This document shows, in pieces, positions 1 to 64,000 of a stretch of 64,000 nt of DNA. The position numbers were made by a program, and so were the translations under genes. Source of the DNA: Callorhinchus milii (lineage: Eukaryota); the NCBI RefSeq assembly GCF_018977255.1, contig NW_024704742.1, positions 104,968,001 through 105,032,000 of the forward strand, written 5' to 3'. The notes under the pieces are model-generated. The model searched no databases. It saw only the letters and a program-made list of their open reading frames with translations, and was not told the DNA's origin. How positions within the stretch are numbered: the stretch's first letter is position 1; every line of letters starts with the position of its first letter.

Positions 1-42
1 ATTGACTTCAGGTAAACAGCCGGGAGGCTTGCGGGCCAGATA

Positions 43-835
43 CAACAACAAGATTACATTTGTATAGCGCCTTTCTTATCGGGAGGACGTCCCAAGGCAC
101 TGGACAGTGTACAGCATTTCAGACCTGAGCTGGGGTCAGGGGGGAGGGAATGGAGGGGAGTGGCCAATGACATGGTCGAAGAGGAGGATTTTGAGGCGGG
201 ACTTGAAGGAGGCTAAGGAGGGGCTGAGGCGGAGTGACTGGGGGATGGAATTCCAGAGGGTGGGGGCAGAGTGGCTGAAGGCTCTCCCGCCAATGGTGGG
301 GTGGGTGGGTTGGAGGACATGGAGCAGGCCAGAGCCGGCTGAGCGGAGGGAACGGGCAGATTGGCAGGGGGTTAGGAGGTCATGGAGCGAGGCCATGGAG
401 GGCTTTTATGTGAGGACCAGGATTTTGAACTGGATCCTCTGAAGGATAGGGAGCCAATGGAGTTGGGTGAGAGTGGGGGAGATGGGGTCACGGAGTTTGG
501 TGCGGGAGAGGACACGGGCTGCAGAGTTCTGGATTATCTGCAGCCTGTGGAGGGAGGAGTTGGGAAGGCTGACAAGCAGGGCATTTTCATAGTTGACCCT
601 GGAGGTGATGAAGGCATGAACAAGAGTTTCAGTGGCCTGAGGAGTGAGGTAGTGGCGGAGTCGGGCGATGTTACAGAGGTGAAGGAAGGCAGAGCGGGTC
701 ATGGCTTGAATGTGGGGGAGAAAAGACAGTTGAGGGTCGAACAAGACACCCAGGTTCCTGACTGGCTGGTGAGTTGTACTGTGCAACCATGGAGGTTGAT
801 GCTGCCAGAGCCTGAGGTGCTGACATTGATAGCCG
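43..835 (-). mobile_element. L2 LINE 3' fragment
   Basis: VRNLGVLFDPQLSF…ETLVHAFITSR…LHWLPI…GGRAFS…APTLWNSIP; (TTG)n tail. Confidence 0.9.
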
Positions 836-1614
836 GTTTGTAGCGGATGAGATATTTGTTGAGGATTCCATGGCAAAAGTGCGGTTGCATGTTTATATTG
901 GCCCAGGCTCTGACTAGTCTAAAATATGCAATCGCAAACCAGGTTTGACAGTCTCATCCTTACGAGGTAAAAAAAATCAATTACATAGATCCAGGGTTTT
1001 GCAATTACAATACAGTAATTTATTAATTAAATAATTAATTAATAAACAACCACAAGTTACATTTGTATAGCAGCCTTCACATCAGGAGGGCATCCAAAGG
1101 CACTGGACAGTCAAAAATATATTTGTATTACATTTTATCTTTAACCAAAAAATATATATATACACAAAAAATATACGTGCACAGAATCTTAATTAAATAT
1201 ATAAAATACAATTAAATAAATTAAAAAATCTTACTACCACAAAAACGTTTTTAGAATGTGTTCGTCTTGGTATCTTTGAAATATAGGCTTCCTCTCAGGT
1301 TGCTCTCTCTCTCTCTGTGCAGACTTGTTGTATATTCCTCCCCATTCCCAATTAAATGCTTCCTTTGCACAGGTTTCATATGCTCAATAGATACTGCTTC
1401 TTACAACTTTAATCATTTTTAAGTGCGTTAGTCTGGTTTGGTTGGTAGCGTTCTCGCCTTTAGTCAGAAGGTTATGGAATCAAGCCCTAAATCAGCACTT
1501 AAGATCCCATATCGTCGATGCTGATGCTCCAGTGCAATGCTGGGCGTGTGCTGTATTGTCAGAGCTTTGGAAGAGATGTTAAGGTGAATACCCATCTGCA
1601 TCTTCAAGTGCATA

Positions 1615-2052
1615 TTACAACTCTGCAGCTTGTGTCCTCTCCTGCAACAGACTCCGTGACCCCATCACCCCACCCTCGCCCGGCTCCACTGGCTCCCCAT
1701 CCCTCAGAGGATAGATTTCAAAATTCTCGTCCTCACCTTCAAGGCCCTCCACAGCCTTGCCCCGTCCTACCTCTGTGACCTGCTAACCCCCTACCTGTCC
1801 ACTCCCTCCGTTCAACAGGCTCTGGCCTGCTCCGTGTCTCCCACCCAGCTCGCCCTACCATCAGCGGCCGGAGTTTCAGCCTCCCTGCCCCCATCCTTTG
1901 GAACACCATCCCGCAGTCCCTTCGCCTTGCTCCTTCCCTTGTCTCCTTCAAGGTACAACTCAAGACCCTCCTTTTCGACCATGCCTTCAGCCGCCCTCCT
2001 ACCTCTCTGCCCCTCCCTCACTCCAACCCTGCCCCCCTATTTTATTGTTGTT
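1615..2052 (+). mobile_element. L2 LINE 3' fragment inserted after a Deu-type SINE remnant
   Basis: CTCCACTGGCTCCCCATC…TTTGGAACACCATCCCGCAG…AAGACCCTCCTTTTCGACC, same family as 43-835. Confidence 0.85.
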
Positions 2053-2544
2053 GTATCTGCACAAAACACATTCTGAATATCCTGGGATTGTTTCCTCTGA
2101 TCATGGTGGATAACATGAACACTCCTGCTATTTGTACCTTGAGATTGATCACTGAAGAAAGCATTGGGGGAAATATGATCCAAATATTTAAAGTGCTAAG
2201 AGGCAAACATGATATAATGTTAAAAGGCTATTTGGCTTAAGTTTCTGAGCAAAGCAGAGGACACTGGTTAAACTGTCAAGAGATTAGAAGATATTTTACC
2301 TTCCACTGTCATAGATAAATTGAACAGACACTTAGCAAAAGCAATTGATGGGTTCAATTAAGTCGTACAAAAACAATCTAGATAAATATTTGGTCATGAA
2401 TTGAACTGGAGGCTATAGGTTAAGATACACATCAAGATGTGTTAATAGAAATTTACAACACAGAAGAAGACCATTCGGCCCATCCCTGCTGGCTTCTTTT
2501 TAAGAACAATCTTTTCAATCTGATTTCAATTTGGATCCCAAATC

Positions 2545-2985
2545 ACTGAACAGATCGATTTCAAGATCCTCTCACTCATTTTCAAATCCCTCCATGCCCT
2601 TGCAACTCCCTACCTATCCAACCTGTTTACCCCCCACTCCAACATCCGCTGCCTTTGCTCGTGTTAGGTTATAGAAGTTGTCGTCTCTTTTTGATATTTA
2701 ACACTCGGCTGGCTCCGGCCTCCCGTTTCTCCCTCATGCCCTCCGTTCCACCATCGGTGCCGTGCCTTTAGCCACTTTGCCCCCAAAACTCTCTCTCTCA
2801 AACCCTTCACCTTGCCCCTTCCTTCCCCACCTTCAAATCCCACCTAAAGACCTTCCTTTTTGATTGTGCTTATGGTCACCTCCCCGCTCCCTCTCCCCCT
2901 GGCTCATTGTCAGACTCCGTCACCGTGAAGCGCTCCGGGACGCTACCCCACGTGAAGGACTCTATATAAATGCAAGTTGTTGTTG
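2545..2985 (+). mobile_element. Older L2 3' fragment
   Basis: ATTTCAAGATCCTC…AAATGCAAGTTGTTGTTG tail. Confidence 0.75.
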
Positions 2986-5900
2986 ATTTACCTGCCCATT
3001 TCCTTTACCCCTGTAGTTTACAAATGTGACACAATGGTTAAGTGCTTTGAGACACTACCTGCATGAAGGGTTATATAAATGCAAGTTGTTATTAAAAATT
3101 ATAATCCTTGCGCCTTTTCACATTCAGAGGATGTCTCAGAGAACTTCAGAGTGTAAAGTGAAGTGCCTGTGTATTTTGTAAGCAAACGCAGTAACCAATT
3201 TTACACATAGCAATGTCCGACAAAGAGCCATGAAGTGACCAAATTTATCTGAGCATACGTTGTGAGTTAAAAGACCCAACATGAGGCTTAAACCCATAAC
3301 CTTCTGACTCAGATGTGAGAGTACTACCAACTGAACCAGGCTGCCACCTATGGTTCTGTGGAGAGTAAATGGAAAGTGGTAAATAAGGGGATGGATGAAT
3401 ATTTTGCTTTGTTTCATTAACTTTGGCAATCAGGGATTACTTATGCATAACTCTCCATCAAAACTAATGAAGTGCATCTCATGATATAGTAAGTACATAA
3501 GGAATGGATTAAATGGTATCTTCATCCACAAAATATACAAAGCGCTTTGACATGATATCAAATATACAAGGTTTATTATTTATTTTCTAGCTCCAAGCCT
3601 TTCTTGTATGACACAGCAGTGAAGATACGGTTTTAAAAGGTTACCAATTGAGAAGTGAGACCATTGAATGGAGAGATAGTGGGAGAGAGAGACATTTGAT
3701 CTCTGTGTATCTAGTGGAAGAATGCAATCTAAATATCAGGTACATCCAGCACTCTCATGAGTGGGAGTGACCTCAATATCAATAATGGTATTGAGAAGGT
3801 GACTAATCTTTTTTGAGGGGGAGGATAACTGTATCAATCAGCTAACCCTCGACAGTCTAGTAATATCCACTCTCTCAGTATATAGGGGGAGATTGTACTT
3901 GGGTCTAAATTTATTTTGTTAGCATTTCAGAGAGTCCAAAATTTGGCAAATTCTTCAATACCATCTAAATATCAAAGTCATTTTTCTGCAAATTCTTTTT
4001 CAACCACAGAAAACTGACATCAAAGACTGAATTCAACAATTTGCTAAATTCTGGATGCTCTGAACTGCTGCATAAGTAGAATAAATTTAATAAGCAGAAT
4101 AAATCTAACTCCTGCTGAAATCTCTCCCCATGCTATATTTGTCATTTAGCATGCTAGATCAGATTAGACTTTGTAGATATATATACAAACTTCAAATCAA
4201 ACCTGAGCCCCAAACCTTGAAAAATACAACTTTAGTATTTTGCAAAAAATCCTAGATGATTTCATCCCTAGAAAACTTTCAAGTTCAAACATCTTTTAAG
4301 AAGCCATTTGAAATGACACCCGCTTTTATAGAATGGGTGTTAAAGGGAATACATTTTGATGCCAATTTCTCCTCCATTACAAACTATTACACACATCCAC
4401 CCACACACCCCCACATCCCCCCCACACACCCATCCCCTCCCCCACACACACCCATCCCTTCCTCCACACACACCCATCCCCTCCTCCACACACACCCCAC
4501 TGACCCCCTAAAAATCAAAACTGCTGATACCTCACTCGTCTACCTGCCCTCTTTGCCTATCTTTAGATCACATCTATTGACATTCCTTTTCAACCATGCC
4601 TATGGTCACCTTCATTTTCTCCCCAGGTTGGCGCCAAGCTCCGCCACTGAGACTCTACACCACTTCAAGGGCGCTATATAACTGCAAGTCGTTCTTGTTA
4701 GTTAAGCAAGATTGATTTGTCTACAACACCAATATGGTATATTTCCATGATTCTATTTGTGGACTGGAACATATAACAATATCTCCTCTCAAAGAGTTTA
4801 GTGGAGATGGGTGCTTGTAACCAAGGCAACAGTTCTACTGAAAATTATTTTTTTATTGTAAACTACTTTAGAAATATTTGTACCACAAATATTGCAGTTT
4901 ACTGTGAGTGCAATCCAACATATAAATTACTTGTCTGTTAGTAGAAAATATTTTGTACTTTACTTCCATCAATACACAAGTTGAAAACAATGTCTAAGAT
5001 ATTTTCTCTGAAATGTAAATCAATGATGATAAATATTAGTTACAATACCTCCTGAACATCTTCAAGGCATACTTATGTAGAAAATATAAAAGTAAAGAAT
5101 TATTGAGTGCTTTACAATATTAAGCGTGAAAGATACTGATAGCTGTTTCGCAAGTGAAGCACTTGTAAGAGTTCTTTAAATTGTCTTCATGGAAACACAA
5201 TTATTGTACAATTTTCTAAAGCAATCTTATCTTAACTGTAACAAATTGAAAAAGGATAGTCACCTTCAGTACTCAGTTGCACAGAATTTGTTTTACAAAT
5301 TTCAATTACAGTATTTACAAACAGGGAGAATCTGCTCCTGGCAGGTTTAGAACTGAAGCAGAAATCTTCATACTTCTGAACATTTAAGGGAAAACACTGC
5401 TTCAGGCAATTGCAGCACGTTTAAAATTTGGCAAAAGGAGGAGACGTCACAGAGGTTTCTATCTTGATTCCACAATCAAATTATGAGATGTCAATTTGGC
5501 TCATTCAATACCACTATAGTTCGAGTCAGAAGATTTTTGGTTGAAGCCTCATCTCTAGGCTGAAACTCCAGTGCAGTGTTGCCATCCTTCAGACAAAGTG
5601 TAAAACCAAGTTTCTGTCTATCTGACTTCTGGTGGATTTTGAAGATTTCAAGGATCTTATGGCACTATTCAAAAAGAGGAGGTTTATCCTAGGTGTACTG
5701 ACTAACAGTCCTCAAGATTAATCGGTCGTTCAACTCATGGCGGGTTGCTGTACACAAAGTTGTGTGATTTGTGGAATGTTGTTGTGTGCAAAGTAGCTGC
5801 TAGGTTTAAAAAAAACAGTTCCCAATGCTTTTTTTTCTTCTTCCTCTTTCCTCTCTCTCTCTCAAACATTTACATCTGATTCCTCTTTGTTTCCCCTGGG

Positions 5901-6344
5901 AACATAGCCAAAAGGAACAGGACAAATGTTCTAATACTGCCAGGGGCATCCCTACAGTTGCAATCAATAACTGTCTTGTACAGTTTGGTTTTCTCTGATA
6001 AGAATTTTTTTTGTCATATGCACAACACTTGGTGAAGCAACAGTTAACACAAATAAAAGGCTCTGGTAGGAACCTATGATTTAGACAATTCAGTTTAAAA
6101 GTACCAATTTTAACCCTTGAACTACTGAGCCAGAAAAATGCCCATCTCCCTGAGCTGGACGGTTTGGTAAATTTTGAGCTTACATTCTGCAACACTAAAC
6201 TCAAGACTGAATATCAGGAGTGGCTTTATTATTTTAATACAGTATTAAAAGTGATCATGCATCTTTTCTTAATATTACCTTTACTACCTAATCTAATCTA
6301 TACTTGTGTGTGTATAATAATAATCCTTGCATTTGATATATTGT

Positions 6345-6606
6345 GGAGTCCTTTAGCTCAGCGGTTAGAGCACTTGCCTTCCAAGCGAGATACCTGGTTC
6401 AATTCTTGGCAGAGCGAAACCTTGGGCAAGTTTCCTTACTCCACACGCCTGATAATAATCCCTCCAAAACAAAACAATAATAAATTGGTCATTTTCAGTT
6501 CACGACTGTTTGTGGGAAACTGCTGTGCGCAATTGGCTGCCGAAGTGCTTTGAGATGTCGAGAAGACGTGAAAAAGCGCTATATCAAATTCAAGGATTAT
6601 TATTAT
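6345..6606 (+). mobile_element. tRNA-derived SINE (short-core subfamily, internally deleted)
   Basis: GGAGTCC..TAGCTCAG.GG box A, degenerate box B, and (TTA)n tail. Confidence 0.85.
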
Positions 6607-8904
6607 TTATTTATAGTGCCTTATCATGTCATTGAGATGTTTCAAAGCGCTTAACAGAATATACTGTAAAGTGAATTGAGTGTATAGTTTGTGGGCAAAA
6701 CGCTGGGTGGGGGGGGAAACATGCTGGGGGAAGTTTACATCAGTTGACATATCAGGGAAAAACTACATACAACAGCAACAAGAAGACACCCAAATCTGAC
6801 CCCATTCACTGGAAACACAGAAATGGCTTCAAAAGATTGTACTGAGAAAGAATAATCATTTACAGATTTTCTACAGCTCGACCCCAGTTCATGCAACCTT
6901 CTGGTTAAGCAAGGGAAGGTTACCTCTGCAATTTGACTAATGCATACAAAAGACAATACTATCTGGGTGAACACTCTGCAGGAAGATTGTGAGCTTTGCT
7001 GTCAATATTCTGAGCAAACCTTTTATTCGTAAAGAGTGTTGAGGTACAGTTACAACAGTTCTTATATTCACAGTACAGTACAATACAAAGGCAACATTCA
7101 TTTTATAACACACTCTTTACATTTCAACATATATTCAAACTGCTCAAGACCATATAAAGAAATTATCTTTTCTCTACATAATAAAATAATCAGATGAAAT
7201 CCATTGCTAATGTCCCCAATTGTTCAGTGATCTAATTTGGTGAGGAATTGAACCATGCAGTCAGGTTAAATCCCGGTCTGCACTGACTTAGTAGATTTCA
7301 CCTTTATTTGCAGTAGGGGCAAAACAATTGACATCAGCATCCCCCAGTTAGGGAGGGAAAAATTAGTCATGGCTTCCATTGCCAATCTCTATCCACAGTT
7401 ACCTGCTGAAGAGGTGTACCTACAAGTGGATGTCAGGAGAGGATAGGATTGGGCTCATCTACAAACTTCAATTGGATACTCACATACTCAAACAACATAA
7501 CAATGACCATTTGATGAAGCATACATTTGGATAAAAAAATAAATTCTGACAAAATCAATACATTTTTGTTTCTTTTTACCAATCAGCAGCTCAAAGGTTA
7601 TGCTGCAAGAGTTGCTCAAGAAACCATTGTGCCTTCAAAGACACAAACATTTTAGCACCTGTGTATCAGTGAATTAGCAAAACCTGCCTCTAATCTGGTT
7701 AATAATTCAATGAATCTAATATGCTAGTTTCTAATACTAGAAACCCCATCAGCAACCAATTTAATCTGGTGATTAATGATCTCAGGTGTTTCTCACAGAC
7801 TTTACATAAAGTGAAGACAGCACTGTGACGCGAGACTGATTTAGCCTTCATCTGATCAGGGGTAAGAGCAGCACTGCTTCCTCCTCATCCCAACAGGAGA
7901 ATACAACAGAGATAAAGAAAGAACATGGCCAGGGGTCATTATTCAGTATTTATAAAATGCAGATCATTTTAGATGTGTTATTTGATCATGTCCTGTCAAG
8001 ATAAATATCCTCTGCTGTTATCCCATGGGAGGAAATAAATTATCGCCCGAGAAACTTTCTATTTGAGAAACTTGTTCTCTTAGGTCATTCTGCTCTAATC
8101 ACAGGCCCTAGTAGATGAATGCTGCGTCCTTTGGGCAACCAAACTCCAAACAGTGGCAGCAACACAAATATAAAACAGTAAAATGCTCCAAGCCACATTT
8201 GATCAAAGAGAAACAGGAAAATTATGGCAAAGGAAATGGCACTGACATCTTGTCAGACAACTGAAATTCAAACACTTGGGCTCTAAGATATGCTTATCCT
8301 ATGCCAAAAAAGGAAAGGTGGGTCCTCCATTAATAAATACAGTACACCAACTCCATATACTTGCTCAGAGCCAGAATCAAGTTGCAAGGTGTACCCAAGA
8401 AACAAATTGGCATACTTTCTGGCACTTTCAAAAATCATAAGGAAAGGCAGATGTGGTGGCAAAGTTGACTCCTAAAATACTCAATTGATCTAACAGCATC
8501 TAAGATACAATAAAATTACCAGCACTTTATAGTTACTGGACTTAAATGATAGACTATATCAGTACTGTAAGCCTTCAAAAAAATACTGTTTCAATTAACC
8601 TACTATTTTGAATGAAATTTCAGCATTTATTCCAATTAATAATTCAAATTATAGTCAAACAGATTAAAGCGACCACCTACAATCAGCAACCACCTCCTGT
8701 TAACAACAACAACAACAACAAGATTCCATTTATAAAGCGCCTTTCACATCAGGAGGACGTCCCAACCCTGCAACAGCCCAGCTTGCACACCAATGAACCC
8801 TCACTCAGAGGCCACCCTTATATAAAGGCCACTTTGGCCCAGTCCCTCTAGGTTTGCTATATTTCCTCAGAATTTATTAAAGTTGGGGTCCAATTTAACA
8901 TTTT

Positions 8905-9231
8905 ATAATAATCCTTGCATTTGATATAGCTCTTTATCACATCTACAAGACGTCTCAAAGTGCTTCACAGAATATACTGTTAAGTCAATTGATTGTATAC
9001 TTTGTGGGCAAAACGCAGCAGCCAATTGTGCATAGCAGAGTCCCACAAATAATCGTGGATTGAGTGACCAAATTTTTTTTAAGGAATTATTATCCCCACC
9101 AATCGACTAACAACCGGGTTCCTATTTACTGCTAGATAAATAGGATACTTGCCTAACATTTCTCCCTGCCAAGGAATCCCAGTCCTCTCAGTTGTGAGGC
9201 GAGCACGCTAGCCACTAAGCTACAGGACTCC
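8905..9231 (-). mobile_element. tRNA-derived SINE
   Basis: Reverse complement of the same head and ATCAAATGCAAGGATTATTAT tail. Confidence 0.85.
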
Positions 9232-9479
9232 ACATACAATACAAATGCACTTTGTACTTTATATAATAATACACTACAAATGCACATAATAACTCATTGG
9301 AATGGTTGTGACATTAAGAAATTATCCTATGTTTTTCCTCTAGGTGTTGCATTCAACAAATATATTCTATTATATTTTGAACATAACATACAACAAATCA
9401 CTTTTCAGTAAGAGCATAAATACAACCTAAACGGTATTATCATTAATTTTCCAAAGGGAAATTATGACTAGAAGACATA

Positions 9480-9712
9480 GAGAAAGGATATTTTCACATA
9501 GAGTTTTTCGATGTTTTGGGAAGCTGGTACAGGCACAATCCATTATGGGTTTCAAGAGGGAAGTAGACGAGTATATATGAAAGTTGGAGAATTAAAGGAA
9601 TATAGAGGATAGAGGGGAGGAAATGAGATTAAATGAATACCTTGCTTTTGAGAGTATTTGCAGACTCGATGGGCCAAATGGCCTCCTTCTGTGTTGTAAA
9701 TTTATATCATTC
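9480..9712 (+). mobile_element. CR1 LINE 3' end
   Basis: GATGGGCCAAATGGCCTCCTTCTGTGTTGTA…ATTCT terminal hairpin and tail typical of CR1. Confidence 0.7.
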
Positions 9713-9776
9713 TGTATTTGCAAATCATGTAATTGATTAAATAGATTAAAATTCTTTGAAATGTTTATTTCCTTAC

Positions 9777-9921
9777 CTGGATCATTGTGTGAATGGGGCA
9801 CTACAAAAACCTGTAGTGGCCCATTGTCCCATTCATGTTCATCATAACTGATGTCAAAGCCTTGTTTCCAGACTCCACCATCTGGGTTGTCAAATGGTAG
9901 AATGCTGTACACATCCAACAT
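9777..9921 (-). CDS. MAN2A1: Internal coding exon of Golgi alpha-mannosidase II (GH38), equivalent to vertebrate exon 3
   Basis: Translates [49 protein letters not shown], including the HSHND zinc-binding motif. Has a CAG acceptor (9922-9924) and GTAAG donor (9776-9772); 145 nt, phase 0 to 1. MLDVY and head-to-head synteny with PJA2 favour MAN2A1 over MAN2A2. Confidence 0.92.
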
Positions 9922-11184
9922 CTGGTAGAAAACAGAAATAATTGGGTTTGAATTCCCAATCAAGGCAATCCAATCTACATCCCAAATGATTCATCACTCT
10001 AAGTAAACAAAAAACACATTTAACTAATGGACCATATAAAACAAGACTGGATACTAAAGCCTGCCATAAAACAGTCCACCATACACTATCTTTCTTTCAA
10101 TAGGAAAAAAACAATCAATATCATAAGATCATGATTAATTCAGCTGAAGAAGGCCCTTTGGCCCATCTGATCTCATCCCTCCAAAATACCCACATCACTG
10201 TCCTCCATCCAGCATCAAGCTTTTTTTAAAAAAAGAGTCCACATCAGGAAACTGCAAATCTGGGAGTGATATTCTGCTGGGTGTTGTCTGCAAATTTATC
10301 TACCTGACACTGGACATGAGAATCCAGATGCTTGATATATGGAAGGAGCAGCCTGGGCCCCAGTAAAGACCACCCTGCTTGATAACCCCCCACCCCACCC
10401 ACCCACTCGTTTTAGCCTAACTCCCTTAACAAAGACTCTTTCCTTCCTTCCTTTCAGCCAGTTCTGAAACCATGTCTATGTCTTGCCTTTGACTGTTCAC
10501 AGTTTGTGAAGTCTTTCATGTAGTACTTTGTCAAATGTAATTTAGAAATTAGATACATTATAGGAAACATGTACAAGGCAGTGCTAAGCCTCAGCAAACT
10601 GGAAGTCATGGGGGGTGATATTTACTGTATGATGTAATAGACTATCTGGCAAATGTGGTGTCACACTAAACCCTGAGGGAGCTTTAAAAGTGTACCTGAA
10701 AGTGGGCAATGCACACAGCTTAAACCATCAGGCCAAACTCTTCCCACTGGATTGCAACCACGAACTGGTCCTATAGTCCTATAGCTTTGCAGAGCAGAAC
10801 TGGCGAGAACAATGAAGATCTGAGGCACAGCTACAAAGCCAGGTAAGGGCAGTGCAGAAAAGGGCTGAGGAATGGGGCACCTTAGAAACTGTAGTCCAGG
10901 GATACCACGAATACCTGACCTGGTGGGAACTGTGAGTTGAGAGCAAATTGTAATACTGGGTGCGGACAGCAGAATCACGAACCCAGACCCTACACACCTC
11001 TCGGCTTGTTAAATTTGTTTGTCCCTGTAGGAATTAATAATGATGGTATATGGGATACCACTGATAAAATTGGGCAAAATTCCACATAGGATAACTGTAA
11101 AAATAGAAAGAATTCCAGTTCATAACCTACATTAGCAGAATATATTGTATTACAGGAGGTTTGTTTATAAAATTGTTGTTTTAC

Positions 11185-11217
11185 CTGAAGGTTTGATGCT
11201 TTTGTGAAGCTCTTTGA
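11185..11217 (-). other. Possible 3' remnant of MAN2A1 exon 2 (…KSFTKASNLQ|GTAAAA)
   Basis: Phase-0 CAG|GTAAAA donor 1.26 kb upstream of the phase-0 exon-3 acceptor. It ends in Gln, as I recall vertebrate exon 2 does (…DVQ|MLDVY). Too short to prove homology. Confidence 0.4.
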
Positions 11218-11517
11218 ATGGGATCCAGAGAACAGGTGGTGGGCTTCATGGAAGTTACTGTGGAGGTTACCGTTTTGAAGACAAGAGGAGGCAGTGACAG
11301 GTTCAAAGGTGTGGAAGGAGAGATGGGTAATTGTCGGATGGGTAATTGTGTGGGGTGGGGCGAGGGAGGGGGTGGAAGTTGGGAGGGCAGTGGCAGCTGA
11401 GCGGATTCCCTCGATTTTGGACTGGAGGAAGTCCAGCATTTTCTCGCAGTGAGAGTCAGAGGAAGGTATCTGCGAGGCGTGTCGGGGAGGTCGGAGGAGC
11501 CGGTTGGTGGTGGAGAA
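11218..11517 (-). mobile_element. Internal L2 LINE ORF2 fragment
   Basis: Translations contain FSTTNRLLRP, CEKMLDFLQSKIEGIRSAA and SMKPTTCSLDPI, typical of the L2 ORF2 segment between endonuclease and RT. One frameshift and small tandem duplications. Confidence 0.8.
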
Positions 11518-11599
11518 GACACCCACCCACCCAGCCCGAGACAGCCACCCTCCTACCATCCCTACCCTCCACCCCTTCCTGATCCCAGGCCCCTGCTCA

Positions 11600-12596
11600 G
11601 GGGGGGGGGAGCTGGGCGGGCGGGCGGGGGGTGGAGCTGGGCGGGGGGTGGAGCTGGGCGGGGCGGGGGGCGGGGGGGGGGAGCTGGGCGGGGGGGGGGA
11701 GCTGGGCGGGGGGGGGGGGGGAGCTGGGCGGGGGGGGGGAGTGGGCGGGGGGGGGGGAGTGGGCGGGGGGGGAGCTGGGCGGGGGGGGGGGGGGGGAGCT
11801 GGGCGGGGGGGGGGGGGAGCTGGGCGGGGGGGGGGGAGCTGGGCGGGGGGGGGGGGAGCTGGGCGGGGGGGGGGGAGCTGGGCGGGGCGGGGGGGGAGCT
11901 GGGCGGGGGCGGGGGGGGAGCTGGGCGGGGGGGGGGGGAGCTGGGCGGGGGGGGGGGGGGGGGCGGGGGGGGAGCTGGGCGGGGGGGGGGGGGGGCGGGG
12001 GGGGGGGCGGGGGGGGAGCTGGGCGGGGCGGGGGGGGGGGGGCGGGGGGGGGGGGCGGGGGGGGGGGGGGGCGGGGGGGGGGGGCGGGGGGGGGGGGGGG
12101 GGAGCTGGGCGGGGGGGGGGAGCTGGGCGGGGCGGGGGGGGAGCTGGGCGGGGGGGGGGAGCTGGGCGGGGGGGGGGGGGAGCTGGGCGGGGGGGGGGGG
12201 GGAGCTGGGCGGGGCGGGGGGGGGGGGGCGGGGGGGGGGGGGGGAGCTGGGCGGGGCGGGGGGGGAGCTGGGCGGGGGGGGGGGGGGGAGCTGGGCGGGG
12301 GGGGGGGGGGGGGGGGGGCGGGCGGGGGGGGGGGAGCTGGGCGGGGGCGGGGGGGGGGGCGGGGGGGGGGGGGGGGGGGGGCTGGGCGGGGCGGGGGGGG
12401 GGGGGGGGGCTGGGCGGGGGGGGAGCTGGGCGGGGGGGGGAGCTGGGCGGGGCGGGGGGGGGGGGGGGGGGGAGCTGGGCGGGGGGGGGGAGCTGGGCGG
12501 GGCGGGGGGGAGCTGGGCGGGGGGGGGGGGGGGAGCTGGGCGGGGCGGGGGGGGGGGCGGGGGGAGCTGGGCGGGGGGGGAGCTGGGCGGGGGGGG
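11600..12596 (+). repeat. G-rich low-complexity minisatellite, unit GAGCTGGGCG(G)n
   Basis: About 1 kb of almost pure G runs punctuated by AGCTGGGC or a single C. Confidence 0.95.
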
Positions 12597-12649
12597 TGTG
12601 GCCGCTCAGGCAGTCAGGGCCGCAGACAGCCTCCACACACAGAGGGAAA

Positions 12650-12835
12650 GGAGCTAACCACGTGGTTTTGTTTACAGCCCCGCCCCGAGAGCTCCGCCCC
12701 CGCTGTAGCACCGCCCCTCTCTAGCCCCGCCCCCTCCTGCCGGCTGCCTATTGGTCAGCTGCGCGCACGCTCCGGTCCGGCCGGCGCTGATTGGTCGGAG
12801 GCCGCGCCTCAGTGACGTCACTATTTATTGCGGCC
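12650..12835 (+). promoter_or_regulatory. CpG-island promoter of PJA2 (possibly bidirectional)
   Basis: E-box CACGTG 12659-12664, TGTTTAC 12669-12675, GC boxes (12677, 12724 and others), two ATTGG (reverse CCAAT) at 12750 and 12790, TGCGCGCA 12760-12767, perfect CRE TGACGTCA 12813-12820, and AT-rich TATTTATT at 12822. High CpG density continues to ~13.5 kb. Confidence 0.85.
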
Positions 12836-12858
12836 TCGTGAGCGCCACCGGAGTCCGG
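12830..12858 (+). other. PJA2: Probable non-coding first exon of PJA2 (start uncertain)
   Basis: Strong donor CGG|GTGAGT at 12858/12859 directly after the promoter motifs. Confidence 0.6.
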
Positions 12859-14639
12859 GTGAGTGAAGGAGGGGGAGGGGAGCGCCCCACAGCCGCACAC
12901 ACACACACACCCGCACACCAACCCCGACACACACCCACACACCAACCCCGACACCCGCCCGCCAGCCCGAGACAGCCACACACACACAGGCCCCATAGCC
13001 GGGCTGAACCACAGCCTCCCAGCCCAGCCCAGCCCCACGCTGATAGGCCGATGCACACAGGCTGACCGACAGACGGGCCCCTCGCCAGCCCCCCCCGAGC
13101 AGCCTGACCCGACCCGACCCCCAGACATGCTCCTCGCAAGCCGTGCCCTCGCCCACTAGCCTGACTCGCGGACCCCGGCTCTCGGCGCCGCTTCCTGCCC
13201 GTGCACCGGCCCGGGAGATGCTTCGCGTTACTTGAAGCCTGAGCGTGACCGGGGAGGGACGGGAAGGGGTGTGGGCTGACCCCCCGCCGCTCGTTGCTGT
13301 ATGTATGTTTTCGAGAGACTTTGTCGTGATTTGTGCTGATCTGTTTTGACCCGAGGAACCGTGTTATTGTGTTTAAACGCTGTTGAGTGGGTTCGGTTCG
13401 ATGGATGCATTTGGCTGCATTCATTCATGCGATTTGAGGTAATAATTTATCTTCGCTGTCGTCACGACCTTCCGGAAATCAGAGAAGAAAGTTGTATCCA
13501 CCGCACAGTCTGCGTTGCTTCTGAAATGAGAGGCAGAGGAGTGATGGTCACCTGCTCTGCGAGGCATCTTTAATCCCGTTGAGAGCTCACGGGAGGTTTG
13601 GGTATAGAAGGCCCCATTTGATCTTTTTCCACAGTCCACAGTCTTCCCAAACAACAACAACAACAGCAAACCATTTGTTAAATGTGTCAACATCCTTACC
13701 CCCCCCCCTCCCCCCACATCGCTTCTGTAACCAGGTCCAGCTATTGTACATCATCTATTTGAAGAAATAATTTCCGGAGGCGCCAAGGCATTTTTTTTAA
13801 GGAATTGTCACTGGTGGGGACTGAAGTGAAAGGGGCCTTTTAACCTCACCTTCAGAAGCATTAAAAACAGACTGCCGCACTTCCATACGCTTCATGTACG
13901 TGTTTCAAACTTTAGGATGGTGGAAATAATCTGAAAGCGGGAATCAATAAGTAATAATTATCCAATGCCTTTAATTATCAAATAATATTCTGCAAAATGT
14001 GCCTAAAAATTCTGTAAAATCTGCCGAAACGGTGACCGCTTAGCAACTGCTGGGGTAATCGCCATTACCATTCATATTATGGAAGGGAAACTTACTGGTG
14101 GGAAATTTCGAAATTGCTCCCAGGGAATTGCTGATATTGATTTTCCCACCACCTTATATGTTAAAGAATGCCCTGGGAGATACCCTCAATTTACCATTTA
14201 CAATCCTAAACTTGCTGCTTTGAATTATGTAACATGTAATCTGTCCTTGCATGATAAGGAGAAGTTTGAATGACCACGAAAGGTCAGTGGTAAAACAGTG
14301 GTTAAGGTAGCTATTAAAGCTGTCTCCAGAGTAAAATACCTACCAGAAAGCCTTAGGCTTTCCAGTGACCTTTTGTTGCAATTTACTGTGCTACAATTGT
14401 GTTCTGAAAACTATGGGGCTGAAATTATAGTAGTTAAAAATTTTTTTTGCTGTTTAATAATTGTGTTTGTGGTTTGGGATTAAGTGCAGATATAAGATAT
14501 TTTTGCTTTTCAATTTTGTGCTATTATATGTTATATTGTGTATTGTACTGCTCTCTGATCATATTTAAATATCTCCATCAAGACAGGGAGTTCTCTCTAA
14601 AATTAATGTCAGCTGGCCTTGTATGAATCTTGTGCGTGT

Positions 14640-14992
14640 CGGGCTGGCTCGGTTGGTTGTACTTTCGTCTCTGGGCCAGAATGTTATGGCTTCATGTAAC
14701 ATATCAGGACTTGGAGATCATATAGTCTAAACTGACACAACAATGCAGGGCTATTGTGTGCTGCTCTTCAGATAAGATGTTAAATCAAGGCTTCATCTGT
14801 CTGTTCACATGGACTTTAAAGATCCTATGGCATTATTTGAAAGAAGGGAGTTTCCCTCAGTGTCCTGGTCAACAATCCCCCAAATAAAATTGGCTGTATG
14901 TGGAACATTACTGTATGCAAATTGGTTGCTGTGTTATGAAGTGCAGTCACTGTGAAGTGCTATGGGACTTCCTCCTGACATGAAAAGTGCTA
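14640..14992 (+). mobile_element. Ancient Deu-domain SINE (SacSINE1/AmnSINE-like). Further remnants near 1430, 3100(-), 5500, 25930, 34500(-), 37145, 39700(-), 41460, 43140, 46215, 57740(-) and 59640
   Basis: Recurring AGATGTTAAA.C.AGG…TAAAGATCC.ATGGCA.TATT.GAA…GGAGTT.TCC…GTGTCCTGG.CAA core. The family name is from recall, not from a search. Confidence 0.7.
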
Positions 14993-15545
14993 TACCCCTC
15001 ATCCAAGCCATGACCCTCTCTGCCTTCCCTCACCTCCGTAACATCGCCCGACTCCGCCACTACCTCAGGCCGCTGAAACTCTTGTTCATGCCTTCATCAC
15101 CTCCAGGCTCGACTATGCAAACTCCCTGCTTGTCGGCCTTCCCAACTCCTCCCTCCACAGGCTGCAGATAATCCAGAACTCTGTAGCCCGTGTCCTCTCC
15201 CGCACCAAACTCCGTGACCCCATCTCCCCCACTCTCACCCGACTCCATTGGCTCCCTATCCTTCAGAGGATCCAGTTCAAGATCCAGGTCCTCACCTACA
15301 AAGCCCTCCATGGCCTCATCCCACCCTACCTCTGCGACCTCTTAAACCCCTACCAACCCAACCGCTCCCTCTGCTCAGCCGGCTCCAGCCTGCTCCACGT
15401 CCCCCGACCCACCCACCATTGGCGGGAGAGCCTTCAGCCACTCTGCCCTCAACTTCTGGAATTCCATCCCCCAATTACTCTGCCTCGCTCCCTCTTTAGC
15501 CTCCTTCAAGTCCCGCCTCAAGACCCTCCTCTTCGACCATTGACC
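14993..15545 (+). mobile_element. L2 LINE fragment
   Basis: HLRNIARLRHYL…; nearly identical to 43-835. Confidence 0.9.
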
Positions 15546-16673
15546 TTTTAGCCAATAGACCCCCATTCTGACACTTGTCTCAAAATTTCTTTTCATGCAC
15601 ACCTTCAAGAATATTGTTGGGATGGCGTATAGCAATATTAGGTCTACACCTGGGAGTACTTAATCAGGACAACAACAACAAATAACAACAAGTTACATTT
15701 GTATAGCACCTTTCATGTCGGGAGGATGTCCCAAGGCACTGACAGAACAATATCCCGACAGCTTCAGGAGGAAGAAGAGGAATGCAACAAAATAACAAAG
15801 GATAGATGGATAGGTGTAAGTAGGTGCTTTGAATATGAGCATAGATTTAAAATATTGAGCATCAAATAAGGCAACAGATTAAAAAAACTACTGAGTAGTA
15901 AACCTCACTATTGAGCAGAGATATTTGATGTTGTGGGGGAAGAGTTGGGTACATTTCTGGTAATATAATTCAGGTCACAGAGATTCTTGTAGACAAAGAT
16001 GATCGAATGTTCCACAGGCACAATATAGGGTGACCCTGTTATTGAGCACAGTATTATAGCAGAAGTTTGCGTTTAACGATTGTCTCCTGCATACCTGGAG
16101 TTACTGGAAGTAAACTTTGGCTTTCAGCGTGATTTTCAGCGCATGCATGCAACACGATGCAAAATAAGCTTAAAAATGTTGCAAGAGCAATTGTGGATGC
16201 CTTAAAAAGAATCCAGAATCCAAATTAATAATAAATAATAATCCTTGCATTTGATATAGAGCCTTATCACGTCTTCAAGACGTCTCAAAGCTCTTCACAG
16301 AATGTACTGTAAAGTGAATTGACAATATATTTTGTGGGCAAAATTAAGACTGAATTAAAGAATTTTTCACAATTATGTGTGATATTGATAAATTGGTATT
16401 CTGGGCAAAAGAGTATTTGGCATTTGGAACGCTGCAAAACCACATGCATGGCTTTTTAACGGGTTAGTGGTCAAGAATCTTGGAGGATTTCATTCACCCT
16501 TCTTCCCCAGCACAATTACAATCACCTTTTCAGAATTGTGAGTGCTGCAGTCTTATATTTTTGTCAACTTCAAAGATTTGGCTAATATTTTCAAATTGAA
16601 TTGATTAAGTTAGTCTTCATTAAGCAGTCTAATGTCCTACCATTGATGGATATGGTGTGTTTTTGTTTTTCAG

Positions 16674-16718
16674 TTCTGACCTGTGTTCTGGGCTCTTATG
16701 AGGAATCAAAGACACATG
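16674..16718 (+). other. Candidate 5' UTR exon of PJA2
   Basis: Good acceptor TTTTTGTTTTTCAG and donor ATG|GTAGGG. No homology support. Confidence 0.25.
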
Positions 16719-16974
16719 GTAGGGATTCAAGTGTTTAGAAAGGTTTGTATGGGCATTGTATTTTCCAAACTTAAAGTTGTAGATGAAAATTATTTCCTTA
16801 TGTGCTGGATGCTACATTTAGTTGTTCTGAAAAAATAACACAATTTCTGTACTGAATTTAAAAGGTTAAAACTAACATTACACTGCACAACATATCTATC
16901 CTTAATTCTCCCATTCAGGTAATGATGGATGGTAGTGAAGTGTGGTGTTTTTCCCCCAATTTTTTTCTTAATTG

Positions 16975-17245
16975 TCCTCTGGTGGCCGGGCTTTCAGTCT
17001 CTCTGCCCCCACACTCTGGAACTCCATCCCACGGTCCCTTCGCTCGCTTCCTCCCTCGCATCCTTCAAGGCCGGTCTCAAGATCCTTCTTCGATCGTGCC
17101 TTTGGTCTCCCTCCCACCTCTCTGCCTTCCCTCACCCCTACACCATCCCTCCCACATGCTCGGGCCCCGACAGCTGACTGTTCAGCGCTTTGGACATCTC
17201 CCCGACGTGAAAGGCGCTCTATAAATGTAATTTTTTTGTTGTTGT
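16975..17245 (+). mobile_element. L2 3' end
   Basis: GGRAFSLSAPTLWNSIP and GACGTGAAAGGCGCT…(TTG)n tail. Confidence 0.85.
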
Positions 17246-20104
17246 CTGGTGATTTCTGTGCTGGAGGACCTCATAAAACATTGAAATAACATACTTATTT
17301 GGGGAGAATTTATGAAGTCTCATTTTATAATGATATAAAATTTAATGATGAAAGGCTCGTGAGAAATTGCATTTATTTTTCAGCTACCATCATCTGAACT
17401 TAGTATCTCTCCAGTGTGGTTGAACAGCACTTTATTTAGCATGTTTCACTCCAACTTGTGAATGTTCTGAGAAAGCTGGCAGAACTGCTTGAAGCAGCCA
17501 AGCTTGATCATTACTCGAAGACAAAGCTAATCTGAAGTCGTAAGGGATTGCTGTGAGCATTGTCCATGACAAAACATGCACATACAATTATTTTTAGTTA
17601 GCAGGAATTCTGATAAATGTCAGAAACGGGTTTATGTGCATTTAAAACGAACAACAATATGTCAATATTTTTCTTTCTACCAGAATGATTTCTGCTTTGG
17701 GCAATAAATATTGGATCCCGATGTAAATGATTCTGCTTCACTAGATCAATACAGTTATAAAAATCTGCAGACAGTGATGAGAAGCATTTCTGTGGTGCAT
17801 TGAGTTTTACATATGAACATTGAGGTTCACGTAGAATTCAGCATTTTTTTTCAATCTTTGAATGCTGTGTGGAAACTCATCCAAGATATTGTTCAGAAGA
17901 AAGCTTCAGGTGAAGAAGGTCTTGGCCAATTTAATATCCATTCAGAATTCCAACTCTTATATTCTCCATTACAACATCAGATTGTTGTAACAATCAGATT
18001 GTTGAAAAACAATCTAGTGTCCGAATAGCCTGTTTCATTGTTAGCCACACCTTATGCAATTGCACACAGCAGTGTCCCACAAACAGTCGTGGTTTTGATT
18101 TTTTTTTGATCCCATCAATGACGCAGCAATCGTTTAATTATTTAATGAATCACCAAATCTTTGCATTTATTCATCATTTCTTTATCATTTTACCCCTTTC
18201 CCCCACATACTAGATAATCCTAATTGGTAATCACCTGATAAATTATACATTGTCCCATTTGTCAGTTTTATTGTTCAAAGTACTATTGAAGATGCAATAT
18301 ACTCATTTTAAAAGAGATGCATAGTTGTTTTGAGTTTTGTAGTTTAGATTGGTATTTGTAATGTATTTCTGCTCACTTCTGCCCTGTCCTTGAGTTGAAA
18401 ACTACAGAATTTCAAATCAATACTGGACTGCTTTCATTCTCCACTCTATGACTTCATTCTCCTAATCTACATGCAGAACACTTTCTTCCCCGTCTTGCAT
18501 ATTGTGCTATTGTTTTTTTCTTTAGTAGTTTATTAAGTTCAATTATTTTCATGTGCATTTGGGAATTCATTTTTTATTCTTTTTCAATTGATGTGTGTAA
18601 CCTTTTGAATCTGCATGCCGATTTGTGCACTTGTAAATTCTACCTTCAATTGGGATATGGAGGCAGCAGTCTTTGTTCTGATCTGAAATTGGGGAGAATG
18701 TCTCTTTATTCAATAAAGTGTTTTAGCAACTATTTATTTATCGATCTACAATTGAAGGACTTTTTTTTGGCAGATGGACTTTTCTGAAACTTATTTATTT
18801 CTGAAAATCTGACGTTGAGCTTAGAATGTGTGCAAAGCAGAAGGCATTGATTTTGCCCAGCATGTTCAGGCTTTTGACCTAAACACCAGCATTTTCCACA
18901 TTGTGGGGAAGATTCTGGCAACCTATTCAAATCCTATTATCAGATCTTCAGTAGTCTGATACATACTGCATTCAGGGTCCTTGAACTCCTAACAAATGCA
19001 ACCCTCCCCCCCATTCATGCAGTGCATCTTGAAAGCTGCTCAGTAGCTATTGACCTTGCGGACCGTTTCATATGGATAGAAGATGGTTCTGCAGGTAGTA
19101 TCCGAGGCTCTATGAGAAACTACCAGTATTAGATAAGCAAATCATTCTTCAGCCTTGCAAAAAGATGCCTGAGAGTGGACCTTATTGAGGAATACAGTAG
19201 GATTGAGAAAATAAACCCAGAACAATACTTTTAAGTATGCCAAGCCAGCAAGCAATGAGGGCATAAACTCAGGCCATACATCCTCATGTAAGAAAAAAAC
19301 CTTGTCATCAGCATAGAAGTATTTATTTAACAGAGGATCATTATCTATTGAAGAGTTAACGGAAAAATGATCTACAACAACAACTTGCATTTATATAGCA
19401 GCCTTCAAGCATACTAGCATCTCGGAGCGCTACCCTAAGTGTGGAGACTAGGATTTTTTTATAACATTGTTTGGGAGAAAAGAAGATTGATGTTGCACTG
19501 GGACTTGGGTATTCTGGAAGGATACGATCAAATAGACCATATGGCCTTTTTAATGAAAACCTCTCTTGTAATCTTCTTATTTTTGACCATACAAACAAAT
19601 GTATCCTGTCTTCATTGTGAAGTTCTGCAGTGGTTTAATATATTAAAATGACGGTGACTGCAATTGAGAAACCCTGATAGGAGTTGATGTGGAATCTATC
19701 CTTCATCGTGACATTTTTTTTTCTTCAAAATCCAATTTCAAATGGCGCCACAGTAAAAAGTAAAAGCAAAAGCTATATTAATATTTGGTGGAATATATGG
19801 ACTCTGAACACTCAGTCTGGTGATCATTTTTTATATTGGCATGAAGTAAAGATGGGTAGTTTTATACTTCCAAGTGATCAATGAAACATTTCATCATGTT
19901 TTTTTAGTGGCAAGTCCAAACTCGTGAATAAAATGTAACTGTTGTTTGCTACTATAAATTTGTGGCACTCAGAAATTTATAACTCAAGTTTATACTTCTA
20001 TTTTTGAATGTCTGACTCCTATGGAATGCCATTGTGAAACAGCCCCAGAAAAAAATGTTAGAGCTGATGGTATTTACTTGCTTTCATTTTTCTATTTTGC
20101 AGTA

Positions 20105-20297
20105 ATGGGTCAGGAGTCTGGAAAGGCAGCCTGGCCCAAACCAGCAGGAGGTTATCAGACTATCACTGGGAGAAGATACGGGAGAAGGCACGCTTATGTC
20201 AGCTTTCGTCCCTCCACTGTCAAGCAATGGAATGAGTCAAGAGAAAATGAACACAAATGGGAAGGAATGGAGCTAGACAGTGTCTCAAAAGACAATG
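20105..20297 (+). CDS. PJA2: Praja-2 E3 ubiquitin ligase, first coding exon
   Basis: [36 protein letters not shown] is the praja N-terminal signature. Acceptor TTTTGCAG ends at 20102; donor G|GTTTAT, phase 1. Confidence 0.93.
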
Positions 20298-22355
20298 GTT
20301 TATGTGTGTTGTGTCATTTAATATGCGTTACATCCTTAAATATAATCCTTTTCAAGGCTCTCAAAAGTGTTGAAAATCTGGAGCATGAAATGTTTGACAA
20401 TATATAACATTGGTTCTCATTAAATGACCTGAGGGCAATAGGAAGCTCTATTTCACCTATGGACTTTAGCGATTTCCTACTCCATCAGTCCTGAGTGTAT
20501 ATTCATAACTGGCTGAATTGCCCATCACACATGTCTTATACATGGCTACCCCATCTTCTATAAAACCAGTGAAATGTTCCTTTTAGATATTTGGATGTAG
20601 ATGTTTAATAGCATTATTGGTTCTTATAAATTTCCTCACCCCATGTTTTGTGTGTGAGTACTTGATCCTTATTTTGAATCTGGCAGCAGTGACGTGGTTG
20701 AAATGAGGAACTCGCTATGTTTGAAATTATGGTTCCAGATCTATGTGCCGTATTGTAGTGTTTGAGCGTTTTGCTCAATTGATTGAGATTTTGGATTTGA
20801 ATTTGGAAATTAGGTAAAGGGAGACTGATTTAATGTCCTGTTAAGAAATCTGGAGTCTATGCCACACGGATTCATATGAGTAAATGGTGTTAATCTACCT
20901 CCTAAGGGAGACAAATCTAGCGACGATTGAGAGATGAGAATTTATTGGATTTTGTAATTACCTGTTTTGTGAACAAATTTTTTCTAGTGTTCAGCGACAC
21001 AGACTTTGTTAATGTGGTGTATAACTATGACGAATAATGATTGGTGAATAATGGTTGGTGTTGCAACAAATTTAGCAATCTATTTTCTTATTAATGTTCA
21101 TACCTATTTCTGAGCTACTCCACTTGAACGGCTTTCAAGGCTTCAATAGGTTAGAGATGTAAAATCTGCTGTATTTAAAATTGGGACCTGAAGAGAGCTC
21201 ACCTTGGTTAGTGTAAAAGGAATAAAATGATGGGAGCCTATGCTTGTCCCTTTTGGTTATAGGACAACAAAATTGAAAAAAAATGTTCTCAGGCATTTTA
21301 CCAGTACCATTCTGCTTTTGTAGGCTGGGGGGGTTTAACCTTTGGATTTTCAGGCCAAACCTTTGGATGAGTCTTTTGTGATATGGCTGATGAGAAACTC
21401 TGTAGCAAATTGCAGTGTAAACCTAGAGTCTTCCACTTTATTTTAAATACGTTACTGGCAGACGTATTTCAATGTGGGTATTTAGGTTTTGGTAGAATTC
21501 TACTTAATATATCTAAAATAATAATGTTATGTGAAGTTGCTGTGAATGTAGCTTTCATTGTTCCAGTGTAGCAAGCTGATTTGTATATTGCTTAAACCCA
21601 ACCAAGAATTGATCTGGCGTGGCAGAGCTATGAGTGTGTTTAAAGGTGTGTTTTTTAACCACAGTACTTACAACATACAGAAGCACATGCAAATATAAAT
21701 GAATATTGTGCAGTTTGTGAAGCATTTCTGTTAATACAATGTAATTATTTAAAAATATCACTAGCATGATTCCTTTTGAAATATTTGTTGTGTGATAATT
21801 AAAATGTTGCTGAGAAAGTGACCAGTCAATAGCGAATACATTAACTGCTCTGTGGGTGTGCTGAAGGGGTCTCCTGACATCTTTCACAATAGATGTGCTC
21901 AAAAACCACTTATGTCTTGCAGTGACTTATTGTTATTGGTACATAAATTTCTTAATTTGTTTCTTTGGTTTAGTTGATTTGATTTAGCTGGAATCAGTCA
22001 AATGCAGTGTGCTTCTATGTGCCATCATTATCGAGGAGGAAAGAAATCCACACGGTCCTGTGGACCAGTCATAGTTATCGACTGGTCATTTTTCTCAATG
22101 ATACTTGAATTTGCACACAATATTGCAATTTTCATGCCATGTTAACACAATATATATATGAATTCTAATATAATCTAGGGTAGTCCTGGCAAGCAAGTAC
22201 ATGAACTAGGCTATGTTCTATTTAATAAATCTTAAATAGTTCATACAATATTGTTTCAGGTAAATTATTGGCCATTTTAACTGCATTGATTCGTTGTTAC
22301 AGTGCTAAATTTCAAGTTACTTGAGATGTAAACATTTTTTTAATTCTCTTTGTAG

Positions 22356-23454
22356 GTTCCAATGGAATCATATCGGATAATGAACTGCTGCCACAAAGTG
22401 ATGTATATGATCTAACTGTAGAGACTAAGAGGGAAGTTTGCGAACCTCAAAAAGACAGCCGGTTTCTGCCATTGAACAGAAGATTCTTTCAGTGTGAGGC
22501 TAATGACTTTGCTTTACCTGGTGCTACAGAGACATTAGGCAATTATTCAGCTACCAGAAGTACAGAAAGCTCCAGATGGTCTCTTCCCAGCGACCATTTT
22601 AAAACTGATCCCAAAAGTAAGACTGGAATTAATTTGAATATTGATTCTCATCATCCGGGCAGCAGCGAAGGAGAGGATGATGACTCAGCTATACATTTTT
22701 CATTGCAAGAAGAAGGAAGATTAAGTAGAAGGTTGGATACCATACTTTCAGAGTTAGAGAAAGACGTTGATTATCTCAGTGGGCTTCAATCATATCTCTC
22801 TGCTGTGATTCATGATGGCAACAGTCAGCAAATTGAGCAGCCATGCTCAGTGTCATTAGACAATCTGTCCAATACAAGTCCCAGTGTTGAACAACAATAT
22901 GCTGAATTGGCAGAGAACAAAAAAACATTAGCAATAAGAAGCATGGAAGAAAATGGATATGTTGATATTGAGGTTAAAAAAGACAGCAAACCTGATAAGG
23001 CCTCAATGGTTTTTGAGGATGAAGGAGATGTTTACTGTAGTAAGACAGAGCAACCAAGTTCATCAGAAATAGGGTTCTGTTGTAAGACAGAGCAAGCAAG
23101 TTCCTCAGAAATGGTGGTAAGACCAAAAGTTAGAAGTAAAAAAATTGAAAGCCAATCTAAACAAAATCTCCATCCACCTGATGATGTGGAATATGGCTAT
23201 AGTGTAAGACAAGTAGCAACTGACATTGAGTGTTGTGGATCAAATTGTGCCTTTGGGAATTGCAGGAATAGTGATTCAAAGGTTAGATCCTGGGAGTCTG
23301 GATCTGATGGGATGAAAATTGACGTTAATGTGAATAAACAGACCACCACCCAACTACAAGAGGAGTCTAAAAATACTTCATGTGAAAACAACTTCTGGGA
23401 GGAGATTGAAAATGATTGTCTTGGATTCACTGATTGTAACAAAGATGAAGAGAG
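22356..23454 (+). CDS. PJA2: Praja-2 large acidic/disordered exon
   Basis: TGTAG acceptor and a 1099-nt open frame containing the conserved EMVVRPKVR. Donor AG|GTAACA; phases 1 to 2 fit both neighbours. Confidence 0.9.
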
Positions 23455-23738
23455 GTAACAACGTGTTTAGTTTTAATTTTTTTTATATAATTTTGCATTT
23501 CAGGCATGTCTTATTTAAAAAAATGTGCACTAACCCCAAATTCTTCTGAATTTTGTTTTCCCACATCTTAAGAGTTTAACTAAAACTATACTATCTTTTA
23601 TTGCTGGTATTTTTTTAAAATTAAGTTAATTGTATAAGAGCATTTTTTTTATATGAACCAAACTGAAAGCAAGTTGTATTTAGCACAGCCTGCACCTTAA
23701 CTTTCTACCCTTCACTTTCCATTCCTCTTAAAAAGCAG

Positions 23739-23921
23739 TTCTGAATGCAGTGATGGGGAATTGTCGTCAATATGGACCCCTGATTTTGCTTTAGAGCAAG
23801 CACAATCGTCCAGTGACGAGAGCTGGGAGACTTTACCGGGAGCTGATGAACTACAGACTGAAATAATCAGCACTAGCAGCAGCCTGGATGATGAGTCTTT
23901 TAAACACTGGTTCAATGCAGG
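23739..23921 (+). CDS. PJA2: Praja-2 coding exon
   Basis: SECSDGE…QSSSDESWETLPG conserved praja motifs; donor GG|GTATGT. Confidence 0.92.
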
Positions 23922-25338
23922 GTATGTGAACTAGTTGCAACTGAAGACATTGGATTTAATCTAACCTTAACATTTAACATTACTGTATATTAATTCAAAA
24001 CAATTTTGACTAATTGCTATTTGTAATTTATTTAACAAAAAACAAGATGTAGCTGATTCCTAAACAAATCTACACCTCTGTGATACAGTGCATTGGTTTG
24101 TAACAGGAAACTGCACTGGACGATCTAACTACAGTAATATAGTAGTAGAATCATAGAACTTTACACCAGGGAGAAGACTTCAGCCATCGTGCCTGGGCCA
24201 GCTTTCAATAAGAGTTATACTTTTAGTCCCATTTCCTTTTGCACTTAACCTTTGATATATTTCCTTTTTCAAATCTTTGTCTAGTTTTGTTTTACTGTAT
24301 AAGATATTATAGTATTAATTCACCAACCAGTGGAAATACTTTCACTCTATGCCCCTTCATCAAAACCTCTGATAATTTTGAACACAAACTTATTATTTGT
24401 TGTCCACAAACACTAACTTATCAATATAAGGTTATTATAAGAGAATGTGACTTCAACTGCAGTTTAATTGCCACTGGCCTCTTACTGGTCGTATTCTGTC
24501 AACCAATCCAACATCCTTGAATTTATTTTTGTTCCAGCTGAGTAAGTAAGAAAGAAGTAGGATGACAGTAGCCTTAGTGATCTGATGCTAATTTATACTT
24601 TTAAAACAGTATAACAGTATTTAGTTTGAAGCATATAACATTGATTATATGCTTTTCTTAAGGGTGAAAGAGACCTATTTTCTCCCAGCGCCAGGGAGCT
24701 CAGGATCACGCCAGGATATGGCCCATGCTACTCTACTATTTTCTCCAGTTATAGTGCACTCACCTGCTGCACTACAGGATTGCTTCATTGATGGCACTGA
24801 AAAATGTCAAAGTGATTGACTGAGTGAATATCGTTTTTTCCTTTTGGTTGTTCATTGCAGAAGAAGCATAATTGAGTGCTAATTGGAAATTAAACCTTTA
24901 GTAAATGCAATGCATTTGTACAATGATAATTAAGTTGATTTGGAAAAAAGTGTTTTATGGTTAATAACCAATGCTTGCATCTAGTCAACTATGGCTCAGG
25001 AATTTTAGTTCTCCCTTATTCCCTCTAATTTGCTCTTCTTTCTTGAAGGTTCTTCAGTGAACTTTTGTGTTTCTCATTCATCTTTTTTTAAAGGATCTTT
25101 CTGCAAAATTGAATAAAACCTAAAATCATGTGATAATTATTTAAATTTCTAGAATATAATAGTTGTCATAGCCTGTTTAAAATATTTTCCAACACTTTGT
25201 TGAAAGAAATTTCACAAATAATGATGCCCAGCATTAATTTCTGCCTGCCTTTCTGAAAGCCGCCAACCCATTGCTGTGCTATGAGTCAAGTTTCTAGTTT
25301 CCATGTTTATGTCCAGTTACTATGTTTCATATATTTAG

Positions 25339-25530
25339 AGAACAGACCTCGTTGGAAGAAGGAGAAATTCCTTGGGTAACCTACAATGAAGACAGTGATG
25401 GTAGCAGTAGCAGTGCTGATGAGGCTGAAGGCCTGGGTCCATTTGTGCATTCAGGGCTTGTAATTTTGGATGGTAACAACAACCTTGAAGATGATTCGAG
25501 CATGAGTGAAGATTTAGACATGGAGTGGAG
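25339..25530 (+). CDS. PJA2: Praja-2 coding exon
   Basis: [12 protein letters not shown]…[26 protein letters not shown] acceptor and AG|GTTTGT donor. Confidence 0.93.
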
Positions 25531-27102
25531 GTTTGTTGTTTTTTAATCTTTGTTTTCATTATTTTATATCCGATTTATTGCCATTAAAGTGTACCTTTCT
25601 GATGCATGTTTGTAACCTGGCTATGAAGTTTTTTTTACAGTATTATCTCTGTTGGTGATTGATTAATTCAGAGGGGTGAAAACTAATTAAGTTGGTAAAC
25701 TAAATCTGTGTCTTGGTTATAATTTTTGCATTTGATATAGTGTCATCATTTTGTCGAGACATCTCAAAGCAGATGGGAGCTTGATTTATCATCTCATTTG
25801 AAGGATGAACTATTTTAATTTTTGAAAAGTGCTAATCTGTACACAGTTTCCTTGTATTCATAGCTTGAAATTTCAGCTCTAATAAGATCATAAACATTTT
25901 ACTACCTTACCTCAGCCTAACTCATCACCTAGCACTCTTGGTTCTGGGTCACAAAGCTGTAGGTTCAAGCTTTGTGTTGAGATGCTGAGCTTACAGTCAT
26001 GTTTCTATAAAGACGAATGGCTGCTTCTATCAGAACTCACCTCTTTGCTGAAATGGATATGTTCTCAATCAATACAGGCAAGAACATCTTTCATTTATAT
26101 AATACTACTTTTTATGCTCTACTGTAGTACTCTGGAGTGCTGCATTTTCAGAGGTGACATCCTGCAGATGATAAATGAATTCAAATTTTAACTGTTAAGG
26201 ACAAAATAGATTACTATCCTCAGTACTTTATTTCTAACATGCATTTGGTTATTATATGGTGCCTCCCCCTCCCCCATTCACTGTGTACAGCTGACTACAC
26301 TGGCACTGTTTGGAAAGAATAGGAATTTCTCCAGATAATTGGGCATTTACTTCATGGCTGTTTCTTGACCATAACGTCTATAAATTAGCTGCCACATTTG
26401 CCTACAAATACAGTTACTACACTTTGACTCATACCCAGTGAACTGAACTTCTGGAAAACTTTAAAAGCCACTTCACTTTTGTATTTATATCCTTGCTTTC
26501 AAAAATCTGCGATGACTCATCACTTTGATTATGCCCTTTCTCATTTCTAAACTGCTCTCACTTCTTGTTCAGTTTCCATCACTCTTAAGTGTTTTGAAGC
26601 ATTCTTTACAAAAGTGGCATTATATAAATGAAAGATGTTCTTGCCTGTATTGATTGAGAACATATCCATTTCAGCAAAGAGGTGAGTTCTGATAGAACTC
26701 GTCTTTATAGAAACATTCATCTGGAGAGCCTCCACTCTGGATCTCCAAATTCGTCAAACCTTCAACTTCAAGTCAAATTGTTTTGATTTCAGTGGCAATA
26801 GTTGTTGAAATAGCCATTTGGGTTCATAAATTTGGTGAGTTCGACATTGCCAGAAGTGATTTCATAGGCAGTTAAGCAAGATGCGAGCAGCATTTATATA
26901 ATAACATGTCTATGACTAAACTGCAAAATGAGCAATTTAGTAACAAAAATAAGTTTATAGCACAAAATTGATCTAATGGAGTGGAAACTTTCAATGCAGC
27001 GCTCTTTATTCTTCTCCTCCTCCTCGTCTTTCAGCTATTTTTCTCCCTGCTGTACCAAATGGTAACTAGATGCAGGAAGCCTGCTAGTTGCAGCTAGAAG
27101 TG

Positions 27103-27388
27103 TAATAATAATAATAATAATCCTTGCATTTGATATAGCGCTTTTTACGTCTTCTAGACATCCCAAAGCGCTTCACAGAATAATAATAATAATCCTTGCA
27201 TTTGATATAGCGCTTTTCACGTCGGGAGGACGTCCCAAAGCGCTTCACAGAATAGACTGTAAAGTGAATTGACTGTATATTTGTGGGCGAACGCGGCAGC
27301 CAATTGCGCACAGCAGTGTCCCACAAACAGTCATGGATTGAAAATGACCAATTTATTATTGTTTTTTGTTTTTTTGGAGGGATTATTA
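27103..27388 (-). mobile_element. Headless SINE with duplicated 3' tail
   Basis: Two tandem tail modules, each ending in (TTA)n. Confidence 0.85.
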
Positions 27389-28570
27389 TGAACGTCTGTC
27401 AAGTTCACAGTGCAACTACAAACAGACCTACACTGTCCCGGGGAGTTTTGGAATATAATCTGAATGTATTCTCTTTTGGTTTCAAGTGGATCTGCCTCGC
27501 AGATCACTTAATTTAGATGTTTTGCTGTGTACTGCAGTGTATTTGGAAAAGATTGTTTCGCCTACAAAATACAGTCACTCCACTTTACAGTATATTCTGT
27601 GAAGTGTTTTAAGACTCCTCGGCAATATGAACGGTGCAATATCAAATGTAAGGATTATTTACTATCTATTCTTTCAACCCAGATAATGTTTTTAAAGTTG
27701 TGGTCATCTTTTCTGGAGTATGTGACCTTATGGTAATGAGGGAACTTAGTATTTAGATCCCTTTTCGTGGTCTTTTTGTTTGCATTGAAAATACGGGTTA
27801 CCAAAATTCAAATTTTAACTATTAAGGACAAAATAGACTACTATCCTCAGTACTTTGTTTCTAACATGCATTTGGTTATTATATGGTGCCCCCCCTCCCC
27901 CATTCACCGTGTGCAGCTGACTACTTGTTCCTGCACGCTTTCCACTTTCACACAAAATGCAGGTCGTTACCACTGAATTCATTTCTTGTTTGTTGGGCAT
28001 GCTGTCATTTTAGATTTTTATGCATATGGGCAACAAACTAGAAGTGATATCGGTGATGACCTGATGACTTAGAAGTTTGTGGAGGCTCAGTACAGGAACA
28101 AGAAAGCTGTGTATATGCACAGTGAAACTATCCATTTCACTTCACTGATTTTATGGATTCCCAACCACCACATAGTAACAAGATTTCACTGTAGTGTGTT
28201 TCATTATACTGTGTAGGTACTTCACGTTTAGTATTCCACTGGAGCCATTGGAAATAAATTTGGTTGTCTGGTAAAATGCACTGTATTTTTTGTACAATGA
28301 TAGGAGGTGACTTTTCTTTTCTCCATGAAAAGTGTAGGAGGGTTCCTCTGGAGTATGATGAAGTGTATCTCACTGTTGTGGGAGATGTCGCAAGGCTGCT
28401 TTCTGCTTGGTAAGAACTGATGTAATGTCATTTAAGGTAAAGTGTTAGCTCAGCATTGAACAGTATTAGCATGGGAGATAATAAAATCTGTGACCTGTTC
28501 AGACTTTGTGATGGGAAATAAGGTGTAGAGGTGTTGAGCATATAAAGGTTGTAAGATGCACATTTGACAT

Positions 28571-28945
28571 GGAGTCCTGTAGCTCAGTGTTTAGAGCACT
28601 CATCTCACAAGCGAGATACCTGGATTTGATTCCCGGCCAGGTGAAATATTGTGCAAGTTTCCTTACTCCACATGCCTCTGTTTATCTAACAGTAAGTAGG
28701 AACCCAGTTGTTAGTCAATTGGCGGATCGCTTTTACAGAGATAATAATTCCTTCAAAAAAATAATATTAATAAATTAGTCAATTCAATCCACGACTGTTT
28801 GTGGGACGCTGCTGTGGGCAGTCGGCTGCCGCGTTTTGTTCACAAAATATACAGTGAATTTACTTCACAGTATATTCTGTGAAGCTCTTTGAGATGTCTC
28901 ACAAAGACAACATAAGGTGCTATATCAAATGCAAGGATTATTATT
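28571..28945 (+). mobile_element. Full-length tRNA-derived SINE
   Basis: Box A/B head, core and (TTA)n tail. Confidence 0.9.
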
Positions 28946-29430
28946 TTGAATGCCTATTACAAATTCATCAAGAAAACTTTGGATTTGAATGTTCTGCTTT
29001 GTTAGTAACTAGCTGTAACTCAACTATTTAATGTGCAAGTTTAAAAATACATTGCTCAACTAGTTTTGAATGTTAAATGATGCGTTCAAATAATTTCTTA
29101 CTAATACACTTTTAGATGAAACTTCAGTTCAATTGACTTCAACTTCAGTTCAATTGAGCATATTCGGTGAATTTTGGTATTTATGTTTCTCCTCTTCCCC
29201 CCTCTCCCCTCCCATACATTGTAATTTGCTGATGAATATTCAAGTCAAAATTAATAAAACTGTCCTAGTTTCTGCTTGAGAATATTTTTACTACTTAAAA
29301 ATGTAATAACGTATCAACTTTTCCTATTTAACAGCTCAGTGAACAAAGGCCCCAGAGATAATAAATCATGATTTGAAAAATTAATTTTGAAAGAGAGTCT
29401 TTATATTGCATATTTGAACTTCTTTTCCAG

Positions 29431-29539
29431 GTTGCTGGATGAGCTTGGAGAAGGACTTGCAGCTCAAGCCATTTCATCCGTTGATCCGCAACTTCTTACA
29501 TTTATGGCTCTTGAAGAGCGATTGGCTCAGGCCATGCAG
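29431..29539 (+). CDS. PJA2: Praja-2 coding exon
   Basis: AQAISSVDPQLLTFMALEERLAQAMQ; TTCCAG acceptor and CAG|GTAGTA donor. Confidence 0.93.
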
Positions 29540-30795
29540 GTAGTAATCATTAAAACATTATTTATCTGTATTTGCCCTGTCAGCTTTTCTTTCCCAAGGT
29601 AATCTGCTGAATAGCTGCTTAAGGAGGGCTCCTTTTTTTCTCTTTATGAATGCAATTTTGTCCTCCCAAAGTGGAAGTCTGAATTTTGTTTTGTCCAATT
29701 AATGTACTAGTTATCTAGGCTTTTTGCAGTCTAAAGCGAGGTTAGTAATAATCTGAACCAGAATAAGGTGGTCCCTCAACACCTCTTAATTTGTCTTCAC
29801 TTTTTCACATCTTATCAAGAGATATTTATCTAATTATTGTATCGTCCTCTATACAAATTTAATTAATATATTTTTTCATTATGTGGGCATTCTAAGGACT
29901 CTGGCGTTTTTATTGGTGGTGCCAATCTCACTTTCAGCACTAAGATCTGGGTCAGCCCTATTCGAAAATCATGTTCAGTTGAATGGATGCTTAATTAAAG
30001 TTTGCATTGCTGGAAGAAATACTTCTGGTAAAGCAGCATTCCACAAGGTCCACTCTTGCCTCTTAGGCATCCTTAAAGCAGGTATTCATTTTTAGCATTT
30101 GTTAATTAGAGAAATAATCACTGTACCATCACCAGGCACTATTACTTTGATTTACCAGCTGTGGATGAAGTATACCTAACATGCTGACAACTTGAGTTTC
30201 AGCTCACTGGCAACTCCATTGTCTTCAGACTTACTATTGTCAGGCTCCATCAGTGTGTGGAAGATGAATGAAGTAAACAAGAGAATAATATCTGCCTTGC
30301 ATGGAACTTCATACTTTGAGGACATCCTCCAAGCAGTAAATATTTGGTGGATGTGTGGAAGAGCATGCTGTTTCTTCTTGCCAAATATGGATTTTAAAAC
30401 AAGTCCCAGATTTTAAAAAAATCAAGGTGTAGAATGGAGTACAGGAGAGAGATCCCTAACATTAAGTAAGATGTCACAACCTGTTGGAGGAATATTTATT
30501 GCGGTCTTTTTTCCTGGGGGAGGCAGGAAGGGTTTGTCTTCCGGCCCCCATTCAAAGCATAAAGACCCTATAACACCTTGTATTTATAGTACTCTTCTTT
30601 GAGGTAGCATCTTATTAGAGCGCTACAGGGTAGGTAATCTATATTTTCAAACTTCTCCGTTTAAATTACAGCAGTAGATAGCTATGCTATAAGTGACTTG
30701 TGCCTGATCTGACTGTGCTTCATCATATTATGTAAGAAGGCAGATAGTAACAGATTCAGCACATATTGCCCCTTTTCCTTCCCAGCCTATATAAA

Positions 30796-31012
30796 AAAAT
30801 AGAAGTTGGTGGGAGCACTCAGCAGGTCAGGCAGCATCTATGGAGAAAGGAAAGTGAGTCAATGTTTCGGATCCACGACCCTTCAGTTCTGACCAAGGGT
30901 CGTGGACCCGAAATGTAGACTCACTTTCTCCCTGGATGCTGTCTGATTTGCTGAGTGTTCCCACTGACTTCTGTTTTTGTTTCAGATTTACAGCATCTGC
31001 AGTATTTTCGTT
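30796..31012. mobile_element. Penelope-like pseudo-LTR in inverted (hairpin) arrangement
   Basis: CTCAGCAGGTCAGGCAGCATC… mirrored by GATGCTGTCTGATTTGCTGAG around TCAGTTCTGA; same sequence as 42566-42700. Confidence 0.8.
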
Positions 31013-31139
31013 TTGTATATAACAAAAAATAATCTGGTTTAAAATGCATCTTTGTGTTTAACATGAAGTGAAAACTGCTGAATAAGGTTTTGGTTCCTTA
31101 CCTGAAAACTAAAACTTTTAATTCTGTTTTGATTGAAAG

Positions 31140-31254
31140 GCTGCCTTGGCACACCTCGAGTCTTTGGCGATAGATGGGGAACAAGCTCCACCTCCAGCTA
31201 CCAAGGACACAATTGAAAAATTACCACAAATTTCAGTTACCGAGGAACAAAATG
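31140..31254 (+). CDS. PJA2: Praja-2 coding exon
   Basis: AALAHLESLAIDGEQAPPPATKDTIEKLP; AAG acceptor and G|GTAACG donor; phases fit. Confidence 0.92.
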
Positions 31255-32493
31255 GTAACGAGTATAATTTGGATGTTACTAGTATACATTATTAGTATTT
31301 TTATCGGTATTTCCAAAAATTGGGGTTTAATTTCAAGTCAGTTGGATGGTAATTCTTGGCAATATTAATACAAGTTATGGTTGTATTTGTGCTTTTTTTT
31401 TAAATGATCACTATTTTATTGACAAATGAGCTTCTGAGAAGAAACCAAAGAGATCAACGGAGAGAGTAAAATGAATGAAACCTCAGCTTTAATGTAATAG
31501 TCTTTCAATTGAAATTACTGCCTTTGTAAATAATACAGTCATACTTGTCTCCAGTAAACTTTTTCTTCTTTAGCAGGAGATATTCTAGGGAGACTATAGT
31601 TTTGACTGCAGGGTATCAGAGGAAGATCTATGAAGCACAGTGGGTTATACAGATTTCACAATGATGAAAAGGCCACTTGAGATTCAGTTCACTGATCCAC
31701 AGGGTCAGTTTTTCTCTGACCTGGGGTGGGAGTTATGCTTCCTGCTTTTTGGATGATTCCTTTTGCTCTCCCTTTTTCCTCCTCTTCAGGTATTATATAT
31801 AGTGCTTTGTCTTATTAGGCAGGTTCTCTGCAATGAGAAACCCCAATACAGCCAGTCTAGGACTTGTTCTTCCTATAGTGCCCGTTCCATACTAATCAGG
31901 GCATAATCTTGCTACAATATTAAACTTGAATTCTATATTGTCCAAATAATACACGATTAAGGCAAGTTACTGTGAGTGAATTTTCTGCACACATCGTCTT
32001 GAGATACCTGCAGCTAGGCATTCTTTACAGTGCCTCCAGGGACACGCATTCAGTTGCCATAGGTCAAGATGAACAAGACGATTGTTTATTTCCTCAAGTG
32101 ACTTCCTTTGGGACGAAGCTACGGAATACATTAAAGTTACAAGGCCTGGGGATTCACATGGATCTGTTGCAGTCAATTGCCTATTTGTGATGAGAAATTC
32201 AGCTGAACCTAGTGTTCCTTTTTCTGAAGGTTATCTAAAAAGTTAAACCTTTCACAGATCATAGTAACCTAAGGCTTGAATTGAATTTACTGCGAGGGCA
32301 AATTAGATGCATTTAAACTCATGAATTGATAATTGAAAATATTTTATGATTTTTTTAAATTTCATATAGCTTCTGAGGTTTGTGGAGTACTACTTTGGTA
32401 TTTTACCTATGGATAAAGGTGATCATGAGACCAAAATTCATGCCTAAAAGGTTTCACATTTTTCCTCCATTTTTTTCATTTCTGTCATTTTGT

Positions 32494-32862
32494 GGAGTCC
32501 TGTAGCTCAGTGGTTAGAGCACTCGCCTCGCAAGAGAGAGACCTGGGTTCGATTCCTGGCAGAGCGAAATGCTGGTCAAGTTTCCTTACTCCACAAATCT
32601 CCACAAATGTTTACCTAGCAGCAAGCCTGTTGTTAGTTGATTTGCGATCGCTTTTCCAGGGGTAATAATTCCTTTTAAAAAAAAGTAATGATAAATTGGT
32701 TACTCAATCCATGACTGTTTGTGGGACACTGCTGTGAGCAATTAGTTGCTGCATTTCACCCACAAAATATACAGTCAATTCACTTTGCAGTATATTCTGT
32801 GAAGCGCTTTGAGATGTCTTGAAGACGTGATAAGGCTCTATATCAAATGCAAAGATTATTAT
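32494..32862 (+). mobile_element. Full-length tRNA-derived SINE (tRNA-Ala-like head)
   Basis: TAGCTCAGTGGTTAGAGC…CTCGC CT CGC AA…GGTTCGATTCC, followed by non-tRNA core and tail. Confidence 0.9.
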
Positions 32863-34227
32863 CTTCTGAGGCAATAAGTCACATTGGTTTCAGGAGTGCC
32901 ACAAACTCTGTATTACCTTTCTTCAGTGTTCAATGTGTGTGGCAAGTGGAGACTGAATATGATCCTGGCATCCACATGTTTATTTTCCAACTGAATGGCA
33001 ATTAAGATCAGGAAACCTGACTTTTTATTCTTTCTTGGAACAAAGGAATTTCTTTCTTTGTTCTTTCCTATTCTTTCTGTCATTACACCCAGTCCAGGCT
33101 GACACTTGTACTGTTCATATTACTTATTTGGGTGAGAAAAGCTAACATACTACAATGGGATCAGGAGGAGTAGGCCATTCAAGTTATCAAGCCTCTTCTA
33201 CTTCAATCCTATTTCCCCATTTTTTCTTCACATCCTTTAATCCCCTTACCTTCCAAACAGTTTTTTTAAACGACCCAACATTGTCTATTTTGTTTTGGAT
33301 CCCTCAACCAGAAGGAAGAGTCAATCCATATCTTACTCATCAGTTCTCATTTTCTTTTAAGTGCCTCAATCGGATCATCCTTTAACCTCCTTAGATCTAC
33401 GGATTATAAACCAAGTTTACTCAGCCTCTTAGCATATTTTAAACCCAGGAATTGATCTGATGACACCACTGGATTGATCCCTGAGGCACATCATTGTCAC
33501 TGTCTGTCAAACACGTTTCTTTTGATCCCAGCTATCTGAGTCCTAGCCCAGCCAATTTCCTCTCATGAAATTGTTTTCAATTCTGTGCACTTTAATTTTA
33601 ACCATTAATCTCTTATATAGCATCCTTATCAAATCAGTTGTTGTGTATTTAACTTTTTCACAAATTTAGTCTCATGCCTTCTACATTCTTTCAAAAAGAA
33701 CTGAGGTAAGCTTTTAGAACGAGGCTTAGACGTGCAAATGGGGTGGGGGGAAGACCTGCTTGTTCCTTGAATATTCTAGACATTTCCCCTATTGATTTCC
33801 CTCCCCTAGGATGAACTACATTCAAAGAAGACAACTTAATAAAGATGCATCTAGCATTCTGTATATCTAATACAATTCAGTTTATACACCAAAAATAGAT
33901 TTATCTTCAGTGTTCAGAAGTACAAACCCAAATATATGTTTTATTTCTTGTCATTATTCAAATGGAATGCAGGATTCAGTTCTGTGCACATGTTTTGTTT
34001 TTTCTCCTCTCCTCTCCTGAAGCTATTGCACTCATTTTTCTGCTGAAAAGAATAATGCATACTCTCAGTATTTTTTAAACCTGAAAACATTATATGGTTC
34101 TCTGCTTTGCTGATTTTGTTTCTTAAAAAGTATATTGACCTTTTTAGTTTTCATCAGAACTGTAGAATCCTGATTGTGTGTCTTTTTTCTCTGATGCAAC
34201 ATGAATGTTCTGTTTATGATTTTTCAG

Positions 34228-34343
34228 GCCTAGAGCAGTCCTGTGCCATCTGCTGCAGTGAATATGTGAAAGAGGAGTTGGTAACTGAATTGCCTTGCCA
34301 CCATCTATTTCACGGACCATGCGTGACCCTTTGGTTACAGAAG
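34228..34343 (+). CDS. PJA2: Praja-2 RING-H2 exon
   Basis: [41 protein letters not shown] acceptor and AAG|GTATGT donor. Confidence 0.96.
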
Positions 34344-36544
34344 GTATGTATGTGTACTTCTGATCTAATCATTTTTTTCACCAAAACTGTTTTCTCAGAG
34401 AAAAGTACGTGGAGTCCTGTTTATAATATGGTGATTGGGAGTCATAAAATCCCAAAAGACACAATGGTTAATTTCCCTCACATGAGCTTAAAAAAGGCCA
34501 TCAACCATGAATTGAATGACCAATTTTATTTGGAGGATTGTTTGCCACTGGAAGAAACTCCCTTCTCTTTTCGAATAGCGTTATGGGATCTTTAAAGCCC
34601 ACCTGAACAAGCAGACAGGATCTCAGTTTAATGTCACATCCAAAGGATGGCACTTGCAATGGTGCAGCGCTCCCCAGCATTGCATTGGAATGCTAGCTTA
34701 GACTCTGAGCTCAAAAGTCTTCAACCCACAACCTTCTGACACAGTGCTATCAAGTGAGCCAGGCTAACAGGAAACTATACCTTCATTTTGAGTTAGCTGT
34801 TACAAATGTGAACCAGCACTAAGGCCTGAAAAAGTTGACCATTTTAAACAAGATATCATGGTCTTGGAGAAATTGGAACAATAATGTGGAATGCATGATT
34901 GATTGCTGATTAAAAGAACTTGAAAGTAAGTTTTATACTCTAGCTGTGATCCACATTTATTAAAATAATAATACTTTCACTTCAAGGGGACATCTCAGAG
35001 CCCCTCATTGGATTTACTGTAAAATGTAGTGACTATGAATTCAGTACAAATTCAATTGAAATAGGGTTTATAAAACAGTGTTTTAAAAAATTGTTTGAAG
35101 AGGTTAGAAGGATTGTGTTTTTAACCTACTTTACATAGACTAAATTAAATATTATGGACTGTTTCTTATCTCCTTTTCTTGTTCAGCATTTTAAAATGCG
35201 ATTAAAAATTGTTAATTGCATAGAATATTGGTGATTGTGTTGTAGCATTTAAGAATACAGTTGAAACTCTTATAGCCCTCCGGGACTCTACCTCACATGA
35301 AGGGCGCTGTATAAATGCAAGTTGTTGTTATTTGCAATTACTATTCAGTTTGAACCACATTCCTGCTATGCTTCCTAATTAATTCTTCATGAGAAAATGT
35401 TTTATTTTAACCCCAAATCCATAAAATGTACCCAACTGTCCAAATATATTGCTTTAGAAACTACTTTGATTTACATTAAAATTTTTAGATTAAAAAGTCA
35501 TATTTATCCTGATGAGTGCTTTGAGCACATTAAAGTAGCTCACTTCTGCTTATCTAACTTGATATGTCAGAAACGTGTGCCTTCAAAATATCTGGGACAC
35601 TTTCAATTCTTGTACCATACTTTTGAAAAGCTATATCATGGATGAATTTGCATCTTTAAAGAAATGTGAACATTTTCTTCTATCCTAAAGCTTTCGCAAA
35701 ACATTGAGTGTTGTTGAATTTCCCTTCATAAAATGTGTGGATTTGACACCTAAATCCCTTCAGATGACCCATAATCACTGGCACTGAGCATAACCTGAAG
35801 TTTCCACTAGGTAATAATGTTTGAAGAGAATGTGAGTAGTGGTGGCAAGCAAGGAAGCTCAATCACAAGAGAGGCTCAGATGAAGAAGAGCTATGTTGTT
35901 ATCCTTGTAGAATACCTATTCTTTCAAATTCCCATTACAGAATCAAGCTTTTCTAAAGAGTCCAGTGTACTGACCTCTTATTCTATCCCTTTAAATCCAG
36001 CTCCGCTATAGATCGTTCCCTTCAATCTTCATTTGCTTTTCAACTGACTTTCAAGTGAAGTAATCCCGTTTGTCAGATTGAAATGGTCAATATTCTTTGA
36101 ATTCTCCAAAAATGGAGAAAAATAAAAATGTGAAATTGTTCAAACTTGTGTCCTTCTGCACGTTTTACACAAGGGAATCAAGGGAGCTGACCTGATCTTC
36201 TAATTATCTCATTTACAGAACCCTAATCCTTTTTTCAAAAGATCTACTTATTAAAATAATAATATTGTGAAGGAAAATTAGATTTGTCAGAACAAAATCT
36301 CTATGGGACATCATAATTTAGGAACAAGAGTAGGTCACTCAGCCTGCTCTACTAATAAACTAATGTCACCTCCAATTCAGTGTTCCTGCCTTTTCATATC
36401 CTTAATATCATTACTTACCTAACAATTAAGGACTGCATCATAAGTGTCAGCCTGGCACAGTTGAGTCACATCCATATTCTCAAGACTGTAAAGATTTTTT
36501 TCCCTCTAATCTTAATTTTTTTCTCTATAGCCCCGGAATCTATG

Positions 36545-36903
36545 ATAATAATAATCCTTGCATTTGTTATAGTGCCTTATTACGTCTTTGAGACGTCTCA
36601 AAGCTCTTCACAGAATATACTGTAAAGACTGCATAATTTATGGGGGAAATGCGGCAGTCAATTGCCCTCAACAGTGTCCCACAAACAGTCGTGGATTGAG
36701 TGACAATTTTTTTTTTTTTAAGGAATTATTACCCCCGGAAAAGTGATCCACCAATCGACTAACAACCGGGTTCCGACTTACTGATAGGTAAACAGAGACG
36801 TGTGGAGTAAGGAAACTTGCCCAACATTTTGCCCTGCTGGGAATTGAACCCAGATTCTCTAGCTTGCGAGGCGAGTGCTCTAACCACTGAGTTACAGGAC
36901 TCC
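36545..36903 (-). mobile_element. Full-length tRNA-derived SINE
   Basis: Reverse complement of the 32494-type element. Confidence 0.9.
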
Positions 36904-37467
36904 AGATTAGAATGAAGAATTGCTGAAGTAAGAGTAATATTCTGGAAAGTTTAAATCAAATGGGTCAAAGGAATTGCTGCATCTAAACCTCTTGTTTGCA
37001 TCCTACATTTGGATGTCCTGAGGCAACCTGAAGTGGTGAATTCTGAGTCCTGTTGACAGTTACCTGCTTGATTTTCTCATTCTTGCAAAGTTTAACCTCC
37101 AACATACAAAGCTCCTGTTCCTGTACTCAATTATTGAAGCTACTGTTCGGGTGAACATAAAAGATCCCACGGCACTATTCGAAGAGAGAAAGGAGTTTCT
37201 CCCAGCGTCCTGGCCAACAGTACTCCAGATAAAATTAGTCATTCACTTCATGGCTGTGTGTGTGACATTGCTGTATGCAAATTGACTGACAAGTTTGCCT
37301 ACACAATACACAGTCACTAAAATTCACAGTAAATCATGTAAAGCATTTTGAGAACTTGATAAGGTGCTATATACAGTTCTGACGATAACTAAAACACTCA
37401 TTATTTTTTATTAAATCATTCTAGATGCTAGGCACAGAAAGGCCAGGTTTCTTTGCTGATTAAGTCT

Positions 37468-38282
37468 ACAACAAAAACAAGATTACATTTGTATAGCGCC
37501 TTTCACGTCAGGAGGACGTCCCAAGGCGCTGGACAGTGTACAGCATTTCAGACCCGAGCTGGGGTCGGGAGGGGAAGGGAGGTGGTCAAAAAAGGGGCAT
37601 GGTCAAAGAGGAGGGTCTTGAAGCGGGACTTGAAAGAGGCTAAGGAGAGGGCGAGGCGGAGTGACTGGGGGATGGAGTTCCAGAGGTTGGGAGCAGAGTG
37701 ACTGAAGGCTTTCCTGCCAATGGTAGGGCGGGTGGGTCGGGGGACGTGGAGCAGGCTGGAGCCGGCTGAGCGGAGGGAGCGGGCGGGTTGGTAGGGGTTT
37801 AGGAGATCGCAGAGGTAGGGTGGGGTGAGGCCATGGAGGGCTTTGTAGGTGAGAACCTGGATCTTGAACTGGATCCTCTGAAGGATAGGGAGCCAATGGA
37901 GTCAGGTGAGAGTGGGGGAGATGGGGTCACGGAGTTTGGTGCGGGAGAGGATACGGGCTACAGAGTTCTGGATTATCTGCAGCCTGTGGAGGGAGGAGTT
38001 GGGAAGGCCGACAAACAGGGCATTTGCATAGTTGACCCTGGAGGTGATGAAGGCATGAACAAGAGTTTCAGCGGCCAGAGGGGTGAGGTAGTGGCGGAGT
38101 CGGGCGATGTTACGGAGGTGAGGGAAGGCAGAGCGGGTCATGGCTTGGATGTGGGGAAGAAAAGACAGTTGAGGGTCGAACAAGACACCCAGGTTCCTGA
38201 CTGGCTGGTGAGTTGCACTGTGCAACCATGGAGGTTGATGCTGCCAGAGCCTGAGGTGCTGAGGCACTGGTGGGAGCCAATC
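37468..38282 (-). mobile_element. L2 LINE 3' fragment in last PJA2 intron
   Basis: Same family as 43-835 with a complete 3' tail. Confidence 0.9.
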
Positions 38283-38536
38283 AGGAGTCAAGTGACAGTC
38301 TTGTCTGAAAGAGTAAGAATCCACTTTCTGCAAGGTGTTGGCCAGCATCTTGTGGTCTTTGGAATTCAAGAAATGCATTAAAAATCACAAAGATTACCCC
38401 CATATTCCATTCAAAAATAATTGTGGACTTATTGAAGTCCATCAAATTGGCATATATAGTGAGCAATATTCATGATGATGAGAGTTAAAGAGAAACTGAG
38501 CTATTGTTGACTTTGTGACAATTGTTTACTTTGCAG

Positions 38537-38674
38537 TCCGGGACATGTCCTGTGTGTCGCCACGTACTTACATCTACACTTACAGAAACCTCTACCGCAG
38601 CTGCGACTACTACTGCTGCATTTCTGTCAGAACCAGGCAGCCCTCCACCACGTGATGGGCCAGCAATCCGATGA
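38537..38674 (+). CDS. PJA2: Praja-2 last coding exon (RING end, stop)
   Basis: SGTCPVCRH…GPAIR then TGA at 38672-38674. The joined exons total 2145 nt, giving 714 aa with no internal stop. Confidence 0.95.
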   Translation, partial: SGTCPVCRHVLTSTLTETSTAAATTTAAFLSEPGSPPPRDGPAIR

Positions 38675-39240
38675 AGGCCACAATTTGCCCACAAGAAGCA
38701 TGAAGGGACCTGCACTATTTATATAGAAGCAGAAAGTATGTAAAAATATGTTCATGATTTTGCTCGTAGGCTTATTTGTTAGAAGCCGGCAGAACTGTGT
38801 TATTACTGGTGAGGTGATTAATTCTGCATTATGTAATGTAAAAATTCCATTTTGCTTGTATTTTTGTGACAGAAGTTAGACCTTTGTTGTTAATATTTTT
38901 GGGGTTGGGTCTATGATGTGTTTGTTTTAATCATATTTAAATGCAATCTGTATTTGTTTTTTAAATCATGTTGTTTGATGCATATATGTATATAATTGCA
39001 CAGAAACATTAAGACACAAATGTATTAAGTTAAATTTGTTTCTGCAAGTAATTCTGAGGTGTTTCTTCTTGTTTTTGTCTGATGCGGTAGCACACTGAAT
39101 TGCAAAGGGTGATGGACTGAGAGGAAGTGGTCTTATTTCCATGGGATAAAAGGCTTTTTTTCTTTCAATGTGATGGTACAATGGCAGTACATGAGGACAT
39201 CATCTGATACCACAACAGTATTGACACTTGTTTCACCATC

Positions 39241-39246
39241 AATAAA
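39241..39246 (+). terminator. Probable PJA2 polyadenylation signal
   Basis: AATAAA ~570 nt after the stop, following an AT-rich repeat-free UTR. Confidence 0.6.
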
Positions 39247-40139
39247 CTGCATTATTGAAAATTCAAGCTGTTTAAAATTAAATTTTATTCTGAATTCAAA
39301 CCCATAAACCGAAAAGTATGCTTATTCTTCAATACTAGAACATTTTTTTGCTGTGAATTGTTGCAACCTGGATCTAGATTTACTCTGTATTGTTTTAGTG
39401 TGCAGAATTTGGTTATTGTTTTAAAAAAAAATCCTGGTGGGAAAAGCCAGTATACTTTTTGAAAAACCTAGTGCCTGTGCTGTAGTACAGTGATTTTAGG
39501 AAACTTAGCATTGCTGAAACCAGAATGAACACTTTTTGAAATTTCAGTTGCACAATTGATGCAGAATGAATCTGTTTAGGAGATAGATTTATATTTACAA
39601 ATCCAATCATATATCTGAAGCATTTTTAACTTTCAACAATGAAAATCTATTTCACACTGCCATAAGTTGATGAAATTATCAATTCCCTGCTCTCCTCATG
39701 ATAAAATAATAGTCCTTGCATTTGATATAGTGCCTCATATAATTGAGATATCTCAATGCATTTCAAAGGATATACTGTAAAGTAGATTGACTGTATTTTG
39801 TGGGTGAAATCGGCAGCCAGTTTTGCGCACAACAATGTCCATGGAGTGAGTCACCATTTTTATTTGGGAAATTTGGTGGTCAGGACACTGGGAGAATCTC
39901 CCCTTTTTTGAATAGACTCATCTTTGATCGTGCTTTTGTTCACCCCCCACCCCTTTTGATTCCAACCCCAAACTCGGATGCAAATCCTTGGGATGTCCTT
40001 GCAACGTGAAAGGTGCTATACAAATGTAGTTTTGTTGTTGTTGAATAGTGCCATGAGATCTTTAACATCCATCAGAATAGGCAGGTGGGACTTCAGTTTA
40101 ATGTCTCATCCGAAAGATGGCACCTCCGACGGTGCAATG

Positions 40140-40475
40140 AAGGGACCGTGATATGGAGTTCCAAAGGGTGGGCGCAGAAAGCCTGAAGGCCTGCCTGCGG
40201 ATGGTAGGGTGTGCTGAGCGGGGGATGTGGAGCAGGCTAGAGTTCAGTGAGTGGAGTTAGGTCATGGAGATAGGGTCGAGCAAGGCCGTAGGAGAGCTTT
40301 GAAGGCAAGAACAAGGATTCTGAACTCGATCCTCTACAGGATGGGGAGCCAGTGGAGCCAAGTGAGGATGGGGACGATGAGTTCACCGAGCCTGGTCCGG
40401 GAGAGGACACGAACTGAAAAGTTCTGAATAATCTATAGCTTGTGGAGAGAAGAGTTGGGAAAGCTGACAAACAGG
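40140..40475 (-). mobile_element. L2 fragment
   Basis: Diverged match to the L2 ORF2 C-terminal region. Confidence 0.75.
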
Positions 40476-42565
40476 GAATCTCATTTCACCAAGCTGTGAA
40501 CTTCAAAAGTAAATGTCAAAAGATTTGTTCCAAACTTTAAAGATAGTGTGAGATAAATCTTCATGGTTTTAACAATTCACAGATTTATCTTCAAAAGATT
40601 GTTGTTAAATCCTACTTAAGCCACTAAAGTTTGTGGATGATCAACAAATGACAGTCGGAATACAAGTCAAAACCCAAAATATTTTTNAAGTTCTTCCTAT
40701 GAAGAGGAACATGTAGAACAAAAATCTGAAGCTGAAACAGAAATGAAGTGGGTGGATGTGTGATTCTAGCTGCTTACCTTTGTGCGTTACTGAGACGGTG
40801 AAGTCCAAGCCCTGGATATATGACCATGTTCATGAATTCAGATCACAGGCAACGCCTTCTACCAGCTCTTGTCATAAGCCTCAGCATTTCCTCATCAGCT
40901 CTTGAATGAACATCTGCCTTCAGTGTAAAAATGGAGGAAACTCCTCCATTGCGTTCCCAGGAACTCGGAACCATGAAGGAAAATTGTTTGGATGCACATC
41001 TATTCCACTGAAAAATAACAGATTAGATGATACTTATGCACCACAAGATAGAGGAAGGATCACAGTATAAAGGTTCTGAGAGAAACTCAGCATTCCTCTA
41101 GTGTCATGAAGCGGAATGAAGAGGTTATCCAAAGGAAGATGGAAAATTAATTGCAAAGAGTGGAAATCACCTTACTGAAGACAAGTAATGTTATTTTTAC
41201 ATAATTGGTGACCATTATCTCTGAGAACTTTTAAAATCCTATCCTGCCTTTCAAATTCTTCCAGTCTTGCCCGTTCTACCAATGTAACATCTTGCCTGTA
41301 CCTCTTCAAATTCTGATTTTTTTGTTGCTCCTGTTCAAACAACCAAAACAACCTGTTCTCTGCAACTCTCTGCCTTGTTTCACCTCCCCTCTAGCTTCTT
41401 TTGATCTCCTTTTAAAATATCTCTCTGTCTGTACCTTTGGTCAACAAGACTCAGACAGAGTGTCTGAGTCAAAACATTTGAGTTCAAGCTCCACTTTGGA
41501 CTATGAACTCATTTAGTCTAGGCTGACACTCCACTGCATTTGTGTGTTGCATTTGTTGAATGTATTCTTTGAATAAAAAGTTAAACTGAGGTCTATCTAT
41601 TGATGTGGATATTAAAGATCCCCTCATCACGATGTGAAAAGAGTGGGAGTTTCTCTCGGTGTCCTGGCCAACAATCCTCCAAATAAAACTGGTCATTCAC
41701 TTCATGGTTGTTTCTGGGATATTGCGCTGCACAAATAGGCTGCCACATTTGCCAACAAATACATAGTGACTACACATCACAGTAAATCCTATGAAAGCAC
41801 TTTAAGAAGACCTCCCGCCGTAACAAGCCACTACACCAAATGCAAGGATTATTATTGTAACTTCCTGATACATGTCTTTTCCCTACTCATTGCTCACCAT
41901 TATATCTGTCAATTCTTTCAAGCCATCCATTCTACCTCAAAGAGCTCTACATGTGCACATAGCTGTAACTCTACCCTTACTGATGTATGATTCAGGGAAT
42001 GACATAATTCCTGTGTTGCCGAAGTATGAAAAATAATATTACATCTCTTGATGAAGATCGCGACTGGTCGTGTATGAGAAACAGCAGTAAATACCTTAAG
42101 AACCTTGAGAAATAAAAAGAAAACGCAAATGTTGGAAGAATACAAAATACAAGAAAAATACAATCGGCATTGGAAACAGATAATGTTTTGGATCAAGCTT
42201 TAAACCTGAACTGACTGCTGTGATCCACCCAGCCCATGATTCAATCAGAAGTACAGCTTGAAGCTCTTTCACTATCTTTTCAGCCTTCTGTCTTCTCAGC
42301 CTGCTCAATAGCATGGATTGAGTTGGTTTCAACATCCAAGACATTGGTATCCTGTGGCTTTTGTCTCCTCATCTTAATGCATTAAAGCTGCCACCATCTG
42401 CTGAATTTCTGTCACATCTCATTAAAGATCACTTGCCGTTCTTCCAGTCTGCTGGTTTCTTTGCGCATTGTACCTTCCCAGAACACCATTGCTAAAGTAA
42501 TAAAGATTCATTTTATTAACATGGAATTTCAGGGCCAATTTCATGAGGTATACATTATCATAATA

Positions 42566-43049
42566 AACAAAACGCAAAATACTGCAGATGCTGGAAATCT
42601 GAAACAAAAACAGAAGTCGCTGAGAACACTCAGCAGGTCAGGCAGCATCTATGGAGAAAGGAAAGTGAGTCAATGTTTTGGGTCCATGACCCTTCATCAG
42701 CACTGGGGCATGTTGGGAGGGAGAGGCTTTTAAGAACTAACAGAGAGGGGGAGGTAGGACAAGGAAGACAAAGGAGAAAATGGGGTAGAGGACAGGGGAT
42801 GATGGGTTAAAGAGGTGTTAATGATGCAAAACAAAGGGGCATTGCAACAAAATGGAAAAAGGTGGTAATAATGCAAAACAAACAAGGTGGGGAGGGGGAA
42901 ATTGCAACAAAACAGGCAGACCAGAGAGAGAAAAGGTGTGTCTGGGACGCAGATGATGTGGTAATGGTCGCAGAAGAGGAGGAAGGGGAAGGTGAGCTGT
43001 TATGGTCTGAAATGATTGAAATCAATATCGAGTCCAGAGGGCTGTAAGG
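42566..43049 (-). mobile_element. Penelope-like element 3' fragment
   Basis: Minus strand encodes LQPSGLDIDFNHFRP* (GIY-YIG C-terminal motif), followed by a pyrimidine-rich UTR and pLTR with CTGATGAAGGGTC. Confidence 0.8.
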
Positions 43050-43980
43050 GTTATAAATTACATAACTACAACTTGCACTTATATAGCCCCTCCATGCCGG
43101 GTGGCATCTCAGAGCACTTGAATGGGTTTAAGAGGCAATTAGGTGTGAAGTCTCAGTCAGAAAGGTTCAAACCTTATGTCGGTTCTTTGAACTCACATGT
43201 CTGGGCTGACACTCCAATGCAGTGCTGGTGGTGGCTGCATTGTGGGAAGGGTTGTCTTTCAGATGCAATGTTAAACTTCTGCCGGTTAACAATCTATGGT
43301 GCTATTTGAAAAGGGAAGGGAGTTTTTCCCAGTGTCCTGGCCAACACCAGCCCCAGATAAAATTAAGCATTCACTTCACGGCTATTTGTGGGGACATCGT
43401 TGTGTGGAAATTACCTACTGTGTTTGCCTATCAATACAGTCACTAAACTTTACTATAAATCCTGTGAAGCACTTTAAGACATCCTCCTAACATGAAAGGC
43501 ACTATAACAAATGCAGGTTTTTTTAAATTAATAATTGAATCTATTGAGTAGGAATATGACAGGACAGTCAGCATAGCTCATTGTCAGCAGTTGGAAGGAC
43601 AGACGAGTCACTGGAGGCAGAGAATCCTTCCACTCTGCTCCTGTTAACCCTGCAAGCCAAAGCGCTAACAGGTAGGGTGGTGCGAACTGGACAAGCAGCG
43701 GGAAAACTTGCCAGACAGCGCTATCAATGTCAAGCTATGCGGTTTTAGCTGGTAAGACAGCAGAAGTACCACAACACATATTCTGAGGTCCCTAAGCCTT
43801 GGCTCTTGCCAACCTGTGTCTAATAATTTCCAGAATAAGGTAAGCAGGATTCATCCCTCCAGAAAAAGAGTACGCATTTCATTCTAACAATCTACCTTTA
43901 GAATTTCCATGTGTAGGTGGAATGCATGGAATTCGCAGCTTGGTTTGGATTCTCTTAAGCAAAGTGATAGGTTTCTGCAT

Positions 43981-44506
43981 GTCCTGTAGCCCAGTGCTTA
44001 GAACACTCGCCCGCAAACGAGAGACCTGGGTTCGATTCCCAGCTGGGCGGAACATTGGGTAAATTTCCTTTCTCCACAGTAATAATAATAATAATCCTTG
44101 CATTTGATATAGCGCTTTTCACGTCGGGAGGACGTCCCAAAGCGCTTCACAGAACACACTGTAAAGTGAATTGACTGTATATTTGTGGACGAACGCTGCA
44201 GCCAATTGCGCACAGCAATGTCCCACAAACAGTCGTAGATTGAAAATGACCAATTTATTATTGTTTTTGGTTTTGGAGGATTATTATTAGGCTCTGTGTG
44301 GAGTAAGGAAACTTGCCCAAGGTTTCGCCCTGCCTGGAATTGAACTCAGGTCTCTCGCTTGCAAAGTGAGTGCTCTAACCACTGAGCTACAGTGGTTGGC
44401 TGCCGGGTTTCACCCTCAAAGTATACAGTATATTCTGTGAAGCGCTTTGAGATGTCTCGTAGATGTCATAAGGAGCTATATCAAATGCAAGGATTATTAT
44501 TATTAT
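43981..44506. mobile_element. Nested SINEs: minus copy (44081-44392) inside a plus copy
   Basis: Plus head 43981-44078, near-complete minus SINE, then plus tail to 44506. Confidence 0.85.
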
Positions 44507-47164
44507 TCATAACAAGGAATAATGAAACTTGAATAATTAGTCTCATATGCAATAGACAAGGAGTGTTAGAATGAATGTACACAATACTAATTAATATTTT
44601 ATTGCATTTTCTTGCAAAAGCCGCCTGTAATTTTTGATCCGGAATAGAAGGATCACAAGTTCAATCAGTGCCAATAATGTAATGCCTGTTAGGGAGTCAA
44701 GAGAAAGGAATAAATTAACCACTCAGAACTGTCCTCACGGGACATGTTTGAGAATGAAAGGAAATCATGATTGCATGAAAAGTAATTGTTACTGTTACTG
44801 ATCCCAGTATGTTTTGAGTTAGTCCTATATTAACATCATTTACAATATTTTGTTTAATGCAAAACATTTTTGCATCTACAGAACAGAATCTGGTATCAGA
44901 CTCAATTTAATAAAGCGGAGATAGTGCTCCCCAGGTTCTTTTTGCTCAGAGGCATATTTGAGACTGTGTTTATTTGTTCACTAATTTGGTGGAAGTAATT
45001 GAATGAGACAATGTAATGGAAACACTAATAGAGTGTCTGGTTATTCTAAATGGAGGCTTCAACTCAGTATATCTTATTTCCTTGTTCCTGCTCGCTTAAG
45101 TTCAAATTTCAACCTCTCAATTTTGGTAAAATGGAGAAACATTTTGCATACTAATATTCCAAATCAAATACGTATACAGATATCAAATACGTAGTGTCTG
45201 ATGAAATTCGTGCAAGATCAGTTGTCACCGATAGTATTTTCTTTGCTTCTGTTATTTAGTATGTGAGTCCAGTAAATAATGTTGCAATGAACTCTAGGGT
45301 AACGAGCTTTTAGCAGCATATGTCTTTGACGTTCACAGACTGCCATTTCTTCAAACACTCATTAATGCAGTCAGTGTTATCCATTGAGGAACTCAGTGTG
45401 GATCAATTGAAGCAGAATTTATTTCAGGGCAGAAATAAAATACCTTATGTCAGCAAATGAATTCCTGTGCTTCAATTACACCCTCTCAGAATTTTCCTAA
45501 AATTTAATGAATGAATCTCAAATCTGGGTTATTGATATATGGAGAAGTGTAAGTTATTATTTATGTGTAGTATTGGGTTATAGAGGGATTTAATATCCCT
45601 CTACTGGCCTTTTCACTCTTTCTCCACATGGACAATGTACCTAAGTCAGACCCTCCTACCTTGGAAGAAAGAAATCTGAACTATTTCCCACTGGCTCCTG
45701 AAATTGAGAATTCATCTTCAGCAATGAATGAAATGCCCAAAGGATCTGTAACCATTCCCCAAACTGAATAGTTCCTAAGTGATAGTGAAAATCATACAGT
45801 TAAGCAACATATAAACCACATCTTCAAAAGCAACCTGCATTCTTGGAATAATATGAGCTTTTACAACTGTAACTTGTGTCAGATGCTATAACTTCTGATA
45901 CTGAAATTGTTGGTAGTTTAGAAAATGGTTCAATTTTGCTTTCTGGATTCTTATTGACTTTGTCCAGTATCCAATAACCTATTTTAAAGTTAACAGGCTT
46001 CTGATGTCTGCTGTGTATGTTTTGATTAATTTCCCTTGGTTAATAGCTGAGTTTTATTTCAGTTTTGTGACTTAATTCAGTGATTTGTACAGTGTGTTAT
46101 TGAATAGAATGCTGGAAAGGTTATAACACAGAAAAAGGCCATTCACCCCACTGTATCTATGCCGCTAATATCAAGTTAAGCATACAGCATAACTGATATT
46201 GAGACATATTCATCAGCTTGTCTCAGTTGGTATCATTCTCGTCTCCGAGTCAAAAGTTGTGTACCTATGTCTGGACTTTTAACTCACAGTCTAGGCATTG
46301 CTGGAGATTTTGTCCTTCAGGTGAGATATTCAACTGAGATCCCATCCTTTTCAGGTGCTCATCAAAGATCCCGTGGCACAATTCAAAAAGAGACAGGGAG
46401 TTTCATCTGGTGGGTGGGACATTGCTATGAGCAAATTGACAGCTGTGTTCATGTACAAACATAATCAATACACTTTAAAGTAAATTCATGAATGCGCAAT
46501 GCAAGGATTATTGTTCTGTACAGCATCTTCCAAACAAAAATCTAACCCAAACCAACACTTTCATGTAAAGCATACAGTTGAGCAACATGTGAATCACATC
46601 TTGAAAAAGTAATCTGCATCCTTGGGATAGCTTATCCAGAAAATAGAATCAATATTGTACTATAAAAAGGAGGAAATCCAATAGATGGAATAAATTAGTG
46701 CTTAATCGAATTTCAACTGGCAACCCCTGTATTCAGAGGTTTGGGGTTAATATGTAGCACCAAATTCCATCAAGTATGGTCCTTTCAGCGAGTCTAGAAA
46801 ATGTCAAAAAGTGGCCAAATCCTCCACAAGCTAACACTCAGCTGGAAATTCAGGGTGCCAGGGATGTGAATCACTCACAGGAATGAGCCCTTTGAAATTG
46901 TTATAACTGGCCTTCTCACAAATAATCTCATCGTTTAAATTTCAACAAATAACAACTTTCTGGTACTGGACGAAGTCAGTTTTAAGGCCCCAATGTCAAA
47001 TAGCTGTTGCGCAGCCATAGCCTTTCTGTATGTAGATACAACTTTTCATATTTTTAATTTTTTTATAATCCTTTGACATTACTGGGGAAACCCAACGGAA
47101 GGATTCTTTTTAAATATACTTTAAAAAAAATGTTTAACATTACAATCAGATGGAAGTTTCAGAG

Positions 47165-47685
47165 GAATCATAGAATGTTACGGCACAGAAGGAGGCCATT
47201 CGGCCCGTCGAGTCTGTGCCGGCTCTTTGACAGAGTAACTGACTTTTATTAACCCGACTCACCAGCTTTCTACCCATAACTCTGCAAACACGTCTTCCCC
47301 AGTTACCTTTCCAGTTCTCTCTTAAAAGCTGTTATCGAATTGCACTTCACTGCCCTTTCAGGCAGACCATTCCAAATTCAAACAACTCGCTGAGTGAAAA
47401 AATTTCTTCTTACCTCCCCTCTGCTTCTTTTGATAGATATCTTAAGACTGTGACCACGGGTCACAGACACACCTACCAGCGGAAACAGCTTTTCCTTATC
47501 TCACCTGTCAAAACCTTTCATGATCTTGAAGACCTCTATCAGGTCCCCGCGTAACCTTCTCTGTTCTAATGGGAAAAGTCCTAACTTTTCCAGCCTGTCC
47601 TCATAGCTAAGGTTCCCCATTCCTGGTATAATTCTCGTGTATCTCCTCTGCACCCTTTCCAGTGCCTTAATATCCTTCCTGAAGA
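47165..47685 (-). mobile_element. CR1 LINE 3' fragment
   Basis: GAATCATAGAA…AGAAGGAGGCCATTCGGCCC tail and reverse-strand ORF2 C-terminal sequence (…LRGDLIEVFKIMKGFD…). Confidence 0.85.
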
Positions 47686-48145
47686 AGTTCAGGTTAAGTT
47701 ATATTTTAAGAGCAGGTGGAGCTGAGGAAGATGTCCTAATCAACAGTATATGCTGGAATAGCCTTATGTCTTCTCCCATGTACTTACCAATCTGTTGGAC
47801 AGAACAGGCTGGTTGGGAGACATGCTGAGAGGGTTGGAGTCCTTCCCATTCAGGAATGTTACTTCATAAGGTTTGTGTTTTGGCTGAACCAAACTTTTCA
47901 ATTACTGTACTTTAGAGCAATGGGATTGGCATCCACAATCAGAAAGTCTTCCTAAAATTAAATGAGAACCTCTTGAAAAACAAATCCATTGTTTACAATG
48001 ATTCTCTTCCAGTTGGGAGTCTTCACATGATACAATACAAATAAAAATTTATATGTAACGCCTTTCATGTCAAGAGGATGCCCTAAAGTGCTTGCCACTG
48101 CTGGCTGGGCACCCAAGCTGGGAATGGGAGCCGAGGGGTGTGTGA

Positions 48146-48392
48146 ACAACAACAACAAAATTACATTTGTAAAGCGCCTTTCACATCGGGAAGACATCCC
48201 AAAGCGCTGGACAGTTAGAGTTTTGGACCCGAGCTGAGGGTTGGGGTGGGGAGGGCAGGGGGAGAAGCAGGGTGATCAAAAGCAGGGTCGAAGAGGAGGG
48301 TCTTGAAGGAAACAGGGGAGGGGGTGAGACAGAGGGACCGTGGGATACAGTTCCAGAGGGTGGGAGCAGGATGGCAGAAGGCCCTTCCCCCA
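48146..48392 (-). mobile_element. L2 3' end
   Basis: IGGRAFCHPAPTLWNCIP and (TTG)n tail. Confidence 0.85.
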
Positions 48393-50165
48393 ATCATACC
48401 CGAAATATACCCGAAAGTAAATATGCCCATGTCAATCCCAGATGCAAGACCTTTCCGATGAGGTATAAATAATGTCTCTATGTAAATTCATTATTGGGAT
48501 CCTTCTTGAAGTGCACACACAGATAGACATTGTCGTTTTAGTAGTATAGATATACTGTAGAAATTGTGTAATTAAAAAAGTGTCATTATGATAGAATAAT
48601 AAGCACAATATGTGCCCTATTGTACTTCTCCATGTGAAATGCTTCCCAATATCTGTAATTGGAAATGTATCTTGGAATTGAGCCTCATTCTATTTGTTTT
48701 GCACATTTGAAATCTATGAAAAACAAGTTATAATAAAAGATATTAATGTTCATTGAGAATGCACCTCTGCAGCTAGTCTGTCTTACCTTGACGCTTATTG
48801 TATGTGATCATTTGATATAAATTCATGGGCAATTCTCAACTTAAAGTATACGAGGTAGAAGACTGGAAGGAACAGGTTCAATTTGTAGTGTTTGAAGAAA
48901 TGTTCTGCTTCTGATTTCATTTGAAATGTGGCTCCAGGATATAGTTGATTATCTCATTAAAGAGCCCTCTTTTACCTGAAGAATACTGAGATGCATCCTC
49001 CTAGATGGGTCATATTGATAGATAGATAGAAAGAAAAGGCATTCAAGCTAATGACGGAGAAGTAGCCAAAAGTAACTAAAGAAGATACATTGATGCACTA
49101 CTCTAAAAGCAAGCAAACTCAAATTACAAATCATACCAAGGTAAGATATTGCAAAAACCCAAACATACAAAAATTCTCTAACATATAACGAAGGGAAAAG
49201 GCTGAAAGACACAATAGGTAGTACTATGGGTAAACAAAAATAACTTAAAATATATAACAGGTTACAAATTCAAGGTATTTTGCTGAGTTATACTTATGAT
49301 TGTTTAACATAACAATGTAAGACATTTTAGAATAGATTAGAACTGTTAAAATATTCACTTAGTGTACTGTAAAAGTGGTGATCTACCCAGTCATCTCTGA
49401 CTTAACATGAGAAGGAACATTAATCTTGGGATCACTTGAATGCTTCTGCTTTCAGGGAAATCATGATGTTCCTTGGCAATACTTTATTGGTCACCATTTT
49501 GGTTTCTTCTTTCTTCCTCCAAGAATGCTGTGACATATCCATTGGGTCCACAGTGGTATGTGAAGTCCTTTCTCCTCCCATTTGCTGCTCCCTGCCACTA
49601 TATTCCAGCAGTACCCATTCCACTGAAGGAGCACTTGGCCATACTGTCATGCTGTTTTCCATAAGTTGACGTGCTCGTTGCAGTAGGGGCTGGTGTTAGT
49701 ATGTCAAAGGGAGAAAGGCTGTTCCAATAACCATCTGCGACACAAAGGTTGTGCTTGCAGGATCAGCAAAAACAAAGTGACTTCCTGGGGGGAATGTGGA
49801 CATATATGGATACAGACTCTCGATCAACCAGCAGATGTTGATGTATAGTCATGCTCACTCCATATGTTCAGCACTGTCGAGCTGGTGGGGGGCTCAAAGC
49901 TGGAATTGTGATGTATTGATAAACTGCCAAATGATTCCATGGCTGTTGATGAAAAGTCTGAATTCTCCCATCATTATTTGCAGTGTATTGATTGTTTTGG
50001 ACAATATATTGTCAGATACCAGTTGAGGGTCAGGCTTAATGTTGAGAGGGTCTTTGTTCAACAATGATTTTCTCAGAAATGGTGTTTTAAAGAACTTTCC
50101 CAGTTTCCATTTTATTCACTCTCCCTTACATTGCAAAGGTTTCTAAAACTTGTACTTTTGTTCTA

Positions 50166-51450
50166 AAAAAACAAGATCACATTTGTATAGCACCTTTCAT
50201 GTTGGGAGGATGTCCCAAGCCACTGGACAATCAGTGTTTTGGACCCGAACTGGAAGTTGGGATCGAGGAGGGTGGAGGGCAGGGGAAAGGAGGGTGACCG
50301 AAGGCACGGTCGAAGAGGAGGGGTTTGAGATGGGTCTTCAAGGAAGCACGGGCTGAGGCGGAGACTGTGGGATGGAGTTCCAGAAGGTGGAGACAGAGGG
50401 GCAGAAGACCTACCTGCCAATGGTTGGGTGGGTGAGGCGGGAGAACATGAAGCAGGCCGGAGCCTGCTGAGCGGAGGGAGCAGGCAGGTTGGTAGGTGGT
50501 TAGGAGGTCGCAGAGGTAGGGGAAACAAGGCCATGGAGGGCTTTGAAAGTGATGACCAGGATCTTGAACTGTAACCTCTATGTGATGGGAAGCCAGTGGA
50601 GTTGGGCGAGGATGGAGTTGATATGGTCACGGAGCCTGGTGCGGGAGAGGACATGGGCTGCAGAGTTCTGGATGATCTGCAGCCTATGGAGGGAGGAGTT
50701 GGAGAGACCAACAAACAGGGAGTTTGAATAGTTGAGCCTGGATATTATGAATGCCTGCATGAGGGTCTCGGCGGCCTGGGGTGTGAGAGTGTGGTGGAGC
50801 CGGGTGATATTGCAGTTGGGGAAAGGTGGGCGTGACATGGCATGGATGTGGGGGATAAAGGGCAGTTGAGGGTTGAACAGGATGCCGAGGTTCTGTATTA
50901 GCTCCGTGAGATGTAGGGTGCGTCCATGGAGGGAGATGCTGTCAGTGCCCAAGGTATGGTGGCACTGTTGGGAGCCAAGAAGGAGGGTCTCAGTCTTGTT
51001 GACATTCAATTGCAGGAAGTTAGCTCTCATCCAGGATTTGATGTCCGATAGAAAGACTGTGAGGACAGCAGTGATCCTGGAGTCAATGGTGGAGGCAGAG
51101 AGTTAGAGTTTGGTGTTATCCCCATACATGTGGAAGTTAACCCCATGTCTGTGGATGATGTCACCAAGGGGAGCATATAAATATTGAAAAAAAGTGGGTC
51201 AAGGACAGAGCCCTCGGGGACGCCACACGTAATGGTGCAGGGGCTGGAGGAGAAGCCATTAGTGGCAACAAAGTGGAAATGGTGGGAGAAGTAGGATTCG
51301 AACCAGGCAAAGAAAGGAGAGGTGGTGTTGGAGGATAGACTGGTCGACAGTGTCAAAGGAAGCAGAGAGGTCGTGGAGGACAAGGAGGCAGAGAAAGACT
51401 GGATGACAGATGTTCAGAATGTTGTCAGTCACTTTGCCAGGGCTGTTTCC
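50166..51450 (-). mobile_element. Longest L2 fragment, with decayed RT domain
   Basis: DLSASFDTVD, GVPEGSVLDPLFFNIYMLPL, degenerate YADD (YGDN) and MRANFLQLNVNKTE; frameshifted. Confidence 0.92.
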
Positions 51451-54400
51451 ATGCTGTGGGCAGCGGAAAGTGGGTAAGGAAACTTGCCTAAGGTTTTTGC
51501 CCACCTAGGAATTGAACACAGGTCCTCTCGCTTGCGAAGCGAGTGAGCTAACCGCTGAGCTCCAGGAAATCTAGGAGTTGTAATTGAACATTGGTGTTAA
51601 TGTTGGAAAAGTCACAGAAATCACTGAGTTAAGATCAAACCTTTACCAAGCAATCAATAAGGTCCAATTAAAGTTTTTAACAGCGCCATCATTTTTTTTC
51701 TCTCTCACAAACAACAAAGGCTTTGGAATTTTTTACGTATATTAAACAGCTTTGGTTATTGCACTCCCAAATTACACCATCCAATCTTATTCAATGTTAA
51801 TAATATACTGCATAGAAATTCAACCCTCATATTCTATTAGACATTGAGAAATATCAATTGTTAGTTCTGCTTCTTTACAATTAGTGGAATTCCCATCACC
51901 TTTACTGAATTTACCAGAACGTGCACTGGGCTCTAACATGACAAATGGCCACTTGGGATTGTACCAGCGAACTGCATAAAACGTTAATGCAATTTACCTT
52001 TAAAAAAACCTACTTAGGACCAGGTTAAAGTGCTTTTGTTTAATGTGCCTGGTGGATGATCAGATCTGTAATACTAATTAATCTGTAATGCTGTGTGCAA
52101 TTAGCTGCCGCGTTTTGCCCATAAAATACTCAGTCAATCCACGTTATAACATATTCTGTGAAGTGCTTTGATATGTCGCAACAATGTGATGAAGTGCTAT
52201 ATCAAATCCAAAGATTATTATTATTACTTCCCAATATAGCATGTGGCATATTGAAATACCCTGTGAAATATACACTCGCTCTCCCTTTGTGATGCGATTG
52301 TACCATTCCATAAGGCAGCATTACAGAAAGATAGTGTATTGTAATTACCATAGATCTGATCATCCACCAGACACATCAAACGTATAGTAAGCGGGGATTG
52401 AGGATTATTGCAATGTGAGGATTCCCAATGCTGTATTGGGAATTCATTGTTAGGTAGAAATATCCCATTCTCCAATCAGTAAAGGCTTCATCAAAATGAC
52501 CGTCTCACCTCACAGGCACAGGCGCATTCCTCGGCTGTTTAAGCTATTTATTAATTGAGTCCAGTAACCCTTCCTGGTAGCCTGTTAGCCAGAACATGGG
52601 AAGAAATTCCTTTCTCTTTTCAAACAGTGCCACAGGATCTTTAACATCTAAACAATAGAAACAGAAGCTGAAATAAAAGTTGTAGTGACTTTGTTTTATC
52701 CTGTATAATATGCTATAGAAATAGCTTATAATATCTATTTTTTAAAAAAATTGTCATTCAATTCACGACTGTTTGTGGGACACTGCTGTGCACAATTGGC
52801 TGCCACATTTGGCCCACAAAACACACAGTCAATCCACTTTGCGATATATTCTGTGAAGTATTTTGAGATGTCTCAACAACATGATAAGGCACTGTATCAA
52901 ATGCAAGGATTATTATAATTGAATTATGTTCCACATGGTGAACAGAGTAGGGATGGAGATAACCAATGTCCTAGGCAACATTCCATGACAATCTCCAGAT
53001 TTCCCGAGTGGGCGCCGTACTCCAGCTTCAAAGATGTGGACATCCATGTGAAAGGTTTCCAATTGGATGAATATGATCCGATCATGAAAGCTCAGTTCAG
53101 TAATAAAATGTCCTGCGTTCAACAATCGTCCACGGTGTGTTCTTAATATTCTCAAAAAGATGAAAACATAAACAAAATATTTTGCGTGCAGTGCCAAGAA
53201 TTATCTATTTTCTGCCTTCAGCCAAGCTGTTTTTGTAGTTAAGTATCAGTCATGTTGCATCTCATTTGTTTAACAGTAGATGCTGGCTTGGCTACTATGC
53301 AGTGTAATAATTTACTCTTGTGAGGATGTGGATATGGCCCGATGTAAGATTCTTCGATTGGTCAGCCGCGTGGCTGACACATGTGGAAACCTATGACTAT
53401 GCTTAACAATATCCAAACCAGACTGAGTTCCAAATATATATGCCATCTACACAAGGACATTTCTGGTGTCTGGAATGGAGTGCACATTCCTCCCTGGAAG
53501 TACTCCAAGATGCTACACCATGCGATGGGAGCAATATAAATGCAAATTGCTGCTGTTGTAGTTGGAAGGATGCATCCTGCTAATTCCAGAGAGCATTCTG
53601 TGCAGGTTGGCAAGGGCCAAGACTTGGAGACCTCGGAATAAACATTGGGGACACAGCTGAAGTTTAAGCATATTATTATTAAGCATATTATTATCTTAAT
53701 ATTAAGTATATTCCAAGGTCTCCAAGTCTAATCAGCTTGCCATTGATATTGCTGCCTGGCAAGCTTTTCCACTGCTTCCAGCTAGTAACACCCTATCCAT
53801 TAGGACTTTGGCTGGCAGGACTAACGGGAGCTGAATGGGAAGTATCCCTGCCCCTGTTGCCCAATCATCCCCTCCCAGTCCTTTCAGTGAGCCAGATAGT
53901 GTGTGGACTGTCATCAACAATGTCCTGGAGTACTGCAGACCTGCCTGGCTTAGGAACCAGGCAACCAAGACTGCTGAATCTGATGTGGGATAAAGTTCTG
54001 TAAGTGAATGTCCAATCATTTCCCCCACCTAATGATGCAATAGTCCTAATCATAATGAATTCATGAGAACACAATTAGATTAAATCAAGTATAGTATGAT
54101 ACATTAATATTGGTTACTGTTGTAGAATTTTGATCCCTTATTGCTTGATGTGATTTTACATTAAAGGCACCTAATCAGCCTATTCACTGTTGCATTAGCT
54201 GATCTCAGCTGGGGGCAAAGCTGGGATGCTTTAATTAACCTCACAACTCAGTCCCAGTGAGGAGGAAATCAGCTAAGCTTTCCATTCCCCAATCCCGTCC
54301 AACGAATTGCAACATGCATTTGTGTAAAATGTATGTGTATTTAAATATCAGGTGAGGAACACACATTAGTATAGCTATCAGATGCTGAATATACATGTGT

Positions 54401-56474
54401 GTAGATAGATGTCTGGTAAGGAACATGCACGTGTGAAGTTACCAGGTGAGGAATATATGTGTGTATTTAAATGTCAAGGGAGCATGGGAAACATTGGGCA
54501 CAAAAGGAGTTCCTGAGGCTGAGGGGATAATTGATTCATGAAGATACAGTATATGATTGACAGCTATCTGGGTCTGCTATAAACTGTACCTAAGATGTGC
54601 AGAATCAGCAATTGGCACCTTAGGACAACAGTCTTTTCCTGGGAAACAATGTGCTTTTTCAGATCCATGAGTTCACTGCAGTTGTATTTTGTTTTGAAAA
54701 TGCAAAGGTCACTGAACGTTTCTGCTTGCTGTATATCACCACTAAGAAGCCAACTATAGCACAAAATCTGAATTCTTAAGGATTGGCTCAAATGGGCTGT
54801 GGTAATAGATATGTCACTAAGATTTAGTGCAACTGCTACAAATTTGGTATTGTTCGCTCAGAGAGGTCATCGGGGTAACGCAAGGAAGATGGAAATGGCA
54901 TTGTGTTGTGTGCTGTGGTAATGTTGAGATTTAGGTACATTTATCAGGATAATTCAATGGTAAATAGTATCTCTATACTGCAAATGTCCCGTGCTTTACA
55001 TGGATTAGAAAAGTGATAATGAATTGGATTGTGCTAGTATTTTGTAATATGATTTCTTAAATAGGAAATGCACAATATGCTGAGCTGATGATACCCCTCT
55101 CCAAAACAGATCACCGTGCAGTGACCTTCATGAGTTTGTGTCACATATTTCTGGGTTTCTTAATTGAGAAATCACCTTAGCAAATATCACAAAATTGATG
55201 TCACTGGTGTTTCTATCTTGAAAGTAGAAGAAATGTTTCCACCTGCAGCACAGGAGGTGTCTCTGAGGGCAAAAATATGTAATCTGACTTGCACTGTTCC
55301 ACCAACTCTCTAATAGGGGTATTCACTTTGCATATGCTTACTATAATCGGTGTAAATGTCTTCAACATAACACATATATTCTGCAATTAATTTAAAATGA
55401 GTTTCCTTATTTATCAAACAACAGTATACAGTGCTGTAATGGAAAGAATACTAAATATGCCAAACCCCCAAAAGTCTTGAATTTCCCATCAAATGAGATT
55501 TTAATATTTTATGCTTTTAGACAAGGATCCACATTGACTCACTGAAACAAAGGGACCTTTTAAAGATACAGTTGTTTTTAAAATAATCTGCTATGTTTGC
55601 AGATGTTTCAATGAATCCTTGACACAGATGTCTGCCTTGATTATTATCATATGAAATTGTCCCCTCACAACAATTGTGTTCTGTTTTGGAACCAAAATCT
55701 TTCCACGCAACCAACCGCTCATTAAATCATATGATTTCATTTGTTGCAACTCAGATGCAAAGTTGTTGAACAGCCAATTCTGTCATTCTAGTCGCGGCCT
55801 TCTGCTCTGAGACACTTTCTTTCATCTGTGGTTCACTATCATCTGTTTCCCTGGCAACTGCTGCGGTTTGGCTACATAAATGTGTGTGAGTGAAATTGAT
55901 GGATGGGAGAGGAACTATAATACATATTGTGTTTATTCAGATCTCATTTGAGTTACTAGGTGGGCATTTGGTTTAAGGAAAACCGACTTCACATATTACT
56001 TGCTATCTCCAGCTTTGCTCACTGACATTTGTGACTAGGTCCTTAGTTTTCTTAACTCAAAGAGAATGGTTTGGAGAAGTGGAGAGAAAAAAAACATCTG
56101 GCAACAAATACAAAACGATTTATTCAGAGAAACCTTTGAAATGAATTTGATACATTTATTGAGTTCAACAAATTAAACCCTGGCCTAAGCAAAATTCAAA
56201 ACAAGGTCTTAAATACTAACATCACATTGTGTGCAATATACAGTCACTCCACTTTACATTGTATCCTGTGAAGTTCTTTGAGACATCCTCCCAACAGATT
56301 TTGATGATAAATGGTTCTATTTTAAGAAAGCGTGCGATGAAAAAAATCTCCCTGGCCCATAAATCTCACTGCTTTTCAATCTATATTGGGGGGTTTATTT
56401 GATTTGCTTAATGGGGTTTAACATATGGTTTGGAAATTTGTAAATTCCATTAGGAATTATACAAATGTGCCAGA

Positions 56475-56900
56475 GGCTCCACTGGCTCCCATTCCTTCAG
56501 AGGATAGAATTCAAAATCTTCATCCTCATTTTCAAGGACCTCCACTGCCTGTCCCCTCCTACCTCTCTGACCTACTGACCCCCTATCAACTTGTCCGCTC
56601 AGCAGGCACTGGCCTGCTCCAGGTCACCCACCTGACCCGCCCTACCATCGGCGGCCAGGGTTTCAGCCTCTCTGCTCCCACTCTTTGGAACTCCATCCCA
56701 CAATCCCTTTGCCTTGCTCCCACTCTTGCCTCCTTCAAGGCCCGACTCAAGACCCTCCTTTTTGACGTGCCTTCGGCCGCCCCACTGCCCCCCCTCATCC
56801 GAACCCTGCCCCCACGCTCAGATCCTGATCCCTGACTGTTCAGTGGCTTGGGGCATCCTCCCGACGTGAAAGGTGCTTTGAAATGTAATTTTGTTGTTGT
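56475..56900 (+). mobile_element. L2 3' fragment
   Basis: PTIGGQGFSLSAPTLWNSIP…FKARLKTLLF; (TTG)n tail. Confidence 0.88.
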
Positions 56901-58057
56901 TCCCACTATTCCTCTCCCAACACTGTTTTCTGAGTAGCTGGATTAGACTTTTGACTTCCTCTCTTGAGGTTGTGGTTCTCACCAAACATCTGGGAAATTC
57001 CCAATTGATAAGGTTCAATTTCTAAATTCAAAACGCACATTGTACCCCAAGCCCCTGAAGGAAAGCTCTGCGCAAGTACTCTGGTCGCTGAACAGAATCG
57101 AGCAAAACTCAATCCATTCTTGCACCTCTTCCAATGCCTAGGTGTTGCTGTCCCGAGGTGACATTGTGTCAGCAATGTATGCAGCTGGCATCGGGTGACC
57201 CCAGCGGGTGGTTTAAATGGCAGTCGTGGTGTTACTGAAAGTCAATGCAGCCATTTTCATTTACAATTCAGATGTGTCAAAGAACAAAGGGCAACAAATT
57301 GTGATATTTTTACTTTGTAACGCAATAAAAATCTGTCTTTTCGAACTGCTTTGGTTCAGCTTTTGCAACACAGGTGCCTTCAATGGTTATGTTCCTAGTT
57401 TAAAGACATCATTGCACTGTGCAAAATGACATCACAACAGAAGGTGGCTGCTTGGAGATTTATATAAATCTCCGGCCGGAGTAACACTAACATGTTAATG
57501 GGAAAGCGAGATATAATATGTTTTTCGGAATGTGATTAAGTGTAAAGGAGCCTGAAAAATGTTCATTCTCTGAATCCTTGATGTCTTGCCAATGGAACAT
57601 TACTCAGTATAGAAGAAGTGAGTAGGATTGGGAATACAAACACCAGGATGCACTAGTTGGGATGGATGGTCTGTTTCTGTGCCATATTGATCGATGCAAC
57701 TCTATGTAGAATGTTTAAAGACACTGAACTATGCAGACAAGAATTCAGTTTAATGTCTCATCTAAAAGACGGCACCTTCTCTGCACTGCACTGTTTTGTG
57801 AGCCGAGGCTATGAGCTCAAGTCTCATGGAGTTCGAACACACAACTCGGAGGTGAAATTGTTACCTCCTGTGCCAAACTACACAAATCATCTGTAAAACC
57901 AAATGGTGTTTGCAGTAATGTGTAATTCTTATCTATAACAAAGAGAAACTTGCACTTATCTCTAGTACTTTTCACATAGGGTGAATATCTTGAACAGCAT
58001 CACAAAGCCAATGGGATCACCAGACAGGGAGGAAAAGGAAAGAGAAAAATATATAAA

Positions 58058-58526
58058 AATAATAATTCTTGCATTTGATATAACGCTTTATCACGCTGTT
58101 GAGACGTCACACAGCGTTTCACAGAATATATTGTAAACGGGATTGACTTTTTTTATGGAGAAAATACGGAAGCCAAATACACACAGCAGTGTCCCACAAA
58201 CAGTCGTAGATTGAAAATTACCAATTTATTATTGGTTTTGGTTTTGGAGGGATTATTATTAGGCTCTGTGTGGAGTAAGGAAACTTGCCCAAGGTTTCGC
58301 CCTCTGCCTGGAATTGAACTCAGCTCTCTCACTTGCAAAGTGAGTGCTCTAACCACTGAGCTACAGGACTCCACATTTGACTAAAAATTGGATTGCTACT
58401 TACTGCTAAGTAAACAGAGATGTGTGGAGTAAGAAAACTTACCGAAGGTTTCGCCCATCCCAGGAATTGAACCTGGGTATTCTCGCCTTGTGAGGCGAGC
58501 ACTCTAATCACTATGCTATGGGACTC
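58058..58526 (-). mobile_element. SINE (58058-58372) preceded by the 5' part of a second SINE (58373-58526)
   Basis: Two successive tRNA-like heads on the minus strand. Confidence 0.85.
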
Positions 58527-61173
58527 GAAAAAACATAAAACATTTACCAGTTGGGAGAAAATTAGACAAAATAATTGGACACAAATTTAGGCTGAAGTTA
58601 ACTCAAATCTATGTTTACTAACTTGTATATAAGCTGCTCACACAACTTTGTATTATCATACATAGCTCCTGCCATGTAATGCTGTTATATATAAGCTTCA
58701 TTAAGCAGTACCAGTTTCCCTGTATTATAGCGTCTCAGGAATCTCCCATTTTGAAGATGCACTATATATATATATTTTTTTAAAATCATTCTATATGATA
58801 TAAATTAAAAAATAGTTGGATTCCTAAACATTGATCTCCTTCATGCTATTTGGTTGAGCAATGAAAATCTTGTTTCCATTCTTGAAAGACATCGCTTTTC
58901 TTCATCTCTTCCCACATCCAACGATTAGCTCCCGCCTTTGATGGCTCCCTGCTTGGTTTCTCTTCATCTAGAGACAGTTACAGCCTCACTAACTCCTCTG
59001 ATCTTAAATAGTACTCCCACATATTCTCTGTTGCTTCAACTGCCTCCAATAAGCACTGTTATCTCTTTTCTTTGCTGCCAGGTATTTATTTCCGAGCAGT
59101 GAGTGATGTGGAATTGCTCTGGGAATGAATGCAATTAGTGTGAATTGCTCTGGGTGTAAATTTGATGGCAGTGAATCCCACATTCTCCCTTTAAAGCAAT
59201 TGCCCCCAAATGTTTGAAAGGACTGTTTGTTAAGATCTGCCACCAGTTCTTTAATAACTGCCTCTGACCCTTCACCTAAGATACTCAATAAAAAACACCT
59301 GTGTGAGTGTGAGGTGCTCAGTGCATTTGAGTACATGGCATAGGAGAAGCAGGACTGCAGTTCACTCCACCAACCTCCCCTATCAGCAGTATGGATGTGA
59401 GGACACATTGAGCAGATACTGGGGTCATCTGACAGGGATAGAGGGAAAATACGATAATAAACCTCAACCAGAAAACTCCAAAATGCCTCAGCAACCAGCT
59501 CAAGAATGGCACAGACAAAGGTCTGGCCCACCCTCGTAGCCACTGAAAGGGACTGAGTCATAAAGACTCGGACAAGAGAAAAATAAAAACCAAACAGCCT
59601 TCAAAACAGAAACTGAGAGTGAGTGAAGAGGTACAATGGAAGGTGGCAGCTTGGCTCAGTGGGAAGAACTCAGATCTGTGGGTCAGGAGATTGTGGATTT
59701 AAACCCCGAATTAGAACATGAGTTTACAGTCCAGGCTGGCACACCAGTGCAGTATAGGGGCAAGGCTGCATTTTCAAAGCTGTCATCCTTCCGCAGAGAT
59801 GTTAAACCAAAATCCTGTTGCCTATCCTTCGGGAGGACAATAATGATCCTGTGGCACTATTTAAAAATAAAATGAAGTTTCTCCTGTTTTCTTTGCAACT
59901 CAACCCATTGCATTATCCTCTATAACTTTCTGTAACACTAAAGTGACTGCTGTATTTACCTACAAACAGTCACTACACGTGACAATAATTACTGTGAAGT
60001 GATGTGAAATACTTCATTGGTGTGGATACTATAAAAACAAGAAAATATTCTTGTCCATTTCTGTTCAGAACTAAAAATAACATCCACACATTCCAGCAAA
60101 TGTCCCTGCCCCAATTGTCTTGCTAAGCCAGATAATTACTGTTATTGTTGTTTGATGATGAATGGAGACGACATCCCCCCAAAGATAGGGAAAAACATTG
60201 AGCTAGTACAGCTGTGCGTAGAGCAACGTCCCACAAGCATCCACCTGAATAGGCAGATAGGCCTTCGGTTTAACGTCTCAAAGGTTAAACTGAGTGTGTG
60301 TGTTTAATATTCGCAACTCCAAGCCTGCAGCTGCTGAGCTATCCAACTGTTTGCCTGAAAGGTACCTGTTCCAGATAGTTCAAATGAAAGATGAGTCTAT
60401 CAGATCCAGTCTTTCAGGCAGTCTGTCTGTCCCAGTTTTATATACCCAGATTCTGCTGATTGATTATACGTTTTTCTAAAAAAAATACAGAGTTATTTTT
60501 CTGACAGAAATTCTTCCAATTATGTTATGCCCAGATCTAGCTGCTGTCACTGTGGCAGCTGCTTAGTGTTCAGTGTGTTATGAACTTGACCGTGTAAGAA
60601 GCCAGTGGGAAGAACTCAGATCTGTGGATCAGGAGACTGTGGATTTAAACCCCAAATTAGAACTTGAGTTCATAGTCCAGGCTGGCACACCAGTGCAGTA
60701 TAGGGGCAGGTCTGCATTTTCAAAGCTATCATCCTTCCGTTAGTTATATATTTAAAGTTGAGCTATTTTCTCTACATATGAAAACGATGTTTTGTTTGGC
60801 AAATGCCAGACAGAACGTTGTATTTTCCTATATGTGATTAAATTCTGTTTAGAAGTCAACAAATCCATGTAACACAAGATTGACTCGTGCTGATGTCACT
60901 CACTGAATTATTTTGTTCCAATATTGTAAGCTTCATGGTTTGATAAATTCTAAGTAAGGAACAATTAACACTGTTTTACAGAATTTGTCTTCATCCGGAA
61001 GAATGGCAGGAGGCTATTGATTTGAAGGAAAAATGGCTTAACTAGGACAGTCTTTAAATCAATAATATATCTCCTGACTTCAAAGAGCTTTATTAAAAAG
61101 GGAAGTTGAAGAGGACTCTGAATGCAGGGTTTTAATCCAGCCCAGAAAGAAAGGGTATTATCTTCATACCTCT

Positions 61174-61880
61174 ACAACAACAACAAATTACGTTTGTCTA
61201 GTGCCTTTCAAGTTGAGAGGACATCTCAAGGCGCTGGACAGTCTGGGATTTAGACCCGAACTTGGGGCTAAGATTAGGAGGGGTTGAGGACAGGGAGGGT
61301 ATAAGGGTGACTCAAGGCAAGTTGAAGAGGAGAGTCCTGGGACAGCCTTGAAGGAGGCAAGGAAGGGAGCAAGAAGAACAGACTGTGGGATGGAATTCCA
61401 AAGGGTGGGGTCAGATGACTGAAGGCTTGACCGTTGATGGTAGGGCAGGCAGGGTGGGGGACGTGGAGCAGGCCGGAGCCTGCTGAGCAGAGGGAGCAGA
61501 CAGGTTTGTAGGGGGTTAGGAGGCCACAGAGGTAGGGAGGAGCAAGGCCGTGGAGGGCTTTGAAGGTGAGGACCTATCTATGCAACGTGGCTTCATGTAC
61601 TCCAGCAATGAATCCAGTGTTAGGGTAACTCCTAACACCTGGGTAATTCCTCATCAATATTTTAAGTATTCTAAATTGAACAACAACAACAAAATTACAT
61701 TTATAGAGCACCTTTCACGTCAGGAGGATGTCCCAAAGTGCTGAACGGTCAGGTGTCGGGACCCAAGCATGGGGGAGGAATGGTGGTGTAGGGGTAAGGG
61801 AAGGCAGAGAGGTGGGAGGGAGACCAAAGGCACGATTGAAGAGAAGGGTCTTGAGACCGGCCTTGAAGGAGGTAAGGGAG
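61174..61880 (-). mobile_element. Two adjacent L2 3' fragments (61174-61575 and 61679-61880)
   Basis: Each begins on + with (CAA)n AAATTAC.TTT, followed by L2 3' sequence. Confidence 0.85.
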
Positions 61881-62295
61881 GAACCAATCAATTGGGCTTG
61901 ATTGTTGCGTGAGAGTGGAAGGTCTGTGTTTATTCCCAAGTAAATGGTCAGTGCTGACACGGAACATCTGAAATAGGAAACTGCTCAGATTCCCATTGCT
62001 AAGATATTTTGATAATAGAAACATAGGAATGTACAGGATTTGAAAAGATCTTTGTAACGCATTTGGCTGGCCCCAAAGTAAAATTGGGTTTACTGATCTG
62101 CCTCTCACTGCCTTCAATCTTTACCAAATAGCTATCCTAATTCCTTCTTGAATTTGCTGGCGCCATCTGCCTCCACTACCTCTCTGGATTGTCCACACCA
62201 CATATTCACCAATTGCTCATGAACACAGAATAATTAAAGGAGGTCTGAACATCAAGATTCTGTTTAAACATCAAACTCTTACCAATGGTTATTGT

Positions 62296-62654
62296 GGAAT
62301 CCTGTAGCTCAGTGGTTAGAGCACTTGCTTTGCAAGTGAGAGAGCCTGGCTTTGCTTCCCGGGCAGGGCAAAATGTTGGGCAAGTTTCCTTACTCCACAC
62401 ACTTCTGTTTACCTAGCAGTAAGTAGGAACCCGGTTGTTAGTTGATTGGCAGATTGCTTTTCCGGGGTAATGATACTTTTTAAAAAAATACGGTCACTCA
62501 ACCATGACTGTTTGTGGGACACTGCTGTGTGCAATTGGCTGCCGCGTTTTGCCCACAAAATATACAGTCAATTCACTTTACAGTACATTCTGTGAAGCGC
62601 TTTGAGATGTCTCGAAGACATAATAAGGCGCTATATCAAATGCAAGATTATTAT
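62296..62654 (+). mobile_element. Full-length tRNA-derived SINE
   Basis: Same head, core and tail as 32494. Confidence 0.9.
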
Positions 62655-63364
62655 GGTAAACATCTTTCTGATCTTTTTTTTTATTTCTAAAATATTTAGA
62701 GTGTTTCAAAATGACTGTTAGGACGCTGGATTAATATTGAGAGTCATAAAAACAATGATGCTCTTTCTGTTATTTTGCCTCCCTCACACTGCAGGCCTCA
62801 ATAAGTCTTCCATGTCAGCACTCGATGTGCCATCAGCCATCACTGTTTAAGCAAACTTATACAAGAACATGACTGATATGAATAAAATAAAAGCATATTA
62901 ATCATTAATTTTGCAAAGGATTTTTTTTTAAAGAAGGATTGTGATGGTGAGATTTTCATTTCATTGTGTGACTTCAATATACAATATTGTGTTCCACTGT
63001 TCTGATGCTGAACTTACTGCGTTTCATTTTTGAGTGGTTTGTTTGTTAAAAAAAATGCATCAATAATTCTTGCTCATTACAGGAACAGCTCAAACCCTTT
63101 CATTTGCTTCTTTGATGCGTGCTGCATTTTTCATATGCTCCAACTTATCTCATAATTAGGAATTTTGGTGATAATTCAAATAGGCCATAAGCTTGGGTTG
63201 CAAATGTTGTCACTTTTGTTGTGATAAACATGCTCACTGGCTTTACACAGATATAAATTGTGCTTCTTCATAGACCTGAATTGACTGGAATTAAAATTTA
63301 CATAGTTCACATTCCCCATGCAATTATGAGATAAGTAGGAGCATATGGAAGATGCAATACCTAC

Positions 63365-63675
63365 AAACTACAACTGATTCAGAATTTTGCTGCCTGAATT
63401 CTCACCCACACTAAACTCCGTAGCCCCATCACAACAGTGCTCGCCAGGCTCCACTGGCTCCCTATGACAGTGTTGATTGATTTCAAGATCCTCTTGCTCA
63501 TCTGCAAATTCCTTCATGCCCTGGCACTTCCCTACCTTTCTGACCTGCTTTCTCCCCACTCCACTACCCACTGCCTCTGCTCGGCTGGCTATGGCCTACT
63601 ATTTGTCCCTCATCCTCTCTGCTCCCCCATTGGGTGCCGTGCTCTCAGCCACTACACCCCAAAGCTCTGGAAATC
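63365..63675 (+). mobile_element. Older L2 fragment
   Basis: LARLHWLP…IDFKILLLI…PKLWKSL. Confidence 0.8.
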
Positions 63676-63692
63676 CCTCTTTCCCCTCTTTT

Positions 63693-63982
63693 AATAATAA
63701 TAATCCCTCCAAAACAACAAAAAATAATAAATTGGTCATTTTCAATCGAAGACTGTTTGTGGGACACTGCTGTGCGCAATTGGCTGCCGCGTTTCGCCCA
63801 CAAATATGCAGTCAATTCACTTGACAGTGTGTTCTGTGAAGCGCTTTGGGACGTCCTCCCGACGTGAAAAGCGCTATATCAAATGCGAGGATTATTATTA
63901 TTATTATTCTGTGAAGTGCTTTGAGACGTCTAGAAGACGTGAAAGTGCTATATCAAATTCAAGGGTTATTATTATATTATTA
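63693..63982 (+). mobile_element. Headless SINE with duplicated 3' tail
   Basis: Same double-tail architecture as 27103-27388. Confidence 0.85.
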
Positions 63983-64000
63983 TTTTAGATCACAACTGAA

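Follow-up and report, generated by a model that had tools for sequence, protein, structure and literature searches.

MAN2A1 of Callorhinchus milii lacks its 5′ part in the assembly, most likely through a false join or collapse inside exon 2

The MAN2A1 gene is beheaded in the assembly of Callorhinchus milii analysed here, and the most likely cause is an assembly error at 11217|11218, inside exon 2: a false join or a collapse. In the species itself, MAN2A1 is an ordinary, whole and expressed type II Golgi alpha-mannosidase II gene, and the locus is the MAN2A1 already recorded for C. milii, minus a piece that the assembly has dropped. The window, by which we mean the whole 64-kb stretch of DNA that was analysed (G000:C1:104968001-105032000), was taken from an assembly of 991.5 Mb in 1762 sequences, many of them small. 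It holds MAN2A1 (minus strand) and PJA2 (plus strand) in head-to-head orientation and has the following features.

9777-9921, minus strand: MAN2A1 exon 3, intact (MLDVYS...HSHNDPG), 145 nt, from translation and RNA contigs
9922-11184, minus strand: MAN2A1 intron 2, 1263 nt, GT..AG, crossed by one spliced contig each in runs X5 and X11
11185-11217, minus strand: last 33 nt of MAN2A1 exon 2 (SKSFTKASNLQ)
11218-11517, unstranded: 300 nt from the interior of a dispersed repeat (family A), truncated left and right
11518-11548, unstranded: near-copy of 12950-12979, 31 nt, 28/31 by hand alignment
11542-11597, unstranded: about 56 nt from the interior of another dispersed repeat (family B), truncated left and right, abutting the G-rich tract
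11598-12596, plus strand: G-rich tandem tract with 35 AGCTGGGC units (11600-12596 by TRF)
12597-13300, plus strand: CpG island, GC 0.70, CpG o/e 0.77
20105-20305, 22358-23452, 23731-23922 and 25340-25537, plus strand: PJA2 coding exons, by tblastn of P0123
29429-29548, 31137-31292, 34224-34355 and 38522-38671, plus strand: further PJA2 coding exons, by tblastn of P0123

Up to the break, the locus agrees closely with the recorded gene (A0A4W3JZ56, RefSeq XP_007891331.1, here P0004), an alpha-mannosidase of 1154 aa with the domains PF01074, PF09261 and PF07748. The exon-3 peptide is 100% identical to this UniRef entry, and the exon is flanked on the minus strand by CAG as its acceptor (9922-9924) and GT as its donor (9776-9775). 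The exon-2 tail, which has its donor GT at 11184-11183, encodes residues 124-134 of P0004 and is likewise identical. When the whole assembly was searched, residues 133-1154 were placed at C1:104856622-104977927, while residues 1-132 gave no match on C1. From residue 134 to residue 1154 there is no stop and no frameshift, and 1020 residues are identical, residue 414 being the single exception. The GH38 catalytic domain and the C-terminal domains are thereby encoded intact at the locus. The first-pass annotation had proposed looking for disablements in the downstream exons, and these residues hold none. The locus does not look like a pseudogene: the remaining exons are undamaged, and the transcripts described below include exon 2 upstream of the break. 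The mismatch at residue 414 falls in an exon at G000:C1:104913390-104913584 (locus L010); it could reflect polymorphism or an error of the consensus. As a separate observation, a Polypterus senegalus protein named ‘FER kinase, partial’ (P0007) has a stretch 96% identical to the exon-3 peptide of MAN2A1 and is probably a chimeric gene model spanning neighbouring genes.

RNA and DNA contigs from other samples locate the departure from the assembly to the base. Logan contigs of four runs, all from samples other than the assembled animal's own read set, were aligned to 9000-11596; such contigs demonstrate presence, not absence. Runs X5 and X11 are treated as RNA on account of their spliced joints; neither is recorded as RNA, and the label itself is a guess. 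One contig from each of these two studies (X5 record 27, 1226 nt, depth 138; X11 record 9, 1033 nt, depth 23) covers 9775-9921 with no differing letter, splices from 9921 to 11185, matches the 33 letters of the exon-2 tail exactly and then departs from the window. By arithmetic, 387 further letters lie 5′ of the break in the X5 contig and 246 in the X11 contig. The loose end that X5 has past 11217 encodes PIEADDCQFA in minus-strand orientation; these are residues 114-123 of P0004, which stand directly before SKSFTKASNLQ. The other loose end of X5, before 9775, encodes WLKTFDDYYR of exon 4. A third contig, the DNA-like X1 record 6 (1325 nt), has a single-copy depth of 7.55, similar to that of the unique DNA nearby. 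Its letters 1-366 lie on 10852-11217, after which it leaves the window exactly at 11217, without a fork, and continues for 959 letters that are unlike the window. A contig of X2 ends at 11205, short of the junction. None of the 32 pieces listed bridges 11217|11218; a contig in favour of the junction could still be among 11715 further pieces and 424 loose ends.

The P0004 cluster has eight records named as C. milii proteins, an older RefSeq prediction among them, and all eight have the full MKLSKQF... anchor and the stem. One further member of this cluster, a 1153-aa Logan protein (P0156), was set aside as evidence on C. milii, since it differs at the N-terminus and seems to come from a relative.

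Short interspersed elements complicate the contig layout to the left of exon 2. They lie at 9000-9235, 9609-9695 and 10131-10217, and in each of the four runs their contig depth is very high, the summed word depth reaching about 130000 at 9087-9173. The sequence from about 9100 to 9230 resembles a tRNA-derived element, and many false joints in the layout stem from copies of these elements.

To the right of the break, the window has the appearance of a patchwork. The discontinuity at 11217|11218 is sharp and lies about 380 nt to the left of the G-rich tract, and four abrupt junctions between unrelated pieces fall within 400 nt. The first piece belongs to repeat family A, for which a first look gave at least 2687 candidates in the genome; the 39 copies that were scored, the window's own left out, are 86-93% identical. 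Five other copies stay alike among themselves past both ends of the match, where the window departs from them, and the piece at 11218-11517 is therefore an internal fragment cut at both ends. The 31-nt piece that follows is a local duplicate, with an exact 18-mer common to 11531-11548 and 12962-12979 (blastn-short, E 9.5e-7). Family B gave 204 first-look candidates, and five of its copies continue alike on both sides, unlike the window. Read depth over 11542-11597 is 40-280, against about 7 in unique DNA.

Two other readings of this patchwork were rejected. The stretch 11185-11469, followed by an AG acceptor at 11470-11471, could be taken for an intact, divergent stem exon of 95 codons. However, only the last 11 codons match MAN2A1, the remainder is dispersed repeat, and the RNA contigs depart from the window at 11217. 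The repeat at 11218 could also be a clean transposon insertion into exon 2, but the fragment is cut at both ends, has no visible target-site duplication in its flanks and is not followed by the remainder of the exon.

Next to the patchwork lies a tract that is strongly dominated by G (818 of 1004 nt). Its AGCTGGGC units are mostly 16-25 nt apart, with G runs of up to 22 between them. A 33-nt motif of the tract matched the 991.5-Mb assembly four times, each time inside the tract. A genome-wide satellite was considered and rejected, as the motif occurs at no other place in the assembly. As for simple G runs, a 30-nt G query with up to two mismatches gave 13397 and 13809 overlapping matches across the genome. 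At the one such locus that was inspected (L055), the C-rich stretch measures only about 200 nt and so has little bearing on the 1-kb tract. Perfect G or C homopolymers of 60-70 nt, real or produced by the consensus, also occur in the assembly, for example at G000:C1:5927672-5927741 and C1:10556141-10556200.

The CpG island beyond the tract has a CRE (TGACGTCA), a pair of CCAAT boxes (ATTGG) and, at 12859-12860, a GT donor. Judging from its position, these motifs and the donor, it is a putative PJA2 promoter with a non-coding exon 1. It is unique in the genome except for a CA/C-rich simple repeat at about 12886-12995. The adjoining gene had been named PJA2 in the first-pass annotation, and we arrive at the same name: the exon at 22358-23452 on the plus strand is 100% identical to UniRef V9KCD3_CALMI, and the shark relatives of this protein are named E3 ubiquitin-protein ligase Praja-2. 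The same protein (P0123, 717 aa) served as the tblastn query against the window for the eight coding exons. The earlier statement that exon 3 lies only about 2.8 kb from the PJA2 promoter holds for the sequence as assembled, taking 9777-9921 against the island at 12597-13300 as the putative promoter. In human, PJA2 and MAN2A1 are likewise divergent, head-to-head neighbours on chromosome 5, where they are hundreds of kb apart.

Searches of the window and of the whole assembly for the missing part returned little. Five chondrichthyan MAN2A1 proteins, each represented by its residues 1-150, were used in tblastn against the 64-kb window and matched only exon 3 and the 11-residue tail of exon 2. 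Beyond the PJA2 promoter, the minus strand gave only chance-level matches to MAN2A1 exon 1 over the whole window (E > 0.01), and the other two frames of 11185-11552 held no visible remains of a frameshifted exon 2. The first-pass claim that no anchor exon and no intact stem exon lies upstream is thus borne out in the window by tblastn, with the refinement that the exon-2 tail at 11185-11217 is present. The search that it had suggested, of the MAN2A1 N-terminal residues against the full assembly, did not find the 5′ exons: residues 1-134 gave two matches, 65% and 35% identical, and both lie in the paralogue MAN2A2 on C22. Outside this paralogue, residues 1-123 of P0004, which comprise the cytoplasmic tail, the signal-anchor helix and most of the stem, have no match in the 991.5-Mb assembly, while they are present in the C. 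milii protein records. The assembly likewise holds no second MAN2A1 locus, and neither exon 3 nor the PJA2 promoter recurs in it on an alternative haplotype contig. The C22 paralogue (G000:C22:4216841-4236761) is itself compact: intron 1 measures about 2.8 kb, and neither exon 1 (residues 1-46, 65%) nor exon 2 (residues 48-125, 35%) is missing.

An assembly fault is favoured for three reasons. The sole independent DNA that was seen agrees with the mRNA where the window does not; the junction adjoins a unique, G-dominated tract of 1 kb and a CpG island; and several abrupt joins of unrelated pieces crowd together, although true intergenic DNA, too, can be a mosaic of repeat fragments. G-rich tandem tracts and CpG islands are prone to failures of long-read coverage and consensus. 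Where DNA is G-rich or tandemly repeated, false joins, collapses and the loss of GC-rich first exons are a known class of artefact in long-read assemblies. The locus resembles such errors in its sharp, non-biological junctions, its mosaic of repeat pieces, its irregular tract of G runs and its lost CpG-island first exon. On this reading, the assembly has lost the first 76 codons of exon 2, intron 1 and exon 1 with the cytoplasmic tail and the membrane anchor, and has dropped the MAN2A1 promoter and a stretch of intergenic DNA likewise. The probable cause is a chimeric read, or long reads that cover this G-quadruplex-prone and GC-rich stretch poorly or give a faulty consensus there. What is left of exon 2 now abuts two repeat fragments, a short local duplicate, the 1-kb G-rich minisatellite and the PJA2 CpG island. 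PacBio CLR/Falcon/HiRise is the entry for a chromosome-scale C. milii assembly in Table 1 of a published paper (PMC12952989), an assembly that may differ from that of our window.

The first-pass annotation had offered a collapse at the G tract as one of its two explanations. The X1 contig and the RNA contigs speak for a collapse, and the site has to be moved: the break lies inside exon 2 at 11217|11218, with the repeat patchwork before the tract is reached. Its other explanation, a real deletion that leaves a pseudogene or an anchorless enzyme, is refuted at the level of the species. Such a loss, with the enzyme perhaps driven from near the PJA2 promoter, is what the assembled sequence suggests when taken alone, and the open 95-codon frame at 11185-11469 with its AG acceptor at first resembled a variant stem exon. 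However, the RNA contigs of two studies hold the true exon 2 past 11217 and not the sequence of the window, the stretch 11218-11517 is a dispersed repeat fragment and not an exon, the 1021 residues from 134 to 1154 are undamaged, and the protein records are full length. We regard a loss throughout the species as extremely improbable. Nearly as improbable is that exons 1 and 2 sit elsewhere in the assembly, on an unplaced contig or through a scaffolding misplacement. An assembly of 1762 sequences with many small ones leaves room for this, and finding the two exons on another contig would have spoken against a true deletion. They were sought in the whole assembly and not found; residues 1-134 match MAN2A2 on C22 only, and a 30-mer from exon 2 beyond the break, taken from the RNA, had no match in the assembly with up to two mismatches allowed.

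The sequenced animal could also carry a real deletion allele, private or rare and probably heterozygous, that was assembled as the primary haplotype. The deletion would run from inside exon 2 to within a repeat copy upstream, taking out the promoter of MAN2A1 together with its first exon and the greater part of exon 2, and would make a null allele. It possibly arose by replication-based repair, with templated insertions beside a G-quadruplex-prone minisatellite. The junction at 11217|11218 is clean and falls at an arbitrary point of the exon, as a deletion breakpoint would, and the 31-nt piece copied from 1.43 kb away together with the two short repeat pieces resembles templated insertions. 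The reads compared here come from samples other than the assembled animal, which leaves room for such an allele. Against this, the junction is without positive support in the four runs among the pieces listed, the X1 contig crosses 11217 unforked into other sequence, and neither exon 3 nor the promoter has a contig of another haplotype in the assembly. A large loss-of-function deletion in one particular gene of one wild animal has a low prior, and the adjoining 1-kb G tract is the type of sequence in which long-read consensus fails. We consider a deletion allele unlikely. The more specific proposal, that the junction is real in the reference animal and represents a complex deletion allele, beheading MAN2A1 and stitched from short templated pieces beside the minisatellite, is more doubtful still. 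If true, it would be a natural example of a minisatellite-associated, replication-based rearrangement giving a null allele of a Golgi glycosylation enzyme; as a heterozygous null allele, a real junction in this animal would be of modest interest.

Returning to an assembly fault as the preferred reading, its practical consequence concerns annotation. Annotators of this assembly would call MAN2A1 5′-truncated or anchorless and infer a spacing of 2.8 kb between MAN2A1 and PJA2, and both would be artefacts. Since the break is located to the base and the missing part is defined, the locus should be repairable from existing reads.

The rest of the window contains a multi-copy repeat with copies on both strands at 68-918, 1503-2240, 15042-15551, 37548-38384, 50163-51413, 56422-56942 and 61188-61577. 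Its frames read like LHWLPI..RI.FKI.VLT.KALHGL.P.YL.DLL, and these copies explain the local peaks in GC skew. A single N stands at 40687, downstream of PJA2.
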